Part shown: one piece after another, positions 1 to 29,753 of the stretch
How positions within the stretch are numbered: the first letter of the stretch is position 1
Layout of the letters: each line of letters starts with the position of its first letter
Source: a virus
Taxonomy: Duplodnaviria; Heunggongvirae; Uroviricota; Caudoviricetes
IMG/VR virus record: IMGVR_UViG_2541047785_000004
Location: 1 to 29,753 of that record
Direction: 5' to 3' (one strand)
Length of the DNA: 29,753 bases
Notes under the pieces: generated by a model
Seen by the model: only the letters and a program-made list of their open reading frames with translations
What the model was told of the DNA's origin: nothing
Database searches by the model: none
Made by a program: the position numbers and the translations under genes

Positions 1-60
1 AGTAACGTCAGCCTGCGAAGCAGTGGCTGAAACAGTTGTTGATTGAGTCTCTTTGGTCAT
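1..60 (-). CDS. Nu3: Scaffolding protein Nu3, nested in-frame start inside C (partial, first ~20 codons only)
   Basis: Internal ATG at 58-60 (minus) preceded by AGGAGGG; peptide begins MTKETQSTTVSATASQADVT, as for lambda Nu3 nested in C. Confidence 0.4.
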   Translation of the reverse strand, partial: MTKETQSTTVSATASQADVT

Positions 61-964
61 TCGCCCTCCTGAGAGACGGGATTTACGTGCATCCAGTGCA
101 TCACGCATAACGGTGATCGCATCGGTGCTGTTGACAAGTTCATCAGCCAGTCCGGCATCAATGGCCTCCTGACCGCTGTACACTGCAGCCTCGGTATCCA
201 GCACAGCCTGCACGGACAGGCCGGTATATGCCGACACCTTCTGCGCAAACATCCGGCGGGTTGCATCCATCCGGGACTGCAGTGTCTCCCGGACGTCATC
301 CGGAAGATGGCTGTAGGGGTTGCCATCCACCTTATGGCTGCCGCTGTAAATCAGCGTGATTTCCACGCCCTGTTTCTCCAGCGCAGCACCGTAATTACTG
401 TGAGCCATCATGACGCCGATGGAGCCTGTCCGGGCGGTCTGCGTGACCAGACGCCGGGAGGCGGCGCTGGCAAGCAGCTGCCCTGCACTGCAGTTCATGT
501 CATTGGCCAGCGCCCATACCGGCTTTATGTCACGCACACGGGCGATGATGTCAGCACAGTCAAATGCTCCCGCCACCATCCCGCCGGGCGTGTCCATATC
601 GAGCAGAATGCCGTCCACCATCGGATCGCTGGCAGCCTGTTGCAGACGGGCGATAATGCCGTTGTAACCGGTCATCCCCGAGTACGGCTGCAGCGCCCGC
701 GTCCGGCTGACCAGCGTGCCGGACACCGGCAGCACGGCGATGCCGTTCATGACCTGATAACTGCGGGCCTGTCGTGGTCCGTCATCATCACCGGATAATG
801 CCAGCGTCGCGAGTGCCTCCTGGGCAGTCAGGCTGTCGCCGGACACCGCATCCGTCAGGCGGCTGATCCCAAGCTGGCCTGCAAGCGCACAAAAGAAAAC
901 CCGCGCATAGGCGGGTTCAAGCATCAGCGGCTCATTAAAGGCCATGCTGGCAATATGCGGGAGA

Positions 965-984
<20 letters not shown>
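1..984 (-). CDS. C: Prohead protease / minor capsid protein C (lambda gpC-like, S49 family); GTG start at 984, 3' end runs off the window start
   Basis: Minus-strand translation from 984 reads VTAELRNLPHIASMAFNEPLM... and near the window start ...VLDTEAAVYSGQEAIDAGLADELVNSTDAITVMRDALDARKSRLSGGRMTKETQSTTVSATASQADVT, matching lambda gpC as recalled. Not in the ORF track because it is incomplete. Confidence 0.85.
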
Positions 985-4697
<3,713 letters not shown>

Positions 4698-5193
4698 ATT
4701 CCTTCATTTTTTCAGCGGACTCAACGCATTTATTAGCCCCCTTCGCAACCAGCTCTTTTAGATAAGCCAATTGTCTGCCTGTCAATTCAGGGAATTTTCT
4801 TTGCATCGAAAGCGGAATACTGTCCAAAACAGATGCCAGTTCTCCGGATAACCGAGACAGGGCAAAAATAGAGAAAGCTGTATCAATCACCTTATGCTCT
4901 GCAACCTGGTTTTTTAACCGCTGAGCAATAGCCTGTTCTTCCGTCAGGTTAACCCTGGCCTGAAGTAGCCTTTCCTCAAGATCATTTTCACCACCTGAAG
5001 ATTTCTGGTTTTGTTGACGTCGCTCGCGATCTATCTCCAGTACAGTTTTAACGTCATAGAAAACCTCTCTCCCCCGGCGCTCAACAGGAGGAACACCCCA
5101 TTTATCAAATGCCTGTACTGAGATACCGATGGAGGAGGCCATGTCGCTTTTATTCAATAAAAAGGCCACAGCCCCTCCATAAACCACCGGCAA

Positions 5194-5400
5194 AAAAGCA
5201 ATACAACAACCACGTTTTTTGTAAAACCCTCTGATTTTACATGCTTTTTCGTATAAGAAAGATCATCAGGTTGTTGTGTTTATTTTTCTTTCTTATTACT
5301 TATCAAGTAGATATATCAAACGATAAAACAACAACCATCACCTCAAAAAAACTCGTAAATAGCGAAAACCCGCGAGGTCGCCGCCCCGTAGCCTGCCGGA
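5194..5400. other. cos packaging site: cosB-like repeats (5203-5341) and cosN core (about 5357-5390), reverse complement of the lambda left end
   Basis: Reverse complement of 5357-5387 reads GGGGCGGCGACCTCGCGGGTTTTCGCTATTT, i.e. the lambda 12-nt cohesive end GGGCGGCGACCT plus flanking sequence. Three copies of ACAACAACC(A) (5204-5213, 5328-5341, inverted at 5269-5280) lie between cosN and the Nu1 start. Confidence 0.85.
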
Positions 5401-5946
5401 TCACCGGAAAGGACCCGCAAAACCGAGAATAAGTATCAATACTATTTGTGATTTGAATGATGCACATCATTGAAACGCCATTCATCCATATACCAGCAGC
5501 ATTCGGTGTTGCACTTCGTAACTCTGTGACTACGGTTATAAAAGCATTGGCAACTTTTGCCACCGGCAAGTCTTCAATGGATTTCCCCTGCCGGTTTTTT
5601 ATTTTCGTCGATGCATAACATTGCATTTACATCAATAGCAGCTATTGTCATTAGTATGTTGCATCGATGCATGGGTGGTATTGGCGGTCTTCGCCGACCG
5701 GTTCTGTGTAGCTCCCTATGACCGGTTTTTTATTTCTAAGATTACAGAAGCCCTTCACTGTATGAAGGGCTTCTGTAACTCTTCTTACTTAGTAATTTTC
5801 GCACCTTCCGGTATTTCCATGAGTTGAGAAATCCTCATACTATCCGACAATAATCATCAATATACGATAAAGACATCTGACCAGATTGCAGTATTAAAAG
5901 CACTCATGCAGACTACGCCCCTCATATCATATACAAGGGGATACTG

Positions 5947-6357
5947 ATGGCTCAGGTTGCCATTTTTAAAGAAATATTTGATCAAGTGCGGAAAGATTTA
6001 AACTGTGACCGGTTTTACTCTGAACTAAAACGCCACAATGTCTCACATTACATTTACTATTTAGCCACAGGTAATATTCACATTGTATTTGAGAGCGATA
6101 ACACGGTGTTAATAAAAGGTTTCCATGATGTTATTCATGTTAGCTTTTGCAGAGACACGCGACTTATAGAAACTTACCTTCATAAGTTGAAATCAAGAGA
6201 AATCACATTTCATGAATACAGGGTAAATCTGGCTAAAGCTGGAGTTTTCCGATGGGTTACAAATATCCACGAACACAAAAGATATTACTATACCTTTGAC
6301 AACTCATTATTGTTTACCGAAAGCATCCAGAACACGACTCAAATTTTTCCACGCTAA
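5947..6357 (+). CDS. DUF1398-like protein (YbcV-like / lambda right-end ORF), 136 aa
   Basis: ATG with upstream AAGGGGA; [40 protein letters not shown]...[18 protein letters not shown] closely resembles the recalled lambda/DLP12 right-arm ORF next to bor. Confidence 0.8.
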
Positions 6358-6581
6358 ACCATAACGTCCGGTTTGATCCGCCTCAGTAGCCGGCACTCCC
6401 ACACAGGAGTTACCAGTCGGTGCTGTGGCCATAGTTAATCTGGGTATACAGTAAAGATACAGCACATCTGGCATACTTTAATAAACATTAACAATATGAG
6501 ATTTCAACTCATTGTTTAGGTTTTGTTTAAATTTCCACAAATACGATGCACCAAACTTAAAAACACAACGGGAATCACACG

Positions 6582-6875
6582 ATGAAAAAAACGCTACTCA
6601 CTTTCACACTGGCGCTGCTTATCTCTGGATGTGCTCAACAGACGTTTACAGTTGAAAACAAACCTACAACAGTAACACCGAAGGAAACCATCACTCATCA
6701 TTTCTTCGTTTCAGGAATTGGTCAGAAGAAAACTGTCGATGCAGCCAAAATTTGTGGTGGCGCAGATAAAGTTGTTAAAACTGAAACCCAGCAAACATTC
6801 GTAAATGGATTGCTCGGTTTTATTACTTTAGGCATTTATACTCCGCTTGAAGCTCGGGTCTATTGCTCACAATAA
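6582..6875 (+). CDS. bor: Bor lipoprotein (serum-resistance lipoprotein), 97 aa
   Basis: MKKTLLTFTLALLISGCAQQTFTVENKP...: signal peptide with lipobox LISGC; near-identical to lambda Bor as recalled; opposite strand to the lysis genes as in lambda. Confidence 0.9.
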   Translation: MKKTLLTFTLALLISGCAQQTFTVENKPTTVTPKETITHHFFVSGIGQKKTVDAAKICGGADKVVKTETQQTFVNGLLGFITLGIYTPLEARVYCSQ

Positions 6876-7305
6876 TTACATGCGCTGCCCATCAATATGG
6901 GCAGTTTTATTTACACTGTTAACCCCTTGGTTGTTTCAGCCGCCGGGGTTTTACTTGTTATTCACTGGTATGAGTACGACATCTGGCTATTTCATTCCGG
7001 GCTTTACTGTCGCCGCGACAGATGCAACGCATCGTATCGCCGTTCAGCGTAGTGATATAAGCCTCATCCGTTTTCTCTACCTGCAAACATGAAATATTCC
7101 CGTTCCGGCAATACTCAATTTTTGCTGCCAGATGGGTATTACGCGGGTAAAACTCCATACGATACATATCCCCCCAGGACATGCACTTCCTCAACCTGAC
7201 GACCATCTTCAGTTACCGTAATCTTTTTCAGTGCGTACATACGTACCTCCGTTCTTTCGTTTTTTGAACAATAAAAAAGCCACCGAAGTGACCTTTTCGA
7301 TGAGT

Positions 7306-7860
7306 TTATAAACCAACGCGCTCTTTCATCCAGCCATAGACAAACGACTCGTTAGCCTCGCGTTTCTCTGCCAGCGCCAGATAACGCTCACCCTGCGTAC
7401 AGTTCAGGGCTTTCACCAGTACCAGTTCGCCATCCCTGCCGCGATTTTTCAGATAAGAACGTAACGCATTAATGGTTCGCGGCCCGATCCCCCCGTCTGT
7501 AACTATGTCCGGATACAGCATTCCCTTCTGATTAAACACATTCAGCCAGCGCTGAAGCATTTTTGTGGCTACCGACGGCCCCATGTTTACCCCAGTATCA
7601 CACAGTTCTGCAGCAATATCAGGAGACAGGTTTGCCACCTGGTCAAAACGAGGTCCATACCAATAGTCCGCCTCAAGGATTTCCAGAGCCTGCCCGCGGC
7701 TCAAATCACGCATATCACCACGGTAACCATGCGCGCGCGCCACTTTTTCAGTAATTCCCCACTTCGTCGCTCCGCCTGTATCGTCAGGATGACTGACATA
7801 CCCCCCCTCTTTTCCGAGGATTTCATCAAAAATTTCATCTCTCGATTTCATATCAGCCAC
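7306..7860 (-). CDS. Endolysin, GH108-type N-terminal domain plus peptidoglycan-binding C-terminal domain; start may be the ATG at 7851
   Basis: EILGKEGGYVSHPDDTGGATKWGITEKVARAHGY is the characteristic GH108 N-terminal signature. Lies immediately downstream of two membrane-protein genes; holin stop and endolysin start overlap (GTGgcTGAtATG). Confidence 0.8.
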   Translation of the reverse strand: MADMKSRDEIFDEILGKEGGYVSHPDDTGGATKWGITEKVARAHGYRGDMRDLSRGQALEILEADYWYGPRFDQVANLSPDIAAELCDTGVNMGPSVATKMLQRWLNVFNQKGMLYPDIVTDGGIGPRTINALRSYLKNRGRDGELVLVKALNCTQGERYLALAEKREANESFVYGWMKERVGL

Positions 7861-8131
7861 TCAGGAAAGCAAAAATTTTTGAAACATTACCGCGCGCACG
7901 CACTACCATGACACCAAACACCAGGTTCAGCATCACTACCAGCCAGTCTGCCGGCAACGGATGACCACAGAGATAACTTAACGGCGTTATCGCATACAAC
8001 AGCATCAGACACCAGGCGCACCACGATATCAGCGGTTTGTGTCGGGACTCTTTTCTGCGGTAGAAAAAAAGCGTCAGTACGATAACCGTACATAACGCCG
8101 CATTCAGTAATCCTGGAAGATTATTTGTCAT
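7853..8131 (-). CDS. Putative holin (class I-like, three predicted TM segments), about 92 aa from the ATG at 8131
   Basis: GGAGG before the ATG at 8131; three hydrophobic helices (LLNAALCTVIVLTLFFY, LISWCAWCLMLLYAITPL, WLVVMLNLVFGVMVV); overlaps the upstream gene stop (ATGACAAATAA) and sits directly upstream of the endolysin. Confidence 0.55.
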   Translation of the reverse strand: MTNNLPGLLNAALCTVIVLTLFFYRRKESRHKPLISWCAWCLMLLYAITPLSYLCGHPLPADWLVVMLNLVFGVMVVRARGNVSKIFAFLSG

Positions 8132-8513
8132 TACCACCACCTCCTCCACGCTGACGGGAGAACAGACCGGATACCAGTGATGTAATCTCCTGCTGGTGGA
8201 TGAATGACAGGACTTTTACTGAGAGCACCGACACCAGGACCGCACACAACGCATCAACGGAAGCACTGTTAAACCCAATACGTTCCGCCATGTAACCGGC
8301 CACACCACGGGCCCCAAGCACACCAACAATAAAGGACACCAGAAAATGTGCAGCCACACGCCAGGCTGAAAGTGTCTGCGGCATTGTTGCCACAAATAAC
8401 GCACCAGCGAACGCACCAAATACAATCCCGAAATCCGTCCCGGTAAACAGCCCGAATACCGTCGCCCCGCCGAGCGCCACAGCAGTGCCGGAACCGGATA
8501 AGGGTTCAGACAT
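8121..8513 (-). CDS. Glycine-rich multi-pass membrane protein, holin/antiholin-like, 130 aa from the ATG at 8513
   Basis: AGGAGA 7 nt upstream of the ATG at 8513; MSEPLSGSGTAVALGGATVFGLFTGTDFGIVFGAFAGALFVATMP... has several hydrophobic Gly/Ala-rich helices; first gene of the lysis cluster. Confidence 0.5.
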   Translation of the reverse strand: MSEPLSGSGTAVALGGATVFGLFTGTDFGIVFGAFAGALFVATMPQTLSAWRVAAHFLVSFIVGVLGARGVAGYMAERIGFNSASVDALCAVLVSVLSVKVLSFIHQQEITSLVSGLFSRQRGGGGGNDK

Positions 8514-8598
8514 ATTTATTCTCCTGTAAATAAAAAGGACCATCAGCGGCCCTAAAAAACTTTATCAAAGGTACCCGCAGATACCTTTTGTAGGCTGT

Positions 8599-8751
8599 TT
8601 ATTCAGATTTGCGAAGTAAAGGCCAGAGTAAGACCGTTACCATCGCCACCAGCACACCATCAGCCAGTACCGACATCAGCCATCCAGTGAAATCCACTGC
8701 CACTACCAGAAACAACAGGATGGCAGCCAGCACAAGGCGCGCACTTTTCAC
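8599..8751 (-). CDS. Possible 50-aa two-helix membrane peptide (GTG start overlapping the TerB-like stop, GTGA)
   Basis: Manual minus-strand translation: VKSARLVLAAILLFLVVAVDFTGWLMSVLADGVLVAMVTVLLWPLLRKSE*; two hydrophobic helices; below the ORF-track size cut-off. Confidence 0.25.
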   Translation of the reverse strand: MKSARLVLAAILLFLVVAVDFTGWLMSVLADGVLVAMVTVLLWPLLRKSE

Positions 8752-9173
8752 AGATACTGCTCCAGTGGTAACTGAAGCGCCTGTGCAATTTTCTTGAGCT
8801 GCGCTTCTTCATCCGGACCAATGCCATCCTGATCAGCGATATCCAGACAGAGGCAAAGCACGTCAACCGCCTCAGTTGTCCCCGCCACATCAGCCAGCTC
8901 ACGCAATGCATGCGCATTCGCACTACGCGGTGACGCTTCATAACGGGCGCGGATATTGGCGCTCATCTGGGCAATCTCACCAGAGAACGGTGCAAAAGCA
9001 GGAAGCGCAGCAATAGTTTTCTCCAGTACTGCGATTTCTTTCGCATCGCAGGTGCCGTCGGCATATGCAATGGAATATGCGCCCCAGACGGTCGCCTCCA
9101 CCGCATCACGGTTCTCCATCTTCTTCACTTCTGTGATGGCCTTGCGGGTTTTCTTTTTGAAAATACCTAACAT
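8748..9173 (-). CDS. TerB-like (tellurite-resistance TerB fold) protein, 141 aa
   Basis: AAGGAAAAG RBS before the ATG at 9173; two repeated acidic motifs (AYADGTCDAKEIAVLEK... and DIADQDGIGPDEEAQLKKIAQAL) typical of TerB-domain proteins. Confidence 0.55.
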   Translation of the reverse strand: MLGIFKKKTRKAITEVKKMENRDAVEATVWGAYSIAYADGTCDAKEIAVLEKTIAALPAFAPFSGEIAQMSANIRARYEASPRSANAHALRELADVAGTTEAVDVLCLCLDIADQDGIGPDEEAQLKKIAQALQLPLEQYL

Positions 9174-9354
9174 CGTGACTTTTCCTTTGCGTAGACGAGC
9201 CTGCGCCAGATGGTTACCAGCCCACAGTGAAAGTCACACTGACAATCCCGTAAGCACCTCCTGAAAGGCTCTGTGTTTTTGATGTGCGCCAGGTGTGGCT
9301 CAGATACAAAAAAAGCTCGCCGTAGCGAGCTAACAGAAAATATGAAGCATGTTT

Positions 9355-9633
9355 TTATCCACGAAGCATGACACTGAACTCATCCATGCCTACACGGCTG
9401 GCTATCTCGTTGTATTCCTCAACAAGAGCCAGCAATTCTGAATTAGCAGCCATGAACTCATCAAAAACCTTATGGATGGCATCACTGTTTAATAAAACAA
9501 TGTTCTTTCCTGAAAGGCGATCAGGGGTAGAAAATATAACTGTTAAACGACTAAAGGCCCTGGCTCGTTCAGCATTAACATCCTCAATACGCAGCAACAA
9601 GCTGGAGCACCTGGAAATATCATCAATATTCAC
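9355..9633 (-). CDS. Hypothetical protein, 92 aa (GTG start with AGGAG upstream)
   Basis: Complete ORF in the late operon direction; no recognisable motif. Confidence 0.45.
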   Translation of the reverse strand: MNIDDISRCSSLLLRIEDVNAERARAFSRLTVIFSTPDRLSGKNIVLLNSDAIHKVFDEFMAANSELLALVEEYNEIASRVGMDEFSVMLRG

Positions 9634-10149
9634 TCTACTCCTGCCATCTGGATGATAATCATTTCACGGAGAGAAGCACTCAGAAGTACCACTGAAGTAT
9701 AACTGGTGACCAGCTGCTTACACATCTGTTGCCATCCTGCTGATGATAAGTCGATATTAACCCTTCTGTCTATAAATGAAACAAAGGATAAGTTCAGGTT
9801 TTAACACTGCCAGGATAAAGTATTGTATACAGTATAGAAGAGCGTTATTGAATGACATAAAAAACCAGACCTAATCCCTTATCCGGAAGATATATCAAAT
9901 AAACGGGGAAAATGTATTAAGATGGCGTTCCTATTCTCTCCATCCCTGATGTCCACGTAACTCGTTATAGAATCAGAACGCCATCTGAATACACACAAAA
10001 AAGCTGGCTTCACACCCTCCTGCATGTGTGAACGCAGTGCCCGACCACGTGCTTTCGCAACCAGCGAAAATCAGTTTTAAATACCGAAAAACGATAAGAA
10101 TATATCAGAACTTCCAAGCATCCTGCTTGGCTTAGATATTAATCGAGGA

Positions 10150-11235
10150 TTAGCTCCTGTTCTTATCTAATTGTGCATTTCGCAATTTATCGTTCAGCAC
10201 CAATATTTCACCAACTGTTTGTTCAAAACGCCCGGACTCAAGTTCAACCCCAATCGTGCGACGCCCCAATCCCATTGCTGCTTTTATTGTTGCCCCCGAT
10301 CCCATAAAAAAATCCGCAACCACATCCCCCGGACGACTGCTGGCAGAAATTATCTGACGCAACATATCCGCCGGTTTTTCGCAGGGATGCTTACCCGGAT
10401 AATACTGCACGGGCTTATGCGTCCAGACGTCCGTATAAGGAACGGCGGCCGATACAGAAAAATAACGCCGCAGAGATTTGTATTCCTCAAGCAGACTGGC
10501 ATATTGCCGGTTCAGTTCACTGTATGTGCTGACCAGTTGCTGGTGTGGCGTTGCCAGCTCCCCACGCTGGTGCTTTTCTTCTGCAACACACGCGAACAGC
10601 GCCTGCAGTTTTCTGTAATCAGCTTCGTTCGGTAACTGCCACTGACAGGTACCAAACCAGTGCGACACCATGTTTTTCTTTCCGGTGGCTTCCGCTATCT
10701 GTTTGGACGTTATCCCCAGTGATTCACGCGCATCACGGAAGTAAGAAATCAGCGGGGCCATGACATGTTGTTTAAGCTCGCGCTCCTTTGCCGCATAGCC
10801 ATCATTTTTTGGCTGGTATGGCCCCTGATAATGTTCGGCAAACAGAATGCGCTCTGTTGCCGGGAAATACGCCCGCAGGCTTTCTTTGTTGCACCCGTTC
10901 CAGCGTCCGGACGGCTTCGCCCAGATAATGTGGTTCAGCACATTAAAGCGCTCACGCATCATGATTTCGATATCAGATGCCAGGCGATGACCACAAAACA
11001 GGTAAAGACTTCCGGCAGGCTTCAGTACCCGCCAGAACTGAGCCAGACACTGGTCCAGCCATTTCAGGTAATCATCGTCGCCCTTCCACTGGTTATCCCA
11101 GCCCTCGGGCTTCACTTTAAAATATGGCGGGTCTGTGACTATAAGATCGACAGAGTTTTCCGATAAGGTCTGGATAAATTCCAGGCAATCGGTGTTGATT
11201 AACTCACAACTGGATATTTTTACAGTATCAACCAT
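10150..11235 (-). CDS. Orphan DNA methyltransferase (beta-class amino-MTase, N6-adenine or N4-cytosine), 361 aa
   Basis: Motif IV DPPY (LIVTDPPYF) near the N-terminus and the AdoMet motif FxGxG (DFFMGSGAT) near the C-terminus, the beta-class order; no adjacent restriction endonuclease gene. Confidence 0.9.
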   Translation of the reverse strand: MVDTVKISSCELINTDCLEFIQTLSENSVDLIVTDPPYFKVKPEGWDNQWKGDDDYLKWLDQCLAQFWRVLKPAGSLYLFCGHRLASDIEIMMRERFNVLNHIIWAKPSGRWNGCNKESLRAYFPATERILFAEHYQGPYQPKNDGYAAKERELKQHVMAPLISYFRDARESLGITSKQIAEATGKKNMVSHWFGTCQWQLPNEADYRKLQALFACVAEEKHQRGELATPHQQLVSTYSELNRQYASLLEEYKSLRRYFSVSAAVPYTDVWTHKPVQYYPGKHPCEKPADMLRQIISASSRPGDVVADFFMGSGATIKAAMGLGRRTIGVELESGRFEQTVGEILVLNDKLRNAQLDKNRS

Positions 11236-11385
11236 AGATCAATAAGCACTTCTCTGATAGGCTCATACCGCTTTTGCGCAAAGCGGATGGGCCTGAGGTT
11301 TGCTTGTGACCCCGATTCATGAGCAGATGGCTGGCAGGTGCCGCTAACACCCACCAGCCGCCCATTACCACAAAGTAAAAAGCCT

Positions 11386-11583
11386 TCACTGCGGAAGGCG
11401 TCTGTAACAACCGAACTGATAATCTGCCAGACCCGCCATAACAAGCTGGGTCAGTATTAACTGACAGCGTTCGCGTGAAAGGTAAGTATTCTGCGCAATT
11501 TCCCCAACTGTTGCCGGTTCAGTGACGCTTAATTCATTAAACACCACTCTGGCTGTTTCTGTCATATCCTGCTGTTTTAGCAT
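11386..11583 (-). CDS. Small hypothetical protein, possible winged-helix DNA-binding protein, 65 aa
   Basis: ORF MLKQQDMTETARVVFNELSVTEPATVGEIAQNTYLSRERCQLILTQLVMAGLADYQFGCYRRLPQ with helix-turn-helix-like character; weak RBS. Confidence 0.4.
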   Translation of the reverse strand: MLKQQDMTETARVVFNELSVTEPATVGEIAQNTYLSRERCQLILTQLVMAGLADYQFGCYRRLPQ

Positions 11584-11755
11584 GTCTTTTTCTCTTTATT
11601 GGTTAACGTGACATACCAATAACTCTTGTCGAAGAAGCCAGCAAGCTGAAAGACCGGTATTAATAACCACCTGCACATTTTATGTACCGAACCATTTTTC
11701 TGGCATAAAAACCTCTCAATGGCGGGCGGTAAAAATCTTTGTTACTCAAGAAATT

Positions 11756-12469
11756 TTAACGCACTCTGACTGTATTAATTTCAAAATCATTAATATTTCC
11801 GCTATTAAATATAACGAATTTCTTACCCCCACTCCTGTATGATTTCGATAACACCAGACGATCATCATAACGCGCAATAATGTAATACCATACATTCTCA
11901 TAGTGGATCGCCTGATATTCCCTCTTAAACTGTGGTTTGTACCAACCGGCAATAAGAGAGAATGCCCAGAAATAAATCATAAACCCAGCCATCATGAACT
12001 CAATTCGGTGATGGCGAATAAAAGACATTTCCGAAAAACATTTGACTGAAACAAGTCTTCTTCCAGACCTGACAAAAAGCGTGATTGTAAAGGCAGCAAG
12101 AATGCAGAAAATCAGTACATCTGGCTCAACATGCTGATGAATTACCGAAAACTCCAGAACAGGTGGAATAAAAAGCAGCAATATCGCGAGAAAAAGCCGG
12201 ATAAAACTCAAATTTTGTATATTGCGCTTTTGTTTTATGCCCAAAAAGAAAACAATACCAACTCCCCATCCAATAAGGAATATAACGATAACTGTCACAG
12301 CATAAAACAAACTTCGTGCTACATCATCGACACCAGCCCCGACAACCCACCATGGAAAGCCATAGTAAAATGAAGTACCCCATCCATAGAAATAAGCGCT
12401 TCCCCATCCTAGACAGCCCATATAAGCAACAAAAAGTGAAGAGTTTCTGAGCAGAGCACTGTCATCCAT
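11756..12469 (-). CDS. Multi-pass integral membrane protein of unknown function (cargo downstream of pR'/tR'), 237 aa
   Basis: Low-GC ORF with 4-5 hydrophobic helices rich in Trp/Tyr/Gly/Phe (e.g. FYGWGTSFYYGFPWWVVGAGV, VTVIVIFLIGWGVGIVFFLGI) and a C-terminal soluble segment; first gene after the late promoter/terminator unit. Confidence 0.7.
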   Translation of the reverse strand: MDDSALLRNSSLFVAYMGCLGWGSAYFYGWGTSFYYGFPWWVVGAGVDDVARSLFYAVTVIVIFLIGWGVGIVFFLGIKQKRNIQNLSFIRLFLAILLLFIPPVLEFSVIHQHVEPDVLIFCILAAFTITLFVRSGRRLVSVKCFSEMSFIRHHRIEFMMAGFMIYFWAFSLIAGWYKPQFKREYQAIHYENVWYYIIARYDDRLVLSKSYRSGGKKFVIFNSGNINDFEINTVRVR

Positions 12470-12608
12470 AGTAACACCATTAACAACTCAAAAATATCAA
12501 CACATATTACATAACAAATTGGATTCCATGCAGTCAAGGGGCGTCATTGATGGAGAAAGTATTGGCACAATCATCATCACGTTTAATGTCTATGCCATTT
12601 TTTTGGGG

Positions 12609-12638
12609 ATAAAAAAAACCCGCTCGGTCACGGGTTTT
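12609..12638 (-). terminator. Rho-independent terminator (tR'-like) ending a short late leader transcript
   Basis: Minus-strand RNA AACCCGUGACCGAGCGGGUU followed by UUUUUUUU (plus strand 12611-12636 aaaaaaaacccgctcggtcacgggtt). Confidence 0.7.
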
Positions 12639-12688
12639 ACTAGCTTTGCCATCACGTATAAAAACGGCAAAATATCAGATTCACACGA

Positions 12689-12717
12689 AATATATGCCTT
12701 TTTATCTACTTTTGCAA
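12689..12717 (-). promoter_or_regulatory. Candidate late promoter (pR'-like): TTGCAA-N17-TATATT on the minus strand
   Basis: -35 TTGCAA (12712-12717), 17-nt spacer, -10 TATATT (complement of 12689-12694); lies 8 nt after the Q-position gene stop and about 70 nt upstream of the tR'-like terminator. Confidence 0.5.
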
Positions 12718-12724
12718 TACTTTG

Positions 12725-13396
12725 CTATGAAAATGCCGCCTTTTGTTCTGAACGTGCTCCCTCCACCAACAATAAAGCTTCACCATCCAGCCGATGAAAA
12801 ATGTGTTTCATTGCAACCCAGTGACCAGTAAATGTCTTGGACCAGTTTTTGGTTGTTACTCCCACCAGTAACGCCAGTTCCTGGTATTCGTAACCTTCCC
12901 CACCAAAAAGCTCAGCTTTTACCGCCTGCGCCGCCAACCAGATCAACGTCTTCAGGCGCACCAGAGTTTTTCCTGCAATTTTTCTGGTACCGGATTGAGC
13001 ATTAAATTCAGTCCACGCCCACTGCGTTATCGCGATCTGATACTCCCAGCAAATGCTACCGCTGTAACACCACAGCAGCCAGGCTTTATGATGTTCTTCA
13101 AGAGACAGAACGGCGCGTCGCCATGATGATGTCGAAAACTCAACCGGACTGACCAGGGCAATTGAAGAACCTTTCGCCAGCGATTGCTTTCCCGGGATCG
13201 GTGGATTATCCAGCGTTACTATTTTTCCAGTGACCTTATCGCGGTACCGGATTTTTTTACGTCTGTAACGCCCTGTATTGAACATGGCATTCTCCTGCCA
13301 GGCTTCAAGCTGACCTTTTGTTGCTCCACTCAAATCAGCGGTGGCGATCGTGAGCTGCTCACGCACAAACTGTAAATACTGGTTATTCATGCGCAC
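12725..13396 (-). CDS. Putative late-gene antiterminator (Q-position protein, family not recognised), about 221 aa from the ATG at 13390
   Basis: Occupies the Q position between rusA and the late promoter/terminator; ATG at 13390 overlaps the rusA stop (ATGA). No Zn-finger like lambda Q; functional call rests on synteny only. Confidence 0.5.
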   Translation of the reverse strand: MRMNNQYLQFVREQLTIATADLSGATKGQLEAWQENAMFNTGRYRRKKIRYRDKVTGKIVTLDNPPIPGKQSLAKGSSIALVSPVEFSTSSWRRAVLSLEEHHKAWLLWCYSGSICWEYQIAITQWAWTEFNAQSGTRKIAGKTLVRLKTLIWLAAQAVKAELFGGEGYEYQELALLVGVTTKNWSKTFTGHWVAMKHIFHRLDGEALLLVEGARSEQKAAFS

Positions 13397-13746
13397 TCCA
13401 GTTCTGTGATTTTTATCCCCAGCCGACCACCGGGAATAACCTGACCGCGCATAATATTAACTTCATCAAACTGCTCATCGTCGATAAGCAGTCCCGCATG
13501 TGTCAGTGCATCCAGTGGTGCTTTCAGAATATTGTCCAGGTCACGACGGCGCTTATCCGGCGGCTCTGCAATAATTTTTATTGCCAGCCTTCCGGACAGA
13601 TTTAATTTCAGTTGCTGCTGGCGAACAATAAGCGCCACATCCCGGCGATAACGCTCCCCTGCTTTTGATACAAAATATGTGCTGCCACGACGACGCCAGT
13701 AGGTATTCACCGTCGGAGGGTAAGGCAAAACAAATTCTATCCCCAT
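13387..13746 (-). CDS. rusA: Holliday-junction resolvase RusA, 119 aa
   Basis: MGIEFVLPYPPTVNTYWRRRG...PPDKRRRDLDNILKAPLDALTHAGLLIDDEQ matches the RusA family pattern (…PDRRRRDLDNLQKA…DAL…); GAGG RBS. Confidence 0.9.
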   Translation of the reverse strand: MGIEFVLPYPPTVNTYWRRRGSTYFVSKAGERYRRDVALIVRQQQLKLNLSGRLAIKIIAEPPDKRRRDLDNILKAPLDALTHAGLLIDDEQFDEVNIMRGQVIPGGRLGIKITELECA

Positions 13747-13758
13747 CAGTAACCTCTT

Positions 13759-14808
13759 TTATCCGAGTACGCCAGTTGCAAAGGCGTGATCAAGAAAACG
13801 AAAAATTAAATCAACCTGAGACCCATGCTTTTCTTCGAACGCCTGCGGATCTGCATGAAGCTCGTTATGATGTTCCCGGCACAGCGGCAACGTAAAAATA
13901 TCGTGGGCTTTTGTCCCCATTCCGCCCTGACCGTGACCAATCAGGTGATGGGGATCGTCTGCTGGCTTACAACAACATGTACACGGCTGTGTCTTTACCC
14001 AGCGCGTGTATTTCTCATTCACCCAGCGGCGACGTTTAGGCCGCTTCATGAATGATTCCGGTGACTCCGGATCAACGGCAATGCTGACCACCGTCTTTTC
14101 CTGTGGCGGGATTTGTTGCTGGTGGACATGAGGCAACGGCGCAAGATTTTTTGTGCGCTGCTTCAGTATGCTGGTGGCGCTCTGCTCTCCCGGTACGATG
14201 TCACTTTCGCGATACACCGAGTGGATTTTTTCCACACGTAATCCCAGAGAGCGACGTAATACTGCCTCCGGTAGCGCGTCCGCCACCTGATTGCAGACCG
14301 CCCACCAGGATAATTCAGCCAGCGATAATTCCCACTCTTGTGTGCCATTCATTGCGTGACGTATGACGTCAATCATCCAGGCTGCCAGATTCTGCTGAGC
14401 AAGTTGCTCCAGTGAATCAGATGTCTGCTCCCGCAGCTGGTTGTCGCAGTGCCAGCACAACACCATCGCGCCAGTACCGTAACGATGTATGACGGTTTCG
14501 CTGTGATGATAATCGCCGTGTGGCCACTGGCAGGATTTCACGTGACGTAATAGCCAGTCAGACAGTGCGCCAGCACCACCTACAGCACGGATCACCCGCT
14601 CATCGCTGAAAAATGGCAGTAACGATTTGTCTTGCGCCAGCGGCTGGCGAACAGCGGGAACCTCTCCTGATGGCAGCGCCCGCATGTTTTTCGGTTCCGG
14701 CTCCACCAGTACCCGGGTATTGTAAAATACCGGCATGGATTCACGGCCCGGATTAAGGACCACCAGCCCAAGTTCCGGTACCAGAACAGGTCGAAGTAAT
14801 ACCCGCAC
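13759..14808 (-). CDS. DUF968-like (YdfU-like) phage protein with C-terminal Cys/His cluster, 349 aa
   Basis: GTG start with GGAGGT RBS 1 nt after the upstream stop; C-terminal region CTCCCKPADDPHHLIGHGQGGMGTKAHDIFTLPLCREHHNELH resembles an HNH/zinc-binding motif; nin-region position. Confidence 0.7.
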   Translation of the reverse strand: MRVLLRPVLVPELGLVVLNPGRESMPVFYNTRVLVEPEPKNMRALPSGEVPAVRQPLAQDKSLLPFFSDERVIRAVGGAGALSDWLLRHVKSCQWPHGDYHHSETVIHRYGTGAMVLCWHCDNQLREQTSDSLEQLAQQNLAAWMIDVIRHAMNGTQEWELSLAELSWWAVCNQVADALPEAVLRRSLGLRVEKIHSVYRESDIVPGEQSATSILKQRTKNLAPLPHVHQQQIPPQEKTVVSIAVDPESPESFMKRPKRRRWVNEKYTRWVKTQPCTCCCKPADDPHHLIGHGQGGMGTKAHDIFTLPLCREHHNELHADPQAFEEKHGSQVDLIFRFLDHAFATGVLG

Positions 14809-14809
14809 G

Positions 14810-15082
14810 TTACCTCCAGATACGTTGCTGGTATGTGCGGGATGGACGCGGTGGGCGTTCGGAATAAGGGAGCCTGACAGAGATTATCCAGTGACGATAA
14901 TCGAGGCTGAGGGCTTTCTTAATCTCGTATCCTTGTCTGCGGTAGCACTGAATTAGCCACTCGGCCTGTTCTTCAGTGCATGGGTCATGCTGGAACCAGT
15001 CAGATTTGAATGTATGAGAACGCCGCCCGTGCCTGCTGGCAAGGTCGGTATCAGAATTGTGATGTTTGGTATTGTGCGCCAT
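14810..15082 (-). CDS. Hypothetical nin-region protein, 90 aa
   Basis: Complete ORF tightly coupled to the downstream DUF968 gene; basic and His-rich; no recognised motif. Confidence 0.45.
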   Translation of the reverse strand: MAHNTKHHNSDTDLASRHGRRSHTFKSDWFQHDPCTEEQAEWLIQCYRRQGYEIKKALSLDYRHWIISVRLPYSERPPRPSRTYQQRIWR

Positions 15083-15160
15083 CGGTTTTCTCTGCTGGCG
15101 CAGCAGGTGCCAGTTGTTCAGGCTGGCCTGTGGATTGTAAACCAGAATACGTAAAACAAA

Positions 15161-15185
15161 AAACCCGCCGAAGCGGGTTTAGATT
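15161..15185 (-). terminator. Strong rho-independent terminator upstream of the nin-like genes (tR2-like position)
   Basis: Minus-strand RNA AAACCCGCUUCGGCGGGUUU followed by UUUUGUUUU (plus strand 15161-15180 aaacccgccgaagcgggttt). Confidence 0.75.
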
Positions 15186-15306
15186 AGATCATTATGCAAC
15201 TCTACGTTCGGGAGCAACCACAAACAGGAATCGGGAAAGGGTGCCCCTTCCTCGCATATCGCATAACTCCATTGATACAAGCGGAATAACGAAAAATAAT
15301 TTCGCA

Positions 15307-15505
15307 CGGTTTTCCGCATTCCTTACAGATTTTCATTGCCATAACCAGCAAGTCCCTGCATACCTGTATCCCCATACAGGTTGCGATTTGTTGGGAGAAC
15401 CGCTAAACTTGCATCTGTCAAATCCAAGTGTGGCGGTGGGGTTCTCCATCTGCACTGGAAAGTTATCGGACTTTCCATCCTAAGCCCTGTTACAGCAGGG
15501 CTTTT
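15307..15505 (+). ncRNA. Candidate ~200-nt plus-strand small RNA (promoter TTGATA-N17-AATAAT, intrinsic terminator at 15483-15505)
   Basis: No credible ORF; -35 TTGATA 15272-15277, -10 AATAAT 15295-15300; internal hairpins (acctgtat/atacaggt 15356-15380; ggagaacc/ggttctcc about 15393-15458); terminator agccctgttacagcagggcttttttat. Confidence 0.3.
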
Positions 15506-15988
15506 TTATAAAAAGTCAAATGATAGTTGATCCATATAAAATCCTAATTCGCGCAAAACCACCTCGGCAAACAAATCTGCTTGCCATTCAGCATCTTCAA
15601 TTTGCGAAGGTGGTTTATTGGAACTGTGAAATAACGCTCTATGCCCCAACACCAAATGTCCGATTTCATGAAAGAGCACAAATAATGCTTCTCTATCACC
15701 TTTACATGCCAACTCAAATGTATGATTCGGCACACTAATTGTCAGTGTAATTGGATCGTAATGCCCAGATGTCAAATCATATGTAGCTTTAGTCCACGCA
15801 CGATCCTCAACGATATTGAGCGTTATCCCATATTCACTCAACAACTCAAATGCATGGTCTAACCGCTTTTTTCTTTTCAACGTTTTAAGGTCGAAGATCG
15901 CGCTATAGTTAACAGCGCGAGTTGTTATATCAACAATACTCATTGGTGCAACACGATTTCCACGTAATGTGTAAGCTGATTGTTCCAA
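15506..15988 (-). CDS. ImmA/IrrE-family zinc metallopeptidase (HEIGH motif), 160 aa, TTG start
   Basis: FVLFHEIGHLVLGHRALF contains the HExxH zinc-binding motif typical of ImmA/IrrE (COG2856) peptidases; TTG start 6 nt after the HTH gene stop with GAGGG RBS. Confidence 0.8.
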   Translation of the reverse strand: MEQSAYTLRGNRVAPMSIVDITTRAVNYSAIFDLKTLKRKKRLDHAFELLSEYGITLNIVEDRAWTKATYDLTSGHYDPITLTISVPNHTFELACKGDREALFVLFHEIGHLVLGHRALFHSSNKPPSQIEDAEWQADLFAEVVLRELGFYMDQLSFDFL

Positions 15989-15991
15989 CGA

Positions 15992-16351
15992 TTATCCCTC
16001 AACATGATTAATACTTTTCATCAACTCTGCTATTCGCTTTAACTGCTCTGGTGTTAATGGGGATTTAGCAAAACCAGCAACCAACATTTGCTGATTTTGC
16101 GACAATCCATCAAGGGAAACAAACTGATTAGATACATCAGCCAATTCCTGAAGATTATTAATCTCATAACCTCTTTTCAGGAAAAAAGCCTGAATCTCTT
16201 TTACCCATTTTTTGGGGATTTTCTTACTGCCTGTTTCTAAACCGCTCAGAAAAGCTGAAGTTACTCCCAGTTCTTGGGCCATCGTAAGCAATGTGCAGTC
16301 GGTATCTATCCTCGCTTTTCTAACGGCCTTACCGAATTCAGTGAGTGCCAT
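15992..16351 (-). CDS. XRE-family helix-turn-helix transcriptional regulator, 119 aa
   Basis: N-terminal HTH (AVRKARIDTDCTLLTMAQELGVTSAFLSGLETG); GAGGA RBS; co-oriented with and immediately upstream of the ImmA-like gene. Confidence 0.85.
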   Translation of the reverse strand: MALTEFGKAVRKARIDTDCTLLTMAQELGVTSAFLSGLETGSKKIPKKWVKEIQAFFLKRGYEINNLQELADVSNQFVSLDGLSQNQQMLVAGFAKSPLTPEQLKRIAELMKSINHVEG

Positions 16352-16577
16352 AGTTAATTCCTCGATTCGCTATAAGTAACAGGCTGCCTATTTTCGGAGC
16401 ACAACCTGTGATGAAGACTTCATGACTAATAAATTATCATAAAAAATGATTTTGTAAACCATTTTGGTAAATTTATTATCTGAAAGCAAAAAAACGCCAA
16501 AGAGGGTTAAGCGCGGGTGCGTTGAGGATGCCGACACATCAGAGGTGGCGGGAGATTACTCTCCCGCCTGGTCACTC

Positions 16578-16733
16578 TTACTTCTCAGATTCGTAGTCCA
16601 CGAAGACAGCAACCTCCGTCTGGCCGGTTCGGATTCGTACCTCGCAGAGGTCTTTCCTCGTTACCAGTGCCGTCACTATGACGGTTAAACAGATGACGAT
16701 CAGGGCGATTAACATCGCCTTTTGCTGCTTCAT
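16578..16733 (-). CDS. hok: Hok/Gef-family type I toxin (HokD/RelF-like), 51 aa
   Basis: MKQQKAMLIALIVICLTVIVTALVTRKDLCEVRIRTGQTEVAVFVDYESEK: single TM helix plus the conserved LTRK.LCE.R...EVA.F..YE tail of Hok proteins; AAGGAG RBS 9 nt upstream; stable hairpin GGCGGGAG/CTCCCGCC (16547-16568) in the 3' region. Confidence 0.8.
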   Translation of the reverse strand: MKQQKAMLIALIVICLTVIVTALVTRKDLCEVRIRTGQTEVAVFVDYESEK

Positions 16734-17023
16734 AGCCTGCTTCTCCTTGCCTTTCGGCACGTAAGAGGCTAACCTAGATTTGCCGTTCATAGATTGAGCC
16801 TCAGATTAATGTTAAGCGTCTTGCAGGACGCGTAATGTTAACTGGGCTTTTCTTTATCTGCCTTTTGATGTTCATGCCTGAGACAGATAGCCTCAAGCAC
16901 CCGCAGCGATTTTACTTACCCTCCCCTCTAGTTCATTCGATACTACAACTTTATTTTCTTTTCGTTGTCTATATAGTAAATAACATGTAATAAAAGTTAG
17001 TCACTAACAATGGAGAGATGCAT

Positions 17024-17242
17024 ATGCCCACACTTATCGGAAAAGTGCTTCGTCGATACACAAGTGCTGTAGCAACCCATGTTGACACCCATCTTGAGCA
17101 AACGACAAAATATCGTCTTACAGTTGATGCGAACGGTAATGCCACCCTGAACATAGAAAACCCAGAAGTTCAAGCAGACATCATCAAGAAAATGAAACAA
17201 TTGCGAAAACTACATAACCGTACAGACAAGGAAGTTGCTTAA
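17024..17242 (+). CDS. Small soluble hypothetical protein (72 aa), first gene of a coupled two-gene cassette
   Basis: GGAGAG 6 nt upstream of the ATG at 17024; stop overlaps the downstream start (TAATG at 17240-17244). Confidence 0.55.
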   Translation: MPTLIGKVLRRYTSAVATHVDTHLEQTTKYRLTVDANGNATLNIENPEVQADIIKKMKQLRKLHNRTDKEVA

Positions 17243-18033
17243 TGGGTCCATTGATTATAACTGTGATTCTCGTGTGTGGTTTTTGGTACACCGAGAATCA
17301 CTATCAATCGAGAATTCATCACGCAAGAACAAATGGGTGGTCATCCTATTTCTACGTTGCAATGCATGGGTGTCGTTTTGTTGCTCAAGGATTTCTTTTG
17401 ACGCTCGGGATCTACATGCTTTTCTGGCTACTGAACTCTATCCCACACATAATCAATATTTTCCGAGACAAACCTATAGAATGGCATTTTTTTAATTGGT
17501 TACTTGAAACCAAAGTGATGGAATTACCACTTTTTGCTGTCATCACCATCATTTTCGCTTGTTGTATTGCTTACTCTGAAGGGGTGGATGCGCGAAAAGA
17601 AATGGAGAATGAAGAAGCGCGGCAAAAGGCTTACAGGGAGATGGCATCAAAAGATTCACTAGAAAACCTATTGATCCAAGCCATTGACACAGAGATGCTG
17701 ATTTTTGTAACACTAAAATCCAGAAAAGTATATATCGGGTATGTGGCAGCACCACGTGTTGAATTCCACAACAGTGCGCATCTTGAGATCATACCATTCA
17801 TTAGTGGTTACAGAGATAAGGATTCACTACGCTACATAGAACAACACCGATACTATGATCTCTATCTATCCAAAGAAATCACATTTGAGTCCGAACCATT
17901 AAATTTACAACATTTTCGACACGTCATTCCTATCGAACAAATTGAAGCGATCTCGCTCTTTGATGAAAGCACGTACAGCGATTTTGAAAGATTTTCCGAG
18001 CCAATGCCTGACACAAAGCAATTACCAGTATAG
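17242..18033 (+). CDS. Membrane protein with three N-terminal TM helices and a ~150-aa cytoplasmic domain of unknown function, 263 aa
   Basis: Hydrophobic segments PLIITVILVCGFWY, FLLTLGIYMLFWLLNSI, LPLFAVITIIFACCIAY, then a charged soluble domain; low GC; opposite strand to the flanking early-operon genes. Confidence 0.7.
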   Translation: MGPLIITVILVCGFWYTENHYQSRIHHARTNGWSSYFYVAMHGCRFVAQGFLLTLGIYMLFWLLNSIPHIINIFRDKPIEWHFFNWLLETKVMELPLFAVITIIFACCIAYSEGVDARKEMENEEARQKAYREMASKDSLENLLIQAIDTEMLIFVTLKSRKVYIGYVAAPRVEFHNSAHLEIIPFISGYRDKDSLRYIEQHRYYDLYLSKEITFESEPLNLQHFRHVIPIEQIEAISLFDESTYSDFERFSEPMPDTKQLPV

Positions 18034-18237
18034 TATTACCCCCCCCTCTAACGATATACTAAAAAGCCGCTACAACTGGACTGCCCCTATAAAGTTGGAC
18101 AGTTCATGTTAAGCGGCTTTCAGGGCTTGACCCAACAGAAGTTAGATTGTAAGTATCCCGCTTAAACGGACCATCTGGTCTTTGTTCCACGGTGACGTGC
18201 TCATACTCATACCTCCTGAAATGTGGGAGATTTGAGT

Positions 18238-18366
18238 ATGGTTGTCCCTTATGAGAGAAATTTGCACGAAGTGGATAAGTTACCGGAGCTGAAGGTCCGC
18301 TGTGAGCGAAGAGCGGACCTGAGATTGTGGTATGCTAATTTATGGGGATCAGGTCAATTGTATTAG
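18238..18366 (+). CDS. Possible 42-aa small ORF with hairpin-sequestered RBS
   Basis: GGGAGA 7 nt upstream of the ATG at 18238; peptide MVVPYERNLHEVDKLPELKVRCERRADLRLWYANLWGSGQLY; the RBS pairs with the upstream ACCTCC; contains a 9-bp perfect stem (18293-18320). Confidence 0.25.
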   Translation: MVVPYERNLHEVDKLPELKVRCERRADLRLWYANLWGSGQLY

Positions 18367-19055
18367 TTATCTTTTTGCTTTTCTTTATCCCATTTCTTTG
18401 CAGTGGTCTGATACCACTCTTCACGTACTCGTTGTTCCTCGGCTCTGTCACTTGAATTATAGTTGTCTGTTTTAATTTTTTTGCTTCCATGGGAAATCGG
18501 CCTCCAGTCTTCTCTAATCTTTTTCACCTGCTCGGCTATCTGTGTCATTGGACTCCTTGCACCTAAGTAGCTAACCCCCTCGAAAGAAGCCATATCATAA
18601 GAATACTCATTCCGCTCTCTTTCAGTTGAGCCCGGCTGTTTAGACCAACTAATACTAACAGAATAAACTTGATCTTTAATCTGTTCATACTTACAAAGAC
18701 TGCTGTTGAGCGAATGGCCGTTTTTTAATACGCTAACCTTGCTAAATGGTATACCTATATTTTTTCTATGTTCAGCATTTACCAGTGGGGGATTAAATCC
18801 GATTTCAATATCATAGGCTGGGGCATTTCCGGTATTAGCAATATTGATATCAAAATAAAAAGCAGCCCAAGAATTTGGTTCAAGAGTCACAACGACGTGA
18901 GGTTGAACTGATGCGTCAACCATCCTTTTTGTCTCGTCTGCTAATAGCCTTGTTACTCTCCACAAGAAAAATGTAGCAACTGCTGTTAGCAATGCTGCCA
19001 AAGCGGAGATAAGTGTGCTTACTGTGTTTATATGCTCTGCGATAAATTCGATCAT
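18363..19055 (-). CDS. Membrane-anchored hypothetical protein (single N-terminal TM, ~190-aa soluble domain), 230 aa
   Basis: AAGGA RBS 7 nt upstream of the ATG; N-terminal helix VSTLISALAALLTAVATFFLW; own long (~450 bp) upstream region; low GC. Confidence 0.7.
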   Translation of the reverse strand: MIEFIAEHINTVSTLISALAALLTAVATFFLWRVTRLLADETKRMVDASVQPHVVVTLEPNSWAAFYFDINIANTGNAPAYDIEIGFNPPLVNAEHRKNIGIPFSKVSVLKNGHSLNSSLCKYEQIKDQVYSVSISWSKQPGSTERERNEYSYDMASFEGVSYLGARSPMTQIAEQVKKIREDWRPISHGSKKIKTDNYNSSDRAEEQRVREEWYQTTAKKWDKEKQKDN

Positions 19056-19543
19056 GAGTTGTCCTTGGGGGCGTACTAATTGTTTTCAAGACTAAAATAG
19101 CGCCGGGCTTGAAAAATTGCACACTTATGGTTCGATTTACCTCAACAGTTAAGGCTTCAGCTTCCCCCATGCACCTCACCCAGCTCAAGGCTGTATGATG
19201 TCTGACAAAGAACTTACTGACACTTGAAAACGAGGTAGCGGCTAGGATTTCTCGTAGGGGAAGGATTGAATACGAAGCCTGTATATTGCTCCGCGAACGC
19301 TGCTGAGAGCAGTTTAAATGTTGGGCGTTTATGTGGCCTTTCACTCACCAGCATGAGTTCAATGCCTGTGAATTACCGACAACAATATAAAGGGGGTGGC
19401 ATCATATATCCAAGGTAGAGTCAAATCCTTTAACTGGTTTTATGATCAGCGTCAATTGTTTAATTATTGAACGTTTACGAAGCGGCACGGGAGTCATATA
19501 ACTAATGGGCAGGTATAAGCCTGTATCACGAGGAATCAGTAAA

Positions 19544-19723
19544 ATGGCTGATGATAAGACCAAAATCGGTACCCCTGACAATGATTTAATAAGTATCAAA
19601 CAGGATTACGAAAGACGTGATTGGGCTGAAAAGTTTGGAGTTAGCGAGGCCAAACTTGTTCAAGCCGTACAGGCTGTAGGTCATTCGGCTAAGAAAGTAC
19701 AGGCATGGCTTAAAGACCATTAA
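19544..19723 (+). CDS. DUF3606-family small protein, ~59 aa from the ATG at 19544 (track ORF begins at 19505)
   Basis: MADDKTKIGTPDNDLISIKQDYERRDWAEKFGVSEAKLVQAVQAVGHSAKKVQAWLKDH matches the DUF3606 pattern (…D..Y…W..K.GVS…L..AV..VG.S…V…L). Confidence 0.65.
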   Translation: MADDKTKIGTPDNDLISIKQDYERRDWAEKFGVSEAKLVQAVQAVGHSAKKVQAWLKDH

Positions 19724-19728
19724 TATAT

Positions 19729-19756
19729 GAGCGCCTTTCTAGGCGCTTTTTTCTTT
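19729..19756 (+). terminator. Rho-independent terminator after the DUF3606 gene
   Basis: agcgcct-ttct-aggcgct followed by ttttttcttt. Confidence 0.7.
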
Positions 19757-19775
19757 GTCCTTTTGGAGATGATTT

Positions 19776-20054
19776 ATGGCTAATAATTTATTTATTACTT
19801 ATGATCTCATTAAAACGAAAGATTATGCGGCTGTGTATGATGCAATTAAATCTTTAGGAAATTGGGCTTTAACAACTGAATCGAACTGGTATGTTAACTG
19901 TAGTTACTCTGCCGAGGATGCAGCCAAAATTGTGAGGGCGGTCATGGATAGTGATGATAAACTTATTGTTGTAGACGCAACCAATAACTTAGTTTATTGG
20001 TACAATCTCTCTGATGAAGTTAGTAACCAAATTCAGACTGAGTGGTACAAGTAA
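19776..20054 (+). CDS. Hypothetical protein, 92 aa
   Basis: GGAG RBS; complete ORF MANNLFITYDLIKTKDYAAVYDAIKSLGNW...; followed by the aaaggggg/ccccccttt hairpin. Confidence 0.6.
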   Translation: MANNLFITYDLIKTKDYAAVYDAIKSLGNWALTTESNWYVNCSYSAEDAAKIVRAVMDSDDKLIVVDATNNLVYWYNLSDEVSNQIQTEWYK

Positions 20055-20055
20055 T

Positions 20056-20080
20056 TAAAGGGGGATACCCCCCTTTAATT
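20056..20080. terminator. Palindromic G/C hairpin (aaaggggg-atac-ccccccttt) between convergent genes, possible bidirectional terminator
   Basis: Perfect 8-9 bp stem flanked by A/T runs on both sides. Confidence 0.5.
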
Positions 20081-20282
20081 CAGAAACTATCATGATTGAA
20101 ACATTAAATATACTGGGTTTATTCTATCATCCCTGCTCTCTTGCTATATGTCCTGAAAGCGTTCTTTTAAACCTTCTGCTCAATATGTCCGGTAATGGCA
20201 CAAAGCGGACAACCACGCTAGCTCTACCCTATGCCATGAAAATGTCAATTCACATATTAATTAATGCTCTTAAATATCATCA

Positions 20283-20702
20283 CTACAATAAATACCGAAC
20301 ATCTCCCTGATAAAACGACAATATGCGCTTCATAACTTCGCTTTTACGGCACTCACTACAAATTATATTATGACGCCTGTCGTAACGACGTATTTCTCCG
20401 TCTGGTAATGACCAAATAAGGTCTGGATCAACCACAACTGGTTTCTTCACCTTTGCCCTCGATAGTTTTTTGCGGGCGTTTTGCCAGTCTTTACGTGCCT
20501 GCTCAGACGGGAATAACCCGTAGCCAGAGTTGTATACGTCACCATTCGCAACCAACTCCCTGGCAAGAACACTTATCTGATATCTTGTCGCCCCCGTTTT
20601 AGCTTCCAGTTGTCGTAACGTCTCGCGCCCACTCTGGCGTACGAGATCAACGATCTGCCCTTTAATTTTTTCCCGCTCTTCCTGTGTAAATACTTTTGCC
20701 AT
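20283..20702 (-). CDS. Hypothetical early-operon protein, 139 aa from the ATG at 20702
   Basis: GGGGAGGG RBS before the ATG at 20702; basic protein with a CxxC (SECRKSE) near the C-terminus; follows the P-like gene. Confidence 0.6.
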   Translation of the reverse strand: MAKVFTQEEREKIKGQIVDLVRQSGRETLRQLEAKTGATRYQISVLARELVANGDVYNSGYGLFPSEQARKDWQNARKKLSRAKVKKPVVVDPDLIWSLPDGEIRRYDRRHNIICSECRKSEVMKRILSFYQGDVRYLL

Positions 20703-20718
20703 AAGCCCTCCCCTGGAA

Positions 20719-21513
20719 TCACTTTTCCGACACAATACGACTGGAGGAATCGACAATCTGTCGGACAATATCCCGGTGCTTGTTCAGCTCCCGCAGCGCG
20801 GCGCAGACTCGCTCCCACTTCTGGACATGACTTTTCGCCCGGCGAAGTTCGCGGCTTGCCATATGCAGCGATGGTAAAATCAGGCCATTCGCTCGCGTTT
20901 CGGTGAACGATGGCAACGACTGCACAATGTCCCCCACAGTATCTGTTTTAATTTCTTCCTGTGTTGCCGCTTCCTGTACTGGTAACGCAACACCGGCTGG
21001 CTGAGGAAAGCCTTTACCAGGTGTTTTCGCTACCGATACAACTTTCGGCTCTGCTGGTAAATTTTCCCCGGTTTCTTTTACCAGCATCCACTTACACCCC
21101 TTCCCCTGTCCCAGCTTAATCGCCATGCCATCGCGGCAAAGCTTTTCCATCGCAGAAACCAGCGACCTGACGCAATCAGCACGCCCCACAGCAATTGCAA
21201 TCTCAGCGGTGGTCATTGCCCCACTATGAGCAAGTGTGGACAGGATTTCGCAGCGTTTCAGTGGCTCACGCTCTTTTCTACTGACCACCGGATGGGATTT
21301 TCTTTCCACTTTACACACCGTTACTTTTTTTTCTTTCACGCCCGTTTGTCGTTCTGAAACAGACCAGTAACCATTAACCGACACAACTTCTCCCAGCTCT
21401 TCGTACTCCCTCAGCATTTTAATCGCCTCTGCAGGTTCAATGCCCAAACTGGCAGCAAGCTCGGTGCACGTCACCTTTTGCATCGCTTTTAACGTATCAA
21501 TCAACGTTTCCAT
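20719..21513 (-). CDS. Replication-module protein at the P position (no Walker motif recognised), ~264 aa from the ATG at 21513
   Basis: GGGAGA RBS before the ATG at 21513; two winged-helix-like segments; immediately follows the O-like initiator. Function inferred from position only. Confidence 0.5.
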   Translation of the reverse strand: METLIDTLKAMQKVTCTELAASLGIEPAEAIKMLREYEELGEVVSVNGYWSVSERQTGVKEKKVTVCKVERKSHPVVSRKEREPLKRCEILSTLAHSGAMTTAEIAIAVGRADCVRSLVSAMEKLCRDGMAIKLGQGKGCKWMLVKETGENLPAEPKVVSVAKTPGKGFPQPAGVALPVQEAATQEEIKTDTVGDIVQSLPSFTETRANGLILPSLHMASRELRRAKSHVQKWERVCAALRELNKHRDIVRQIVDSSSRIVSEK

Positions 21514-21557
21514 CAAAATTTCTCCCGTTAAAATCATTTACCAATCTCAAACCAAAC

Positions 21558-22520
21558 TTATCCCCTGAACCCTGGCGGAATTTCGGTGTCCGGTTCAGAA
21601 ATATGATTCACACAACGCTGTACAGGCGAACGCCCCAGACGGATAACCAGCTCATCCCATTTATCGCGAAGTTTTGACGGACTCATGATGTTTTTTACCC
21701 AGAATGGATCCCGCTGTACCCGACCAAACATTTCGCAGATTTGTCTGTGAGTTCTGCCATCCAGCATCCGCATTATGCGCACGTCATTGGCCCATGCTGT
21801 CCAGTTGGGTTCTTTCGGTCGGGTGATCTCGCCATCATCGCTGGCGGCCTGTTCGTAAAGACTCACGATTCGCCCCCAGATCCACTGTGCGCATGCCAAA
21901 TCCTCCTGATTTCCCCACTGACGTTTTTTTGCACTAAACACAATCGCATCAGGATGTCGGGTTAAAAAGTCCTGTTCAGCCGTCTGCGGGTCCGGTTGCG
22001 AAGCTTCCGGACGAAAAGATCTTTTATCTGACGGATCAGGTTTTAATACTGACGGATCGGGGCCAACCATCGCCCCCCTAACCGGCTGTTTTTTACAAAC
22101 GGTTGATCCATCAAAATTTGACGGGTCAATCGTTGAGGGGGCAATATTTGACTGGTCAACTGTTAACGGGTCATTTTTTGCCGGGCTAATTTTTCTTTTC
22201 GGTTTATATGCCTCACGCGCCGCCTCAGCTGCTGCTTCGAGTTTTTCCACATTAAGGCGGTAGATATTGCTTTCATTACGCCCACCGACCTTACGCTCCT
22301 CCTTCGTCAGCCAGCCGTTCTTTTCCAGTTCCGCTATCGCCGCTTTAACCGTTGATTCACTCTTTGCCCCAATCTGACGACGAATGGTCTCCACTGCAGG
22401 CCATGACACACCTTCGTCATTGCTGTAGTCTGCAAGGCGAGCCATTACTGCCACCCTGGATAAGATCATGCCGGTGAAGGCGCACCCTTCCCAGACAAGA
22501 CCATGAAGCTTGCTGCTCAT
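21558..22520 (-). CDS. Replication initiator (lambda O analogue) carrying the origin iterons in its coding sequence, 320 aa
   Basis: N-terminal HTH-like region (VSWPAVETIRRQIGAKSESTVKAAIAELEKNGWL), central repetitive peptide (PLTVDQSNIAPSTIDPSNFDGSTV) encoded by DNA iterons, and an AT-rich tract on the 5' side of the iterons. Confidence 0.75.
   Translation of the reverse strand: MSSKLHGLVWEGCAFTGMILSRVAVMARLADYSNDEGVSWPAVETIRRQIGAKSESTVKAAIAELEKNGWLTKEERKVGGRNESNIYRLNVEKLEAAAEAAREAYKPKRKISPAKNDPLTVDQSNIAPSTIDPSNFDGSTVCKKQPVRGAMVGPDPSVLKPDPSDKRSFRPEASQPDPQTAEQDFLTRHPDAIVFSAKKRQWGNQEDLACAQWIWGRIVSLYEQAASDDGEITRPKEPNWTAWANDVRIMRMLDGRTHRQICEMFGRVQRDPFWVKNIMSPSKLRDKWDELVIRLGRSPVQRCVNHISEPDTEIPPGFRG
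22026..22205. repeat. Origin of replication: six iterons (TTGAC-GG-GTCAA type) plus adjacent AT-rich tract, inside the O-like gene
   Basis: ctgacggatcagg (22028-22040), ctgacggatcgg (22049-22060), ttgatccatcaa (22103-22114), ttgacgggtcaa (22118-22129), ttgactggtcaa (22148-22159), ttaacgggtcat (22163-22174), then tcattttttgccgggctaatttttcttttcggtttatatg. Confidence 0.7.
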
Positions 22521-22543
22521 AAAAAACCCCGAACACCGTGCTT

Positions 22544-22969
22544 TTAGTGCATCACCACAGCATTTCCTGCCGGGCCACCACGATTCATCTGATTGAAACC
22601 GGCGATTGCCACTGCGACAAAATCATCAGCGTCTCTCACCAGTCGTTCCCGCGTCTCCACCAACTCCCGAAAATAGACTGAACTGTGGCTGCGCATCCGG
22701 GCCACCAGCAGAGGTGGCATTGCTTTTTCGATCGCTGGTAACAACGCCTGAATTTTTTCAACCGCATCAGTAGTGTCTTTCTCCACCCAGCGGAAAATTT
22801 TCTGGGTATTACGAGCCAGGGCTTCTGGATGGCTGTCGTCGTACAGTTCCGGGGACGTCATTCCCAGTTCGAAATAAGCCCTGGTTATCTTGGCCGCCGG
22901 AACTTTTTCACCATCCGGACGCGCCCAAGCATTCATCGCCATGCGGATGTGTTCATGCTTGATTTTCAT
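22544..22969 (-). CDS. ydaT: YdaT-like protein (Rac-type, CII-position), 141 aa
   Basis: Begins MKIKHEHI... as recalled for Rac YdaT; second gene of the rightward early operon, after the Cro-like gene. Confidence 0.6.
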   Translation of the reverse strand: MKIKHEHIRMAMNAWARPDGEKVPAAKITRAYFELGMTSPELYDDSHPEALARNTQKIFRWVEKDTTDAVEKIQALLPAIEKAMPPLLVARMRSHSSVYFRELVETRERLVRDADDFVAVAIAGFNQMNRGGPAGNAVVMH

Positions 22970-22991
22970 GAATCATTTGCCTCTTGATGTT

Positions 22992-23288
22992 TCAGGTATG
23001 ATCAAATGAGGATTTGTTACTGTCATTTAGTTGCTTCACTGACATATTCTGCGAACAACATGCCGAACGTCGTAAATATGACCAGTCAATATCAGGACGA
23101 AGTTCTTCGCACAGAACCTCACCTCTTGTTGCACGTTCAATTGCTGGACATCTCTCGGCAGGCAATTGACGTACCCCTTTGATCCATTGATTTACGCTTG
23201 GAGGTGATACACCTAAAAGCCTAGCCATTGCTGATTGCCCACCGACAACAGCACAAGCTTGCTTGAATGAATAGTTCTCTTTTTTCAT
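22992..23288 (-). CDS. ydaS: Cro-like HTH regulator (YdaS-like), 98 aa
   Basis: MKKENYSFKQACAVVGGQSAMARLLGVSPPSVNQWIKGVRQLP... HTH; divergent from the repressor gene with operators between; matches Rac YdaS as recalled. Confidence 0.8.
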   Translation of the reverse strand: MKKENYSFKQACAVVGGQSAMARLLGVSPPSVNQWIKGVRQLPAERCPAIERATRGEVLCEELRPDIDWSYLRRSACCSQNMSVKQLNDSNKSSFDHT

Positions 23289-23411
23289 CGAATGAACTCC
23301 AAAAACACACAGAAATATTAGGCGACGCCTAACGTAAATGTCAATAGGCTATGCCTAATGCGATAAAGGTAGGGATTGCCTAATGCAATGAGCATAGGAG
23401 AATATTAAGCA
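23289..23411. promoter_or_regulatory. Right operator/promoter region: palindromic operators TTAGGC-N3-GCCTAA overlapping a TTGACA-N18-TAATAT promoter for the cro-like gene
   Basis: Perfect palindrome ttaggcgacgcctaa (23318-23332); taggctatgcctaa (23345-23358); half-site ttgcctaatgca (23376-23387); minus-strand -35 TTGACA (23339-23344), -10 TAATAT (23315-23320). Confidence 0.65.
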
Positions 23412-23888
23412 ATGCTTAGTGGTAAAGACTTAGGCCGAGCGATAGAGCAGGCCATTAACAAAAAAATCGCATCGGGATCCGTCAAATCAAAGGCGGAGGT
23501 CGCACGCCACTTCAAAGTCCAACCACCATCAATTTATGACTGGATTAAGAAAGGCTCTATAAGTAAAGATAAACTTCCAGAATTATGGCGTTTCTTTTCT
23601 GATGTTGTTGGTCCAGAGCATTGGGGGCTTAACGAATACCCCATACCAACCCCCACCAATTCAGATACAAAAAGTGAACTTTTAGATATAAACAACCTTT
23701 ATCAAGCAGCCTCTGATGAAATAAGAGCGATTGTAGCTTTCCTGTTATCTGGAAATGCTACAGAACCAGATTGGGTTGACCACGATGTTCGCGCCTACAT
23801 AGCAGCGATGGAAATGAAAGTGGGTAAGTATCTGAAAGCTCTAGAATCTGAACGGAAAAGCCAGAACATCACAAAAACTGGAACTTAA
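23412..23888 (+). CDS. racR: Prophage repressor (RacR-like), 158 aa
   Basis: AGGAG RBS; HTH AEVARHFKVQPPSIYDWIKKGS; divergent from the cro-like gene and flanked on both sides by the same operator repeats; matches Rac RacR as recalled. Confidence 0.8.
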   Translation: MLSGKDLGRAIEQAINKKIASGSVKSKAEVARHFKVQPPSIYDWIKKGSISKDKLPELWRFFSDVVGPEHWGLNEYPIPTPTNSDTKSELLDINNLYQAASDEIRAIVAFLLSGNATEPDWVDHDVRAYIAAMEMKVGKYLKALESERKSQNITKTGT

Positions 23889-23960
23889 ACTTATATGGTC
23901 TGACGGAAAACTCCTAGATTCCGTTATTTAACCCCCCCATCACTTTCTGCTGTCGCCATC

Positions 23961-24027
23961 ACCTATTAGGTTACGATCAAAACATTAGGCATAGCCTATT
24001 GACAATCAATTAGGCATTACCTATAGT
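23961..24027 (+). promoter_or_regulatory. Left operator/promoter region (pL-like): TTGACA-N17-TATAGT with overlapping TTAGGCAT(A/T)(G/A)CCTA operators
   Basis: ttaggcatagccta (23985-23998), ttaggcattaccta (24010-24023); -35 TTGACA 23999-24004, -10 TATAGT 24022-24027; mirrors the cctattgaca motif of the right promoter. Confidence 0.6.
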
Positions 24028-24207
24028 TCCAGCATACCACCCACCCCGCCCCACAGAACGCAGGGCAATACTTCGAGTTACCAGGCAGTGGTCAGGGGTT
24101 AAGTAGCCAGCCCGAGGCGTAAGAACATGACGGCAGGGTTCAACTTTAATAACTATGCAGCAGGTTTTTGTTCCGCTACCCCGGCGTTAAGGGGACATGA
24201 GGTCAAC

Positions 24208-24360
24208 ATGGATACTATCGATCTTGGCAACAACGAATCTCTGGTATACGGCGTGTTTCCCAACCAGGACGGCACATTCACCGCGATGACGTATACCAAA
24301 AGCAAAACGTTTAAAACCGAATCTGGCGCGCGTCGCTGGTTAGCCAGAAATACTGACTGA
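24208..24360 (+). CDS. DUF1391-like small early protein (YdaF/YdfA-like), 50 aa
   Basis: GAGG RBS; MDTIDLGNNESLVYGVFPNQDGTFTAMTYTKSKTFKTESGARRWLARNTD resembles the recalled Rac/Qin YdaF/YdfA family. Confidence 0.6.
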   Translation: MDTIDLGNNESLVYGVFPNQDGTFTAMTYTKSKTFKTESGARRWLARNTD

Positions 24361-24371
24361 TGAGGTTGACT

Positions 24372-24761
24372 ATGGAATTTAAAGATTTACCAAAAGAAAT
24401 CCAAGAAATTGCAGCACATACACTTCGTCAACGTCTGAACGAAGTTGCATTAGAAGCTGAAACGAAAAAAGACATTGATAATATGGCTCGTAATGTGCGC
24501 GATGCGTTTACCGGACTGTATTCTGTTTCTGTTGAGGACAATAACATTCCTGACGAACAGGAAGAGAGTACAGACCCCCACAAATTCTGGAAATCTGTAG
24601 AGGTCATTGCAAAAGCCAAACTACTGGAACTTAACAACTTATATCATCGTGAGAATGATGGTCGTCAATCTTTGCATCATCAGGGAGTCGCCACCCTGAT
24701 AGCTCTAACGAAAGAGCAAGGCGAATATCATCCAGTGGCATTAAACGACACTGTGAAATAG
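24372..24761 (+). CDS. Hypothetical early-left protein, 129 aa (3' end overlaps a convergent ORF)
   Basis: GAGG RBS 7 nt upstream of the ATG at 24372; amphipathic charged N-terminal region; last ~40 codons overlap the minus-strand ORF 24631-24930. Confidence 0.5.
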   Translation: MEFKDLPKEIQEIAAHTLRQRLNEVALEAETKKDIDNMARNVRDAFTGLYSVSVEDNNIPDEQEESTDPHKFWKSVEVIAKAKLLELNNLYHRENDGRQSLHHQGVATLIALTKEQGEYHPVALNDTVK

Positions 24762-24930
24762 TCCATCCATGTTTACGGGATAGATAAAGATATATCGCTT
24801 CGAAACCATCGACATGGTTTGGATAGCCTTCCTCAGCAGCAAGGTTATCCCCAAAACATTCAAGAATATAATTTAAACGCGCTGTTTCATAATGAATCTT
24901 CCAGCGAGTCTGATTTAGTTTGCTGACCAT
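24631..24930 (-). CDS. Hypothetical protein at the sieB-equivalent (convergent) slot, ~99 aa from the ATG at 24930
   Basis: GGAGGA 10 nt upstream of the ATG at 24930; MVSKLNQTRWKIHYETARLNYILECFGDNLAAEEGYPNHVDGFEAIYLYLSRKHGW...; convergent with the early-left operon. Confidence 0.45.
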   Translation of the reverse strand: MVSKLNQTRWKIHYETARLNYILECFGDNLAAEEGYPNHVDGFEAIYLYLSRKHGWTISQCRLMPLDDIRLALSLELSGWRLPDDAKIDDHHSHDDISC

Positions 24931-25278
24931 TTTAATTTTATCCTCCATTGAGGTTACTGGTTGAGAATGGAGACCACACGTGACAGCGCGTGGTCGTGCG
25001 CCGGACACGGATAAGAATCCGGCACAAACAGTTTACTGAAAGGATATATCCCTGAAAAGTCAGGGCATAACGCGAAAGCGCACGGCGAAGTCATTCCTCC
25101 CTTTGTTGTGTACCACTGACATCTTCGTCTGTGCGCTTCCGGTTGTGGCAATCCGCGAAATGGCGCGGCGGTAAGTATGGCGGGGTTATTCCTTCCCCGT
25201 TGAGGACACCGGGTTGTCAGGTTGACCATACGCTTAAGTGACAACCCCGCTGCAACAACCCATGTTGATTACCTTTTG

Positions 25279-25328
25279 GCGGGTATCCGTTTTTTGTTTT
25301 CCCTTGTGATACCCGCCCTTTTTAAAGT
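25279..25328 (+). terminator. Plus-strand intrinsic terminator-like hairpin (10-bp stem ggcgggtatc/gatacccgcc, 20-nt loop, then CTTTTTAAA)
   Basis: Seen directly; in the GC-rich non-coding stretch of the early-left operon. Confidence 0.45.
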
Positions 25329-25506
25329 GAATTTTGTGATGCGGTGAATGCGGCTCAGCGCACGCGGAACAGTTAAAAAGGCCAGTTGACTTCCGTATTG
25401 GTTCTTATGGGTGGGTTCTCTGTATCCGGCGTTAATTATTAACTGGTTAACGTCACCTGGAGGCACCAGGCACCGCATCACAAAATTCATTGTTGAGGAT
25501 GCGATA

Positions 25507-25689
25507 ATGGAAACGTTATTACCAAACGTCAATACGTCTGAAGGTTGTTTTGAAATTGGTGTCAGAATCAGTAACCCTGTATTTACTGAAGATGCCATTA
25601 ATAAGAGAAAACACGAACGGGAGCTATTAAATCAAATATGCATTGTTTCAATGCTGGCCCGTTTACGCCTGATGCAAAAAGGACGATGA
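25507..25689 (+). CDS. Small early protein (KilR/YdaE-position), 60 aa
   Basis: GAGGA RBS before the ATG at 25507; METLLPNVNTSEGCFEIGVRISNPVFTEDAINKRKHERELLNQICIVSMLARLRLMQKGR; stop overlaps the next start (ATGA). Confidence 0.5.
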   Translation: METLLPNVNTSEGCFEIGVRISNPVFTEDAINKRKHERELLNQICIVSMLARLRLMQKGR

Positions 25690-25895
25690 CAATGAATACA
25701 GTATTTGCACTCGTTCTGACGGTTTTTCTTAATACAGGCGAGCCAGTCGATCTTGTTATTGGTATACATGACTCAATGAAAGAATGCATGGCTGCCGCAG
25801 CGGAACAGAAAATTCCCGGCAACTGTTATCCGGTTGATAAAGTTATTCGCATGGACAATAACGAAATCCCGGCAGGACTTAAAACAGCACCGTAA
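25686..25895 (+). CDS. Small protein with hydrophobic N-terminus (signal/anchor-like), 69 aa
   Basis: MTMNTVFALVLTVFLNTGEPVDLVIGIHDSMKECMAAAAEQKIPGNCYPVDKVIRMDNNEIPAGLKTAP; translationally coupled to the upstream ORF. Confidence 0.5.
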   Translation: MTMNTVFALVLTVFLNTGEPVDLVIGIHDSMKECMAAAAEQKIPGNCYPVDKVIRMDNNEIPAGLKTAP

Positions 25896-25975
25896 TTAAT
25901 ATCCGGTTTCATTTTTATATGCCAGCAATGGCAGGGATTTGTTCACCCTTAAATCTGTAATGAGGTTAAAACAAA

Positions 25976-28447
25976 ATGAGTAAAGTCTTTATTTGCGCCG
26001 CCATTCCGGACGAACAGGCAATAAAGGAAGAAGGTGCAGTCGCTGTAGCCACTGCCATTGAAGCCGGCGACGAACGCCGCGCCCGAGCCAAATTTACCTG
26101 GCAATTCCTGGAGCAATATCCGGCTGCTCAGGACTGCGCTTATAAATTTCTTGTTTGCGAGGATAAACCCGGCATGCCCCGCCCTGCCATCGACTCCTGG
26201 GATACCGAATATATGCAGGAAAACTGCTGGGATGAGGAATCCGCTTCCTTTATTCCGGTCGAACCAGAATCCGATCCGATGAACGTCAATTTTGACAAGC
26301 TGTCCCCTGAAGTACAGAACGCGGTCCTGGTTAAGTTCGACACATGTGAAAACATCACCATTGATATGGTTATTAGCGCACAGGAATTGTTGCAGGAAGA
26401 CATGGCAACATTCGACGGACATATCGTTGAAGCGTTGATGAAAATGCCAGAAGTTAACGCCATGTATCCGGAGCTTAAGTTGCACGCCATTGGGTGGGTT
26501 AAGCATAAATGTATTCCTGGTGCTAAATGGCCCGAAATTCAGGCAGAGATGCGCATCTGGAAAAAACGTCGCGAAGGTGAACGCAAGGAAACCGGAAAAT
26601 ACACGTCTGTTGTTGATCTCGCCCGCGCCAGAGCCAATCAACAGTACACTGACAATTCAACAGGAAAAATCAGCCCGGTCATTGCTGCCACTCATCGCGA
26701 ATACAAGCAGACATGGAAAACACTGGATGACGAACTGGCCTACGCTCTCTGGCCTGGTGATGTGGATGCCGGAAACATTGACGGCAGCATCCATCGCTGG
26801 GCAAAAAATGAAGTTATCGACAACGACCGCGAAGACTGGAAGCGTATCTCGGCATCAATGCGCAAACAGCCTGATGCCCTTCGCTACGACCGCCAGACTA
26901 TTTTTGGCCTTGTCCGTGAACGTCCGATCGACATTCACAAAGACCCTGTGGCACTGAACAAATACATTACTGAATACCTGACTACAAAGGGCGTGTTTGA
27001 AGATGAAGGAAGAAATCAGAGCGCAACTGATACTCTCTCGTCGCCAGTACCAGAAACTGATGCAGTGGAAACGGCAATTCCGGACAACGAAAAAACCGAA
27101 TGCAAAGTGGAAGTCGAACCATCTGTAGAGCGTGAGGGGCCGTTCTACTTCCTCTTCACCGACAAGGATGGCGAAAAATATGGTCGCGCAAACAAACTTT
27201 CTGGTCTGAATAAGGCGCTGACTGCAGGGGCTACTGAAATCACGAAAGAAGAATATTTTGCCCGTAAAAACGGTACATACTCAGGTTCACAACAAAATAC
27301 TGGTGCATCTGACACGACCGCACAACCAGAGCCGGTAAAAGTTACCGCTGACGAAGTAAACAAAATTATGCAGGCAGCCAATATCACCCAGCCTGACGCC
27401 GATAAGTTGCTTGCTGTATCACGTGGTGAATTTGTTGCAGGGATTAGCGACCCGAATGATCCGAAATGGGTGAAGGGGATTGAAACCCGCGATTCAGTGA
27501 ATCAGAACCAGCAAGAAACGGAACAGAACGACCAGAAAGCGGAACAAAACAGCCCAAATGCGTTACAAAACGAGCCAGAAACGAAACAACCTGAGCCAGT
27601 AGCGCAACAGGAAGCGGAAAAAGTCTGCACCGCCTGCGGTCAGACCGGCGGCGGCAACTGCCCTGATTGTGGTGCGGTGATGGGCGACGCAACATACCAG
27701 GAAACATTCGATGACAAGAACCAGGTTGAAGTTCAGGAAGACGATTCGGAGAAAATGGAAGGCGCTGAACATCCACACAAAGAGAATGCTGGCAGCGCTC
27801 AGGATCACGCCAGCGATAGTGAAACTGGCGAGACGGCAGATCCCTTAATTACGGTGAACGGTCATCACGTTATCACATCCACCAGCAGGACGTGTGACCA
27901 TCTAATGATCGACCTTGAAACCATGGGAAAAAATCCTGATGCCCCGATTATCTCAATAGGTGCAATATTTTTCGATCCTCAAACCGGAGATATGGGACCG
28001 GAATTTAGTAAGACTATCGATCTGGAAACTGCTGGCGGAGTCATTGATCGGGACACCATTAAATGGTGGCTTAAGCAATCACGCGAAGCGCAATCTGCCA
28101 TTATGACCGATGAAATCCCGTTAGATGATGCACTGTTACAATTGCGGGAATTTATCGACGAAAACTCCGGTGAATTTTTTGTTCAGGTCTGGGGAAATGG
28201 AGCCAACTTCGACAACACGATTTTGCGCCGTTCATACGAACGGCAGGGGATCCCCTGCCCGTGGCGTTACTACAACGATCGCGATGTACGCACAATCGTT
28301 GAGCTGGGGAAAGCCATAGACTTCGATGCCAGAACGGCTATTCCATTCGAAGGTGAGCGCCATAATGCACTTGATGACGCCCGTTACCAGGCAAAATACG
28401 TTTCAGCAATCTGGCAAAAACTGATCCCGAATCCGGTTGATTTTTAA
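25976..28447 (+). CDS. RecE-like large recombination protein with a CxxC…CxxC zinc ribbon and a C-terminal DnaQ-like DEDDh 3'-5' exonuclease domain, 823 aa
   Basis: Central region (EREGPFYFLFTDKDGEKYGRAN…, DADKLLAVSRGEFVAGISDPNDPKWVKGIETRD) resembles recalled RecE N-terminal/middle segments; zinc ribbon CTACGQTGGGNCPDCG; exonuclease motifs MIDLETMG (Exo I), WGNGANFDNTIL (Exo II), HNALDDARY (Exo III, DEDDh). Confidence 0.8.
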   Translation: MSKVFICAAIPDEQAIKEEGAVAVATAIEAGDERRARAKFTWQFLEQYPAAQDCAYKFLVCEDKPGMPRPAIDSWDTEYMQENCWDEESASFIPVEPESDPMNVNFDKLSPEVQNAVLVKFDTCENITIDMVISAQELLQEDMATFDGHIVEALMKMPEVNAMYPELKLHAIGWVKHKCIPGAKWPEIQAEMRIWKKRREGERKETGKYTSVVDLARARANQQYTDNSTGKISPVIAATHREYKQTWKTLDDELAYALWPGDVDAGNIDGSIHRWAKNEVIDNDREDWKRISASMRKQPDALRYDRQTIFGLVRERPIDIHKDPVALNKYITEYLTTKGVFEDEGRNQSATDTLSSPVPETDAVETAIPDNEKTECKVEVEPSVEREGPFYFLFTDKDGEKYGRANKLSGLNKALTAGATEITKEEYFARKNGTYSGSQQNTGASDTTAQPEPVKVTADEVNKIMQAANITQPDADKLLAVSRGEFVAGISDPNDPKWVKGIETRDSVNQNQQETEQNDQKAEQNSPNALQNEPETKQPEPVAQQEAEKVCTACGQTGGGNCPDCGAVMGDATYQETFDDKNQVEVQEDDSEKMEGAEHPHKENAGSAQDHASDSETGETADPLITVNGHHVITSTSRTCDHLMIDLETMGKNPDAPIISIGAIFFDPQTGDMGPEFSKTIDLETAGGVIDRDTIKWWLKQSREAQSAIMTDEIPLDDALLQLREFIDENSGEFFVQVWGNGANFDNTILRRSYERQGIPCPWRYYNDRDVRTIVELGKAIDFDARTAIPFEGERHNALDDARYQAKYVSAIWQKLIPNPVDF

Positions 28448-28513
28448 TGTTCAACCCTGATCGCCGTCCCCGAATTATATTGGCGGCGGTCATGCTGTAA
28501 GGCACGTGACCAC

Positions 28514-28765
28514 ATGTACGAATTAACTCTATCGCCAGCAGAGATTCAAGAGATCACGAAATACGAGCGATACACAAAACAGCAACACCAGTTAAGGCTG
28601 CACGGTATCCCATTTGTAATCGGTCCTAAAAACGAACCAATAGTTCTTCGCAGGGATATTCCACACGGACTGACTACGATGCCAAAAGCACCTGAACTGG
28701 TTTCCGCTGAACCCGATTTTGAGGCGCTGAACAATGGGAAGACCAAGAAAAAACAAAAAAGATAA
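28514..28765 (+). CDS. xis: Putative excisionase (Xis-position protein), 83 aa
   Basis: Immediately upstream of and overlapping the integrase start as in lambda; N-terminal MYELTL and basic C-terminus NNGKTKKKQKR loosely resemble lambda Xis (MYLTLQEW…NGKKAKS). Confidence 0.5.
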   Translation: MYELTLSPAEIQEITKYERYTKQQHQLRLHGIPFVIGPKNEPIVLRRDIPHGLTTMPKAPELVSAEPDFEALNNGKTKKKQKR

Positions 28766-29753
28766 TGCACTACCACCGCGTGTTAGATCGAATGGTTACA
28801 GTTACGTATGGAAACCCGAAGGAAGCACAAGAACTATAGGGCTCGGAAGAGTGTGGGAAACCAGCGTAGCTAAAGTCTGGCAAAATTATGAGCTGGAAAA
28901 AGCAAAACTCCACAACATAATGACAGTAGCTAAATTATGGCACATGTTTATGGACTCCCCTGCATTTACAGAACTGGCCCCCCGAACCCAAAAAGATTAT
29001 CGGCAACATCAAAGGGCATTGTTGGCAGTATTCGGAAAAGTGCTTGCTGATAATGTAAAAATTGAACAGGTAAGAATTTTCATGGATAAGCGAGGACTTG
29101 AGAGCAAGACCCAGGCAAACCATGAACTGGCAAGTCTGAGCCGTGTATACGGATGGGGATATGAGCGTGGGTATGTGAAAAATAATCCATGCAAAGGAGT
29201 CAGAAAATTCACACTTAAAGCCCGTACTGTTTACATCACCGATGAACAGTATGCTGCAATATATGCGGAAGCAATTCCACAGTTACGTATTGCAATGGAG
29301 ATATCCTATCTTTGTGCGGCAAGGCTCGGTGATGTACTCGAGCTGAAATGGCAGGATATTATGGAGAAAGGGATTTACATTGAGCAAAACAAGACCGGCA
29401 CTAAACAAATCAAGGAATGGTCTCCGCGATTACGTACGGCGATCCAGTTAGCCCGAAATGTATCTTCCGGCACATGCGAGTATGTGATCAACACAACCAA
29501 AGGCGGGAAGGTAATAGCCAAGACGCTGAACAACTGGTGGAATCAGGCTAAACGTGCAGCCGAGCAAAAAGCCGGCGTTCCGTTTGGGTGCAACTTCCAT
29601 GACATAAAAGCCAAAGGGATTTCAGATTACGAAGGCAGCAGTCGCGACAAACAAATTTTCAGTGGACACAAAACAGAAAATCAGGTGTTGATTTACGATC
29701 GTAAAACCAAAATAACACCAACACTGGATTTGCCGCTTGTGGTCAGTAAGTAG
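28734..29753 (+). CDS. int: Tyrosine integrase, lambda Int family, 339 aa (stop at window end)
   Basis: N-terminal arm-binding-like region MGRPRKNKKDNALPPRVRSNGYSYVWKPEGSTRTIGLGR; catalytic region IAMEISYLCAARLGDVLELKW…IYIEQNKTG…FHDIKAKG…SGHKTENQVLIYDRK carries the R…K…H…H…Y signature in lambda Int order. Confidence 0.9.
   Translation: MGRPRKNKKDNALPPRVRSNGYSYVWKPEGSTRTIGLGRVWETSVAKVWQNYELEKAKLHNIMTVAKLWHMFMDSPAFTELAPRTQKDYRQHQRALLAVFGKVLADNVKIEQVRIFMDKRGLESKTQANHELASLSRVYGWGYERGYVKNNPCKGVRKFTLKARTVYITDEQYAAIYAEAIPQLRIAMEISYLCAARLGDVLELKWQDIMEKGIYIEQNKTGTKQIKEWSPRLRTAIQLARNVSSGTCEYVINTTKGGKVIAKTLNNWWNQAKRAAEQKAGVPFGCNFHDIKAKGISDYEGSSRDKQIFSGHKTENQVLIYDRKTKITPTLDLPLVVSK

Follow-up and report, generated by a model that had tools for sequence, protein, structure and literature searches.

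In lambdoid phages the interval between the antiterminator gene Q and the holin gene is the classic cargo slot, and in Stx phages it holds stx. Accessory phage genes also encode small, non-enzymatic inner-membrane exclusion proteins acting at the periplasmic face, such as P22 SieA, T4 Imm and HK97 gp15. The locus described here lies in the window, by which we mean the whole 29,753-nucleotide stretch of Caudoviricetes DNA analysed (IMG/VR record IMGVR_UViG_2541047785_000004, positions 1 to 29,753), and centres on a gene for a 237-aa membrane protein (11756–12469, ATG start; this and all other features below are on the (−) strand). The gene resembles stx and other Q-to-holin cargo in its insertion point right after tR′ and in its presence/absence polymorphism among related prophages, but that cargo is a secreted toxin or tRNA, whereas the product here is an integral membrane protein with its own promoter-like element.

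Named relatives of the protein are found in phage 434, O157:H7 and Salmonella Typhimurium. The phage 434 protein CPT_434_68 is 56% identical to it, and both this gene and that of O157:H7 WP_001302581.1 ('putative membrane protein') sit in the same place after an 82-type Q gene and a terminator and share an upstream TTGAC..TGTTATG motif with the window. Both loci differ from the window in having a DUF3927 (TciB) gene next and lpxR upstream of Q, and phage 434 differs further in the SASA-family esterase gene and pinholin lysis cassette which follow. The Salmonella Typhimurium relative, STM1630, shares 48% identity at 100% coverage (cluster P0070, 2681 members, E = 1.5e-69) and the same layout of helices and beta domain. 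However, STM1630 is chromosomal, adjoins sseJ and has no phage genes near it, whereas the window gene is prophage cargo, and it has a host-regulated promoter of its own, is induced in macrophages and has an upstream region unrelated to that of the window.

The first-pass annotation had placed the gene downstream of a Q/pR′-tR′ unit, and close mapping located each of the parts. The Q gene is of the phage-82 type (12725–13396; PF06323, E = 4.1e-89; RefSeq 'bacteriophage antitermination protein Q'), and 8 nt past its stop codon begins a pR′-like late promoter (TTGCAA-17-TATATT, 12689–12717), found by promoter scan and direct reading, which aligns with the phage 434 region. Direct reading also gave an extended −10-like element, TGATATTTT (12669–12677), covering roughly positions +6 to +14 of the predicted late RNA, for which the phage 434 counterpart at the aligned position is TGGTATGTT; from what is known of phage-82 Q, this element may be the sigma-70 pause site at which Q loads. 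The terminator scan placed a tR′-like intrinsic terminator (9-bp stem, T8) at 12607–12638, in alignment with the terminator annotated after Q in phage 434. The membrane-protein gene shares its strand with this unit and with the holin gene and lies between the two; it starts 137 nt downstream of the unit and is the first gene in a 4.1-kb cargo stretch before the holins. It is likely to be transcribed with the Q-antiterminated late RNA, of which it is the first gene, and its position would imply high late expression.

Comparison with prophages of the same DUF968-RusA-Q backbone delimited an exchangeable cargo cassette of ~885 bp (11727–12611, GC 0.39). Homology to these prophages stops at 12612, inside the T-tract of tR′, which forms the left edge, and the right edge lies at 11726 or 11742 depending on the prophage compared (L029 or L028, respectively). 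Past 12612 the same-backbone prophages carry tRNAs only, tRNAs with TerB, DUF3927 and SASA esterase genes, a MazF-like toxin gene, or a TfpB-type gene, and some have nothing at this point, which bears out the view of this position as a stx-equivalent cargo slot. Alternative cargo fills the slot in L026, L027 and L029, with a PemK/MazF-type toxin at the identical position to the membrane-protein gene in L029, and the slot of one O157:H7 prophage of the same backbone contains the Stx-phage-like set of tRNAs, TerB, DUF3927 and SASA esterase. When the slot was compared across related prophages, as the first-pass annotation had proposed, homologues turned up at this position in phage 434, O157:H7 and Yersinia, in the last case behind a different Q family (PF06530-type). 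The gene has the divergent base composition of a moron (GC 0.392; window, 0.475; adjoining genes, 0.47–0.54), but not a terminator of its own directly after it: the terminator scan found none between 11756 and 11583, and the next (11399–11382) lies in a different module. The cassette is therefore not a textbook promoter-gene-terminator moron. It is highly probable that the gene, a member of PF27470/PHROG 1521, constitutes a self-contained, horizontally exchanged cassette right after the tR′ of an 82-type late unit.

The remaining cargo begins with a 65-aa ORF (11386–11583; PHROG 331), overlapped at its 3′ end by a terminator-like hairpin from the terminator scan (11382–11399). This ORF had been described as wHTH-like; the ORF is there, but its TrmB-type wHTH match is weak (E = 0.0026) and fails the cut-off. 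The orphan methyltransferase, 92-aa unknown and TerB-like protein noted before the holin were all recovered by profile matches, as an N6/N4 DNA methyltransferase with no adjoining nuclease gene (10150–11235; PF01555, E = 6.3e-43; PADLOC MTase_II, E = 3e-152), a 92-aa protein of unknown function (9355–9633; PHROG 2873, E = 6.5e-46) and a TerB-like protein (8748–9173; PF05099, E = 3.6e-7; PHROG 632, E = 2.5e-65). A lysis cassette (7306–8543; PF16931, PF05449, PF05838 and PF09374) closes the slot, with two holins (8121–8543 and 7853–8149; Phage_holin_8 and a 3TM holin) and a GH108 endolysin (7306–7860). We rejected the 65-aa ORF as a partner of the membrane protein because, where the MazF-like toxin gene replaces the cassette, the ORF is still found with the methyltransferase gene; these two form a module of their own, separate from the membrane protein.

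All 104 homologues of the 237-aa protein are annotated PF27470, including ones 95–98% identical to it, and precomputed annotation assigns PF27470 to P0001 (98% identical) and to P0002, the representative of the query's own cluster. By this homologue annotation the protein very likely belongs to the PF27470 'TfpB' family. It also matches PHROG 1521 (E = 6.7e-86, residues 17–237 against profile positions 1–221 of 222), and RefSeq gives a near-identical copy, WP_000342735.1, from a prophage with 99.4% identity across the 1.3-kb query, the name 'STM1630 family protein', which does not derive from an NCBIfam release 20 model, among which the protein had no match. It is an ordinary member of a catalogued family (PF27470, STM1630 family, PHROG 1521), and the gene is not new. 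The name TfpB presumably goes back to tfpB, an ORF of the pilin-inversion region of Moraxella. In the literature 'TfpB' returned no definition for the PF27470 family, its matches concerning type IV pilus motors or chemistry, and 'toxin flanking protein' returned no match; no function is given for the TfpB/STM1630 family in the literature and databases searched.

Homologues are common and under selection. DNA-level matches occur in 1197 of the 5426 complete E. coli genomes (~22%), O157:H7 included, and the named family members, mostly animal-associated, all belong to Enterobacterales, Pasteurellaceae and Neisseria; among 50,697 phage records only 434 and 2B8 have a homologue. The gene is found without lysis genes on Salmonella and Citrobacter chromosomes, in Pasteurellaceae and Neisseria, and on ETEC plasmids, and in Avibacterium, Gallibacterium and Neisseria it stands alone among housekeeping genes. 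Next to icd, a distant homologue adjoins a pair of ATPase genes (AAA_23/AAA_21), and lpxR, encoding a lipid A deacylase, neighbours the homologue in phage 434, O157:H7 and Citrobacter. The Salmonella chromosomal gene, present in three subspecies with no adjoining phage genes, is under strong purifying selection (dN/dS 0.05–0.07). The ETEC plasmid copies are kept between IS elements (dN/dS 0.17), 866 bp from eltAB, relative to which the copy is divergently transcribed, and ~3 kb from the STb gene; their homology to the window (12518–11754) begins just 49 nt upstream of the gene. With 104 homologues and dN/dS of 0.05–0.17 in every comparison with estimable dS, the ORF is a genuine gene and not a chance ORF.

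The first-pass description of a low-GC membrane protein is correct, and of the 4–5 aromatic/Gly-rich helices it proposed, the upper number stands. Kyte-Doolittle peaks and two AlphaFold2 models place helices at ~10–36, 47–78, 89–111, 116–135 and 155–181, giving five predicted membrane helices, but marked aromatic/Gly richness is confined to helix 1 and the loop behind it (GWGSAYFYGWG..YYGFPWW). The models add a C-terminal domain of five beta strands (184–235), and the model of the protein has a pLDDT of 80.7 and a pTM of 0.74. Averaged over 37 members of the family, Lys+Arg residues number 3.6 in loop 2 and 4.3 in loop 4, as opposed to 1.0 in loop 1 and 0.8 in loop 3. We infer that the protein crosses the inner membrane five times from a cytoplasmic N-terminus, a topology based solely on the positive-inside rule in a protein whose C-terminal domain is also basic. 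The best-conserved parts, namely helix 1, the aromatic/Gly-rich loop 1 and the C-terminal beta domain, would then face the periplasm. Family-wide, the only near-invariant residues are A15, A25, Y26, Y28, G37, P39, F167, G175 and Y195; as no catalytic-looking polar residue is conserved family-wide, the protein most likely acts by binding, not catalysis.

Searches for a function or fold were negative in each library. The 237-aa protein had no match in a Pfam-A set lacking the PF27470 model, in the lysis families of Pfam and PHROG, or among the PADLOC defence-protein models at E up to 0.01, and the 37 aligned family members gave only scattered chance-level matches in Pfam (e.g. bPH_10 in one member, E = 0.045). 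A family profile found nothing among all PDB sequences even at E up to 10. Structure-based comparison, which had been suggested together with the topology prediction, yielded no significant fold relative: Foldseek of the better model against PDB and BFVD gave a best E of 0.08, MscS and SH3/Sm-domain matches had non-significant TM-scores of <0.21, and SH3/Sm-type beta domains, weak and non-significant, were the sole neighbours of the C-terminal beta domain. Identification as a lysis-accessory or structural protein had been named as the finding that would overturn the first reading, and neither the sequence-family nor the structure searches matched a structural-protein family, nor did a lysis family match.

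The cassette also contains a conserved promoter-like element, TTGACT-15 nt-TGT-TATGTA (12508–12537), recognised by pattern search across loci. The window has a single match to TTGAC-N14-17-TGTTATG, against 0.03 expected by chance, and the pattern is found exactly once per locus, always upstream of the gene, in 13 of 13 Escherichia-type loci; it is absent from the remaining 16 loci. TTGAC-N15-TGTTATG is retained although synonymous sites are saturated (dS > 2), and also where the upstream context differs. The −10 hexamer is weak (TATGTA or TATGAG, without T at position 6), and the generic promoter scan did not list the element. The cassette probably brings along a sigma-70-type, extended −10 promoter for its gene; this reading draws on the motif kept in 13 loci and on the Salmonella orthologue STM1630, whose mapped transcription start has a −10 box of its own (PMC6785131). 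Expression of the gene then need not rely on pR′ read-through, and with its own probable promoter the membrane protein would be expected in uninduced lysogens too.

The chromosomal copies under selection in Salmonella, the stand-alone genes and the retention on ETEC plasmids argue for a function independent of lytic growth, and we consider it probable that this function benefits the carrier cell, independently of lysis. On the mechanism we propose, the membrane protein would act for the carrier cell and have no part in virion assembly or lysis, its periplasm-facing surface would engage an inner-membrane or periplasmic component, and this engagement would block the entry of foreign DNA or membrane-targeting agents, making the protein an envelope gatekeeper of the superinfection-exclusion or immunity type. 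P22 SieA, T4 Imm and HK97 gp15 are offered as a functional analogy only, as the 237-aa protein matched no exclusion-annotated PHROG family and no Pfam family and showed no significant fold similarity in the BFVD search. Hints of exclusion or defence come from the PemK/MazF-type toxin at the same position in L029 and from the AAA_23/AAA_21 neighbour of the distant homologue. The exclusion reading is weakened by the lack of a PADLOC match and by the co-regulation of macrophage-induced STM1630 with the SPI-2 regulon, and no member of the TfpB/STM1630 family is known to have an exclusion phenotype or is tied by experiment to phage exclusion or immunity. A specific exclusion or immunity mechanism is thus doubtful, and the whole explanation, of an exchanged cassette encoding a five-pass protein under its own promoter with an envelope exclusion or immunity role, is put forward tentatively as the best available.

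The explanation that survives best beside envelope exclusion is a host-adaptation factor, which would alter the envelope for animal-host colonisation or survival and be spread by phages, plasmids and islands, unrelated to phage–phage conflict. STM1630 clusters with SPI-2-regulator-dependent genes (PMC2639726), its expression rises in macrophages, and ST313 strains have an inactivated STM1630 promoter (PMC6785131, bioRxiv 450098); this co-regulation and induction fit host adaptation at least as well as exclusion. The position of STM1630 beside sseJ, the nearness of the ETEC copies to eltAB and the STb gene, the mostly animal-associated family members and the recurrent lpxR neighbour point the same way. 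However, deletion of STM1630 had no effect on macrophage replication, and the reported hypermotility is among phenotypes re-examined by marker-free deletions, for some of which the authors suspected polar effects. Adjacency to toxin and effector genes can moreover be hitch-hiking in mobile DNA, and the homology shared by the ETEC copies and the window starts only those 49 nt upstream. We regard host adaptation as rather unlikely.

As the first ORF past tR′ in a Q-dependent late operon, upstream of the holins and in a position that recurs behind two unrelated Q families, the gene could be expected to act as a late lytic accessory, which tunes holin timing, readies the envelope for lysis or release, or stops re-adsorption or injection of released virions. 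This is improbable, as the gene is under purifying selection where lysis genes are absent, is missing from many same-backbone prophages, has no lysis-family match and is found alongside unrelated holin types (Phage_holin_8 and 3TM here, class II pinholins in 434 and O157:H7). A helper that aids export or release of AB5-type toxins encoded nearby (LT-I on plasmids, toxins at the stx position in phages) is suggested by the adjacency to eltAB on many ETEC plasmids and by the stx position itself, where the same-backbone O157:H7 prophage carries its Stx-phage-like set, but this role is very improbable: the slot of the window contains no toxin gene, the presence of a homologue only in 434 and 2B8 means that the Stx phages of that collection are without one, transcription is divergent from eltAB, and the LT-II toxin genes of prophages are flanked by a lysozyme gene instead of a TfpB family member (PMC3252337). 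We rejected both the lysis-accessory and the toxin-helper role on this evidence. That the gene is functionless filler or a decaying remnant hitch-hiking in a recombination hotspot, as the lack of an assigned function in any library searched and the many truncated database entries might suggest, is hardly credible and is disfavoured by the selection analysis, given the low dN/dS, the full-length conservation of the proteins across genera and the retained upstream motif, with most truncated entries coming from short contigs or labelled partial.

The family is common, in ~22% of E. coli genomes, phage 434, Salmonella and ETEC plasmids beside LT genes, but for none of its members is a function, a fold relative or a partner known. 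The window offers the cleanest context for it, a sharply bounded cassette right after tR′ that can serve directly as a construct and for which the same-backbone prophages without the cassette are natural controls. The TfpB/STM1630 proteins may represent an unrecognised class of single-gene, non-enzymatic inner-membrane gatekeepers of the envelope, in which the conserved periplasm-facing aromatic/Gly surface and the small beta domain would keep out phage DNA or membrane-targeting toxins, and which would have been spread by lambdoid prophages, as the first cassette of the late operon, and by plasmids, and domesticated in Salmonella under virulence regulation, although we present this broader idea as speculation that is unlikely to hold as a whole. 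Finding a phenotype for one member would give several thousand database entries an annotation at once, and would clarify what non-Stx lambdoid prophages carry at the stx position.

The open-reading frame at 11756..12469 (−) starts with ATG and encodes a 237-aa protein of low GC content, as the first-pass annotation had described (0.392 vs. a window mean of 0.475), with neighbouring genes at 0.47 to 0.54 (Q 0.49, RusA 0.49, DUF968 0.54, methyltransferase 0.50). Pfam and PHROG matches also bore out the list of genes given between it and the holin, all on the minus strand: a 65-aa ORF (11386..11583; PHROG 331, with a weak TrmB-type wHTH match below cut-off), an N6/N4 methyltransferase (10150..11235) with no nuclease gene alongside, a 92-aa protein (9355..9633; PHROG 2873, unknown function) and a TerB-like protein (8748..9173; PF05099, PHROG 632), followed by two holins (8121..8543 and 7853..8149; PF16931 and PF05449) and a GH108 endolysin (7306..7860; PF05838, PF09374). 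Two further accessory regions were seen in the window. A low-GC gene pair at 15506..16351 (−), between the DUF968 region and hokD, encodes first a product of 119 aa that matches an XRE-type HTH weakly, then one of 160 aa that has a HEIGH motif and matches Peptidase_M78 (ImmA/IrrE-like) weakly, both matches below the curated Pfam cut-off, and two genes on the opposite strand at 5947..6875 (+), between the lysis and terminase genes, encode a DUF1398 protein (5947..6357) and a Bor lipoprotein (6582..6875).

We compared the slot between tR' and the holins with that of four E. coli prophages sharing the DUF968-RusA-Q backbone (strains A37, O157:H7 FRIK2069 and MB06234, and isolate DG341-1). In the three prophages lacking a TfpB-type gene, backbone homology to the window ends at 12612, inside the T-tract of tR'. 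The terminator is followed by four tRNA genes and then the holin in A37, and by three tRNAs, TerB, DUF3927 and a SASA esterase in FRIK2069, whilst MB06234 carries a solitary PemK/MazF-family toxin gene (6390-6791 of its locus, L029) in the exact position of the TfpB cassette, preceding the same 65-aa ORF and methyltransferase as in the window. DG341-1 has a TfpB-type gene and then tRNAs, and its homology to the window runs through the gene to 11742. Homology to MB06234 restarts at 11726, 30 nt beyond the membrane-protein stop codon, and spans the 65-aa ORF and methyltransferase. Judged by the homology edges at 12612 and 11726, the membrane-protein gene is a discrete, exchangeable module of ~885 bp (12611..11727). 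Inclusion of the 65-aa ORF in this module was considered and rejected, as the MB06234 homology groups it with the methyltransferase. The gene is thus a mobile cassette occupying the cargo slot of the late operon: the observation made in the first-pass annotation was correct, and its reading of the position as equivalent to that of stx is supported by the finding of tRNAs, a toxin gene or a TfpB-type gene after the same tR'.

Upstream, the Q antiterminator gene (12725..13396, −; PF06323, E 4e-89) is followed, eight bases past its stop codon, by a pR'-like promoter, TTGCAA-17-TATATT (12717..12689, −). An extended −10-like element, TGATATTTT (12677..12669, −), lies ~6-14 nt into the predicted transcript, aligned with TGGTATGTT in phage 434. 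The sigma-70 pause at which Q82 loads is induced in phage 82 by a −10-like element located near +10 to +15, and by analogy the window element is a candidate pause site for Q loading. A terminator scan placed the tR'-like terminator, a 9-bp stem with eight T, at 12638..12607 (−), where it aligns with the annotated terminator after the Q82-like gene of phage 434, 137 nt from the membrane-protein start codon. With Q, promoter and terminator all mapped, the pR'/tR' unit, whose absence had been named as grounds for abandoning the cargo-slot reading, is therefore present.

The cassette may also be transcribed independently. The motif TTGAC-N14-17-TGTTATG occurs exactly once just upstream of the gene in 13 of 13 loci with the Escherichia-type allele, ~40 nt from the start codon in the loci spot-checked, and is absent from the other 16 loci; in the window it was observed once vs. 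0.03 times expected by chance. It is kept despite saturated synonymous sites, and next to unrelated upstream sequence in the ETEC plasmid and in locus L005. The motif reads as a putative −35 hexamer and an extended −10 (TGn-TATGTA) whose hexamer is weak, from which we infer that the cassette carries its own putative promoter. The Salmonella orthologue, with a mapped start site and −10 box (PMC6785131), differs from the Escherichia-type loci in its upstream region. The protein would be made in two ways, from its own putative promoter and as the first Q-dependent late gene. A terminator-like hairpin at 11382..11399 (−), which overlaps the 65-aa ORF at its 3' end and precedes the methyltransferase gene, would stop transcripts initiated at the putative cassette promoter unless they are made by Q-modified RNA polymerase.

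The gene belongs to a conserved family without assigned function, already catalogued under Pfam, RefSeq and PHROG identifiers, to which the window protein adds a member. Precomputed annotation assigns PF27470 (short name TfpB) to all 104 homologues in a 5.8-billion-protein collection; the query protein itself matched no model in the Pfam and NCBIfam copies searched. It matches PHROG 1521 (unknown function; E 6.7e-86), and RefSeq uses the name ‘STM1630 family protein’ for the copy in a prophage 99.4% identical over a 1.3-kb query. The label ‘protein tfpB’ is attached to one E. coli fragment, and we take tfpB, an ORF in the Moraxella pilin-inversion region, to be a possible source of the family name. 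The family is narrow, since a profile search of 1.84 billion cluster representatives returned only 74 matches; named members are from Escherichia, Shigella, Salmonella, Citrobacter, Klebsiella, Enterobacter, Cronobacter, Yersinia and Mangrovibacter, with several Pasteurellaceae and Neisseria. An identical protein is already in public databases, the 90%-identity cluster has 441 members, and DNA-level matches are present in 1197 of 5426 complete E. coli genomes (in 460 of them covering at least 80% of the gene).

The homologue in phage 434 (56% identical) occupies the same slot position, in the order lpxR, ylcG, Q82-like gene, terminator, homologue, DUF3927 (TciB), small membrane-protein gene, SASA esterase and pinholin, and O157:H7 shares this arrangement. 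In Yersinia enterocolitica, the family gene lies behind a Q of a different family (PF06530), therefore it is the slot, rather than any single type of Q, with which the gene is associated. Salmonella STM1630 is chromosomal and divergent from sseJ, with phage genes absent nearby, at a locus common to subspecies enterica, arizonae and diarizonae. At the syntenic site in Citrobacter rodentium, a family gene is divergent from a split lpxR, an arrangement like that of a decayed prophage of the 434 type. The gene lpxR, which encodes a lipid A deacylase, recurs beside family members: it is immediately upstream of ylcG and Q in phage 434 (L002 2666-5717) and O157:H7 (L024 4907-7957), and adjacent, divergent and in two ORFs in C. 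rodentium (L020 3863-5717), with sseJ in the corresponding position at the syntenic site in Salmonella. ETEC plasmids carry a copy (75% amino-acid identity) 866 bp from eltAB, divergently transcribed among IS elements (L009-L013 ~3987-6714; L025 4001-6728), with the STb gene ~3 kb away. Its homology to the window is confined to 12518..11754, beginning just 49 nt upstream of the start codon, so that the LT-I locus contains part of a lambdoid late-region cassette. The family gene is on its own among housekeeping genes in Avibacterium, Gallibacterium and Neisseria. A distant homologue, whose cluster also has a Klebsiella electrica protein in it, is bordered on one side by an AAA_23/AAA_21 ATPase gene pair plus a 167-aa gene and on the other by icd (L030/L031 2176-5741); icd is a known prophage integration site, and the neighbourhood resembles a defence island. 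On a 3-kb contig labelled Veillonella sp. MAG (JAIITD010000172.1, L003), the remnant of a tR'-like terminator and the promoter motif of the cassette accompany a TfpB gene that differs little from the one in phage 434; the contig is probably E. coli phage DNA assigned to the wrong bin.

Hydropathy and two AlphaFold2 models (the second from a 37-sequence alignment, mean pLDDT 80.7, pTM 0.74) agreed on five helices at ~10-36, 47-78, 89-111, 116-135 and 155-181, followed by five C-terminal beta strands at 184-235; the earlier count of 4-5 TM helices was therefore correct, to which a C-terminal soluble domain is now added. The aromatic/Gly richness ascribed to the helices is marked only in helix 1 and the loop after it (GWGSAYFYGWG-SFYYGFPWW). 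Conservation within Enterobacterales, as mean column identity, peaks in helix 1 (0.84) and loop 1 (0.74) and reaches its minimum in helix 4 and the loops on either side of it, 3 and 4 (0.23-0.35). Among 37 aligned members, including distant ones, only A15, A25, Y26, Y28, G37, P39, F167, G175 and Y195 are near-invariant, with no conserved His, Asp, Glu, Ser or Cys suggesting catalysis. Mean Lys+Arg counts are 3.6 in loop 2 and 4.3 in loop 4 vs. 1.0 in loop 1 and 0.8 in loop 3, which by the positive-inside rule would place the N-terminus in the cytoplasm, the C-terminal domain itself being basic; given that placement, the conserved loop 1 and the beta domain would face the periplasm. A structure-based search of the model against solved and viral predicted structures gave no significant resemblance, nor did a profile search with the family match PDB sequences. 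Start-codon calls vary within the family (window 12421..12469; L002 4974-5000): the PHROG 1521 profile starts at residue 17 of the window ORF, and the phage 434 annotation begins 9 codons ahead of the conserved Met. Residues 10-16 are conserved even in distant members, which supports the ATG at 12469 as the probable start.

The dN/dS ratios are low (0.05-0.07 among the three Salmonella subspecies, 0.08-0.17 among Escherichia alleles); between the alleles of the window and of phage 434, synonymous substitution has reached saturation (dS above 2). The protein is therefore maintained even where lysis and virion genes are absent, under purifying selection independent of phage lytic genes. We infer a non-enzymatic inner-membrane protein, which would act through its periplasm-facing surface for the benefit of the carrier cell. 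As its mechanism we tentatively commit to an exclusion- or immunity-type envelope gatekeeper, a possible reading hinted at by the MazF-like toxin gene in the identical position elsewhere, the defence-like neighbourhood of the distant homologue and the solitary, partnerless state of the gene. Its main rival, a host-adaptation envelope factor, is suggested by Salmonella expression data and by the ETEC plasmid context beside eltAB; however, STM1630 deletion gave no macrophage phenotype, and hypermotility from one screen was re-examined with marker-free deletions, with polar effects suspected for some phenotypes. We hold this role to be only slightly less probable than the gatekeeper. A purely lytic role fits the family distribution poorly and is improbable, a toxin-helper role, with the same poor fit, is very improbable, and functionless filler, contradicted by the selection analysis, is scarcely credible. 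The gene is very common prophage cargo, found also in phage 434, O157:H7, LT plasmids and Salmonella, and for functional tests the window locus provides sharp cassette edges, with naturally cassette-free prophages as controls.

Follow-up and report, generated by a model that had tools for sequence, protein, structure and literature searches.

Three-component Xre-COG2856 systems, in which an XRE helix-turn-helix (HTH) protein and an HEXXH peptidase of the M78 type are joined by a variable third gene, have been predicted on phages and prophages (PMC2701414; PMC10440598; bioRxiv 10.1101/2022.05.11.491447). The third partner of these Xre-COG2856/RosmerTA modules is often unrelated to known families (PMC2701414; PMC10440598; bioRxiv 10.1101/2022.05.11.491447). 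In the CapH/CapP and ImmR/ImmA pairs, as outlined in the sources, the repressor is cleaved by the partner metallopeptidase and neighbouring genes are derepressed (bioRxiv 10.1101/2022.04.27.489752; PMC2701414; PMC10440598). In ICEBs1, for example, immR and immA share an operon with a third gene, int, located after them (as cited in PMC2701414, PMC10440598). On mobile elements, XRE-ImmA pairs are a very common type of stress switch, often with no known output.

P22 sar/ant, lambda OOP/cII and P1 c4 are examples in which a short antisense RNA encoded by a phage gates the gene next to it. If the antisense RNA predicted below is real, the locus described here would show a rare stacking of RNA-level (type I-like) control and protease/repressor control on one small effector.

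The window, i.e. the whole stretch of DNA analysed (IMGVR_UViG_2541047785_000004:1-29753, 29,753 nt), is a lambdoid E. coli prophage. The segment of interest, positions 15186-15505, is found with 100% identity in 6 of 5,426 complete E. coli genomes. All of the genes that flank it are on the minus strand:

12725-13396, minus strand: antiterminator Q
13387-13746, minus strand: RusA
13759-14808, minus strand: DUF968 protein
14810-15082, minus strand: 90-aa protein
15506-15988, minus strand: ImmA/IrrE-type metallopeptidase of 160 aa with a HEIGH motif, encoded second in the module (RefSeq name; phrog_87, 1.7e-15)
15992-16351, minus strand: XRE-family helix-turn-helix protein of 119 aa, encoded first in the module (RefSeq name)
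16578-16902, minus strand: hok with sok RNA

The XRE HTH and the M78 (HEXXH) peptidase are encoded together, as separate genes; the ImmA sequence scores 21.7 bits against Peptidase_M78, just below the 22-bit cut-off. The hok gene belongs to a true hok/sok copy, 1.2 kb from the segment, and sok (16728-16902) is the sole match at the Rfam gathering threshold in the whole window. A tRNA/tmRNA search found none. The segment itself appears to be an antisense- and leader-controlled small-protein cassette with a hok/sok-like layout that forms the third unit of the XRE-ImmA module, a reading that is given a probability of roughly 55%.

As in the Xre-COG2856/RosmerTA modules, an XRE gene and an HEXXH M78 peptidase gene are followed here by a third gene, on a prophage. 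However, RosmerTA RmrA is a fused HTH-peptidase whereas two separate genes are present here, and the PADLOC matches to RmrA are marginal (E = 6e-4 to 5e-2). The third gene of this locus also differs in having a 140-200-nt structured leader and in occurring without XRE-ImmA as well, and its role as an effector is putative. The protein pair is the same as in CapH/CapP and ImmR/ImmA, with weak matches to the capP (E = 4e-4) and capH (2e-3) models. CapH/CapP is usually divergent from the operon it controls, but here the cargo is downstream and co-directional.

The likeness to hok/sok is one of layout. An open reading frame of about 50 codons is preceded by a leader that is long and highly folded, a small antisense RNA (here predicted) starts inside this leader and runs toward the 5′ end of the mRNA, and the whole is a compact, terminator-bounded unit that is mobile in prophages. 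However, the cassette shows no sequence or Rfam relationship to hok/sok, matches no described type I family (Rfam, Pfam, NCBIfam) and has no conserved overlapping mok-like frame. Type I toxins are mostly hydrophobic membrane peptides; the cassette protein in contrast is soluble-looking, basic and has five cysteines, and toxicity is hypothetical. Judged from sequence, the cassette thus falls outside hok/sok by homology and by the nature of its peptide, although it does carry a small open reading frame (fewer than about 60 codons) under selection. With sar/ant, OOP/cII and c4 it would share an antisense RNA (again predicted here) that overlaps the ribosome-binding site or leader of a regulatory or toxic gene and ends at an intrinsic terminator. 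There is no homology to these systems, however, and the target here is a new small-protein family.

A conserved small gene on the minus strand

The initial annotation described the segment as ORF-less, with no credible coding capacity. This does not hold for the minus strand, where two features are found:

15342..15202, minus strand: unannotated gene, 46 aa plus stop, product MAMKICKECGKPCEIIFRYSACINGVMRYARKGHPFPIPVCGCSRT (codon-position bias, dN/dS)
15353..15358, minus strand: Shine-Dalgarno-like CAGGGA, 10 nt ahead of the start codon (ATG, 15342) (sequence inspection)

The stop codon of the gene is at 15204-15202. Among 12 distinct close variants, the variable columns of the open reading frame are distributed 8/6/34 by codon position over 44 codons (chi-square p = 2e-7), and dN/dS relative to the window is 0.02-0.23. 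The frame stays open in all of the relatives with about 78% identity, where many of the differences are synonymous third-position changes. The adjacent leader gives 36/30/30 variable columns by phase, and because its variable sites are uniform across phases the leader is considered non-coding. By these comparisons about 45% of the segment is a protein gene under purifying selection, and the remainder is the structured 5′ leader of this gene.

The start, ATGGC(A/T), is common to the distant homologues and to the independently called proteins P0002-P0006, and proteins called in further genomes, among them Yersinia and Histophilus, likewise begin with 'MA...'. The CAGGGA sequence is invariant in the close clade, with a spacer to the ATG that varies freely; distant clades show AGGT, AGGA or GAGG in its place. 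RefSeq/PGAP annotation shows no gene at 15342..15202 in any E. coli genome carrying the locus. This is an annotation gap, a conserved phage gene that standard annotation has missed.

Each of the other open reading frames of at least 30 aa in the segment is disrupted in homologues. Minus-strand frames of 51 aa and 40 aa are interrupted or frameshifted in homologues and were rejected. Also rejected, as broken in homologues, are a 57-aa N-terminal extension of the small open reading frame, plus-strand frames of 49 aa and 31 aa, the minus-strand 46-aa MRKTV frame, and the open reading frame that the record of Klebsiella phage MK422450 calls here. From a conserved ATGGAG, a mok-like upstream frame stops after 8-10 codons in most homologues and was not retained. 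The MK422450 entry is the sole GenBank phage record, and the open reading frame it calls within the leader is wrong and non-conserved.

A word-indexed search of 5.8 billion proteins gave one cluster when the query was the single sequence and six when it was a profile, and an exhaustive profile search of 1.84 billion representatives gave 60 matches at E <= 1e-3. About 25 of the top-ranked profile matches are 44-60-aa proteins aligned over their full length, a pattern repeated in the sequences retrieved. Residues M1, A2, C6, C9, G10, C13, I16, F17, R18, G25, I38, P39, C41 and C43 are invariant in eight cassette proteins, and the broader family set keeps C6, C9, G10, C13, I38, P39 and C41. In the family member P0005, the C-terminal CxC is replaced by CxxC. 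The small protein is basic and cysteine-rich, has no hydrophobic stretch, and yields an all-beta AlphaFold2 model of five short beta strands (pLDDT 78.8). Because Cys6, Cys9, Cys13, Cys41 and Cys43 are invariant in the cassette proteins, a zinc ribbon is suggested, as a reasonable guess and not a result.

The protein family and the leader RNA motif are absent from Pfam, PHROGs, NCBIfam, PADLOC and Rfam, and the small protein has no match in PDB. Matches to the C-terminus of DYW_deaminase (E = 0.12), to zf_C2H2_13 (0.03) and to MTase_II (0.004) were treated as cysteine-motif noise. In GTDB representative genomes, neither a protein-pattern scan nor a degenerate DNA pattern gave matches; the element is too rare for the GTDB species representatives. 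A literature search found no paper describing the small protein or the leader RNA.

The structured leader and the terminators

The leader and its four helices, together with the terminator that closes the cassette, are as follows:

15343..15505, minus strand: structured 5′ leader, 163 nt, from the ImmA stop codon to the start of the small gene (covariance model R1, alignment A6)
15482..15503: helix H1, first leader hairpin on the sense RNA and intrinsic terminator on the plus strand, AAGCCCTG-TTAC-AGCAGGGCTT then TTTTTT (9-bp stem)
15458..15476, minus strand: helix H2, GGAAAGT/ACTTTCC (compensatory changes)
15394..15447, minus strand: helix H3, outer GGAGAA/TTCTCC, middle CCGC/GCGG, inner ACTTG/CAAGT (covariation)
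15362..15381, minus strand: helix H4, ACCTGTAT-GGGG-ATACAGGT, just 5′ of the Shine-Dalgarno
15161..15180, minus strand: intrinsic terminator closing the cassette, AAACCCGC-TTCG-GCGGGTTT then TTTTGTTTT (scanner; 8-bp stem and T-run)

The leader helices were encoded as a covariance model (R1), and 17 distinct sequences were realigned to it (A6), including Yersinia and two clades with a non-ImmA upstream gene. Of 38 modelled pairs, 10 are changed on both sides and 91.6% of cells are paired, counts that lean toward structure as the alignment was fitted to the model. None of 500 shuffles reaches the observed values, and the covariation score is 0.166 vs 0.035-0.057 for slid partners, i.e. these reach about one third of it or less. 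An independent RNAalifold run recovered H2, H3 and H4. The sense leader also folds better than shuffled sequence (z = -3.2).

Four of the seven H2 pairs are changed on both sides, from GGAAAGT/ACTTTCC to GGAGTGTG/CACATTCC and to GGAAGAAAAT/ATTTTCTTCC, and the Pasteurella form of the helix is GTAATAAATA/TATTTATTAC. The middle helix of H3 changes from CCGC/GCGG to CCAC/GTGG to TAAC/GTTG, three of five pairs of its inner helix are changed on both sides, and the loop displays a conserved UUGAC. H4 shows replacement of C-G by U-A via U.G intermediates in eight sequences, and these intermediates pair only on the sense (minus-strand) RNA. G.U cells that are valid only on the minus-strand RNA number 33, vs 16 that are valid only on the plus strand (A.C on the sense strand), a ratio of 2:1, and the sense G.U pairs sit inside helices and not at helix ends. 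The excess on the sense strand therefore favours, modestly, a structured sense leader. From Enterobacteriaceae to Pasteurellaceae, the helices change in sequence.

The predicted fold of the leader does not clearly sequester the Shine-Dalgarno sequence. A pairing between this sequence and the 5′ arm of H1, given by the RNAalifold consensus, fails in Yersinia, L034 and L043 and was rejected because it is not conserved where the Shine-Dalgarno sequence differs.

The hairpins listed in the initial annotation are present, but acctgtat/atacaggt is at 15362-15381 and not at 15356-15380; ggagaacc/ggttctcc is located at 15394-15401 / 15440-15447. A check by Rfam or covariance had been proposed there, and it gives a divided answer: no Rfam family reaches threshold on 15186-15505 (gathering scan of the whole window; permissive scan of 14900-15800), but the leader helices do show compensatory changes. 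Sub-threshold Rfam matches in the region, to rsmX (the best, E = 0.011), Trp_leader, isrK and sar, involve the terminators alone; that to sar (15457-15505, E = 8.5) is a terminator resemblance only. Both terminators named earlier are confirmed, the minus-strand stem at 15180-15161 followed by its T-run and the plus-strand stem at 15482-15503 followed by TTTTTT. An equivalent of the former is found 3′ of the small open reading frame in the homologues examined, and the similarity to the Klebsiella phage ends just past it.

The stem of H1 is invariant across the Enterobacteriaceae clades and its loop is variable. In every clade with a scorable perfect stem, the 5′ flank on the sense strand is A-rich (2-7 A in 8 nt) and the 3′ flank is T-poor and G-rich (0-2 T). 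Thus H1 is an intrinsic terminator only opposite the strand of the gene, and the scanner calls it an antisense terminator in the window and in L033, L034 and L055. Cassettes that lack any gene upstream to be protected keep this orientation too, which is hard to account for unless antisense transcription crosses the leader and is the best comparative argument for it. In a 4-kb region, terminator-like sites number 7 vs 4.6 +/- 1.8 in shuffled sequence and promoter-like sites 7 vs 6.2 +/- 2.9, with no excess of either. Since these counts match shuffled sequence, promoter-like and terminator-like sites mean little alone.

The cassette in phages and prophages

The cassette, consisting of H1, leader, small open reading frame and terminator, is usually found behind XRE-ImmA, in phages of Enterobacteriaceae and Pasteurellaceae. 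The whole segment is present, with about 78% identity and directly after XRE-ImmA, in Klebsiella phage MK422450 and in several contigs from IMG/VR and metagenomes. In these relatives the ImmA protein is only 47-50% identical, and XRE about 68%. Six lineages show the cassette after XRE-ImmA, with the third gene adjacent to and co-oriented with the pair: the window clade, Yersinia, some Histophilus somni genomes (L040), a Mu-like phage of Pasteurella, and two more, one of which displays the small gene in two tandem copies. The recurrent mini-protein directly downstream is a candidate XRE-ImmA output.

The gene is also found without XRE-ImmA. A Salmonella element and a lambdoid phage have the cassette downstream of a gene for a 163-aa phrog_2602 protein, which is unrelated. 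No co-directional gene precedes the cassette in most H. somni genomes, nor in a lambdoid prophage or a Mu-like phage; the stand-alone cassette of the lambdoid prophage opposes all of its neighbours and adjoins hok. Similarity between the two H. somni contexts starts exactly at the A-tract before H1, thus the cassette is a unit in its own right. Its persistence without XRE-ImmA suggests that the pair is not strictly needed for the cassette to be tolerated, and fits an RNA-level brake carried inside the cassette. A comparison of the XRE upstream region with the cassette found no common operator-like repeats.

Plus-strand signals and competing readings

The plus strand of the segment displays the following sites and predicted transcripts:

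15272..15300, plus strand: promoter-like site TTGATA-N17-AATAAT, 10/12, inside the small open reading frame at codons 15-24 (scanner)
15381..15409, plus strand: second promoter-like site TTGCGA-N17-TAAACT, 8/12, with the -10 ending 66 nt upstream of the ATG
15416..15510, plus strand: predicted cis-antisense RNA, about 95 nt (from the promoter-like site and the terminator)
15306-15510, plus strand: predicted longer cis-antisense RNA, about 205 nt, if the 15272-15300 promoter is used

The site at 15272-15300, put forward in the initial annotation, is present with 10 of 12 matches. Its -10 hexamer consists of two Ile codons and its -35 of Cys-Ile/Val-Asn codons. The site scores at least 9/12 in 11 of the 12 close variants and is absent from other clades, and synonymous ATT-to-ATC changes weaken it in three of the 12. 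It is doubtful as a promoter, and its conservation is confounded by coding constraint.

An antisense promoter-like site with a -10 ending at -66 to -74 from the ATG recurs in six of 10 clades, with differing sequences. Pasteurellaceae-type cassettes show TGGACA-18-TAGAAT and TGGACA-18-TAAAAT (10/12), and other clades TTTACT-17-TATCAT, TTGCGT-16-TATAAT and TTGTAA-17-TATTCT. None of 300 shuffles brings six clades together within 9 nt, and a maximum of two is seen on the sense strand, by a test that is generous in that the clades are homologous and their independence is overstated. At the 15381-15409 position the site is weak in the window, five close variants fall below the cut-off, and Yersinia, L043, L052 and L054 lack it.

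The plus-strand RNA is predicted to form two or three hairpins and the terminator, and at 207 nt it folds better than shuffled sequence (z = -5.1). Both predicted RNAs are fully complementary to the leader; the longer of the two extends over the start codon and ribosome-binding site as well. A cis-antisense plus-strand RNA ending at 15482-15503 is plausible because H1 is oriented antisense in the scored clades. From either start, such an RNA would be the cis-antisense partner of the leader/start region and not a trans-acting Hfq sRNA. A plus-strand RNA, as first proposed for this segment, is therefore plausible, but as a cis-antisense regulator; the promoter assigned to it lies within the open reading frame and is doubtful, and another is probably used.

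Under a rival reading, built on the initial annotation, the segment would be an ORF-less spacer giving rise to a free-standing, trans-acting sRNA of about 200 nt from 15272-15300. The 10/12 site, the plus-strand terminator and the folding of the 207-nt RNA are consistent with this, but it is quite improbable: the opposite strand is a protein gene under purifying selection, the promoter hexamers are conserved codons that are lost beyond the close clade, there is no Rfam match, and the whole RNA is complementary to the leader and start of the small gene, so that action would be in cis. The locus is placed instead as the distal third cistron, or cassette, of an XRE-ImmA module. This is close to what the initial annotation had named as a refutation of its own view, i.e. 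that the region is simply the 3′ UTR of the ImmA operon, except that a third cistron lies behind ImmA. A plain third cistron of this kind, forming the 3′ part of the XRE-ImmA operon mRNA with no antisense RNA, is a less probable reading that still carries some weight. H1 would in that case stabilise the upstream message or block stray convergent transcription, and the leader helices would tune mRNA stability or translation. In most lineages the cassette is co-oriented with ImmA and abuts it, the stretch from ImmA to the open reading frame lacks a good sense promoter, the G.U pairs favour sense RNA, and the antisense promoters are weak or confounded, all of which agree with a plain cistron. However, the layout of A-tract and H1 is kept without an upstream co-directional gene, and a plain cistron explains neither how H1 is oriented nor why an antisense promoter-like site recurs.

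The leader may also be viewed as a sensor RNA acting in cis, responsive to temperature, a ligand or a protein, e.g. by the zinc-ribbon protein binding its own leader (the H1 stem or the UUGAC loop) in autoregulation. An H1 stem that never varies across the Enterobacterial clades while its loop does, the conserved loop motif in H3, a GGAG/CUCC pairing that resembles an anti-Shine-Dalgarno switch, and a small and basic protein are in line with such sensing. Yet no alternative pairing that sequesters the Shine-Dalgarno is conserved, the helix sequences differ between Enterobacteriaceae and Pasteurellaceae, and no Rfam riboswitch is matched, which make sensing an unlikely function of the leader. 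That the hairpins act as DNA, e.g. by moving the cassette through recombination or insertion at this site, seems very improbable. The edges of the cassette do coincide with H1 and the downstream terminator, and it occurs in several unrelated contexts. But the internal G.U intermediates fit only the RNA of one strand, no recombinase travels with the cassette, and terminator boundaries are typical of phage morons. A more specific proposal is that of a new type I-like toxin-antitoxin or abortive-infection family, where a zinc-ribbon mini-protein silenced by leader and cis-antisense RNA would, in most phages, also serve as the effector output of an XRE/ImmA switch that senses damage or infection; this is tentative and rather unlikely.

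For the preferred reading, an antisense- and leader-controlled third unit of the XRE-ImmA module, the likeliest source of the small-gene mRNA would be read-through of the XRE-ImmA transcript from the XRE promoter, because H1 is no sense-strand terminator and no good promoter was found between ImmA and the small open reading frame. By analogy with ImmR/ImmA and CapH/CapP, inactivation of the XRE repressor by ImmA would raise transcription of the cassette. The folded leader is probably one post-transcriptional gate on expression. A second gate would be the plus-strand cis-antisense RNA, starting near 15416 in the leader or near 15306 in the open reading frame and ending at H1. Pairing of this RNA with the leader or start region would block translation or trigger cleavage, and together the antisense RNA and the leader fold may set a translation threshold. 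Sense promoters upstream of H1 are otherwise weak 8/12 sites, none of them convincing in the stand-alone cassettes; the exception is L055, which displays a sense promoter-like site just upstream of H1.

Arrangement of the cassette relative to its upstream genes

In most Histophilus somni genomes an identical cassette, consisting of the structured leader, the small cysteine-rich ORF and a terminator, is found without the XRE-ImmA gene pair (L039, L041 and L042 versus L040, homologous loci, about positions 3296–3640). The similarity between these loci breaks exactly at the A-tract preceding H1, the first leader hairpin, and this sequence comparison implies loss or replacement of the two regulator genes, with the small gene left intact. 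Two carriers, one a Salmonella element and the other a lambdoid phage, have an uncharacterised 163 aa phage protein (phrog_2602) instead of ImmA directly upstream of the cassette (L034, 2338–2829; L043, 2832–3323). The HEXXH motif is absent from this protein. Its length is similar to that of ImmA by happenstance.

One lineage (L046/L047) carries the small cysteine-rich gene as a tandem duplicate, positions 2792–2935 and 3001–3144. Both copies lie behind one XRE-ImmA pair and one long leader, with a hairpin between them, and the first copy displays a C-terminal CNNC in place of CxC.

Candidate signals in and upstream of the leader

Two short motifs are as follows.
Window 15525–15530; L033 2768–2773; L043 3279–3284: TATCAT, a -10-like box, 17–43 nt upstream of H1.
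Window 15413–15417, minus strand; columns 96–100 of alignment A2: UUGAC, in the loop of inner H3, a further leader hairpin.

The TATCAT box falls in a different coding context each time (two ImmA genes, and the gene encoding phrog_2602); it may serve the cassette as its own weak sense promoter or be a chance occurrence. UUGAC is almost invariant within the close clade and matches the YUNR U-turn pattern, which is frequent in loops that receive antisense RNAs. Read as DNA, the motif gives a perfect -35 sequence (TTGACA) without a matching -10.

The 3′ arm of H1 (15482–15503), ACAGGGCUU, is a near-repeat of the Shine-Dalgarno region, GCAGGGAC (15353–15358), thus the 5′ arm of H1 could pair with either. 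The long-range pairing of the 5′ arm with the Shine-Dalgarno region is the one picked by RNAalifold. Since this pairing is not kept in clades with different Shine-Dalgarno sequences, it may be a coincidence or a clade-specific switch.

Neighboring loci and public annotations

A toxin-antitoxin locus lies directly upstream of the XRE gene in the window.
16578–16902, minus strand: canonical hok/sok type I locus, with a Hok/Gef ORF (16578–16790) and an Rfam sok match (16728–16902, 95.6 bits).
The small-ORF family has a distant member in another lambdoid prophage (L052/L053), and this too adjoins a hok gene.

Public annotations close to the locus look wrong.
Window 15014–15154, plus strand: RefSeq 46 aa "hypothetical protein", overlapping the start of the 90 aa gene in antisense orientation.
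L002 (Klebsiella phage, GenBank MK422450) 4170–4358: 62 aa ORF, inside the leader and not conserved.
The 86 aa database protein P0001 is a fusion of the small protein with translated leader.

Follow-up and report, generated by a model that had tools for sequence, protein, structure and literature searches.

Within the window (the whole 29,753-nt stretch of DNA that was analysed), the region ~16487–16937 is, to judge from its sequence, a complete and apparently intact hok/mok/sok type I toxin-antitoxin module of the hokD/hokW subfamily. An Rfam scan of the whole window returned a single match, to RF01794 (sok), at 16728–16902 (−), with 95.6 bits (gathering threshold 59) and E = 1.3e-20; it spans model positions 1–157 of 157 and is untruncated. 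Since this match falls on the hok mRNA strand, the model represents the leader of hok, with Sok as its antisense RNA. A consensus scan for promoters and terminators (generic sigma-70; 16380–17020) called none of the hok or sok signals. The hok and sok promoters were instead placed using homology to phage 933W together with published −10 mutagenesis, and short elements were located by an exact-motif search of the window sequence. The features of the locus are as follows, with the evidence for each:

16936–16931 (−): hok −35, aTGAac, a poor match with a 16-nt spacer, lying beyond the conserved module (sequence)
16909–16914 (−): hok −10, TAAAAT, 6 nt upstream of the inferred +1 (read from the sequence)
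16490–16902 (−): full-length hok mRNA, ~400–413 nt, with an inferred 5′ end and an approximate 3′ end (RF01794 position 1 = 16902)
16891–16902 (−): tac (translational activator), GGGUGCUUGAGG, at the mRNA 5′ end (pairing with fbi)
16797–16848 (−): leader hairpin in which the ucb C-run pairs with the mok Shine-Dalgarno sequence; also the Sok target (fold)
16847–16844 (−): ucb C-run, GCCC (alignment with relatives)
16799–16802 (−): mok Shine-Dalgarno sequence, GAGG, 8 nt 5′ of the mok ATG at 16790 (sequence)
16578–16790 (−): mok ORF, 70 aa, in frame with hok and ending at the same stop codon (ORF; mokW match)
16747–16743 (−): hok Shine-Dalgarno sequence, AGGAG, for the hok ATG at 16733 (motif search)
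16578–16733 (−): hok toxin ORF, 51 aa, MKQQKAMLIALIVICLTVIVTALVTRKDLCEVRIRTGQTEVAVFVDYESEK (Pfam, PHROG, identity to HokW)
16590–16596 (−): heptamer CUACGAA at the Tyr47 codon (TAC, 16595–16593), with A 16594 as a candidate site of A-to-I editing by TadA
16547–16568 (−): stable, 9-bp, GC-rich 3′ hairpin (−19.7 kcal/mol, z = −4.87)
16515–16527 (−): fbi (fold-back inhibition), CCUCAACGCACCC, complementary to tac (motif, fold)
16487–16510 (−): weak or degenerate terminator, a run of seven T (~16487–16498) after a poor stem (not called by the scan)
16747–16775 (+): Sok promoter, −35 TTGCCT (16747–16752), 17-nt spacer, −10 TAACCT (16770–16775) (identity to 933W)
~16782–16855 (+): Sok antisense RNA, ~70 nt (transferred by alignment from the sokW misc_RNA of 933W)

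The 51-aa product matches Pfam family PF01848 (HOK_GEF) over profile positions 1–42 of 42 (79.8 bits against a cut-off of 22; E = 1.1e-22) and PHROG 251, ‘MokW-like host killing’ (E = 9.8e-33). It is identical to HokW of phage 933W at 51 of 51 positions and to K-12 HokD at 47 of 51. [quoted passage not shown] That reading had also noted an in-frame, Mok-like extension of 19 codons starting at 16790, and this too holds: the extension completes the 70-aa mok ORF and corresponds to the annotated mokW of 933W. An overlapping mok frame is thus present upstream of hok with a Shine-Dalgarno sequence of its own, whose GAGG is kept in six of six aligned loci, and mok and hok would, by analogy, be translationally coupled. 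The hok coding sequence differs from that of 933W at four positions, all of them synonymous.

On the opposite strand, the Sok promoter equals the sokW promoter of 933W base for base in the pairwise alignment, which places the annotated sokW on window positions 16782–16852 (+). With primers YO-421/422, Takada et al. changed TAGGTTAG to CCGGCTCG on the hok strand, a position that corresponds to the Sok-strand −10 TAACCT, and the construct without a functional Sok −10 had lost its antitoxin activity (PMC8621323). The predicted Sok RNA consists of a 9-nt single-stranded 5′ tail across the mok ATG and a long hairpin followed by CUUUUCUUU (the U-tail); it folds with −27.4 kcal/mol (z = −3.79), and none of 200 shuffled sequences was as stable. 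At the level of sequence, a cis-encoded Sok antisense to the mok start is accordingly present, with its promoter within the mok–hok region. The sequence-only reading had raised the possibility of a Sok-like antisense RNA on the plus strand around 16730–16800. The Rfam match, promoter and hairpin agree with the RNA and its strand, but not with its position, as the guessed span covers the promoter and the first ~20 nt while the body of the RNA (~16782–16855) lies farther upstream of mok, ~50 nt off. In the same way, the ~230 bp upstream of the gene had been taken for non-coding DNA. The gap from the mok start to the next real gene (17018–17242, +) does measure 227 bp, but it is occupied by the hok leader and the Sok gene, that is, by the regulatory half of the module, and the interval 16547–16800 to which the locus had been assigned comprises only ~60% of the unit at ~16487–16937. 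Alignment to hok/sok loci, proposed at that stage as a check, together with the motif search and the folds, located mok, the Sok promoter, tac, fbi and ucb.

The recognition end of Sok deserves separate mention. In the 5′ tail (16782–16793, +) the window reads GCCGUUCAUAGA and 933W reads GUUCAGCAUGGA, so that six of the first 12 nucleotides differ, whereas the Sok hairpin and promoter are nearly identical between the two. This divergence from SokW suggests that co-resident hok/sok copies (median 2–3 per genome) may be insulated from one another through their Sok 5′ tails.

Turning to the toxin mRNA, homology to relatives starts at ~16920, so the −35 lies outside the conserved block; the failure of the scan to call the hok promoter is consistent with hok promoters being weak. 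The 413-nt hok mRNA folds with −153.4 kcal/mol (z = −5.44 against shuffles). Within it, tac and fbi form 12 pairs with one bulge (duplex −21.5 kcal/mol), both in the minimum free energy (MFE) structure and in the ensemble (tac P(unpaired) = 0.01), and the duplex recurs, with its spacing unchanged, in each of the eight loci that were compared, including an intact hokC locus and an R1-like locus on a Klebsiella IncFII plasmid. Inside the hokD/hokW subfamily all 12 pairs are invariant and show no covariation, hence this comparison is uninformative; the divergent, R1-like Klebsiella plasmid locus was required to see a co-varying pair, as there GGCGCUUGAGGCU stands with AGCCUGAAGCGCC and both sides have changed. 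In the nascent RNA, or when the 3′ end is cut before fbi, tac refolds as a local 5′ hairpin, which fits the metastable-hairpin idea (PMC9841398).

The leader hairpin is predicted to join the ucb C-run to the mok Shine-Dalgarno sequence (G101–C59 and G103/G104–C58/C57 in the fold), and 17 of its 19 pairs are invariant across six loci. The C-run reads GCCC here and GCCCC in five relatives, a 1-nt deletion that costs only the outermost (terminal) G–C pair of the open-conformation tac-stem. This tac-stem belongs to the Rfam consensus that was matched, whereas the MFE structure of the 3′-truncated RNA contains the local tac hairpin and not the published tac–ucb ‘open’ structure. Because the published switch is a refolding after 3′ processing and not equilibrium folding, we did not count this miss against it. 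The 3′ hairpin shows compensatory changes in three pairs among six loci; for the 5′ and 3′ hairpins together, five pairs are changed on both sides, and 96.5% of cells are paired, a share that falls to 34–43% if the partner is slid. By analogy with R1 (PMC9841398), the 3′ hairpin would be the expected protective 3′ end of the processed, translatable mRNA. The terminator hairpin that follows is degraded, with CCCUCUUUGGCG in the window versus CCCGCUUCGGCGGG in related loci, and reaches only −6.7 kcal/mol with an 11-nt loop, compared with −12.8 kcal/mol and a UUCG tetraloop in one relative (L005); 933W is also without a canonical terminator. The ucb deletion, the degenerate terminator and the non-conserved −35 could each lower or alter expression, and the deletion and terminator decay might attenuate the expression of Hok or let transcription read through into the HTH and ImmA genes downstream. 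None of the three interrupts an ORF or a defining element.

The genes of the window include a Rac-type immunity region (racR, ydaS/T), dicB, the Q antiterminator, lysis genes, terminase and portal, and its sequence is 99.8–99.99% identical to a prophage beside yccA in E. coli UR21/11-869, except for an IS2 and the morphogenesis region. The host element is a Rac-like lambdoid E. coli prophage, in keeping with the prophage or phage location first assumed, and the locus lies in its early-right (‘nin’) region. There hok shares its strand with the early-right genes and with the late ones, and lies between the replication genes and DUF968–RusA–Q. The downstream order of hok, variable gene(s) and DUF968–RusA–Q is common to the window, K-12 Qin and most other sampled prophages and phages; in one prophage (L012) DUF1367/DUF1364/DUF1133 genes follow hok instead, and a plasmid-borne hok copy (L007) has unrelated flanks. 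The hok/sok locus also occurs in 110 phage records.

Across lambdoid prophages, the interval from hok to DUF968–RusA–Q (~14800–16480 in the window; also L004–L006, L011 and L013–L016) acts as a variable cargo slot, with contents such as rem, a YgiW-like gene, a GIY-YIG gene, a hypothetical gene or pairs of HTH and ImmA/IrrE genes. Such a pair lies directly 3′ of hok in the window (15506–16351, −), where a 119-aa HTH protein and a 160-aa ImmA/IrrE metallopeptidase with a HEIGH motif weakly resemble the CapH/CapP regulators (PADLOC E = 0.002 and 0.0004, respectively), with no obvious effector gene nearby. In strain CRE287 and phage Tritos this slot is taken by other ImmA/IrrE pairs. On the other side of the locus, two genes (74 and 263 aa; 17018–18033, +) are encoded divergently from hok, against the direction of the operon around them; neither gave a Pfam or PADLOC match, and the only PHROGs that they hit (32583; 3630/23864) have no known function. 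Beside these two genes, the near-identical prophage of NZ_OU342919.1 (L002) has an IS2 that is absent from the window, and in the same prophage a deletion (30801–30806) has left the terminase large subunit truncated and fused to a tail gene. In the window (1–3153), by contrast, the 643-aa terminase ORF is intact and an ORF of portal size (533 aa) is present, and the prophage of the window may therefore be less decayed and possibly inducible.

Neither relB nor relE precedes hok, as the sequence-only reading had stated: a tblastn search with K-12 RelB and RelE found neither in the whole 29.7-kb window (best E = 9.5 and 5.3, respectively), and the locus thus lacks the relB and relE genes that lie directly upstream of hokD in relBEF. 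That reading had, however, treated their absence as an anomaly, and here the genome counts point the other way. Of 5426 complete E. coli genomes, at least 3807 contain a full-locus match (over at least 80% of the 511-nt query, a coverage reachable only when the leader is present) and 1166 contain the K-12 relE–hokD junction, which makes the complete form ~3 times commoner. At more sensitive settings some hok-like locus was detected in 5425 of the 5426 genomes, with a median of three per genome, and the exact window variant (at least 99% identity) occurs in only 4 of 5401 matching E. coli records. Furthermore, the ancestral hokD ORF has been described as ~70 codons long and cut to 51 by relBE integration, with K-12 in the derived state (PMC6379469). 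Given these counts and this report, lack of relBE is usual rather than anomalous: it is the common, ancestral state, and relBEF of K-12 is the rearranged, derived layout.

The homology of K-12 hokD to the window is confined to 16483–16747 (91% DNA identity by blastn and alignment), a span that runs from the hok Shine-Dalgarno sequence through fbi to the T-run. K-12 hokD lacks the hok promoter, tac, ucb, the mok start, the Sok gene, and the Sok −10 together with most of its −35. In 7 kb of K-12 Qin no leftover hok leader was found 5′ of relB, which argues for replacement or deletion there and not for a simple insertion. K-12 should consequently be used with caution, as it is a poor reference for the normal layout of a hokD locus. 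The correct label for the present locus is hok/mok/sok (hokW-type), with a Sok RNA at ~16782–16855 (+), and not an orphan relF.

This hok/sok reading rests on the elements, their complementarity, homology and synteny; transcription, processing, toxicity and a role in the present prophage would be expected by analogy. Element-by-element conservation with the R1 and hokW systems suggests that the mechanism follows the R1 regulatory model (PMC9841398). A weak promoter would yield a ~400-nt hok mRNA, in which closure of tac on fbi and the hold of ucb on the mok ribosome-binding site would leave the full-length RNA neither translated nor bound by Sok. Slow 3′ trimming to the hairpin at 16568–16547 would then remove fbi and let the leader refold, after which Mok translation, carrying ribosomes into hok, would become possible. 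The short-lived, ~70-nt Sok would pair with the mok start region first, and RNase III would cut the duplex. If the supply of Sok stopped or dropped, Hok would be made, enter the inner membrane and kill or lyse the cell. The most likely role would be faster lysis and phage release after induction, as for the protein-identical HokW of Sp5, and a second role, not exclusive of the first, may be an addiction-type stabilisation of the prophage. Provided that the prophage can be induced, a contribution of the module to lysis timing is probable, as in Sp5; hokW lies near the right genome end in 933W and Sp5 and not in the nin region, so this induction behaviour may not transfer. As a whole (complete module, R1/hokW-like mechanism and role in lysis), we consider this the best explanation of the locus, with a probability of about 0.85.

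R1 hok/sok has been reported to act against T4, and the sequence-only reading had suggested a comparable part for the present copy. Its main function would then be abortive infection of superinfecting lytic phages, whose shut-off of host transcription would deplete Sok and free Hok. An unstable antitoxin RNA offers a compatible mechanism, hok genes are ~four-fold enriched in prophages (bioRxiv 10.1101/2025.08.07.668861), and the adjoining slot holds variable cargo, including the HTH and ImmA/IrrE pairs weakly like CapH/CapP. We nevertheless regard this as unlikely to be the main function, given that PADLOC returned no model match for the window Hok, that hok was not enriched near defence systems in the same survey (bioRxiv 10.1101/2025.08.07.668861), and that the sole experiment on the identical protein indicates a role in the prophage's own lysis (PMC8621323).

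Decay, in expression or in sequence, would be another way to read the locus. It might be a physiologically silent or attenuated passenger despite its intact sequence, like the K-12 chromosomal hok loci; hokA, hokB and hokC gave no post-segregational killing, as Pedersen & Gerdes are cited in a statement of bioRxiv 10.1101/2025.08.07.668861. The weak promoter with a −35 outside the conserved block, the window-specific GCCC for GCCCC in ucb, the terminator of −6.7 rather than −12.8 kcal/mol and the rarity of the exact variant (the 4 of 5401 records above) would all suit a passenger. Against this, both ORFs, both Shine-Dalgarno sites, the Sok promoter, tac, fbi and the 3′ hairpin are intact, the ucb deletion takes only the outermost G–C pair of the tac-stem, and hokW–sokW of 933W is functional although it also lacks a canonical terminator (PMC8621323), which leaves a silent passenger distinctly improbable. 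The sequence-only reading had named a degenerate hok pseudogene as the outcome of alignment that would overturn it, and K-12 hokD is indeed such a remnant of rearrangement on its 5′ side. For the window, a pseudogene left from rearrangement is extremely improbable and was rejected at the sequence level: nothing breaks the 51- or the 70-codon ORF, HokW, whose activity as a toxin has been demonstrated, has the same protein sequence, the Rfam match is full-length and untruncated, and every coding difference from 933W is synonymous. We favour a part in lysis on induction, to which prophage addiction and abortive infection are alternatives that do not exclude it.

Two further ideas concern how such a module might be tuned. 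The CUACGAA heptamer has the same sequence as the tRNA-Arg(ACG) anticodon loop of E. coli, and is predicted to form a 7-nt loop on a 4-bp stem in a hairpin no stabler than shuffled sequences (z = −0.27). K-12 hokD, whose heptamer reads UUACGAA instead, is edited by TadA at the aligned position, which converts Tyr to Cys (PMC5630033). Editing of the candidate A 16594 would likewise recode Tyr47 to Cys and, given the exact tRNA-Arg(ACG) heptaloop, HokW-type transcripts may be a better TadA substrate than K-12 hokD, with editing that might be much more efficient. In addition, as the locus has the orientation of the early-right operon and ends in a weak terminator, read-through on induction could swamp or occlude the Sok promoter; if true, this would explain mechanistically why SokW is lost in a RecA-dependent way. 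The joint proposal, a toxin potency gated by editing (through a Cys30–Cys47 disulfide) combined with read-through acting on the Sok promoter, is tentative, and we hold it to be rather doubtful.

In conclusion, a hokW/sokW-type module in its usual prophage slot is an already known, ordinary element; loci of this type have been annotated in phage genomes since 933W and have been characterised experimentally, and the significance of the present copy beyond its correct annotation is little. The closest system is hokW/mokW/sokW of 933W and Sp5 (AF125520; PMC8621323), with the identical 51-aa Hok and an in-frame mok that likewise has 70 codons. The Sok promoter, hok Shine-Dalgarno sequence, tac, fbi and 3′ hairpin of 933W are the same as in the window, and the mean column identity of the pairwise DNA alignment is 92%. 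The two differ in the N-terminus of Mok (MNGKSRL... in the window, MLNTCRL... in 933W), in the ucb C-run, which is one C shorter in the window, and in position: the window copy lies in the nin region between the replication genes and Q, whereas that of 933W lies at the right end beside a YgiW-like gene. A hok–YgiW pair also occupies the nin slot of an O111 prophage. HokW is toxic and is neutralised by SokW expressed from its own promoter, an antitoxin activity that depends in part on RNase III and Hfq; northern blots show both RNAs (PMC8621323). After mitomycin C, SokW is lost and membrane HokW appears in a RecA-dependent manner, and deletion of hokW–sokW delays lysis by ~40 minutes and halves phage release (PMC8621323).

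The second relative, K-12 hokD (relF) in Qin, shares 47 of 51 toxin residues and the same downstream synteny to ydfU (DUF968) and Q, but there relB–relE lie on the upstream side and are co-transcribed with hokD, in contrast to the full module without relBE in the window. More distant are R1 hok/sok (parB) and its IncF relatives, which have the same architecture and logic, with tac/fbi, ucb, mok-coupled translation, Sok directed against the mok start and a protective 3′ hairpin. The mok frame of R1 differs from its hok frame, unlike the in-frame mok of the window. At the DNA level R1 and the window share only short alignable stretches (47 nt at the Sok promoter and hok Shine-Dalgarno sequence), and HokW and R1 Hok are 44% identical (PMC8621323). 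R1 hok/sok is a plasmid stabilisation element, whereas the copy in the window is prophage cargo.

What the first reader, a model, noticed from the sequence alone, without database searches (positions are those of the whole stretch)
17024..18033. Translationally coupled two-gene cassette (72-aa soluble protein plus 263-aa 3-TM protein) in the low-GC cargo island
The two ORFs share a TAATG stop/start overlap, are AT-rich relative to the phage backbone, and sit on the opposite strand to the early operon, between the Hok toxin gene and a convergent membrane-protein gene. The larger product has three N-terminal TM helices and a ~150-aa cytoplasmic domain with no motif I can recognise. A small partner plus membrane effector at a prophage cargo site is the architecture of many exclusion or abortive-infection modules, and I cannot assign either protein to a named family.
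Basis: partly seen in the sequence, partly recalled or inferred. Interest (0 to 1): 0.75.

Follow-up and report, generated by a model that had tools for sequence, protein, structure and literature searches.

The report
Membrane-anchored Sm-like protein with small partner
These two overlapping genes are a real, widely conserved and mobile pair of unknown function, a small basic protein plus a membrane protein with an Hfq/Sm-like cytoplasmic domain, that rides in the "cargo" hotspots of temperate phages where anti-phage genes usually sit; nobody has tested what it does.

Summary
Gene A (17024-17242, 72 aa) and gene B (17242-18033, 263 aa) overlap in TAATG, are AT-rich, and lie between hok/sok and a convergent gene in a defective Rac-like E. 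coli prophage.

No Pfam, NCBIfam, PADLOC or PDB sequence match exists; PHROGs files both as unknown.

- **Family size:** up to about 2,900 clusters at 50% identity.
- **Pairing:** 46 of 47 intact homologues in species-representative genomes have a small, usually basic ORF directly upstream.
- **Mobility:** the roughly 1.1-kb module sits in the P2 gpA-portal (tin/old) hotspot (43 of 80 viral contigs), in lambdoid nin/Q/lysis regions (23 of 80), and on chromosomes.

Rousset et al. 2022 list the family as unannotated P2-hotspot cargo but did not test it.

Best reading (about 0.4): a toxin-antitoxin-like phage-exclusion module in which A gates a membrane effector. This is context-based inference. 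Immediate chromosomal neighbours show no strong defence-island signal.

It is a good experimental candidate, not a demonstrated defence system.

The parts
16950..17023 (+). Upstream region that travels with the cassette. It holds a candidate promoter (-10 TATAGT at 16972-16977, weak -35) and a Shine-Dalgarno GGAG at 17012-17015.
   Evidence: DNA similarity between the window and the P2-borne copy in Citrobacter (L073) starts about 75 nt upstream of the A start. The ubiquitous hokD-like homology ends near 16925, and the Rfam sok match ends at 16902. The consensus promoter scan did not call a promoter here, so the -10 assignment is my reading of the conserved TATAGT and is inferred.
17024..17242 (+). 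Gene A: a 72-aa soluble, basic (pI 9.7) protein. It has a conserved beta-hairpin (residues about 32-42, near-invariant G38, motif DANGNATLN) followed by a C-terminal helix.
17242..18033 (+). Gene B: a 263-aa inner-membrane protein with three TM segments, predicted N-out/C-in, and a cytoplasmic Sm-like domain.
   Evidence: It matches phrog_3630 and phrog_23864, both function unknown, with no Pfam, NCBIfam, PADLOC or PDB sequence hit. AlphaFold gave pLDDT 83.3.
17242..17583 (+). Membrane part of B. TM1 is about aa 1-19. The highly conserved cytoplasmic loop 1 and start of TM2 cover aa 18-47 (98% identical to the 84%-identity homologue). TM2 is about aa 41-76. The periplasmic loop 2 (about aa 73-94) is hypervariable. 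TM3 is about aa 91-114.
   Evidence: Family-average hydropathy and loop charges. Regional divergence: dN is 0.018 for aa 1-47 against 0.225 for aa 48-117. Distant members carry insertions of roughly 50 aa or more between the second and third hydrophobic segments (read by eye).
17656..17991 (+). Cytoplasmic Sm/LSm/Hfq/WYL-like beta-barrel of B (aa about 139-250). Invariant basic loops are T157-L-K-S-R-K-V-Y-x-G166 and S188-G-Y-R191-x-K193.
18063..18120 (.). Imperfect long hairpin just downstream of B (24-nt arms, 75% complementary). It may be a terminator or a recombination scar. Whether it belongs to the module is uncertain.
   Evidence: The P2-borne copy has a canonical GC stem plus T-run at the equivalent place, read directly from the alignment. 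The terminator scan did not call a site here.

Best explanation
**What it is (shown).** A and B form an autonomous, horizontally mobile two-gene accessory module (a 'moron') of temperate phages.

**What I think it does (inferred).** I think it is most likely a toxin-antitoxin-like phage-exclusion (abortive infection) module expressed in the lysogen.

**Proposed mechanism.**
- B sits in the inner membrane with its N-terminus out and its C-terminus in. This places a conserved loop and an Sm-like beta-barrel in the cytoplasm.
- Like other Sm/Hfq domains, the barrel probably forms a ring. Its invariant basic loops (KSRK and GYRxK) probably bind a nucleic acid or nucleotide ligand.
- The small basic protein A is made in fixed proportion by translational coupling. 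It binds the acidic cytoplasmic part of B and keeps it inactive.
- Infection removes or displaces A, or supplies the ligand. The clustered transmembrane helices of B then perturb the membrane and stop phage development.

**Status of each step.** Shown: the genes, the coupling, the three hydrophobic segments, the Sm-like fold of an AlphaFold model, the conservation of the pair, and its location in phage hotspots. Inferred: the N-out/C-in topology (from the positive-inside rule), expression in the lysogen, ring formation, ligand binding, the A-B interaction, toxicity, and any anti-phage effect.
For: 1. **The pair is conserved as a unit.**
   - 46 of 47 intact B homologues from species-representative genomes have a small same-strand ORF directly upstream.
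   - The gap is -13 to +15 nt in 43 of 46 cases.
   - 32 of the upstream ORFs match the A profile at E < 1e-3.
   - All 11 individually inspected contexts show the same arrangement.
2. **Charge complementarity is conserved.** The A-like protein has pI > 8 in 40 of 46 pairs. The B C-terminal part has pI < 6.5 in 37 of 46.
3. **The module is mobile and favours phage cargo hotspots.**
   - 198 IMG/VR contigs encode relatives.
   - Of the best 80, 43 lie between P2 gpA and the portal gene, and 23 lie in lambdoid nin/Q/lysis regions.
   - The closest relatives (84% identity) are, apart from one 106-aa ORF, the only cargo of that P2 hotspot.
   - Other copies sit beside AAA_15/21 ATPase genes, a SEFIR-domain gene, an AAA_13 gene and restriction-modification genes.
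4. **The hotspot is known for defence cargo.**
   - The gpA-portal interval is an experimentally supported hotspot of anti-phage systems.
   - The family is listed there as unannotated systems #43 (93 loci) and #57 (75 loci) (PMC9122126).
   - Six of eight randomly chosen unknown loci in the sister P4 hotspot were protective (PMC13586616).
5. **The fold fits a sensor.**
   - The Sm/WYL-like barrel carries its invariant basic residues in loops.
   - WYL domains are predicted ligand sensors of defence systems (PMC4012209, listed).
   - One family member carries an H-NS-type DNA-binding tail.
6. **Orientation in the window.** The cassette is antisense to the prophage early operon and has its own conserved upstream region. 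This fits expression in the lysogen.
7. **Decay pattern.** Where B is frameshifted or truncated, A is still intact in 7 of 8 loci.
Against: - No phenotype exists.
- There is no similarity to any PADLOC model, including for ten distant members.
- The family motifs were not found in the held supplements of four studies: Rousset 2022 (tested systems), Vassallo 2022, DefensePredictor 2026 and the hotspot-annotation preprint.
- Immediate neighbours of chromosomal copies are mostly transporters, oxidoreductases and regulators. Only a handful of the 148 neighbours hit a defence model.
- P2 hotspots also carry non-defence cargo such as partition systems and toxins.
- The excess of disrupted B over disrupted A is no more than expected from gene length, because B is 3.6 times longer.
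- Synonymous sites are saturated, so positive selection on the variable loop could not be tested.
- A is basic and lies upstream like an antitoxin, but it has no recognisable DNA-binding or antitoxin fold.
- Some copies lie co-oriented just downstream of Q or gpA. They could be lytic-cycle genes there.
Confidence: 0.4

Rival explanations
1. Non-lethal superinfection exclusion at the genome-entry step. B sits where phage DNA crosses the inner membrane. Its variable periplasmic loop meets the ejection machinery, and its cytoplasmic Sm-like ring binds or blocks the incoming DNA. A acts as a cofactor.
For: - B is membrane-anchored with a predicted N-out/C-in topology, and its periplasmic loop is hypervariable in sequence and length.
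- Invariant basic loops sit on a nucleic-acid-binding fold.
- One member is fused to an H-NS DNA-binding domain.
- SNIPE is a precedent for a membrane-bound defence that acts on DNA during injection (PMC13190303).
- The module sits in prophage hotspots.
Against: - Classical entry blockers are single membrane proteins (general knowledge of SieA, Imm, Sim and HK97 gp15). The universally coupled soluble partner is unexplained by this model.
- B has no nuclease or other enzymatic domain.
- Loop variability may simply reflect lack of constraint (one search was inconclusive).
Confidence: 0.18
2. A plain addiction (toxin-antitoxin) module that stabilises the prophage or genomic islet, with no role against other phages. 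B is a membrane toxin and A its antidote.
For: - A small gene lies upstream with a stop/start overlap.
- The module is autonomous and scattered in many unrelated chromosomal contexts.
- Photorhabdus akhurstii carries two copies in one genome (L033 and L035).
- B decays while A stays intact in 7 of 8 degraded loci.
- In the window it sits next to another addiction locus, hok/sok.
Against: - There is no homology to any known toxin or antitoxin family.
- A shows no DNA-binding fold for autoregulation.
- The strong preference for phage cargo hotspots (66 of 80 viral contigs) suggests a role in phage competition.
- Many toxin-antitoxin modules in such hotspots also defend, so this rival overlaps with the best explanation.
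Confidence: 0.15
3. A phage life-cycle or lysogenic-conversion function unrelated to defence. One example is a membrane-tethered RNA- or DNA-binding factor that modulates host or phage gene expression, lysis timing or envelope physiology.
For: - The Sm/Hfq-like fold is best known from RNA chaperones.
- Many copies lie directly downstream of the Q antiterminator and upstream of lysis genes, or downstream of gpA, co-oriented with lytic operons.
- P2 hotspots also hold non-defence cargo.
- Defence signal among chromosomal neighbours is weak.
Against: - The module is dispensable and sporadic: 7, 14 and 2 of 5,426 complete E. coli genomes for three variants.
- It moves between unrelated phage types and non-phage sites, which argues against a core life-cycle role.
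- In the window it is antisense to the lytic operons.
Confidence: 0.2
4. The ORFs are not functional genes, being chance ORFs or decaying remnants.
For: The host prophage is defective, with tail and terminase pseudogenes in the matching genome. Eight of the 55 species-level loci with a detectable B carry a broken copy of B.
Against: - Both ORFs are full length relative to hundreds of homologues.
- Purifying selection is strong.
- The copies are at least 99% identical across 7 genomes.
- Ribosome-binding sites are intact.
Confidence: 0.02

Closest known systems
Sm/LSm/Hfq superfamily and the related WYL ligand-sensor domains (DriD, BrxR, PafBC)
   Different: There is no sequence-level match to the Pfam LSM, Hfq or WYL models. 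The domain is fused to a three-helix membrane anchor, which no characterised Sm, Hfq or WYL protein has to my knowledge. An extra helical insert lies between strands (residues about 204-226). Ring formation and ligand binding are untested.
Membrane effectors of abortive-infection systems that combine TM helices with a small cytoplasmic ligand-binding domain (CBASS Cap15, Pycsar PycTM, type III CRISPR Cam1/Csx23)
   Same: The general build is the same: a few N-terminal TM helices and one small cytoplasmic sensor domain with no enzymatic domain. These systems also occur in mobile defence loci. The comparison is from general knowledge of those systems.
   Different: Those effectors are switched on by a nucleotide signal made by a partner enzyme. 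Here the only partner is a 72-aa protein with no catalytic potential. No PADLOC model of such effectors matches B.
Two-gene prophage exclusion modules with a membrane component (lambda RexAB) and type II-like toxin-antitoxin pairs
   Same: It is a two-gene operon carried as prophage cargo. Like type II toxin-antitoxin pairs, it has a small upstream partner and a stop/start overlap.
   Different: There is no sequence or profile similarity to RexA, RexB or any known toxin or antitoxin. Toxicity, neutralisation and exclusion are all untested. In typical type II pairs the antitoxin is acidic, but here the small protein is basic.
Unannotated P2-hotspot systems #43 and #57 of Rousset et al. 2022 (Table S5B)
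   Same: They are the same protein family. Entry #43 is a 263-aa protein with the LKSRKVYIG and SGYRDKD motifs, found at 93 loci. Entry #57 is a B-like protein plus a 78-aa small protein, found at 75 loci.
   Different: Those entries are only catalogued ('2 TM', no Pfam). They are not among the systems that were cloned and tested. The window copy sits in a lambdoid prophage, not a P2-like one.
SNIPE (membrane-bound nuclease that cleaves phage DNA during injection)
   Same: It is a defence protein held constitutively at the inner membrane, where phage DNA enters (PMC13190303). It serves as a functional precedent for the entry-step rival.
   Different: SNIPE has a nuclease domain and B has none. 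No homology between them was found or tested beyond the negative family searches.

Membership tests
Sm/LSm/Hfq-like fold (superfamily level) | An N-terminal helix followed by a strongly bent five-stranded beta-barrel of about 60-75 residues. | tested here: met
Sm/LSm/Hfq-like fold (superfamily level) | Sequence match to the Sm1/Sm2 or Hfq family profiles. | tested here: not met
   No Pfam LSM or Hfq hit at E <= 0.1. No PDB sequence hit with the family profile.
Sm/LSm/Hfq-like fold (superfamily level) | Ring-shaped homo-oligomer that binds RNA or DNA. | not testable with these tools
   No multimer prediction or binding assay was available. This would need AF-multimer, SEC-MALS and EMSA.
WYL domain | Match to the WYL profile, and association with a DNA-binding or effector module as a ligand sensor. 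| tested here: not met
Known anti-phage defence systems (PADLOC-DB v2.0.0) | Profile match of at least one component to a catalogued defence protein. | tested here: not met
   No hit for A or B at E <= 0.1. No hit for ten distant B homologues. Newer DefenseFinder models and DefensePredictor scores could not be run.
Type II-like toxin-antitoxin module | A small upstream gene translationally coupled to a larger downstream gene, conserved as a pair. | tested here: met
   TAATG overlap. 46 of 47 pairs are conserved, with a gap of -13 to +15 nt in 43 of 46.
Type II-like toxin-antitoxin module | The downstream product is toxic and is neutralised by the upstream product, and the antitoxin autoregulates the operon. 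| not testable with these tools
   The only indirect hint is that A stays intact in 7 of 8 loci with a broken B, which is within the expectation from gene length. No operator palindrome is conserved between the window and L073; this is my reading of the alignment together with the repeats.
Phage defence-hotspot cargo (P2 gpA-portal locus) | Location between the gpA replication gene and the portal gene of P2-like phages. | tested here: met
   Met for the family: 43 of 80 viral contigs, loci L002, L010 and L073-L077, and Table S5B of PMC9122126. The window copy itself is in a lambdoid prophage.
Holin (class I: 3 TM, N-out/C-in) | A small protein (about 70-110 aa) in the lysis cassette that matches holin profiles. 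| tested here: not met
   B is 263 aa with a 150-aa folded cytoplasmic domain and has no holin Pfam or PHROG hit. The prophage has its own holins elsewhere.
MscS-like channel (3 TM plus an Sm-like beta domain) | Match to the MS_channel profile or to MscS structures. | tested here: not met

The most novel reading that the evidence does not exclude
The pair would be the founding example of a new anti-phage mechanism. A ring of membrane-anchored Sm-like domains would sit under the inner membrane. The ring would recognise nucleic acid as the phage genome enters, or an early phage RNA. It would then either plug entry or convert its 18-21 clustered transmembrane helices into a leak. The small basic partner would act as the gatekeeper. 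This would be the first membrane-tethered Sm/Hfq-type sensor and a large immune family (more than 2,000 sequence clusters) with no current annotation.
Probability: 0.25. Interest if true: 0.8.

Novelty: new variant of a known kind. Interest (0 to 1): 0.55.

Why it matters
**A large, unannotated family.** The B family has 142 clusters at E <= 1e-30 and up to about 2,900 at E <= 1e-3 (50%-identity clusters). It reaches from Enterobacterales to Bacteroidota and Acidobacteriota. It has no Pfam, NCBIfam or defence-database entry. NCBI even misnames the small partner 'multidrug ABC transporter ATPase'.

**It occupies prime phage cargo sites.** The pair is often the main or only cargo in the P2 tin/old hotspot. 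It also occupies the Q-to-lysis slot of lambdoid phages, the position used by Shiga toxin genes.

**What a positive result would add.** If the module excludes phages, it would add a mechanistically new effector type, a membrane-anchored Sm-like domain. It would also explain a recurrent unknown in prophage hotspots. If it does something else, it would be a first case of a membrane-tethered Hfq/Sm-like protein in bacteria.

**It is cheap to test.** The module is only 1.1 kb and comes from E. coli.

Tried and rejected
- **Family libraries.** Pfam, NCBIfam and PADLOC scans of A, B and ten distant B homologues gave nothing credible. PHROGs gave only 'unknown function' families.
- **PDB by sequence.** The family profile returned only a spurious permease hit at E 0.55.
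- **Phage GenBank.** Megablast found no match.
- **Promoter and terminator scans.** Nothing was called in the expected places.
- **dN/dS by region.** Synonymous sites are saturated, so there was no valid test for positive selection on the variable loop.
- **Defence-island test on the nearest neighbours of chromosomal copies.** The signal was weak or absent.
- **Asymmetry of pseudogenisation.** More B than A copies are broken, but not beyond what gene length predicts.
- **Link to the adjacent HTH plus ImmA/IrrE pair** (weak CapH/CapP-like hits). Rejected as part of the module, because it does not accompany the cassette elsewhere.
- **Internal start at M121** (suggested by phrog_23864 covering residues 121-263). 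Rejected, because the Met is not conserved in alignment A1.
- **Holin, MscS-like and NfeD-like readings.** No profile or structure support.
- **Literature.** Accession and motif searches found no functional study.
Full report
**1. Observation**

- The two ORFs exist as described. A is 17024-17242 (72 aa) and B is 17242-18033 (263 aa), both on the + strand.
- The stop of A (TAA, 17240-17242) and the start of B (ATG, 17242-17244) share one base.
- Both starts have a Shine-Dalgarno sequence at good spacing: GGAG 8 nt before 17024, and AAGGAAG 7 nt before 17242. The alternative ATG at 17018 abuts the GGAG and is less likely.
- GC is 0.40-0.41 across the cassette, against 0.50-0.62 in most of the window.
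- To the left lies a hok/sok locus. Pfam HOK_GEF scores E 1e-22 and Rfam sok scores 95.6 bits at 16728-16902.
- To the right a 230-aa ORF converges.

**2. Where the window comes from**

- The 1.2-kb region is 99.4-100% identical in 7 of 5,426 complete E. coli genomes, always chromosomal.
- In NZ_OU342919.1 it lies in a lambdoid prophage with Rac-type immunity genes (racR, ydaS, ydaT) next to yccA. It sits between the replication genes and the DUF968-RusA-Q block. All of these are on the opposite strand.
- That prophage is defective, with fused tail and terminase pseudogenes.
- RefSeq annotates A and B as hypothetical proteins.

**3. What the proteins are**

*Database searches*
- Neither protein matches Pfam, NCBIfam or PADLOC.
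- PHROGs places A in phrog_32583 and B in phrog_3630 and phrog_23864, all of unknown function.

*Size and conservation of the B family*
- B has 115 homologues in the word-indexed search, spread across Enterobacterales and beyond.
- An exhaustive profile search found 142 cluster representatives at E <= 1e-30, 2,131 at E <= 1e-10 and 2,914 at E <= 1e-3. Most of the best 150 are full-length proteins of 240-320 aa.
- Ten distant members also lack credible Pfam or PADLOC hits. The exception is one protein with a C-terminal H-NS DNA-binding domain (E 1e-9; motif TWSGKGRRPKW).
- The alignment shows invariant G13, G43, K159-S-R-K-V-Y164, G166, S188, R191 and Y204. G189, Y190 and K193 are conserved in at least 90% of sequences.

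*Membrane topology of B*
- Family-average hydropathy gives three membrane segments, at about residues 1-19, 41-76 and 91-114.
- Loop 1 is positive and loop 2 slightly negative. By the positive-inside rule this predicts N-out/C-in.

*Fold of the cytoplasmic domain*
- AlphaFold with this alignment gave pLDDT 83.3.
- Nearly all of the top 60 hits belong to this fold group.
- A profile search of PDB sequences found nothing.
I found no paper describing such a domain.

*Protein A*
- A is soluble and basic (pI 9.7).
- Its model has pLDDT 68. The core is more confident: a beta-hairpin around the near-invariant G38, followed by a helix.
- Fold search gave nothing useful.

**4. The pair is a conserved, autonomous module**

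- Every context I inspected has a 58-83-aa gene directly upstream of the B homologue.
  - P2-like prophages of Pantoea, Citrobacter, E. coli, Klebsiella and Salmonella.
  - Lambdoid prophages of Serratia.
  - Pseudoalteromonas phage C5a.
  - Chromosomal sites in Photorhabdus, Ignatzschineria and others.
- The small proteins are homologous, although they diverge fast. Many are misnamed 'multidrug ABC transporter ATPase'.
- In 56 loci from species-representative genomes, 47 B genes are intact.
  - 46 of them have the small upstream ORF.
  - The gap is -13 to +15 nt in 43 of 46 cases.
  - 32 of the upstream ORFs match the A profile at E < 1e-3.
  - The A-like protein is basic in 40 of 46 pairs, and the B C-terminal part is acidic in 37 of 46.
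- DNA similarity between the window and the 84%-identical P2-borne copy begins about 75 nt upstream of A and ends just after B. The ubiquitous hokD-type homology stops near 16925.
- The unit is therefore about 1.1 kb: upstream region, A and B.
- The neighbouring hok, HTH/ImmA and 230-aa genes do not travel with it.

**5. Where the module lives**

- IMG/VR holds at least 198 viral contigs with a relative.
- Of the best 80 contigs:

| Location | Contigs |
|---|---|
| P2 gpA-to-portal interval | 43 |
| Lambdoid nin/Q/lysis regions (many directly downstream of Q and co-oriented) | 23 |
| Unclassified by my marker set | 14 |

- The gpA-portal interval is the tin/old locus. Rousset et al. 2022 showed it to be a hotspot of anti-phage systems, although it also carries partition systems and toxins.
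- Their Table S5B lists this family as unannotated systems #43 (93 loci) and #57 (75 loci, with the small partner).
- The family's motifs do not occur in their table of cloned systems, so it was not tested.
- The motifs are also absent from the held supplements of Vassallo 2022, DefensePredictor 2026 and the hotspot-annotation preprint.
- The new systems named in the 2026 P2/P4 study do not resemble it. That study found 6 of 8 random unknown P4-hotspot loci to be protective. It found a machine-learning defence signal for 15-32% of unknown P2 proteins.
- Against a simple defence-island story, the 148 nearest neighbours of chromosomal copies are mostly ordinary genes. A few are integrases, gpA or Q, and only a handful hit a defence model.

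**6. Mechanism**

*What is shown*
- Translational coupling.
- Three conserved hydrophobic segments.
- The Sm-like fold of an AlphaFold model.
- Invariant basic loops.
- Conserved charge complementarity between A and the cytoplasmic part of B.
- A very conserved cytoplasmic N-terminal part next to a fast-evolving middle segment. Residues 1-47 are 98% identical (dN 0.018), while residues 48-117 are 67% identical (dN 0.225).
- Length variation in the periplasmic loop.

*What I infer*
- The N-out/C-in topology follows from the positive-inside rule.
- B forms Sm-type rings under the membrane.
- The basic loops bind a nucleic acid or nucleotide.
- A binds and restrains B.
- Infection releases B, which then disturbs the membrane.

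*Rivals and their weights*

| Reading | Confidence |
|---|---|
| Toxin-antitoxin-like exclusion module (best explanation) | about 0.4 |
| Non-lethal block of genome entry (the SNIPE precedent, the H-NS fusion and the variable periplasmic loop speak for it) | about 0.18 |
| Plain addiction module | about 0.15 |
| Non-defence function | about 0.2 |

*Limits of the evidence*
- In broken copies B decays while A stays intact (7 of 8 loci). This is no more than the 3.6-fold length difference predicts.
- dN/dS could not be used, because synonymous sites are saturated.

**7. Comparison and novelty**

- At the fold level B belongs with Sm/LSm/Hfq/WYL domains. It fails their sequence profiles, and the membrane anchor is new for this fold as far as I could find.
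- As a system it resembles two-gene prophage exclusion or toxin-antitoxin modules, and TM-plus-sensor effectors such as Cap15. It shares no homology with them and lacks a signal-producing enzyme.
- I rate it a new variant of a known kind. It is catalogued but unstudied.
- Interest is moderate to high as an experimental lead (0.55). It would be higher only if a phenotype or a ring-sensor mechanism were shown.

Noticed in passing
window 15506-16351 (- strand): An HTH protein (119 aa) is followed by an ImmA/IrrE M78 metallopeptidase (160 aa). Both give weak PADLOC hits to the CapH/CapP regulator pair (E 2e-3 and 4e-4). The peptidase also hits Lit and RmrA weakly. This pair does not accompany the A-B cassette in other genomes.
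   Followed up: partly
window 16578-16925: A hokD-type hok/sok locus (Pfam HOK_GEF E 1e-22; Rfam sok 95.6 bits). The query interval covering it, roughly window 16483-16925, matches at about 84-93% identity in most of the listed hits. 5,033 of 5,426 complete E. coli genomes match some part of the 4.6-kb query. Its right boundary marks the left junction of the A-B module.
   Followed up: partly
window 18077-18259: The intergenic DNA downstream of B matches, at 90-93% identity, DNA annotated as part of 'site-specific integrase' genes in other E. coli genomes (H29, H56). It looks like a recombination scar left by another mobile element.
   Followed up: no
window 18063-18320; L001 19611-20839: Three hairpins lie in the 330-bp convergent intergenic region: 18063-18120, 18202-18240, and a perfect 9-bp stem at 18293-18320. 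In NZ_OU342919.1 an IS2 element is inserted in this same interval. No Rfam family matches.
   Followed up: partly
window 18363-19055 (- strand): A convergent 230-aa protein with an N-terminal hydrophobic segment matches phrog_11802 (E 3e-145, function unknown). It has no Pfam or PADLOC hit and is another uncharacterised cargo gene.
   Followed up: no
window 19505-20054 (+ strand): A DUF3606 protein (72 aa) is followed by a 92-aa protein (phrog_1090). The second gives a faint PADLOC hit to Cas2 (E 0.02). They may form another small two-gene cargo unit on the same strand as A-B.
   Followed up: no
proteins P0281, P0297, P0299, P0301, P0304, P0306, P0312, P0313, P0318, P0321, P0324: About 55-74-aa homologues of A are named 'multidrug ABC transporter ATPase' in NCBI records. 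This is a propagated misannotation, since they are far too short for an ATPase.
   Followed up: yes
protein P0257 (322 aa): A distant B-family member ends in an H-NS-type DNA-binding domain (TWSGKGRRPKW). This domain fusion hints that the cytoplasmic end of these proteins works near DNA.
   Followed up: partly
L033 and L035 (Photorhabdus akhurstii DSM 15138); L008, L031-L036: Photorhabdus genomes carry the cassette outside recognisable prophages, for example next to PA-IL lectin and T6SS PAAR/TssF genes. At least one genome has two copies.
   Followed up: partly
L001 4118-5792 (matching genome NZ_OU342919.1): The host prophage is defective. A truncated tail gene abuts a truncated large-terminase gene, so most of the head and tail genes have been deleted.
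   Followed up: no
L010 5853-7492 (Klebsiella phage ST15-OXA48phi14.1); L077 8069-10405; L002 7552-9470: In P2-like phages the cassette shares the gpA-portal hotspot with other likely defence genes: a SEFIR-domain protein, an AAA_13 ATPase, and an AAA_15/21 ATPase with a 223-aa partner.
   Followed up: partly

Follow-up and report, generated by a model that had tools for sequence, protein, structure and literature searches.

A mobile DUF3606 gene and a neighbouring gene with a predicted Cas2-like fold in an Escherichia coli lambdoid prophage

Two small plus-strand genes of a lambdoid prophage were found to form the core of a module that moves among phages and genomic islands, as seen in Table 1. 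The upstream gene encodes a DUF3606 protein and the downstream gene a protein with a predicted Cas2-like fold. Within Enterobacterales the downstream gene keeps a common architecture, in which a small upstream gene and a conserved hairpin always precede it. Tentatively, and at somewhat less than an even chance, we read the two genes as one moron unit that is expressed in the lysogen, coupled through an attenuator and used in conflict between mobile elements. Both genes had been recorded before as hypothetical morons, and DUF3606 as a Pfam family. New here are the assignment of the fold, the borders of the nested units, the relic of an integrase gene, the architecture of interchangeable partners and a probable attenuator, and the limits of the pairing. 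As it stands, the pair is an ordinary uncharacterised moron that is better annotated than before.

Setting and products of the two genes

The window, by which we mean the whole stretch of 29,753 nucleotides that was analysed, represents a lambdoid prophage of E. coli that is inserted next to yccA and is almost identical to one in strain EC43. An earlier note on this DNA had described two small plus-strand genes set against the direction of the early operon. Both open reading frames were confirmed, and the early-right operon to which they are counter-oriented lies on the minus strand. The pair has a G+C content of 36-38%, compared to 50-53% in the adjoining early genes, and about 5 kb between the DUF977 gene and Q are at 36-45%.

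Table 1. Features of the module, the cassette around it and the early-right operon
Feature	Position	Strand	Basis or remark
Mobile low-GC cassette, 1.95 kb	18303-20240	.	Common to lambdoid prophages and P2-like phages
230-aa gene, N-terminal hydrophobic helix	18363-19055	-	phrog_11802, E 2.8e-145
Sigma-70-like promoter TGGATA-17-TATATT, for the 230-aa gene	19384-19412	-	Consensus match only
Core two-gene module, ~770 bp	19429 to ~20199	+	Recurs on islands
Conserved upstream block of the two-gene module	19429-19543	+	Similarity to island alleles L004 and L121
DUF3606 gene, 59 aa	19544-19723	+	Pfam PF12244, RefSeq annotation
Intrinsic-terminator-like hairpin and T-run, between the genes	19729-19756 (stem 19729-19748)	+	Terminator-like site, folding
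Stand-alone Cas2-superfamily-like gene (predicted fold), 92 aa, pI 4.3	19776-20054	+	Shine-Dalgarno GGAGA 19765-19769
Palindromic G/C hairpin, terminator-like on both strands	20053-20080	.	End of the Cas2-like gene
Decayed tyrosine integrase 3' end	20101-20214	-	Three in-frame stops
DUF977 gene	20283-20768	-	Early-right operon
DUF1627 gene	20719-21537	-	Early-right operon
O-like HTH_36 gene	21558-22520	-	Early-right operon
YdaT-like gene		-	Early-right operon, after cro-like gene
cro-like gene (YdaS/P22_Cro)	22992-23288	-	Early-right operon
Antiterminator Q gene	12725-13396	-	Much farther along the early-right operon

The resemblance of the first gene to DUF3606 had been noticed from its pattern, and the profile HMM search proposed as a check agreed with it: the protein matched Pfam PF12244 with 66.2 bits (cut-off 24.3, E 2.2e-18) over the full model, profile positions 1-54 of 54. 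RefSeq gives the same annotation and the same start in a near-identical prophage. This start was preferred to the ATG at 19505 because a Shine-Dalgarno sequence, GAGGAA at 19530-19535, lies 8 nt 5' of the ATG at 19544. The protein falls within the size class of small stand-alone DUF3606 proteins (about 57-72 aa), and the gene is under purifying selection, with a dN/dS of 0.03-0.04. Its predicted structure, of moderate confidence (pLDDT 77), consists of a disordered N-terminal tail and a compact UBA-like three-helix bundle, and structurally it comes closest to the N-terminal domain of EF-Ts and to UBA domains (Z <= 4.8). The model weakly suggests a protein-binding module more than a classical DNA-binding antitoxin fold, and structure comparison found no RHH, HTH, AbrB or Phd DNA-binding fold in it. 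PDB sequences gave no meaningful match, and the PADLOC search gave nothing better than an E of 0.023 to the C-terminus of PDC-M03B. The nearest relatives outside the enterobacteria, in Burkholderiales (~60% identity), are chromosomal and solitary and stand amid other small hydrophilic open reading frames, unlike the gene described here, which is a full-length and high-scoring member fixed upstream of the Cas2-like gene on mobile elements.

The second gene had been presented as encoding an unknown protein, a description that the predicted fold and its structural matches now replace. The open reading frame is annotated in RefSeq, matches phrog_1090 (E 3.5e-24) and is under purifying selection (pN 0.15-0.21, with pS saturated). 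An AlphaFold model built from an alignment of 43 homologues reached a pLDDT of 95 and a pTM of 0.84. Its elements run beta1-alpha1-beta2-beta3-alpha2-beta4-beta5-alpha3 and include the ferredoxin-like beta1-alpha1-beta2-beta3-alpha2-beta4 core of the Cas2/VapD superfamily. In a Foldseek search against the PDB, BPSL1038 and Cas2 proteins of several CRISPR types came out on top, with a probability of 1.0 yet E values of only 6e-3 to 5e-2, and the VapD-VapW complex of Campylobacter jejuni (9kan) was also among the matches.

Sequence comparison gave weaker signals in the same direction. Neither the 92-aa protein nor any of the 43 family members reached a curated Cas2 or VapD profile threshold, and a search of PDB sequences with the protein and with the family profile returned no Cas2 and no meaningful match. 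Weak Cas2 profile matches recur: the protein itself has a sub-threshold match to PADLOC Cas2_II (E 0.02), and the best sub-threshold scores among the 43 members are 6.8e-5 for PADLOC Cas2 and 2e-3 for Pfam CRISPR_Cas2. Across these members the weak PADLOC matches were to Cas2d (21/43), Cas2_II (10/43) and Cas2_IIIa (9/43), and those to Pfam were to CRISPR_Cas2 (18/43) and DUF3884 (24/43). Some public records already name relatives of the protein "Cas2".

In Cas2 and VapD the catalytic position is the Asp at which strand 1 ends, and the model places D10 there. Y9-D10 is invariant across the 43 close homologues, and among 107 representatives the D10 position is acidic (D or E) in 91 (85%). The S36 position is S or T in 88% of representatives, and D61 is kept in 97%. 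Fold and conserved Asp position are thus what the family shares with CRISPR Cas2. It differs from it in having motifs of its own, namely MANNLF at the N-terminus, S-x-W-Y and D-x-x-D-K-L, and in lying below the profile thresholds; also, gene calls for the window and the inspected neighbourhoods contained no cas1 or other cas gene. Identity to E. coli Cas2 is 8-11%. The copy in the window is strongly acidic, with a net charge of -6, in a family whose pI ranges from 4.2 to 9.7. From the model and these comparisons we describe it as a stand-alone protein whose fold is Cas2-superfamily-like, and not as a proven Cas2.

Among proteins of solved structure, its closest relative is BPSL1038 of Burkholderia pseudomallei (PDB 7vxr), which is reported as a solitary, non-toxic DNase and placed in a "Cas2/VapD nuclease sub-family" (PMC10491678). 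Both proteins are about 90 aa long and solitary, with no apparent CRISPR association, and in both strand 1 ends with an Asp and there is a Cas2-type ferredoxin fold with additional C-terminal elements, which in our model are a strand and the final helix. There is no match at the sequence level. The BPSL1038 signature D11(X20)SST is absent here, where S36, in the context E-S-N-W-Y, comes 25 residues after D10, and the acidic 92-aa protein lacks the "arginine clamp" formed by R10 and R30. Unlike BPSL1038, the gene studied here is carried by phages and islands and has a small upstream partner.

The Cas2-like family is very large, with 2,424 clusters at 50% identity (E <= 1e-3) from Proteobacteria, Bacteroidota, Acidobacteriota, Planctomycetota and phages of Firmicutes. 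Its members occur in temperate phages and islands and are uncharacterised. At several loci they adjoin integrases; others adjoin Wadjet, BrxR and an ImmA/HTH pair, and one follows a ThiF-like gene on a serine-recombinase element. In Enterococcus phiFL1A and Clostridium CP51 a distant homologue stands alone, pointing the same way as the integrase, ImmA and repressor genes and against the early operon, as in the window. A family-wide orientation rule was considered and rejected since orientations at 81 non-redundant loci were mixed: relative to the flanking genes, 30 were same/opposite, 26 same/same, 13 opposite/same and 10 opposite/opposite. A domain scan of ten longer relatives found one protein of 1,507 aa with Baseplate_J and CBM_5_12 and no fusion in the other nine, and so gave no functional clue.

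A cassette with a nested module

The pair had been delimited at 19544-20054. These limits proved too narrow, as the real unit is a core of 19429-20199 within a cassette of 18303-20240. The cassette is 94-97% identical in the phages R18C and P2-EC53, 17 IMG/VR contigs and a Pantoea genome; its left border is invariably at 18303 and its right border lies at 20210-20254. It was found in about 100 of 5,426 complete E. coli genomes (~2%), and the island allele in ~12 more.

The idea that the two genes occupy a cargo site was upheld by the places in which the same DNA was found, which are the fun(Z) site, lambdoid prophages and the neighbourhoods of island integrases. In the P2-like phages R18C and P2-EC53 the cassette lies between the tail-fibre and tail-sheath genes, at the fun(Z) moron site, where P2 itself carries another gene. 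Otherwise related phages differ in having or lacking the cassette. The part of the Christie and Calendar review relayed in PMC6823313 gives fun(Z), tin and old as non-essential moron loci of P2, and the fun(Z) site has been described as a hot spot of accessory and defence genes (PMC9122126, PMC13586616). The cassette sits exactly at that site, yet it also occurs in the lambdoid early region, between the replication genes and Q, after the DUF977 gene and before downstream cargo. Its proteins have no similarity to fun, tin or old, and none of the three (230-aa, DUF3606 and 92-aa) matched a defence model of PADLOC-DB v2. The authors of R18C reported two unknown open reading frames at the site, one of them DUF3606 (PMC6823313). 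In the literature we found no experimental report on either gene and nothing beyond "hypothetical moron", and neither the supplements of Rousset 2022 nor work on P2-EC53 added anything.

The core module recurs with ~80% DNA identity beside a tyrosine integrase at the ends of enterobacterial islands and small prophage-like elements, where the 230-aa gene is absent. Similarity to the islands L004 and L121 begins abruptly at the left end of the core. On the right, the similarity passes the stop codon of the Cas2-like gene and runs to 20199, into the 3' end of an integrase gene. A tblastn search with the L004 integrase identified this remnant in the window (23/41 identical, E 3e-7). The relic shows that the phage cassette was put together from that end of an island which lies next to the integrase gene. 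A 72-aa plus-strand open reading frame over the relic (20092-20310) matched no family and is probably spurious. As for the flanking inverted repeats of P2-EC53 (AJ512682), no convincing pair was found in the window, R18C or P2-EC53, and, therefore, they were not used as evidence for a transposition mechanism.

The remaining gene of the cassette encodes a 230-aa protein, which is the "ORF1 putative lysogenic conversion protein" of P2-EC53 (AJ512682). The -10 element of its sigma-70-like promoter coincides with the -10 annotated in AJ512682, and this promoter would imply a 5' UTR of about 320 nt. The protein has no Pfam or PADLOC match. Its homologues elsewhere lack the DUF3606/Cas2-like pair and adjoin AbiJ or integrases: one has an AbiJ-domain gene as its neighbour, in a P4-like element, and another occupies the slot of the peptide and Cas2-like module in a related island. 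The 230-aa family is independent hot-spot cargo. An obligate third component was rejected since homologues occur without the pair and the island pairs occur without the 230-aa gene. A 234-aa neighbour of DUF3606 in Yersinia ruckeri was also considered as a homologue of the 230-aa protein and proved unrelated.

Control signals and the association of the two genes

The hairpin between the two genes, which had been read as an intrinsic terminator, folds with -13.3 kcal/mol (z -3.65), and 1 of 200 shuffled sequences folded as well. The G/C palindrome reported at the end of the second gene was found as well; it folds with -17.3 to about -17.5 kcal/mol (z about -3.6 to -3.8), a value equalled by 0 of 200 shuffles, and it folds equally well on the minus strand. 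L004 and L121 have a G/C palindrome at the equivalent position. Thus, of the proposal that each gene has its own terminator, both hairpins stand. The first is less well supported as an independent gene end. It lies 27 nt from the start codon of the Cas2-like gene and, because this leaves no space for a separate promoter, the Cas2-like gene would depend on read-through. The intergenic hairpin is therefore better read as a probable attenuator within a single transcript than as marking where an independent gene stops. An Rfam scan of 18000-20600 gave only noise and no known RNA.

Upstream of the DUF3606 gene, the conserved block is ~88% identical to L004 and L121, whereas the gene next to it has diverged by 0.29-0.37 at synonymous sites. 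A candidate promoter with a weak consensus, TTTACG (19474-19479)-17-TATAAC (19497-19502), was read manually in the block and was not called by the promoter scan. About 25 nt upstream of its -35 element is the palindrome CTGGTTTTATGATCAG (19434-19449), which has the form CTG-N10-CAG and is conserved in three alleles. The palindrome is possibly an operator; the window contains 12 copies of the bare pattern, where ~6 would be expected. It was rejected as a LexA (SOS) box, with only 11 of 20 consensus positions matching.

The co-occurrence check that had been suggested for the pair gave a divided answer. In the window the DUF3606 and Cas2-like genes are co-directional, and 52 nt with the terminator-like hairpin lie between them. 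They remain neighbours in three enterobacterial alleles that have diverged from one another, and in this respect the proposed pairing stood. As an obligate couple it did not, with DUF3606 upstream at only 3 of 91 non-redundant Cas2-like loci. The ~40-aa peptide described below is upstream at about 7 of these loci, the commonest neighbour of any kind is found at 7, and many have no small upstream open reading frame. DUF3606 genes of Yersinia ruckeri and Burkholderiales have no Cas2-like neighbour. Since the two families are independent outside Enterobacterales, a classical obligate toxin-antitoxin reading is weakened.

The pattern within the enterobacteria is much more regular. In each of the 11 non-redundant enterobacterial Cas2-like alleles, a small open reading frame lies upstream and is followed by a GCGCC...GGCGC hairpin and then by a T-rich tract, GGAG and ATGGCTAA. 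The upstream frame encodes DUF3606 in four alleles and a ~40-aa Lys-rich peptide in seven. The peptide has the consensus ..R(S/D)A(I/K)TGQF(V/I)...TT(V/I).ETIK.P.KK, is unrelated to DUF3606 and has no Pfam match. The GCGCC/GGCGC stem is thus kept even in the variants with the other upstream gene; its changes among the 11 are single-side G-U changes, with no compensatory pairs. The histories of the two sides also differ, in that the DUF3606 block has a pS of 0.29-0.37 and the Cas2-like gene a pS of about 0.8. The DUF3606 block is younger than the Cas2-like gene, which implies that recombination swapped one side of this mosaic and kept the junction. The pairing is, therefore, one of architecture, which holds within Enterobacterales and is not obligate across the families.

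Possible role of the pair

The earlier note had named regulators, anti-defence factors and toxin-antitoxin-like pairs as frequent roles of such small paired genes, and the evidence does not tell these roles apart. The unit that we tentatively favour would work as follows. The upstream block would drive abundant DUF3606, and read-through of a leaky intergenic hairpin would then supply the Cas2-like protein in scarce amounts. The terminal palindrome may stop transcription and shield the unit from convergent early transcripts. The effector would be the Cas2-like protein, either as a dimer that binds metal or nucleic acid or by targeting another protein, in the manner of VapD or BPSL1038, and the product of the small upstream gene would act as its partner or regulator. 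The unit would serve in conflict between mobile elements, by excluding other phages or maintaining the element itself. Expression in the lysogen is probable because the pair is transcribed opposite to the lytic early operon. The Wadjet, BrxR and integrase neighbours of the family, the lone homologues of phiFL1A and CP51 that run with the lysogeny genes, and the 230-aa hot-spot gene next door count in favour of this reading. On the other side, a net charge of -6 is unusual for a nucleic-acid enzyme and counts against this reading, as do the blank PADLOC results, the mostly partnerless family and the mostly solitary DUF3606. The weak, uncalled promoter and the lack of covariation in the hairpin also weigh against it.

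A rather unlikely explanation is that the two genes are unrelated hitch-hikers whose single ancestral juxtaposition was copied as a block. DUF3606 would then be a small hydrophilic protein of the stress type with its own promoter and terminator, and the Cas2-like gene would act solo. The overwhelmingly solo occurrence of the Cas2-like family, or its occurrence with unrelated neighbours, agrees with this, as do a DUF3606 gene that is alone in Yersinia ruckeri and amid small hydrophilic frames in Burkholderiales, the terminator-like hairpin that parts the two genes and their different divergence histories. What argues for our tentative reading over chance adjacency is that the 27-nt gap leaves no promoter space before the Cas2-like start, that each enterobacterial Cas2-like allele retains a small upstream frame and the hairpin, and that the adjacency outlived the recombination that replaced one side.

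Another possible explanation is a type II toxin-antitoxin system of the VapXD or VapD-VapW kind, with DUF3606 as a labile antitoxin and autorepressor and the Cas2-like protein as an endoribonuclease toxin, which would stabilise the element. We consider this improbable. VapD with VapX or VapW shows the same order of a small upstream gene and a ~90-aa Cas2-fold gene on a mobile element, and the sizes of 59 aa upstream and 92 aa downstream fit. The Cas2/VapD-like predicted fold with an Asp at the catalytic position, the Foldseek match to 9kan, the position at island ends beside integrases and the interchangeable upstream partner, as is seen with antitoxins, are likewise in line with it, and an attenuator would hold the upstream product in excess. 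However, VapD systems have a tight operon, whereas the genes here do not overlap and are separated by 52 nt with a terminator. The partner of VapD is VapX or VapW, while here it is DUF3606 or the ~40-aa peptide, and the DUF3606 model is UBA-like and not RHH, HTH or AbrB. Most family members, unlike VapD systems, have no candidate antitoxin at all, which would be intolerable for a toxin, and DUF3606 is widespread without a Cas2-like partner. The acidity of the 92-aa protein and the solitary, non-toxic DNase character reported for BPSL1038 (PMC10491678) point the same way. Still less probable, to a degree that we regard as very unlikely, is an anti-defence function in which the Cas2 look-alike is a decoy that poisons host Cas1-Cas2 or blocks another defence, with DUF3606 as an accessory. 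A Cas2-like fold encoded by a phage, in a small acidic protein and at a variable hot spot, could be expected of such a decoy, but the orientation and the separate unit point to expression in the lysogen and not early in infection. An identity to E. coli Cas2 of 8-11% also speaks against it, as does the common occurrence of the family on chromosomal islands and in inspected lineages without nearby cas genes.

Extended from this pair to the whole Cas2-like family, the preferred reading would make it a CRISPR-independent conflict effector, for defence or addiction, that is expressed, by temperate phages and islands alike, in the prophage state and held in check by interchangeable small partners through a dosage set by the attenuator. 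We think it unlikely that this holds in such general form.

The small size of the pair (~770 bp) and of the cassette (1.95 kb), together with the viable phage R18C, makes the system easy to test experimentally. The cassette is a clean case of one cargo that passes among unrelated kinds of temperate phage, P2-like and lambdoid, and integrative islands, and the integrase relic is a record of where it came from. If a role of the module in exclusion, addiction or anti-defence is true, the Cas2 fold would have a job that is independent of CRISPR, and DUF3606 would gain its first function.

Small proteins preceding the Cas2-like gene

At several loci, the DUF3606 gene upstream of the Cas2-like gene was found to be replaced by an unannotated family of Lys-rich peptides of about 40 aa, with the same terminator-like hairpin. 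One example is MSKRKVVRSAITGQFVPEVEAKRHPKTTVTETIKYPKKEKK. The peptide family had no match in Pfam, and one copy was found in a Planctomycetales MAG. Some module loci carry small repeat-containing hydrophilic proteins with a weak Con-6-like match, and others carry small proteins that resemble DUF2188, a likeness judged by eye from the sequences alone. The upstream neighbours of the Cas2-like gene are often small hydrophilic "stress-type" proteins. In one island type, a Cys-rich protein of 88-91 aa with two RMF-like motifs is encoded upstream of a cargo slot, and this slot holds either the peptide and Cas2-like module or a homologue of the 230-aa protein.

The Cas2-like domain was also seen in larger proteins. 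It is duplicated in tandem to make up several proteins of 200-260 aa, and the metagenomic protein P0178 (1,507 aa) has two embedded copies together with Baseplate_J and CBM_5_12 domains. Either the fold doubles as a structural or binding module in these large proteins, or they are gene-call fusions.

Features of the window and of compared loci (L-numbers)
Feature	Position	Strand	Remarks
HTH_3 and Peptidase_M78 (ImmA/IrrE-like) genes	window 15506-16351	-	Pfam
hokD type I toxin gene	window ~16577-16732	-	RefSeq annotation transferred from near-identical EC43 prophage
263-aa multi-hydrophobic protein	window 17242-18033	+	phrog_3630/23864
230-aa gene	window 18363-19055	-	N-terminal hydrophobic helix
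Promoter-like site of 230-aa gene	window 19384-19412	-	apparent 5' UTR ~320 nt
72-aa ORF	window 20092-20310	+	probably spurious
Tyrosine integrase 3' end, decayed	window 20101-20214	-	three in-frame stops
Immunity region	window 22977-24034		cro-like gene and divergent 158-aa gene
~40-aa Lys-rich peptide	immediately upstream of Cas2-like gene		L010-L014, L026-L028, L120, L122, L153, L060
Small hydrophilic accompanying proteins	L004 4282-4530; L039 upstream ORF	- (L004)	
Cys-rich 88-91-aa protein	L010 4476-4751; L162 3645-3911		weak Pfam RMF match, E 0.04
Spacer insertion, ~312 bp	L025 3193-3506; also L118, L119		cassette subset

The 230-aa gene and the integrase relic

The 230-aa protein of the low-GC cassette belongs to a family that is widespread in Proteobacteria and had no match in Pfam or PADLOC. 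Its homologues were found next to an AbiJ-domain gene within a P4-like element and, in a further setting, in integrase-proximal cargo slots. Taken on its own, the protein is a candidate for a role in exclusion or abortive infection. The cassette copies of Pantoea leporis and of two IMG/VR contigs carry an insertion between the 230-aa gene and DUF3606, at the equivalent of window position ~19283.

The integrase relic at the right end of the cassette is homologous to the integrase that enterobacterial islands carry in convergent orientation to the pair, and it marks where the cassette came from. With this relic in the same place, the 72-aa ORF is probably spurious.

Immunity region and neighbouring cargo

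Outside the immunity region, the window is 99% identical to the prophage of strain EC43. The immunity region itself is different from that of the EC43 prophage and is a swapped immunity module. Its 158-aa putative repressor had no Pfam match.

The HTH_3 and Peptidase_M78 genes, whose Pfam matches both lie marginally under the curated cut-offs, are located in the low-GC cargo stretch, apart from the prophage's own immunity region. The same stretch holds hokD and the gene for the 263-aa protein, for which no Pfam family was found. From 15.5 to 20.3 kb, the whole interval resembles a series of stacked morons.

Follow-up and report, generated by a model that had tools for sequence, protein, structure and literature searches.

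The DNA analysed here, referred to as the window, is a stretch of 29,753 nucleotides that carries a replication initiator gene in the early-right operon of a lambdoid prophage. Genes for YdaS/Cro-like and YdaT/CII-like proteins are found upstream, next to a divergent repressor gene of the RacR type (Table 1). The genes downstream of the initiator encode DUF1627, a DUF977/Ren-like protein, ORFs of unknown function and DUF968. A P-like gene had been assumed in the initial annotation; however, inspection of the window genes downstream of the initiator using Pfam, PHROGs and the window ORFs yielded no match to a P, DnaC-like or DnaB-like gene. The best match among complete genomes is E. coli N18-04097 (NZ_CP047277.1, 2860265-2890017), which matches the window at 100% over 21400-22700 and at 98.7% over 20304-29753. 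Equivalence of the window with that segment throughout was rejected, as the window is mosaic with respect to N18-04097 further left; for this reason, the RefSeq annotation was applied to the right part only, and the left part was described from the window's own ORFs. In RefSeq, the identical gene is labelled 'helix-turn-helix domain-containing protein' only, and public annotation marks no origin. The module is widespread: matches covering at least 80% of a 1.3-kb query were detected in 1502 of 5426 complete E. coli genomes, O157:H7 strains included.

Table 1. Coordinates of the genes, protein domains and DNA elements discussed in the text, counted from the first nucleotide of the window.
Feature	Position	Strand	Remarks
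DUF1627 gene	20719-21537		Downstream of initiator; weak MarR/HTH_20-like matches
Initiator gene	21558-22520	-	963-bp ORF, 320 aa; full-length PHROG 391 match
Disordered C-terminal tail VQRCVNHISEPDTEIPPGFRG	21561-21623	-	Codons 300-320; matches the extreme C-terminus of host DnaT
Helical C-terminal domain, homologue of the lambda O C-domain	21636-21989	-	Codons 178-295; BLASTP; AF2 pLDDT 76-93
DNA-level constraint zone	21981-22205	.	Codons 106-180; coincides with the disordered linker
Inverted repeat GTCCGG-N11-CCGGAC	21990-22012	.	Around a HindIII site, just past the 3' A+T-rich segment
Moderately A+T-rich segment, 3' side of repeats	22010-22050	.	Best candidate unwinding tract; overlaps three GATC sites
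Two GATCCGTCAG copies, 21 bp apart	22028-22058 (22049-22058, 22028-22037)	.	Dam site in each
Spacer between repeat classes	22059-22100	.	G/C run GGGGGGCGATGG on - strand; protein-variable, synonymous variation absent
Six 15-bp units, each with a 12-bp dyad TTGAC-NN-GTCAA	22101-22190	.	Candidate iterons; repeat searches, shuffles, homologues
Unit 1 12-mer TTAGCCCGGCAA	22178-22189	-	Read on coding strand
Unit 2 12-mer ATGACCCGTTAA	22163-22174	-	Read on coding strand
Unit 3 12-mer TTGACCAGTCAA	22148-22159	-	Read on coding strand
Unit 4 12-mer TTGCCCCCTCAA	22133-22144	-	Read on coding strand
Unit 5 12-mer TTGACCCGTCAA	22118-22129	-	Read on coding strand
Unit 6 12-mer TTGATGGATCAA	22103-22114	-	Read on coding strand
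A+T-rich tract, 5' side of repeats	22186-22215	.	70% A+T; second least stable 30-mer of the gene
N-terminal winged-helix DNA-binding domain and one long helix	22206-22520	-	Codons 1-105; presumed iteron reader
YdaT/CII-like gene	22544-22969	-	Upstream of initiator
YdaS/Cro-like gene	22992-23288	-	Upstream of initiator
pR-like promoter TTGACA-18-TAATAT	23315-23344	-	Consensus match only, 10/12; upstream of ydaS-ydaT-initiator
RacR-type repressor gene	23412-23888		Divergent from initiator operon

Three parts can be distinguished in the initiator: an N-domain with a winged helix, a linker that is disordered and a C-domain resembling that of lambda O. Its match to PHROG 391 ('replication initiation O-like'; E 6.6e-112) aligns residues 1-320 with positions 1-298 of a profile of 298, which together with the C-domain similarity described below upholds the initial description of the gene as O-like. 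In Pfam, HTH_36 was the only domain detected (aa 25-71), and the Phage_rep_O N-domain (PF04492), which lambda O matches at E 5.7e-36, was unmatched by the window initiator. An AlphaFold2 model built on 33 homologues shows a winged helix (residues 1-90), a helix (91-105), a linker with pLDDT below 50 (108-171), a helical domain (178-295) and a disordered tail (300-320). Besides helix 91-105, the model of the N-domain contains four helices and a beta-hairpin wing, at pLDDT 72-87. Its nearest solved folds are dimeric winged-helix repressors of the ArsR/MarR/PadR type, which read dyad operators, with weak E-values (2e-3 or worse). As for the C-domain, BLASTP aligns residues 166-293 with the lambda O C-domain (37% identity over 128 aa, E 2e-26), and tblastn matches were found in lambda, 434, H-19B and further O genes.

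The repeats are located in the DNA that encodes the linker. The main array contains six dyads of a class typified by TTGACCCGTCAA, spanning 22103-22189, and the pitch between the six 12-mers is exactly 15 bp throughout. The initial annotation had described six inverted-symmetry repeats of 12-13 bp spaced at 15-30 bp. Six 12-mers are indeed present, and in three of them 10 of 12 positions are self-complementary; the other three are, however, degenerate (6/12), and the wider spacing does not hold in the main array. Tandem Repeats Finder detected a period of 15 with 5.0 copies at 22111-22185, and a repeat search recovered a family with 15-15-15 spacing together with a separate pair, CTGACGGATCAGG / CTGACGGATCGGG, at 22028 and 22049, 21 bp apart. 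The two GATCCGTCAG copies found there lie 45 bases 3' of the dyad array, share the motif CCGTCA with the best dyad, and constitute the most conserved element of the family. Once this pair is included, the elements amount to eight, in two classes. All of them fall in codons 111-165, so that, given the AlphaFold2 domain layout, the repeats occupy exactly the disordered inter-domain linker, the same place that ori-lambda occupies in O. The dyad units are read as the repetitive peptide PLTVDQSNIAPSTIDPSNFDGSTV (ORF residues 118-141), as initially noted.

To place these repeats in the context of the window, sites with up to two mismatches from TTGACNNGTCAA were counted. There are 20 in the 29.7-kb window, five of them inside a single segment of 100 bp. 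When the window was shuffled 300 times with dinucleotides preserved, the most populated cluster contained one site (161 shuffles), two (134) or three (5), and never five. A second cluster of the dyad motif was found nowhere else in the window. The repeats are confirmed as real and non-random, at the location originally given. An isolated dyad-like site, ATGACCAGTCAA, was seen in ydaS at 23078. The possibility that the TTGAC hexamers act as a promoter was rejected, as a sigma-70-like pair is absent from the array. No exact DnaA box was found; 9-mers with one mismatch occur at 21604, 21773 and 22243, all of them outside the origin core.

A scan of duplex stability along the initiator gene did not bring out an unwinding element with a strong A+T bias. 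Stability is lowest in the 3' segment, at the 30-mer 22019-22048, which has 70% A+T and ranks near the 95th percentile of the window in duplex weakness; the tract on the 5' side is about equally weak (also ~95th percentile). The GATC sites of the 3' segment form, together with another at 22105, the densest cluster in the window (4 sites in 100 bp). The initial annotation had pointed to the 5' tract as the counterpart of the lambda A+T-rich tract. Such a tract exists, albeit weak, but the lambda tract is 3' of the iterons: the order along O is iterons, A+T-rich tract (on the promoter-distal, 3' side) and C-domain. In the BLASTP alignment with lambda O, the first lambda residue is 155, which falls within the lambda tract and faces window residue 166, and the equivalent of the lambda tract is thus expected at ~22010-22050 (window codons ~157-170), on the 3' side. 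This 3' segment is the best candidate for the unwinding site, although its A+T content does not exceed 70% and the tract on the 5' side is equally weak. The inverted repeat GTCCGG-N11-CCGGAC is inside the constrained zone described below, and its DNA is kept even in siblings with other N-domains. In lambda, a palindrome is found at a comparable place.

Constraint on the linker was examined using 44 distinct gene variants extracted from 80 IMG/VR loci and GTDB genomes, a sample of recombining prophage sequences that are not independent of each other. In codons 106-180, the ratio of third-position diversity to that of positions 1 and 2, pi3/pi(1,2), is 0.4-0.9, compared with 4-90 in most flanking 15-codon blocks; an exception is the C-domain block made of codons 226-240, with a ratio of 1.8. 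The value of pi3 itself is 0.014-0.058 in codons 106-180, equal to or lower than pi1 and pi2, and 0.07-0.28 in most flanking blocks. Within the gene, 21981-22205 is the only region whose third-position diversity is at or below that of positions 1 and 2. At the same time, the amino acid variability of the linker is equal to or above that of the folded domains. Serines in the repeats are encoded by TCA in essentially all copies and variants, and unit 6 (TTGATGGATCAA) keeps the DNA dyad in inverted form while its peptide changes from DPS to DGS. No overlapping ORF was found across 21981-22205. When the same codon-position test was run on lambda O, a weak dip was seen at the iterons; however, the 46 distinct IMG/VR variants retrieved are almost invariant (99-100% identical), and the test is therefore uninformative. 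Altogether, these observations show that the linker DNA is constrained as DNA and not as protein.

Conservation was analyzed in 14 homologues whose hosts are Escherichia, Shigella, Salmonella, Citrobacter, Klebsiella, Erwinia, Serratia, Edwardsiella and Pantoea, or that belong to Yersinia, Klebsiella and Stx phages. The set includes genes from E. coli and the phages SfIV (Shigella), phiP27, YeP1 (Yersinia), LLS and Kp4866-6 (Klebsiella), and from prophages of Erwinia, Salmonella, Serratia, Edwardsiella, Citrobacter, Pantoea and Klebsiella. In all 14 linkers, the match fraction at lags 15/30 is higher (0.37-0.63) than in control segments (0.18-0.32), and 13 of the 14 homologues contain one to three copies of GATCCGTCA, with copies 12, 18, 21 or 24 bp apart. 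In phiP27, the most divergent member (its N-domain is 45% identical), GATCCGCAA replaces GATCCGTCA, and both of the best-matching conserved copies have changed together. The same N-domain family keeps this architecture over three C-domain types (lambda-O-like, Phg_2220_C and the phiP27 type), and genes with the phiP27-type C-domain are followed by DnaC- and DnaB-like genes. Among cultured phages, SfII, SfIV, phiP27, YeP1, LLS and phiNP use this initiator family.

A complementary view is provided by sibling loci (L084-L087 and L090) whose C-domain is highly identical and whose N-domains are unrelated. Their repeats are different and stand at the same place (five copies of CATCGGGTCAAAATG, or AATGCGGAACC/CCGCAAAC), followed by an A+T-rich ACAGAGAATACAACAGAGATTAC tract and then by the same conserved junction. 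Considering the siblings and the 14 homologues, the sequence of the repeats co-varies with the N-domain, independently of the C-domain. Iterons and the protein that reads them would be expected to change together in this way, and the origins of lambda, P22, L and Stx phages have been described in the same terms. The early suggestion that protein and DNA site co-evolve is borne out by the fact that the same C-domain, when joined to another N-domain, is accompanied by other repeats.

Repeats in the linker, constraint on DNA, conservation and co-variation lead us to propose a lambda-type origin within the initiator gene. In our view, the repeats most probably serve a lambdoid E. coli prophage as its origin of vegetative replication, located inside the coding sequence of its own initiator. 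The idea that candidate origin iterons are embedded in this gene, already present in the initial annotation, has therefore gained support from linker position, DNA constraint, the 14 homologues and the sibling repeats. Certain observations count against it. The centre-to-centre spacing of 15 bp is much tighter than in lambda, whose iterons are ~19 bp, and does not follow the helical repeat; half of the six units are degenerate and a strongly A+T-rich element is absent; and the invariant DPS tripeptides could mean a motif at the protein level.

The latter observation has a broader version, namely that the repeats are a protein feature only, either a flexible (xDPSx)n linker or a short linear motif, with no cis-acting role for the DNA. 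This explanation would accommodate the fact that the unit is exactly five codons long, the invariance of D155-P156-S157 and P163, encoded by the GATCCGTCAG pair, in 33 homologous proteins, and the variation of unit number, in frame, between close relatives of 303-320 aa. We consider it very improbable, as it is in the linker stretch alone that third positions vary no more than positions 1 and 2, and the choice of TCA for serine is nearly uniform. Furthermore, the units are DNA dyads, which are meaningless for a peptide, unit 6 has preserved the dyad at the expense of the peptide, and the linker is predicted to be disordered, with amino acids more variable than those of the folded domains. Constraint at the nucleic acid level might also reflect RNA structure, formed by the mRNA or by an antisense transcript, and the fold z-scores of 21981-22205 (-3.3 sense, -2.1 antisense) go in this direction. 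Arrays of inverted repeats, however, yield such z-scores automatically. Loops of RNA hairpins need at least 3 nt, and a 5-bp arm with a 2-nt centre is therefore unable to form a hairpin. An Rfam match is absent, no promoter-like site is found in or near the array on either strand, and the siblings swap in unrelated repeats rather than keep a fold. A structured RNA is, in consequence, the explanation to which we give least credence.

A different possibility is that the repeats are indeed a cis-acting DNA element, made of autoregulatory or roadblock operators or of sites for the DUF1627 protein, while the origin lies elsewhere. The weak MarR/HTH_20-like matches of DUF1627, the lone dyad-like site in ydaS and the weakness of the A+T-rich tract would fit such a view. 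However, the element travels with the initiator N-domain over three C-domain types and varied downstream genes, mostly without DUF1627; its position in the inter-domain linker is that of the lambda origin; and the window does not contain another cluster of the motif. We thus regard a non-origin element as unlikely, and retain the origin as the preferred interpretation.

Under the proposal of an origin, a tentative sequence of events can be envisaged. Prophage induction would permit transcription from the candidate pR-like promoter, which would cross the origin, and the initiator would be made. Initiator N-domains, probably dimeric on each dyad, would occupy the array together with the GATCCGTCAG pair and deform the DNA, and the moderately A+T-rich, GATC-dense 3' segment (~22010-22050) might then open. 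The C-terminal part of the initiator would recruit the host DnaB helicase; given that the phage encodes neither P nor DnaC nor DnaB, we propose that recruitment might be carried out by the DnaT-like tail, via the host primosome or the DnaB-DnaC machinery. The repetitive peptide (xDPSx)n would be a by-product of the DNA repeats in a disordered linker that tolerates them.

Origins of this kind are well known, and the present element is a candidate member in which the presumed reader is of the HTH_36 type, the 12-bp dyads follow each other at a 15-bp pitch, two GATC-bearing sites form a conserved pair and a P gene is lacking. As in ori-lambda, the initiator gene itself harbours the candidate origin, which lies in the linker that joins a DNA-binding N-domain to a C-domain that is homologous in both cases (37% identity). 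Multiple dyad-symmetric initiator sites (predicted here), a repetitive peptide as by-product and transcription through the element from pR (a candidate pR-like promoter here) are also common traits. Differences are found in the N-domain (HTH_36 here, Phage_rep_O in lambda) and in the sites (six 12-bp dyads at 15 bp plus two copies of GATCCGTCAG, compared with four iterons of ~19 bp), as well as in the weak A+T-rich tract, the lack of a P gene and the different C-terminal tail. Lambda, P22, phage L and Stx phages carry distinct iterons inside their own initiator genes. The present element resembles gene 18 of P22 and phage L and its counterparts in Stx phages (933W, P27) in that each initiator specificity class has its own iterons in its own coding region. 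Gene 18 of phage L, with six imprecise copies of an 11-bp repeat, is close in style to the present array, and the Stx phages 933W and P27, with six-iteron origins, differ from lambda in iteron number, as unit number does among the relatives studied here. In contrast, the repeat sequences and N-domains of P22, L and Stx phages are unrelated to the present ones, and a helicase gene (gp12 in P22 and L) or P is found beside the initiator there.

A closer relative is LLS, whose O protein has an N-domain of the same family (65% identity over aa 1-94), a 15-bp array, a GATCCGTCA/GATCCATCA pair, a GFRG tail and no helicase or loader gene. The LLS C-domain is, however, of the Phg_2220_C-like type and not lambda-O-like. 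Iteron plasmids (RepA/RepE/pi) share with the present system a winged-helix initiator and an array of repeated sites beside an unwinding region, which is predicted here. Plasmid iterons are direct repeats of ~17-22 bp, helically phased at about two turns, located outside the rep gene and usually near DnaA boxes; in contrast, the sites described here are dyad-symmetric 12-mers at 15 bp, inside the gene, with 1-mismatch DnaA-box-like 9-mers only. The literature searched contains no description of the present origin, and a search for the origins of SfII and SfIV found nothing useful. Papers on the 'Eru' of Stx phages list HTH_36 and YdaT proteins but not iterons, and the paper on LLS (PMC12315714) does not describe its origin.

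The C-terminal tail deserves separate consideration. Along its whole length of ~20-21 residues, the tail (VQRCVNHISEPDTEIPPGFRG) aligns with the very C-terminus of E. coli DnaT (…SEPDxxIPPGFRG). A profile made with ten phage tails and run against 177,635 PDB sequences retrieved DnaT chains only (E 3e-5 to 3e-4). A profile of the whole family did not match DnaT in the PDB, as the underlying alignment mixes two tail types. The likeness is confined to the final 20 residues: the rest of DnaT has no counterpart in the initiator, and no similarity was detected to the DnaT N-domain or to its three-helix ssDNA-binding domain. For this reason, the view that the initiator is a DnaT homologue was rejected, despite the 'primosomal protein I' labels found on phage relatives.

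Two tail types are found among the homologues, GFRG and others (…AWENTL, …GWRDVL, …GIEDDL…), and tails of the …W-E-N-T-L type resemble the end of lambda O. When 15 loci that share the N-domain, the linker and the O-like C-domain were compared, the tail type was found to correlate with the presence of P. All nine loci with a GFRG tail lack P (the window, SfIV, SKA5, mEp460 and prophages of Citrobacter, Pantoea, Klebsiella, Salmonella and Raoultella), and the six loci with other tails, from Erwinia, Salmonella, Serratia, Edwardsiella, Pantoea and Morganella, have Phage_lambda_P as the very next gene. The Fisher probability of such a perfect split is 1/5005, a figure calculated on loci that are not phylogenetically independent. 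In LLS and Kp4866-6, the same tail is found on a different C-domain, also in the absence of a loader gene.

On these grounds, we propose that the GFRG tail and the lambda-P gene are alternative solutions. A tentative interpretation, which we consider possible rather than probable, is that the disordered tail (…SEPDxxIPPGFRG) is a portable mimic of the host DnaT C-terminus that would link the origin-bound initiator to the primosome or to DnaB-DnaC loading, making a phage loader unnecessary. Candidate partners of the tail would be PriA, PriB or DnaB-DnaC. In the DnaT structural literature covered, the extreme C-terminus is given no role. Among 314 lambdoid phages, 34 have O-only modules, whose replication has been described as 'not yet understood' (Genome Res 2025, PMC12315714). 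If true, tail mimicry would explain these modules and would give, in addition, a clue to the role of the DnaT tail itself.

The replication module described above is common, and relatives of it are used by Shigella, Stx, Yersinia and Klebsiella phages in culture. Narrowing of the candidate origin to ~225 bp offers a defined cis element for studies of prophage induction and copy number, as well as a candidate compact replicon for vectors. The combination of N-domain and dyad may provide a specificity code to predict cross-talk between co-resident prophages. In turn, the mutual exclusion of GFRG tail and P makes DnaB loading in O-only lambdoid phages approachable by tail truncation and host mutants.

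At its very C-terminal end, …SEPDTEIPPGFRG, the initiator matches the extreme C-terminus of host DnaT in sequence, and when a profile of such phage tails was compared with the PDB, DnaT was the sole match (E 3e-5). This match accounts for the misleading 'primosomal protein I' labels carried by phage relatives. Among homologues, the DnaT-like GFRG tail and a Phage_lambda_P gene downstream exclude each other: the tail is found without P at 9 loci (the window and the related initiator loci L093, L094, L176, L185, L186, L187, L191 and L192), while another tail, with P as the next gene, is found at 6 (L082, L181, L183, L184, L189 and L190). Of the two genes directly after the initiator of the window, DUF1627 and DUF977, neither is similar to a helicase loader. 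The DUF1627 protein has a weakly MarR/HTH_20-like N-terminus, and the DUF977 protein is classified by PHROG as 'Ren-like exclusion protein'.

Further left, the block at 16918-20304 has no counterpart in the closest complete genome, NZ_CP047277.1. Its ORFs, some of them on the opposite strand, belong to PHROGs 11802, 3630/23864 and 1090 or encode DUF3606, all of unknown function, and the stretch has the look of a moron block or mosaic insertion that separates the replication region from the nin-like one.

Features of the initiator region and of sibling loci
Feature	Position	Strand	Remark
DUF1627 and DUF977 genes	window 20283-21537	(-)	downstream neighbours of the initiator gene
DnaT-like tail …SEPDTEIPPGFRG	window 21561-21623, codons 300-320	(-)	match to extreme C-terminus of host DnaT
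Inverted repeat GTCCGG-N11-CCGGAC	window 21990-22012		around AAGCTT
Sibling repeat sets	L084-L087 (1669-1914); L090 (1627-1938)		own repeats, same initiator C-domain

Close relatives (loci L008, L012 and L029; proteins P0001-P0017, with lengths of 303, 305, 308, 310, 315 and 320 aa) differ by whole 15-bp units, and the array therefore grows and shrinks in frame. A lone near-perfect dyad, ATGACCAGTCAA, with 1 mismatch, is found within the ydaS/cro-like gene (23078-23089), upstream of the array by about 0.9 kb; it may be a chance occurrence or an auxiliary site.

The densest cluster of Dam sites in the 29.7-kb window is made of four GATC (22018, 22034, 22055 and 22105; cluster 22018-22108), two of which fall within the conserved GATCCGTCAG elements, the second repeat class. 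Their location inside GATCCGTCAG hints that the origin might be under methylation or SeqA control.

Even siblings whose N-domains differ share the inverted repeat as conserved DNA, and it sits at the junction where the modules appear to recombine. The N-domains of the sibling initiators of L084-L087 and L090 matched no Pfam family. In these siblings, the distinct repeat sets are followed by an A+T-rich tract coding TENTTEITTEN; L084-L087 and L090 are two more putative origin types, both unannotated.

Follow-up and report, generated by a model that had tools for sequence, protein, structure and literature searches.

Few transcription factors are essential in E. coli K-12, and RacR is one of them. 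The stretch of viral DNA analyzed here (29,753 nt, hereafter the window) carries a repressor gene bordered by palindromes of the type TTAGGC-N3-GCCTAA, and the question raised by this locus is whether these palindromes make up a two-sided switch comparable to that formed by OR and OL in lambda. A compact OR/OL-like switch around a "RacR-like" repressor gene had been proposed in a first-pass annotation of the sequence. Our analyses indicate that the region very probably controls immunity in a lambdoid prophage of the Rac type, as a switch with RacR acting on palindromes over both of the outward promoters.

The racR gene and its context

The repressor gene proved to be racR itself, as its product matches the NCBIfam equivalog NF049929 (244.6 bits against a cut-off of 200) and is identical to K-12 RacR at 158/158 residues. 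YdaS is likewise identical to its K-12 counterpart (98/98 residues). The prophage as a whole is mosaic relative to K-12 Rac: YdaT (33% identical to K-12 YdaT) and the replication genes differ, and the early-left operon has dicB and a different exonuclease where K-12 Rac has kilR, racC and recE. As expected of the RacR family, racR is divergent from ydaS, which is Cro-like, and from ydaT, whose product belongs to Pfam YdaT_toxin and to a PHROG annotated "CII-like transcriptional activator". A Pfam search detected no Peptidase_S24 domain, the autocleavage domain of lambda-type repressors, in RacR, its one match being a sub-threshold hit to HTH_17, and no PDB sequence relative was found at E <= 1. 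The genes of the early-left operon (Table 1) were assigned from open reading frames, Pfam and a 100% identical record, NZ_OU342919.1.

Palindromes and promoters flanking racR

Five matches to TTAGGC-N3-GCCTAA with two or fewer mismatches were found in the whole window, versus about one expected, and all five are situated within 361 intergenic nt around racR, or 1.2% of the window. The expectation is based on 500 dinucleotide-preserving shuffles of the window, in which the mean number of matches was 1.0 (sd 1.05); at least five matches occurred in 3 of the 500 shuffles and a pair of palindromes 23-27 nt apart in none. At three mismatches the number of matches in the window is at chance level (13 found, 10.8 expected), and the TTAGGC hexamer alone shows no enrichment window-wide (9 found, 12.5 expected), with seven of the nine copies falling in 23318-24015. 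The sites are non-random, and the palindrome signal is confined to the clustered good matches.

Table 1. Features of the racR region and of the early-left operon (positions in the window)
Feature	Position	Strand	Description
ydaS, Cro-like	22992-23288	-	Pfam YdaS_toxin 2.6e-31, P22_Cro 3.4e-9; first gene of the ydaS-ydaT operon, "rightward" in the lambda sense
PydaST (PR equivalent)	23315-23344	-	-35 TTGACA 23344-23339, 18-nt spacer, -10 TAATAT 23320-23315; 10/12
pal-b of PR (right-hand operator)	23318-23332		TTAGGCGACGCCTAA, perfect palindrome; in promoter spacer, 3-nt overlap with -10; identical in K-12
pal-a of PR (right-hand operator)	23344-23358		ATAGGCTATGCCTAA, 1 mismatch; adjoins -35, 1-nt overlap
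Third right-hand operator	23369-23383		GTAGGGATTGCCTAA, 2 mismatches; overlaps likely -35 TTGCCT (23376-23381) of leaderless racR promoter
PracR3 -10, GAGAAT	23398-23403	+	Strongest racR promoter, leaderless transcript; sequence identical to K-12
Fourth right-hand operator	23405-23419		TTAAGCAATGCTTAG, 3 mismatches, itself symmetric; over racR ATG (23412-23414)
racR repressor gene	23412-23888	+	158 aa; N-terminal HTH domain, non-peptidase C-terminal domain
Lone TTAGGC half-site	23430-23435	+	Inside racR; noted in PMC5700373 and PMC9638921
Possible third left-hand site, degenerate	23966-23980		TTAGGTTACGATCAA, 4 mismatches by eye; starts 19 nt before pal-a
Left-hand operator pal-a	23985-23999		TTAGGCATAGCCTAT, 1 mismatch; last base is first base of -35; conserved in relatives
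PL-equivalent promoter (predicted)	23999-24027	+	-35 TTGACA 23999-24004, 17-nt spacer, -10 TATAGT 24022-24027; 11/12
Left-hand operator pal-b	24010-24024		TTAGGCATTACCTAT, 2 mismatches; in spacer, 3-nt overlap with -10, geometry as at PR
First annotated early-left gene (DUF1391, ydaF-like)	24208-24360	+	Longer ORF starts at 24127
Early-left hypothetical gene		+	
dicB	25507-25689	+	
Early-left DUF1482 gene		+	
Early-left exonuclease gene	25976-28447	+	
Early-left DUF4224 gene		+	
Integrase gene	28734-29753	+	

The first-pass annotation had described a perfect palindrome with variants on both sides of the repressor gene, and this was borne out, since all five good sites flank racR. It had overlooked the fourth right-hand site and the lone half-site within racR, and its description of the operator sets as symmetric does not hold, because four sites on the ydaS side stand against two good sites and a degenerate one on the other. 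E. ruysiae and many E. coli prophages have an equivalent of this degenerate site with just two mismatches; we class the site in the window as degenerate only, based on its four mismatches here and its lack of conservation outside Escherichia among the relatives compared. As both of the good left-hand sites are imperfect, their affinity for RacR may be low. On the right-hand side, pal-a is placed identically in the PR cassettes of relatives, the third operator is homologous to a site with the sequence ATAGGAATTGCCTAA in those relatives, and the fourth is kept as TTAGGCAATGCTTAG at the equivalent place in all of them. The -35 assigned to the leaderless racR promoter is a reading of the sequence, positioned relative to the published -10.

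Two near-consensus sigma-70 promoters overlapped by palindromes are present, as had been annotated, and the cctattgaca -35 context which they were said to have in common lies within a perfect inverted repeat of 22 nt (23339-23360 and 23983-24004) that links them. Their designation as rightward (the cro-like gene) and leftward (early-left) is correct on the lambda map, but the window runs in the reverse direction, the cro-like promoter being directed toward lower coordinates and the early-left promoter toward higher ones. While promoter-like matches are no more numerous in this region than expected by chance (4 found, 4.1 expected), PydaST and the left-hand promoter are the two best-scoring of these, with the left-hand promoter at the top. 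Transcription of the early-left operon is predicted to start near A24034.

The right-hand operators are those of K-12 Rac

The right-hand half of the switch is already known, having been established experimentally in K-12 (PMC5700373, PMC9638921, PMC11879457). Three GCCTAA/TTAGGC repeats were described in the racR-ydaS region along with three complexes in EMSA and enrichment in ChIP (Krishnamurthi 2017, PMC5700373). A DNase I footprint of RacR then provided the consensus (T/A)TAGGC-n3-GCCTA(T/A) (Wisniewska 2022, PMC9638921), and in the footprints the ydaST promoter region was the first to be protected, at the lowest RacR concentration. The same study reported a single start site for ydaS, with activity lost when TAATAT was mutated, as well as the PracR3 -10 and its mutagenesis. 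The PydaST hexamers were mapped by primer extension, mutagenesis of the -10 and -35, and in vitro transcription (PMC9638921, PMC11879457), and a later study named four operators and gave the activity of PydaST as ~25,000 Miller units (Wons 2025, PMC11879457). Size exclusion showed that RacR forms octamers, for which the authors suggested an arrangement of four dimers on the four right-hand sites. YdaS autorepresses PydaST, yet it did not repress racR in reporter assays (PMC9638921, PMC11879457).

Inverted repeats of the published consensus lie over PydaST and the racR start codon in the window, starting at 23318, 23344, 23369 and 23405, and the last of these is the published site "whose n3 spacer overlaps the initiating ATG" (PMC9638921). 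Around racR the window and K-12 have a mean column identity of 96% in the aligned stretch. The racR-ydaS intergenic region is 123 nt in both, with eight differences, all of which are in linkers or the central N3 and none of which is in a half-site or a PydaST hexamer; by a hand estimate, the chance of eight differences sparing these positions is ~0.008. The four operators and the hexamers of PydaST and PracR3 are identical in the two, so that the window and K-12 Rac have the same element. RacR binding on the right, the ydaS promoter and its repression, autoregulation and octamer formation have therefore all been shown on, or for, K-12 DNA with sites identical to those in the window.

A conserved cassette downstream of racR

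The papers on K-12 RacR are confined to the racR-ydaS side (PMC5700373, PMC9638921, PMC11014345 [Gucwa 2023], PMC11879457), and the RacR regulon, including the ydaFG operon, is referred to in them as uncharacterised. K-12 also carries an identical cassette downstream of racR (4630-4669 of our K-12 locus, L001), and positions 23950-24060 of the window, which span it, correspond to 1419600-1419700 of K-12. The searchable literature, which largely leaves out subscription journals, yielded no description of the left-hand set (23985-24027). A 1996 article in J. Bacteriol. by Conter et al. on the Rac kil gene may treat the control of kil by the Rac repressor, so that an older mention of a left-hand operator may exist.

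The cassette, which has the form (palindrome)TGACA-N5-(palindrome)TAT, is found past the repressor gene in 104 of the 112 RacR-homolog loci obtained by pooling all those fetched, which come from Gamma- and Betaproteobacteria and have RacR identities of 33-100%. Its distance from the repressor stop codon is 61-3420 nt and the sequence around it is otherwise unrelated; it is always on the repressor's strand and points away from the repressor gene, and the cro-side promoter of these relatives is the same cassette inverted. The left-hand cassette thus exists and is conserved beside RacR homologs. Among 120 loci recovered in a pattern scan of viral contigs for pal-a plus TGAC, 96 encode a RacR homolog. 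Conservation of pal-a and TGAC is partly imposed in this set, as both were contained in the search pattern, but the search placed no constraint on pal-b, on the TAT or on the presence of a RacR homolog. In 30 distant cassettes the pal-b half-sites reach ~2 bits, and the TAT after pal-b is also conserved, while the center, linker and flanks are not.

Further support comes from a diverse sample of eight loci that was selected by protein and is therefore free of pattern bias. In Mixta, Morganella, Proteus, Achromobacter, Pigmentiphaga and Klebsiella phage KpF5, whose repressors are 56-75% identical, the otherwise unrelated sequence downstream of the repressor gene contains in each case two palindromes at a distance of 25 nt, the first followed by TGAC and the second by TAT; Klebsiella sp. 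R390, also selected by protein, has no downstream pair within 3 kb. A protein-guided scan of viral contigs provided 80 loci, all of which are 92-100% E. coli-type, so that it serves as a within-species check only: of 78 E. coli-type viral loci, 76 carry both operator sets and the other two have one extra mismatch in pal-b. At the level of sequence and comparison, then, 23985-24027 is a second operator cluster over an outward early-left promoter, as lambda has, and the comparative evidence says that the left-hand cassette is probably functional.

Published expression data are consistent with this expectation. In K-12, RNA-seq showed that ydaG, ydaF, kilR, ydaE and racC increase 40-70-fold when RacR falls. 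In addition, CRISPRi on racR lowered the racR transcript 11-20-fold while ydaG, kilR, recE and intR rose, which argues for a separate promoter past racR and not for read-through.

Proposed switch and alternative explanations

In the arrangement that we propose, RacR binds the 15-bp TTAGGC-N3-GCCTAA-type palindromes, most likely as dimers via its N-terminal helix-turn-helix. Two strong sigma-70 promoters point away from racR on one common plan of ~43 nt, in which the last base of pal-a is the first of the -35 TTGACA, 5-6 nt follow, and pal-b fills the spacer and overlaps the first three bases of the -10, the starts of the two palindromes being 25-26 nt apart. RacR on pal-b and pal-a excludes RNA polymerase, and on the ydaS side this silences ydaS and ydaT together with the replication genes that follow. 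On the far side of racR we infer that RacR binds the left-hand sites and represses the promoter predicted to start near 24034, which would silence the early-left operon (DUF1391, dicB, exonuclease, an excisionase-like gene and integrase). The third right-hand operator, at the -35 of the leaderless racR promoter, and the fourth, at the racR ATG, allow autoregulation by RacR. The earlier proposal of an OR/OL-like switch therefore stands on the right, by virtue of the published K-12 experiments, and appears to stand on the left, where cassette conservation and RNA-seq favor it, although the analogy with lambda is incomplete.

By analogy with lambda CI, a RacR octamer may bridge the two operator sets. 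The distance from pal-a to pal-a is ~640 bp here and ~600-4000 bp in relatives. A broader proposal is that the downstream cassette is a genuine OL over a strong early-left promoter that has gone undescribed, that the octamer is an OR/OL bridge with two dimers on each side and racR looped out, and that the same cassette serves both short RacR proteins and S24 repressors in Gamma- and Betaproteobacteria; we offer this combination tentatively, as possible but somewhat more likely to need revision than to stand as it is.

A different account of the left-hand cassette is that it is an inactive copy of the ydaS promoter, arising for example by recombination, with the early-left operon kept silent by Rho termination in racR (trac) and with YdaS, YdaT or excision as the indirect means of turning it on. 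It has been reported that a Rho-dependent terminator within racR protects cells from kil expression (PMC4150792), the searchable literature gave no mapped promoter downstream of racR, and the early-left derepression seen by RNA-seq could be indirect, via YdaS, YdaT or prophage excision. However, a relic would be expected to decay, whereas the palindromes, -35 and -10 are kept in register across genera in differing surroundings and the orientation of the cassette relative to the repressor gene is invariant; the CRISPRi result is the opposite of what read-through would give, and a terminator and a repressed promoter can coexist. We consequently regard an inactive copy as unlikely. Less probable still is that YdaS, which is Cro-like, or some further regulator takes the place of RacR as the main ligand of the palindromes, or of the left-hand ones at least. 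The sharing of operators by lambda Cro and CI would be a model for this, as would the autorepression of PydaST by YdaS (PMC9638921, PMC11879457), and YdaT protects the ydaS promoter region in footprints. Against it, the RacR footprints coincide with the repeats, one of which is enough for RacR to bind a 49-bp fragment (PMC9638921, PMC5700373), the YdaT motif is ATGATT-N6-AATCAA and its authors saw no palindrome in the intergenic YdaT footprint, and the sites go with the RacR-type N-terminal domain, including at loci that have a different cro-like gene. YdaS may nevertheless share the sites, which would be compatible with our proposal that RacR is their main ligand.

Terminator hairpins are a highly improbable explanation for the palindromes downstream of racR, despite a consensus scan that flagged two of them as terminator-like on the - strand and despite short segments folding better than shuffles (z = -3.2 to -3.5). 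The stems are just 5-7 bp with 3-nt loops, there is no T-run on the racR strand, the good folding is due to neighboring palindromes pairing with each other, and the racR 3' region as a whole is unstructured (z = -0.7). In Rfam searches at gathering thresholds the window had only sok (16728-16902) and the racR locus had no match. Moreover, the letters of the half-sites are conserved across relatives instead of covarying, while the loop is free to vary, which is the signature of a protein site. We rejected an intrinsic terminator on the grounds of the T-run, the inter-palindrome pairing and the unstructured 3' end. As for a chance cluster in AT-rich intergenic DNA, the three-mismatch count and the unenriched hexamer would be in keeping with it, but five good sites in 361 nt, a 25-26-nt spacing that no shuffle reproduced, conservation in >100 loci and published RacR binding (PMC9638921, PMC5700373) leave it a negligible probability; the shuffle statistics and published footprints had already refuted it.

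Significance of the left-hand cassette

The region is a known lambda-like switch that was correctly read from the sequence, and its one new element is the OL/PL cassette. The gain is incremental, based on the fact that the arrangement is textbook lambdoid and the left-hand half is the expected counterpart of that in lambda. The racR-ydaS-ydaT module is, however, under study by several groups, and if the cassette acts as we propose it would be a direct explanation for the derepression of ydaG, ydaF, kilR, racC, recE, xis and int when RacR drops, and would also account for the way in which loss of RacR is coupled to excision of the prophage and to inhibitors of division (KilR, or DicB here). It would also allow an alternative reading of the RacR octamer, and constructs with the intergenic region alone may miss part of the control.

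Comparison with lambda and other lambdoid switches

The likeness to the lambda cI/cro region extends to the repressor gene between two outward promoters, each under tandem palindromic operators ~2.4 helical turns apart, the core of the promoter of the cro-like gene included (pal-b in the spacer and -10, pal-a at the -35). It also extends to extra sites over the repressor's own promoter for autoregulation, a leaderless repressor transcript, an octameric repressor, and the placement of Cro-like and CII-like genes on the right and recombination and integration genes on the left. Unlike those of lambda, the palindromes are 15 bp (17 bp in lambda) and are arranged as 4 + 2 sites (3 + 3 in lambda), OL is ~97 nt past the repressor stop codon with no rexAB between, and YdaS is reported not to repress racR (PMC9638921). 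RacR also differs in lacking the S24 autocleavage domain, and its induction would therefore not be by RecA-stimulated self-cleavage. No sequence homology between RacR and CI was found in any of the searches run.

The closest published parallel to the duplicated cassette is in CP-933P of O157:H7, which has PaaR2, YdaS and YdaT and the promoters PR933P, PRM933P and PL933P, and in which YdaS and YdaT have the roles of Cro and CII (Jurenas 2021, PMC8630535). The -35 and -10 of its PL are identical to those of PR, there are three OL operators like those of OR, the repressor is octameric and the repressor mRNA is leaderless; the duplication of a PR/PL cassette, exactly as seen here, thus has a precedent in the literature (PMC8630535). 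It differs in the repressor, PaaR2, and in the operators, which are 18-bp repeats with the half-site GTTTAGTAA (PMC8630535). It also has a toxin-antitoxin pair between the repressor gene and PL, and PL933P has been tested with reporters, whereas the Rac-type PL is predicted from sequence.

S24 CI repressors with a RacR-type N-terminus are present in Achromobacter and Pigmentiphaga prophages, IMG/VR contigs and Pseudomonas phages such as vB_PaeS-D14H and VW-6S. Their first 77 residues are 52-77% identical to RacR, but they are longer (283-366 aa) and have a C-terminal Peptidase_S24 domain, which makes SOS induction probable for them. Those in Betaproteobacteria share the TTAGGC-N3-GCCTAA palindromes and the PR and PL cassettes in which these are set. 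At the Pseudomonas loci the half-sites are altered, and the flank that was fetched contains no clear downstream pair. Across the homologs the operator sequence varies with the repressor: TTAGGC is kept where the helix PPSI(Y/H)DWIKKG is unchanged, and the most divergent homologs (PPTVS.DWLK and PPSVQGWIN) are accompanied by the variants TAAGGC/GCCTTA.

Identity of the racR locus

The locus is the Rac immunity switch, a known system of the lambda kind. The gene described as RacR-like in the first-pass annotation is racR itself, since its 158-aa product scores 244.6 bits against the NCBIfam equivalog NF049929 (cut-off 200) and is identical to K-12 RacR at 158/158 residues. Its cro-like neighbor is ydaS, whose product is identical to K-12 YdaS and is Cro-like by Pfam YdaS_toxin and P22_Cro; the 141-aa YdaT/CII-like protein has 33% identity to K-12 YdaT. 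The 1.5 kb surrounding racR is 100% identical to an E. coli chromosome (NZ_OU342919.1), and most of it is present in 1085 of 5426 complete E. coli genomes. When aligned to the window, K-12 Rac shows 96% mean column identity, and all differences in the control regions fall outside the operator sites discussed here.

Features of the racR region and of other elements in the window
Feature	Position	Strand	Remark
ydaT-family gene (CII-like)	22544-22969	-	141 aa; after ydaS
YdaT-box	22959-22976	-	ydaT ATG within its spacer
ydaS	22992-23288	-	98 aa; divergent from racR, upstream of 141-aa gene
Right-hand palindrome	start 23318		perfect
Right-hand palindrome	start 23344		≤2 mismatches
Right-hand palindrome	start 23369		≤2 mismatches
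Fourth right-hand site	23405-23419		over racR ATG
Lone half-site	23430		
ydaS promoter (PydaST)	23344-23315	-	TTGACA-18-TAATAT
racR	23412-23888	+	158 aa
Inverted repeat, 22 nt	23339-23360 / 23983-24004		perfect
Left-hand palindrome	start 23985		≤2 mismatches
Left-hand palindrome	start 24010		≤2 mismatches
Early-left promoter, predicted	23999-24027	+	TTGACA-17-TATAGT
Early-left leader, predicted	24028-24126		
Early-left genes	other side of racR	+	DUF1391 protein first
Mosaic prophage	20719-29753		
sok antitoxin RNA	16728-16902	-	full-length
IS2 transposase region	17174-18402		adjoins sok RNA

The prophage is a mosaic in which racR and ydaS are identical to those of K-12 Rac and similarity ends at the ydaS/ydaT boundary. 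The replication genes encode HTH_36 and DUF1627 proteins in place of ydaU and ydaV; in the early-left operon, which ends with an integrase adjoining yccA, dicB, DUF1482 and an 823-aa exonuclease stand in for kilR, racC and recE. The published YdaT-box motif, ATGATTCATGAAAATCAA, is letter-perfect despite the divergence of YdaT, which agrees with reports that distant YdaT proteins cross-react. Elsewhere in the window is the sok RNA of a hok/sok system (Rfam RF01794, 95.6 bits).

Palindromes and promoters

The palindrome TTAGGC-N3-GCCTAA, with up to two mismatches, has five matches in 29,753 nt, bearing out the earlier claim of a perfect site with variants on either side of the repressor gene. 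All five lie within the 361 intergenic nt flanking racR (1.2% of the window). In 500 dinucleotide-preserving shuffles the mean was 1.0 match (sd 1.05); three shuffles reached five matches and none had two matches 23-27 nt apart, which excludes a chance origin of the cluster. Because the count is at chance level when three mismatches are allowed, and the isolated hexamer shows no enrichment, the signal is that of clustered, regularly spaced, good sites. The fourth right-hand site and the lone half-site were missed in the first-pass annotation. Accordingly, the proposed symmetry of the operator sets does not strictly hold: sites are present on both sides, but the ydaS side has four and the other side two good ones.

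The two near-consensus sigma70 promoters have the hexamers and spacers originally described and are the two best promoter matches of the region. Their common -35 context is part of the 22-nt perfect inverted repeat, which spans the -35 and adjoining palindrome of both. The geometry is also common: the last base of the first palindrome (pal-a) is also the first of the -35, and the second (pal-b) occupies the spacer and extends 3 nt into the -10, their starts being 25-26 nt apart (~2.4 helical turns). We refer to this unit as the cassette.

The right-hand side

The right-hand half of the switch is already known from K-12. Three GCCTAA/TTAGGC repeats were described in the 123-bp intergenic region, with three RacR-DNA complexes by EMSA (one on a 49-bp one-repeat fragment), RacR ChIP enrichment and reporter repression (Krishnamurthi et al., 2017; PMC5700373). 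A later study mapped one ydaS start site (-35 TTGACA, -10 TAATAT), abolished by -10 mutation, and three racR promoters, the strongest giving a leaderless transcript; it also reported RacR footprints in which the ydaST promoter was protected first, and the consensus 5'-(T/A)TAGGC-n3-GCCTA(T/A)-3' (Wisniewska et al., 2022; PMC9638921). Later papers describe RacR octamers, as well as four operators and a PydaST that alone gives ~25,000 Miller units (PMC11879457 for the last two). The window and K-12 share all four sites and every hexamer; the eight substitutions in the 123-nt region are all in linkers or the central N3 (p ~0.008 under random placement, a hand estimate).

The right-hand operators number four in E. 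coli Rac (23318-23419) and three in relatives (L006-L011 and L015, loci retrieved for comparison; positions 2934-3008). The extra unit, a palindrome plus linker of ~26 nt, has the appearance of a unit duplication, and the site at 23369 is the homolog of the relatives' -35-proximal site, its adjoining TGAC having been lost.

Conservation of the left-hand cassette

No description of sites downstream of racR was found in the literature, searches with the literal cassette sequence included, older subscription work being partly out of reach; the left-hand set was therefore tested by comparison. Loci selected by protein similarity alone come from Mixta, Morganella, Proteus, Achromobacter, Pigmentiphaga and Klebsiella phage KpF5, with repressors 56-75% identical. 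Downstream of its repressor gene, every one has a pair of palindromes at a spacing of exactly 25 nt, with TGAC after the first and TAT after the second, in surrounding sequence unrelated to that of E. coli. Viral contigs were also scanned for pal-a plus TGAC, with pal-b and TAT outside the pattern; this gave 120 loci, 96 of which encode a RacR homolog. Over protein- and pattern-selected loci together, the downstream pair is present in 104 of 112 homolog loci, 61-3420 nt beyond the stop codon; in every case it shares the repressor's strand and is directed away from the repressor gene. Among 30 distinct distant cassettes, the pal-b half-sites and TAT carry ~2 bits, although absent from the search pattern, and the center, linker and flanks are almost without information. 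In the relatives, an inverted copy of this cassette forms the cro-side promoter. Both sets are present in 76 of the 78 E. coli-type viral loci that were retrieved by protein alone; in the remaining two, pal-b has one further mismatch. Wherever half-sites read TTAGGC, the predicted recognition region keeps the form PPSI(Y/H)DWIKKG; it is altered in the most divergent homologs, which have TAAGGC/GCCTTA sites.

That the palindromes are terminator hairpins can be rejected, as the stems are short, a T-run is absent, the letters are conserved without covariation and racR shows no structure at its 3' end. The left-hand cassette is unlikely to be a decaying duplicate of PR, having been kept in register across genera. 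Use of the palindromes by YdaT rather than RacR is likewise unlikely, since the YdaT motif differs; YdaS possibly shares them, which would agree with the RacR switch model.

The OR/OL-like switch proposed from the sequence is published for its right-hand half, and cassette conservation points to RacR binding and promoter activity on the left. With one RacR dimer bound per palindrome, RNA polymerase would be kept off the promoter, as shown in the literature for PydaST and as we infer for the left-hand promoter. The remaining two right-hand sites, one covering the racR ATG and the other the -35 of its leaderless promoter, would serve autoregulation, and their position fits that published for racR.

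Published K-12 expression data are compatible with left-hand repression: lowering RacR raises ydaG, ydaF, kilR, ydaE and racC 40-70-fold, and CRISPRi on racR reduces its transcript 11-20-fold and raises ydaG, kilR, recE, xisR and intR. The fall in racR transcript alongside the rise of downstream genes argues against read-through from the racR promoters, whose transcription is terminated by Rho within racR (PMC4150792). The left-hand promoter precedes genes for DUF1391, a hypothetical protein, dicB, DUF1482, the exonuclease, DUF4224 and the integrase, so a division inhibitor should be expressed along with the recombination and excision genes once RacR is lost. The predicted leader starts C-rich and G-poor (ccagcataccacccaccccgccccaca), resembling a Rho-utilization region; no N-like antiterminator gene was seen. 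In single E. coli-type prophages (such as locus L198) the left promoter hexamers are changed to TTGATA, TTTACA or TATAGC with both palindromes kept; these may be natural down-mutations.

Comparison with other systems

The palindrome spacing of 25-26 nt is near lambda's 23-24. Unlike lambda, the window has 15-bp sites in a 4 + 2 arrangement and an OL just ~97 nt past the repressor gene, RacR is without an S24 domain, and Rac YdaS is reported not to repress racR. A RacR octamer might bridge the left and right sets, by analogy with lambda. CP-933P, in which PL copies the hexamers and operators of PR (PMC8630535), provides a precedent. The only new-looking element is the left-hand cassette with its wide conservation, also beside S24-type repressors with the RacR DNA-binding domain; it should be of use to RacR researchers and unsurprising to phage biologists.

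One further locus, L004 (JARKOR010000130.1), is a 5.2-kb contig binned as 'Candidatus Nanosynbacter' whose racR region is 100% identical to that of E. coli and has all five sites; it is almost certainly E. coli sequence assigned to the wrong bin. Fusions of the RacR-type N-terminal DNA-binding domain to Peptidase_S24 (283-366 aa) were found in Achromobacter, Pigmentiphaga and IMG/VR loci (L010, L011, L059) and in Pseudomonas phages (L016, L017). The betaproteobacterial fusions use the same TTAGGC-N3-GCCTAA cassettes, so a single operator specificity goes with differing C-terminal domains and presumably with differing modes of induction.

Follow-up and report, generated by a model that had tools for sequence, protein, structure and literature searches.

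A predicted pair of convergent, overlapping genes forms an exchangeable cassette in the sieB-equivalent slot of a Rac/Qin-type prophage

Several described systems resemble, in part, the locus analysed here. SieB is a membrane protein with hydrophobic segments. Antisense control through 3'-overlapping transcripts is represented by the OOP RNA of lambda, which acts against cII, and by the type I toxin-antitoxin pairs txpA/RatA and bsrG/SR4 of B. subtilis, in which the two genes overlap convergently at their 3' ends. The bstA gene occupies an accessory locus of the prophage immunity or early region, and its product, of about 300 aa and with a KilA-N-type domain, is much larger than the 99-aa protein discussed below. 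BstA is described in PMC8585504 as a prophage abortive-infection protein whose own locus contains a self-immunity element, aba, which consists of 63 bp of DNA and lies at the 5' end of bstA. Finally, morons are defined as transcription units of their own that have been inserted into the operons of phages (PMC3594210), and their expression in the lysogen has been treated elsewhere (PMC7067206).

The window, the whole stretch of 29,753 nucleotides that was analysed, is a Rac/Qin-type E. coli prophage, and the locus of interest belongs to the early-left region of a Rac-type prophage. An earlier note on this DNA described two convergent ORFs, each with a plausible ribosome-binding site, and this description was upheld: frames of 129 and 99 codons, both preceded by a Shine-Dalgarno (SD) sequence, overlap by 131 bp (Table 1). 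The longest plus-strand frame in the ORF list covers 24360-24761, and an ATG inside it, at 24372, gives the 129-aa version, which is also the CDS annotated by PGAP in the 100%-identical record NZ_OU342919.1; its SD, GAGG, lies at 24362-24365, 6 nt upstream of that ATG. On the minus strand the longest frame (24631-25008) encodes 125 aa from a GTG, and an in-frame ATG at 24930 yields the 99-aa product, with a Met at this place being the start in all homologs. Within the overlap, position 1 of the plus codons faces position 1 of the minus codons, a relative frame that stays open in all 15 prophage lineages compared. The gene order around the pair is repressor, promoter, DUF1391 gene (ydfA/ydaF type), variable small genes, sRNA region, dicB and DUF1482 gene. 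Between the plus ORF and dicB the transcript runs for about 740 nt through antisense and intergenic sequence that is not translated.

Table 1. Features of the overlapping gene pair and its surroundings, in window coordinates.
Feature	Coordinates	Strand	Description
Sigma-70-type promoter TTGACA-17-TATAGT	23999..24027	+	Found by scan, 11/12 matches; downstream of racR
Plus ORF	24372..24761	+	129 aa; PGAP hypothetical protein WP_021534155.1; two-module fusion protein
N-terminal module of plus ORF	24372..24536	+	aa 1-55, MEFKDLPKEIQEIAAH...; in many prophage proteins with unrelated C-termini
Exchangeable cassette (FW module and minus gene)	24524..24934	both	Bounded by DNA common to related prophages
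Second hairpin, TTCCTG-ttcgt-CAGGAA, then TGTTATTGT	24538..24563	-	Terminator-like, for the minus transcript; inside the plus-ORF linker
Hairpin, 15-bp, just past the minus-gene stop	24573..24605	-	Counterpart of the intrinsic terminator in other lineages
FW module	24576..24761	+	aa 69-129, ..HKFWKSVEVIAKAKLLEL...TKEQG..; C-terminal part of plus ORF
Minus gene	24631..24930	-	99 aa; soluble, acidic, all-helical (predicted); cargo gene in sieB slot
Convergent 3'-3' overlap	24631..24761	both	131 bp
Minus-gene 5' leader	24931..25010	-	Two small hairpins; common to HUSEC2011
Minus-gene SD, GGAGGA	24941..24946	-	Read from the sequence; 11 nt 5' of the minus ATG
Candidate minus-gene promoter TTTTCA-17-TAAACT	25030..25058	-	Found by eye, 8/12 matches; low confidence

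The placement of the pair at the sieB-equivalent point of the early-left operon, also proposed in the note, is supported by comparison with K-12. There, the Rac prophage carries sieB on the opposite strand at the same position, after the DUF1391 gene ydaF and convergent with it, and blastn homology to K-12 Rac ends at 24341 and restarts at 25307, leaving a gap (24342-25306) around the pair. Because the position is that of Rac sieB and Rac homology breaks around the two ORFs, the minus ORF is best described as a replacement cargo gene in the opposite-strand sieB slot, in agreement with the suggestion that a minus-strand gene had replaced the usual occupant. The parallel with the lambda rex genes should be read as one of position only. 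Other prophages delimit the exchanged segment further. Homology to HUSEC2011 runs from 24041 to 24523 and again from 24935 to 25600, and homology to RM11911 ends at 24428 and restarts at 25055, so that the DNA of the N-terminal module of the plus ORF is conserved up to 24523 and 24428, respectively. In HUSEC2011 the second block (86.9% identity overall) contains the leader and SD of the minus gene, placed there before a different cargo gene of 64 aa. Further same-strand cargo in related prophages includes genes of 69 and 148 aa, and SieB. Among 5426 E. coli genomes, 39 carry at least 80% of 24540-25010. Both genes are judged to be real, and together they make up a mobile two-gene cassette.

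The minus gene has no annotation in any of the four E. coli RefSeq records checked, one of which is from an STEC O121 strain, likely because it overlaps an annotated CDS on the opposite strand. Homologs with 42-66% identity were found in about 15 diverged prophage lineages, each with an SD and a start codon; those at 53-66% identity comprise 29 viral loci as well as Raoultella and Morganella, and a Salmonella member of the family shares about 42%. In all homologs an AAGGA-type SD stands 7-8 nt before the ATG or GTG. Profile searches extend the family to 179 representative clusters, with frames open down to about 30% identity. The minus gene has a pN/pS of 0.23-0.31, a value obtained with saturated pS, and an AF2 model of the 99-aa protein is confident (pLDDT 82). 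The homologs, the retained SD and start codon, the strong purifying selection, the 179 clusters and the confident model together indicate that the minus ORF is a genuine gene. The view implicit in PGAP, that the plus ORF is the sole gene and the minus ORF a chance antisense frame, can appeal to the annotation of the plus ORF alone in the E. coli records examined; it is refuted by the same comparative data, and by homologs that have no plus ORF opposite, which leave it practically no probability.

Database searches gave few clues to the nature of this protein. It has no transmembrane or hydrophobic segment (maximum Kyte-Doolittle 19-residue mean 0.57, GRAVY -0.46, pI 5.35). A Pfam scan of the 99-aa and 125-aa products gave no match at E up to 0.1, a PHROG search gave none, and neither Pfam nor further profile searches matched an HTH family. 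A fold search with the AF2 model returned insignificant matches and no recognisable fold. PADLOC-DB 2.0, searched at E up to 1, produced 0 matches for both window proteins and two homologs, and no homology of the pair to toxin, antitoxin or defence models was found. The sole named family with detectable similarity, which many of its distant relatives match too, is NF033230 ('ECs1072 family phage-associated protein', a 142-aa hypothetical-protein equivalog); the minus protein scores 30.6 bits against it (E 3e-7, aa 17-87), far below the curated cut-off of 70 bits, and is a distant relative only. A literature search on the family returned nothing beyond the listing of ECs1072 in one microarray table. 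Some members are tandem duplications, some sit in non-phage chromosomal contexts, and many occur without an FW partner; there are also homologs with no plus ORF opposite. Others occupy classic moron sites, between Q and the lysis genes on the opposite strand (lineage L054) or within the head-gene region. Since family members lie on the opposite strand in other phage operons, the minus gene fits an independent unit, and its layout, as read from the DNA, is moron-like.

The plus ORF has full-length homologs with 67-97% identity and matches phrog_1363 (aa 1-110, E 5.6e-39) and phrog_25397 (aa 61-127, E 1e-15); its AF2 model is poor (pLDDT 47) and unusable for a fold search. Its N-terminal module matches phrog_2151 and phrog_9419 over aa 1-54 and recurs, with other C-termini, in proteins of a 212-aa 'Ybl81' type and of 124-aa and 180-aa types. 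The C-terminal FW module exists elsewhere as a separate short ORF, which in all such lineages has an SD (AGGAG, GGAGG or AAGGAG) and an ATG of its own, signals that are clear in most lineages and weak in the Morganella pair L010/L038; some gene callers predict FW ORFs, phrog_25397 being a case in point. In L032 and in phage phiSTEC1589-Stx1c it is fused to other N-termini, making three unrelated ones in all. In phiSTEC1589-Stx1c the cargo/FW pair lies in the replication/nin region, where the annotation has a 166-aa CDS carrying FW but omits the cargo gene. The FW ORF is always convergent with the cargo gene, crossing its terminator hairpin and then reaching 89-254 nt into its 3' end. About 15 diverged lineages, in which the pair is found at three different genomic positions, agree in its orientation and relative frame, and Salmonella retains the full 129-aa plus frame though the cargo gene is lost.

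These data identify FW, at the level of comparative sequence analysis, as a conserved coding sequence. Over 20 non-overlapping FW codons, differences by codon position were 0.42, 0.32 and 0.53. The conserved Ala, Val and Pro codons vary four-fold at the third position. Beyond the hairpin, too, third positions vary in conserved codons for Ala, Val, Lys and Pro and the Trp is invariant, and the stretch from the hairpin to the cargo stop retains an amphipathic pattern, VKxxAxxxLxEL. It was considered whether the open antisense frame could be a by-product of the cargo sequence. Shuffling the synonymous codons of the cargo gene gave a combined P of 0.0012 for an open FW frame, an optimistic value because the lineages are not independent, and per-lineage values of 0.01-0.9, mostly non-significant, so weak that the test is not decisive by itself. 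The by-product idea was rejected on other grounds: FW has its SD and ATG, and opposite five of six distant cargo-family members in other contexts the frame is closed or lacks the motif, with overlaps of at most 35 nt in L040, L045, L052 and L054 and a 56-aa open stretch without the motif in L043. The exception, the high-GC L047, has a long open antisense frame, also without the FW motif. Chance was likewise rejected for both frames, as homologs at 40-80% identity keep them open with their own start signals.

Terminator-like hairpins lie 25-85 nt beyond the minus-gene stop. The lineages were scanned one by one against shuffled sequences, as stems at differing offsets from CCAGAA precluded alignment-based covariation. 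A strict search for a hairpin plus T-run was positive in six of 14 lineages, against 0.78 expected from the shuffles, and in 0 on the other strand; hairpins with differing stems and a T-rich run are visible in most other lineages. The minus gene is thus directly followed by its own predicted terminator, as morons are. The hairpin just past its stop has no clean U-run in the window. The loop of this hairpin, CCA, belongs to the sequence CCAGAA, which is complementary to the F-W codons at 24585-24590; T-P of the FW motif matches the GC stem, and Lys codons match the U-run. The initial reading of the motif as pure protein conservation was accordingly revised: it coincides with the terminator hairpin, both constraints are assumed to act, and the apparent amino-acid conservation of FW may be partly structural.

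Upstream of the minus gene, the promoter scan found no site above threshold; the candidate in Table 1 falls below it and is conserved in HUSEC2011, in a leader common to another cargo gene. The sigma-70-type promoter downstream of racR likely drives the operon of DUF1391 gene, plus ORF and dicB, to judge from its sequence and place, and transcription from it would run antisense through the minus gene. An Rfam scan detected no DicF and gave only a sub-threshold match to STnc100. A snoRNA match inside the locus of the gene pair was judged spurious.

Selection differs between the two frames. Inside the overlap, dN/dS against Salmonella is about 1.2 for the plus frame, a figure based on only 16 substitutions, and 0.23 for the minus frame; outside the overlap it is 0.35-0.38 for the plus ORF, with 0.38 in the non-overlapping FW part. 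The pS of the minus gene is lower in the overlap (0.53-0.61) than in the rest of the gene (0.74-0.83). The dN/dS values suggest that selection in the overlap acts mainly on the minus frame, while the lowered pS counts in favour of FW as a real coding sequence. The plus-frame stop differs by lineage, which accounts for the range of overlap lengths. These results also bear on the note's proposal that one of the frames is an artefact, possibly with the plus-ORF tail as read-through. The near-neutral plus frame in the overlap and the variable stop give the idea of a read-through tail some support. The either/or does not hold, as both frames proved to be conserved genes when related prophages were compared, the comparison the note had proposed, and many phages carry the two side by side.

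The cargo gene is repeatedly inactivated. Six of 15 near-identical E. coli alleles carry nonsense mutations, either E15* or Q7* plus E15*, and these are the only differences within the cargo gene among those alleles. At the Salmonella locus that keeps the plus ORF, a deletion has reduced the cargo gene to a 3' remnant, and the cargo gene of L035 has a 1-nt deletion, hence a frameshift, relative to L026. The recurrent lesions hint that the cargo protein is costly, and genes for exclusion, abortive infection or toxin-like products would be expected to show such repeated knock-out. The nonsense alleles could also mean no more than that a gene the cryptic prophage can dispense with is decaying.

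Overall, the locus is probably best explained by a mobile cassette of two genes that occupies the cargo slot, on the opposite strand, of this Rac/Qin-type prophage. According to this explanation, the cargo gene would be expressed on its own in the repressed prophage, encoding a costly exclusion, abortive-infection or toxin-like factor, while the plus ORF would be part of the dicB-type early-left operon, with transcription starting at the promoter downstream of racR. The FW ORF would start just past the cargo terminator, be translated across it and end inside the cargo gene. Upon derepression, early-left transcription and translation would collide head-on with the cargo gene; over some 160-220 nt, from the hairpins at about 24540-24605 to the plus stop at 24761, each mRNA would be the full complement of the other, and cargo expression would be switched off. 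The FW product may additionally counteract the cargo protein. The cargo may, in short, be an exclusion or toxin-like function under antisense or cognate-partner control.

One alternative, which we consider unlikely, is that only the minus gene yields a functional protein and that the FW frame is translated, or simply open, for a reason in cis, its peptide being functionless: ribosomes could be kept on the early-left transcript across the hairpin and the antisense stretch, so that the hairpin would cause no pausing and dicB and recE would be spared Rho-dependent polarity. The mapping of the motif onto the terminator hairpin, the near-neutral plus frame in the overlap, the variable stop, the tolerance of fusion to three unrelated N-termini and the poor AF2 model all agree with this, and the roughly 740 nt of untranslated RNA that must still be crossed before dicB is counted in its favour. 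A functionless peptide is at odds with the third-position variation and invariant Trp beyond the hairpin, with the pattern conserved between hairpin and cargo stop, with the dN/dS of the non-overlapping part and with the retention of the 129-aa frame in Salmonella after cargo loss. Also unlikely in our estimate is a protein-level toxin-antitoxin-like or defence/self-immunity module, in which the 99-aa protein would be a growth-inhibiting or abortive-infection effector of the lysogen and FW, produced early upon induction, its cognate antagonist; this is a sub-case of the cassette explanation with a specific protein-protein mechanism. It would account for the strict co-occurrence in prophage contexts at three genome positions and for the recurrent inactivation of the 99-aa gene, in a slot that also houses SieB and other small cargo genes, and BstA-aba (PMC8585504) offers a precedent for prophage defence with built-in self-immunity. 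Against it stand the missing homology to toxin, antitoxin or defence models and the many family members that lack FW, and physical overlap alone could explain the co-occurrence.

A fuller two-component scheme is doubtful: a helical lysogen effector of about 95 aa that harms competing phages or the cell would be paired with an antisense early-lytic partner, the overlap enforcing co-inheritance with self-immunity. Induction would then silence the effector through collision and RNA duplex formation and neutralise it through the FW protein; if so, the slot would be a library of cognate pairs in which varying plus-ORF C-termini accompany varying cargo genes. Very doubtful is the reading of the 99-aa protein as a small regulator or host-modulating factor, one that binds DNA in an HTH-like manner, for example, or inhibits some host protein, with an overlap that would be a by-product of tight packing. 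The tandem duplications within the family point to a dimeric unit, and the non-phage chromosomal members would suit such a role, but the fold matches are insignificant, no HTH family is matched, and the conservation of the overlap partner implies that the overlap is not incidental.

The favoured explanation, a mobile cassette with two genuine genes, has several consequences. All four E. coli RefSeq records that were examined, and one or more deposited Stx phage genomes, lack the annotation of a conserved protein-coding gene. Among bacterial examples of long convergent overlaps that persist across diverged phages the pair is well supported; one gene carries the intrinsic terminator of its neighbour within its own coding sequence. 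It offers a tractable model for dual coding, RNA structure and antisense regulation constraining one stretch of DNA. The immunity-proximal sieB slot and the repeated cargo knock-outs make the 179-cluster family a reasonable candidate for functional screening. Should the function prove mundane, the locus would still be a clean mosaic cassette exchange with mapped boundaries.

Among known systems, the minus gene is closest in position to sieB of Rac, with sieB of P22 and lambda also to be named. Like Rac sieB, it is placed between a DUF1391 gene, which precedes it, and a kilS-like sRNA, which follows; racR and the early-left genes are on the other strand, and its 3' end meets a convergent early gene. 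The K-12 sieB/ydaF overlap is 4 nt, whereas here it is 131 bp and involves a conserved partner ORF. The proteins, of 99 and 162 aa, share no sequence relation, and the minus product is soluble and without a match to PF14163, to which K-12 SieB scores 1.5e-31 in a comparable scan. SieB membership was therefore rejected, for want of PF14163 and of a hydrophobic segment, position alone being insufficient; Rex homology was likewise rejected, with no Pfam, PHROG or PADLOC match. The same gene order is seen around the pair as in the Qin dicB operon (ydfA-ydfB-ydfC-dicF-dicB-ydfD), but the variable segment is the FW/99-aa cassette instead of ydfB and ydfC, and the sRNA region resembles Rac kilS and not DicF.

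With morons the minus gene shares the format of a single small opposite-strand gene with a terminator and with a leader common to alternative cargo genes, and, as expected of a moron, it is variably present or replaced among related prophages, with relatives at classic moron sites. It differs in that a conserved second ORF lies opposite, covering the terminator and the 3' end, in that its G+C is not distinct from that of the flanks, and in that its promoter is a candidate one. The 3'-antisense systems offer a further parallel: as in OOP/cII and txpA/RatA, the transcripts are predicted to be complementary over about 100-200 nt at their 3' ends in a prophage setting, which would by analogy permit mutual down-regulation of the RNase III type. 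Unlike in txpA/RatA-type pairs, both partners appear to encode conserved proteins and the cargo is not a small hydrophobic peptide; assignment to type I toxin-antitoxin was rejected, the cargo being a soluble 99-aa protein and the antisense transcript carrying a conserved ORF with SD and ATG. The resemblance to BstA-aba is conceptual only, with no Pfam or PADLOC match of the minus protein to BstA. Both are accessory loci of the prophage immunity or early region, and what they share is the idea of a built-in element that overlaps the gene and could spare the prophage itself at induction; the element is DNA at the 5' end in bstA, and here it is a predicted translated ORF, without homology, at the 3' end.

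The earlier note described convergent overlapping ORFs, each with a Shine-Dalgarno (SD) sequence, at the position equivalent to sieB, and suggested that one of them might be an artefact. The ORF listing and the sequence confirm this description of both ORFs, their overlap and both SDs, as collected in the table. The stretch 23300-26100 is 100% identical to E. coli NZ_OU342919.1, where PGAP gives the order ydaT-like, ydaS, racR, DUF1391 gene, plus ORF (labelled 'hypothetical protein'), dicB, DUF1482 gene and RecE-type exonuclease. On the minus strand of this region PGAP places no gene at all, and three more E. coli records carry the same annotation. The DUF1391 Pfam match spans aa 29-75 of the mechanical ORF, of which PGAP takes only the last part, and the true start of this gene is uncertain.

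Features of the overlapping pair and its surroundings in the window
Feature	Position	Strand	Detail
Promoter-like site	23999-24027	+	near-consensus sigma-70, TTGACA-17-TATAGT, 11/12 matches; between racR and DUF1391 gene
DUF1391 gene, mechanical ORF	24127-24360	+	77 aa from upstream ATG
DUF1391 gene, PGAP	24208-24360	+	last 50 codons
SD of plus ORF	24362-24365	+	GAGG, 6 nt 5' of ATG
Plus ORF	24372-24761	+	ORF listed 24360-24761; ATG at 24372, 129 aa
Variable segment vs HUSEC2011	24524-24934		from just past plus-ORF N-terminal module to minus-gene start codon
Second hairpin	24563-24538	-	TTCCTG-ttcgt-CAGGAA + TGTTATTGT
Counterpart of terminator hairpin in other lineages	24605-24573	-	15 bp, without clean U-run
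Overlap of the two ORFs	24631-24761	both	131 bp
Minus ORF (cargo gene)	24930-24631	-	ORF listed 24631-25008; in-frame ATG at 24930, 99 aa
E15* and Q7* sites	24888, 24912	-	stop codons in E. coli alleles
SD of minus ORF	24946-24941	-	GGAGGA, 11 nt 5' of ATG
Leader and SD	24935-25010		common to HUSEC2011 and window
Inverted repeats in leader	24960-25010	both	GACCAC..GTGGTC and GCCGGA..TCCGGC
kilS-like region	25307-25491	+	upstream of dicB; 80% identity to kilS small-RNA region of K-12 Rac
Rfam STnc100 match	25330-25484		sub-threshold, 33.5 bits vs gathering score 47

K-12 Rac has the order racR, ydaG, ydaF (DUF1391), sieB on the opposite strand, kilS, kilR, ydaE, racC and recE. By blastn, homology between the window and Rac stops at 24341, the DUF1391 gene end, and restarts at 25307 in the kilS region; therefore the pair occupies exactly the sieB slot, and the earlier placement is correct. 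No Rfam match to DicF was found upstream of dicB, though the flanking DUF1391, dicB and DUF1482 genes are Qin-like. The slot accommodates at least four alternative cargo genes on the opposite strand. HUSEC2011 carries one of 64 aa, RM11911 one whose 148-aa product has a hydrophobic segment and E200086 one of 69 aa, and SieB is a further occupant; the C-terminal part of the plus ORF differs with each. Such genes lie at L050:1808-2002(-), L051:1822-2268(-), L058:1710-1919(-) and L049:5672-6160(+) of related E. coli prophages; in L058 the 69-aa gene directly adjoins a 212-aa plus ORF, with zero gap. The leader and SD of the minus gene are common to HUSEC2011 and the window despite the different cargo genes. 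The two short inverted repeats in this leader, kept in HUSEC2011, are a candidate RNA structure or operator. Of the 5426 complete E. coli genomes, only 39 contain at least 80% of 24540-25010.

A word-indexed search with the minus protein returned only 3 clusters, of which 2 (from Raoultella and a metagenome) show 57-59% identity; pattern scans then added a Morganella genome and 29 viral loci. All diverged lineages keep the minus frame open for 93-103 codons, with its start at the counterpart of the window ATG and AAGGA 7-8 nt 5' of the start. The pooled pN/pS ratio comes to 0.23-0.31 at a pS close to saturation. Searching 1.8 billion representatives with a profile gave a family of 179 clusters at E < 0.001, mostly of 90-100 aa, with the consensus Y.LE.FGD.LA...GY....G.EAI..YL..KH.W.P..VR.M...DLR..L..EM.GW..P..A. 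By these comparisons the minus ORF is a genuine gene. Some members (P0125, P0126, P0130 and P0138) are tandem duplications of the ~90-aa domain in one polypeptide, which hints at a dimer as the functional unit.

All named relatives examined are 'hypothetical protein'. Pfam gave no match in any of 32 family members, the minus protein has no PHROG or PADLOC match, and its single family hit, NCBIfam NF033230 'ECs1072 family phage-associated protein', is sub-threshold at 30.6 bits against a cut-off of 70. AlphaFold2 gave a confident all-helical model (pLDDT 82), with which a structural-neighbour search found nothing significant. The protein is predicted to be soluble and acidic, and hence is not SieB-like. 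The cassette, comprising the cargo gene and the FW module opposite its 3' end, belongs to no characterised family.

Inactivated cargo alleles were found in three lineages. Among 15 near-identical E. coli alleles, 9 are intact, 1 carries E15* and 5 carry Q7* and E15*, the sole differences within the 300-bp gene; the lesion-bearing loci are L017-L021 and L057. A Salmonella locus (L009:4320-4454) keeps the plus ORF and has lost the cargo 5' half, with a Trp-to-stop change also, and L035 lacks 1 nt that its near-twin L026 has, although this may be a sequencing error. The recurrent knock-outs suggest that the cargo product is costly, or at least dispensable, and argue indirectly that it is expressed.

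Residues 1 to ~52-55 of the plus ORF (~40-47% of the query) match at least 150 proteins with unrelated C-termini, and residues 61-127 match a separate family, phrog_25397. When the strand opposite the cargo gene was translated in every diverged locus, the frame whose codon position 1 faces position 1 of the cargo gene was open over the cargo 3' end in all of them, overlapping by 89-254 nt. This FW frame starts 21-35 codons (64-106 nt) past the cargo stop with the motif M-x(3-10)-[LM]TPxEFWxxVKxxAxxxLxEL, the window version being DPHKFWKSVEVIAKAKLLEL. FW ORFs have their own ATG, with AGGAG, GGAGG or AAGGAG 5-9 nt upstream in most lineages and a weak counterpart in the Morganella pair, and some gene callers report them as 55-119-aa proteins. 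L044, a Salmonella cargo homolog of 42% identity, also has one. The 20 FW codons that the cargo gene does not cover differ pairwise by 0.42, 0.32 and 0.53 at their first, second and third positions; conserved Ala, Val and Pro use every third-position base, and Trp is invariant. Synonymous divergence of the cargo gene drops from 0.74-0.83 elsewhere to 0.53-0.61 in the overlapped third. The plus ORF is thus a fusion with the FW module, a second conserved gene, at its C-terminus. Its AF2 model is poor (pLDDT 47), with two helical hairpins and a disordered linker.

An open frame could also arise as an automatic by-product of the cargo protein sequence. Synonymous-codon shuffles are weak singly (P 0.01-0.9), with a combined P = 0.0012 over 12 non-independent lineages. 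The by-product explanation is ruled out by distant family members outside this context, because the frame is closed or motif-less beside five of six, and the frame beside the remaining one, high-GC L047, is long and open yet has no FW motif. Comparison across related prophages, proposed in the earlier note, finds both frames conserved; since both are best read as genes, its reading of one gene and one artefact is wrong. That both frames are genuine and jointly form a conserved cassette is considered very likely.

Selection inside the overlap was measured between the plus ORF of the window and its Salmonella homolog in L009 (67% identity, both exactly 129 aa). Plus-frame dN/dS is 0.35 for aa 1-55, 0.38 for aa 56-86 and about 1.2 in the overlap (3 synonymous and 13 non-synonymous changes), where the minus frame gives 0.23. 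The two sequences share 76-78% of their nucleotides outside the overlap but 87% within it, and thus the overlap is shaped mainly by the cargo protein. There the plus frame stays open yet is weakly constrained, and its end point differs between lineages.

When the cargo strand is folded over the 140 nt that follow the cargo stop, most lineages form a hairpin 25-55 nt beyond the stop, with a T-rich run after it. A strict hairpin and T-run scan found 6 of 14 lineages versus 0.78 expected from shuffles, and none of the 14 on the other strand. The stems vary (GACGCC/GGCGTC, TTCCGCCA/TGGCGGAA, AAGCC/GGCTT, CGGTATTC/GAATACCG), and all are centred on CCAGAA, the complement of the F-W codons; read on the opposite strand, the GC-rich 3' arm is T-P and the U-run is Lys codons. 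Therefore the conserved FW peptide motif and the terminator are the same DNA, which supports the cargo gene as an independent unit and weakens the case for an FW motif conserved purely for protein function. Both window hairpins lie within the plus-ORF acidic linker.

Raoultella, Salmonella and several metagenomic phages carry the cargo gene between an S24/HTH repressor and early-left genes (RdgC, YfdP, DUF2303), with both flanks on the other strand, just as in the window. In phiSTEC1589-Stx1c (PQ600364) the pair is in the replication/nin region, where an annotated 166-aa CDS ending in the FW module (..PSVFWNTVEAIARSKIFEF...LLREQGECPQSTLNDTEQ) overlaps by 122 nt an intact 96-aa cargo homolog with a good SD. 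This homolog (L059:3501-3791, PQ600364.1) is unannotated in the deposited genome, where only the opposite-strand CDS is annotated. A longer upstream ORF (..GKFPSRRQLGGRSVGW..) that looks AlpA-like by eye is joined to the FW module in L032. The pair moves as a unit and in constant orientation, with FW on the strand of the host operon and the cargo gene against it. Its FW frame stands alone or is fused to whichever upstream ORF is present. Distant cargo-family members are lone opposite-strand genes, between antiterminator Q and lysis genes (L054), inside a head-gene region (L047) or in chromosomal islands. About 1.3 kb away from the L054 member (L054:1476-1706, metagenomic prophage) is a gene that hits the Acb2/Tad1-hairpin (anti-defence) Pfam family. 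In this the gene behaves as morons do, which are transcription units of their own distributed over phage genomes (PMC3594210).

The cassette combines two conserved coding sequences whose convergent register is fixed, a terminator lying inside the partner ORF and a leader common to alternative cargo genes. The promoter-like site, a strong one, is aimed through the DUF1391 gene, the plus ORF and the cargo antisense toward dicB, and is probably the repressor-controlled promoter of the early-left/dicB operon. In a repressed prophage the cargo gene would be transcribed by itself. Upon derepression, early-left transcription would collide with cargo transcription, and the early-left and cargo mRNAs would be complementary between the terminator hairpins (~24540-24605) and the plus stop at 24761, resulting in a lysogeny/lytic switch. 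In view of its position, moron-like behaviour and recurrent inactivation, the cargo may have an exclusion or toxin-like role. This regulatory and functional logic is offered tentatively and is rather doubtful as a whole.

Immunity-region cargo genes are of a known kind, and the novelty of this one is its conserved antisense-overlapping partner. Lambda OOP-cII and 3'-overlapping type I toxin-antitoxin pairs are switches of the kind proposed here for the cassette. The FW peptide may merely keep ribosomes on the transcript, an anti-polarity role, or it may also act on the cargo protein, which would resemble the self-immunity logic of BstA-aba (PMC8585504).
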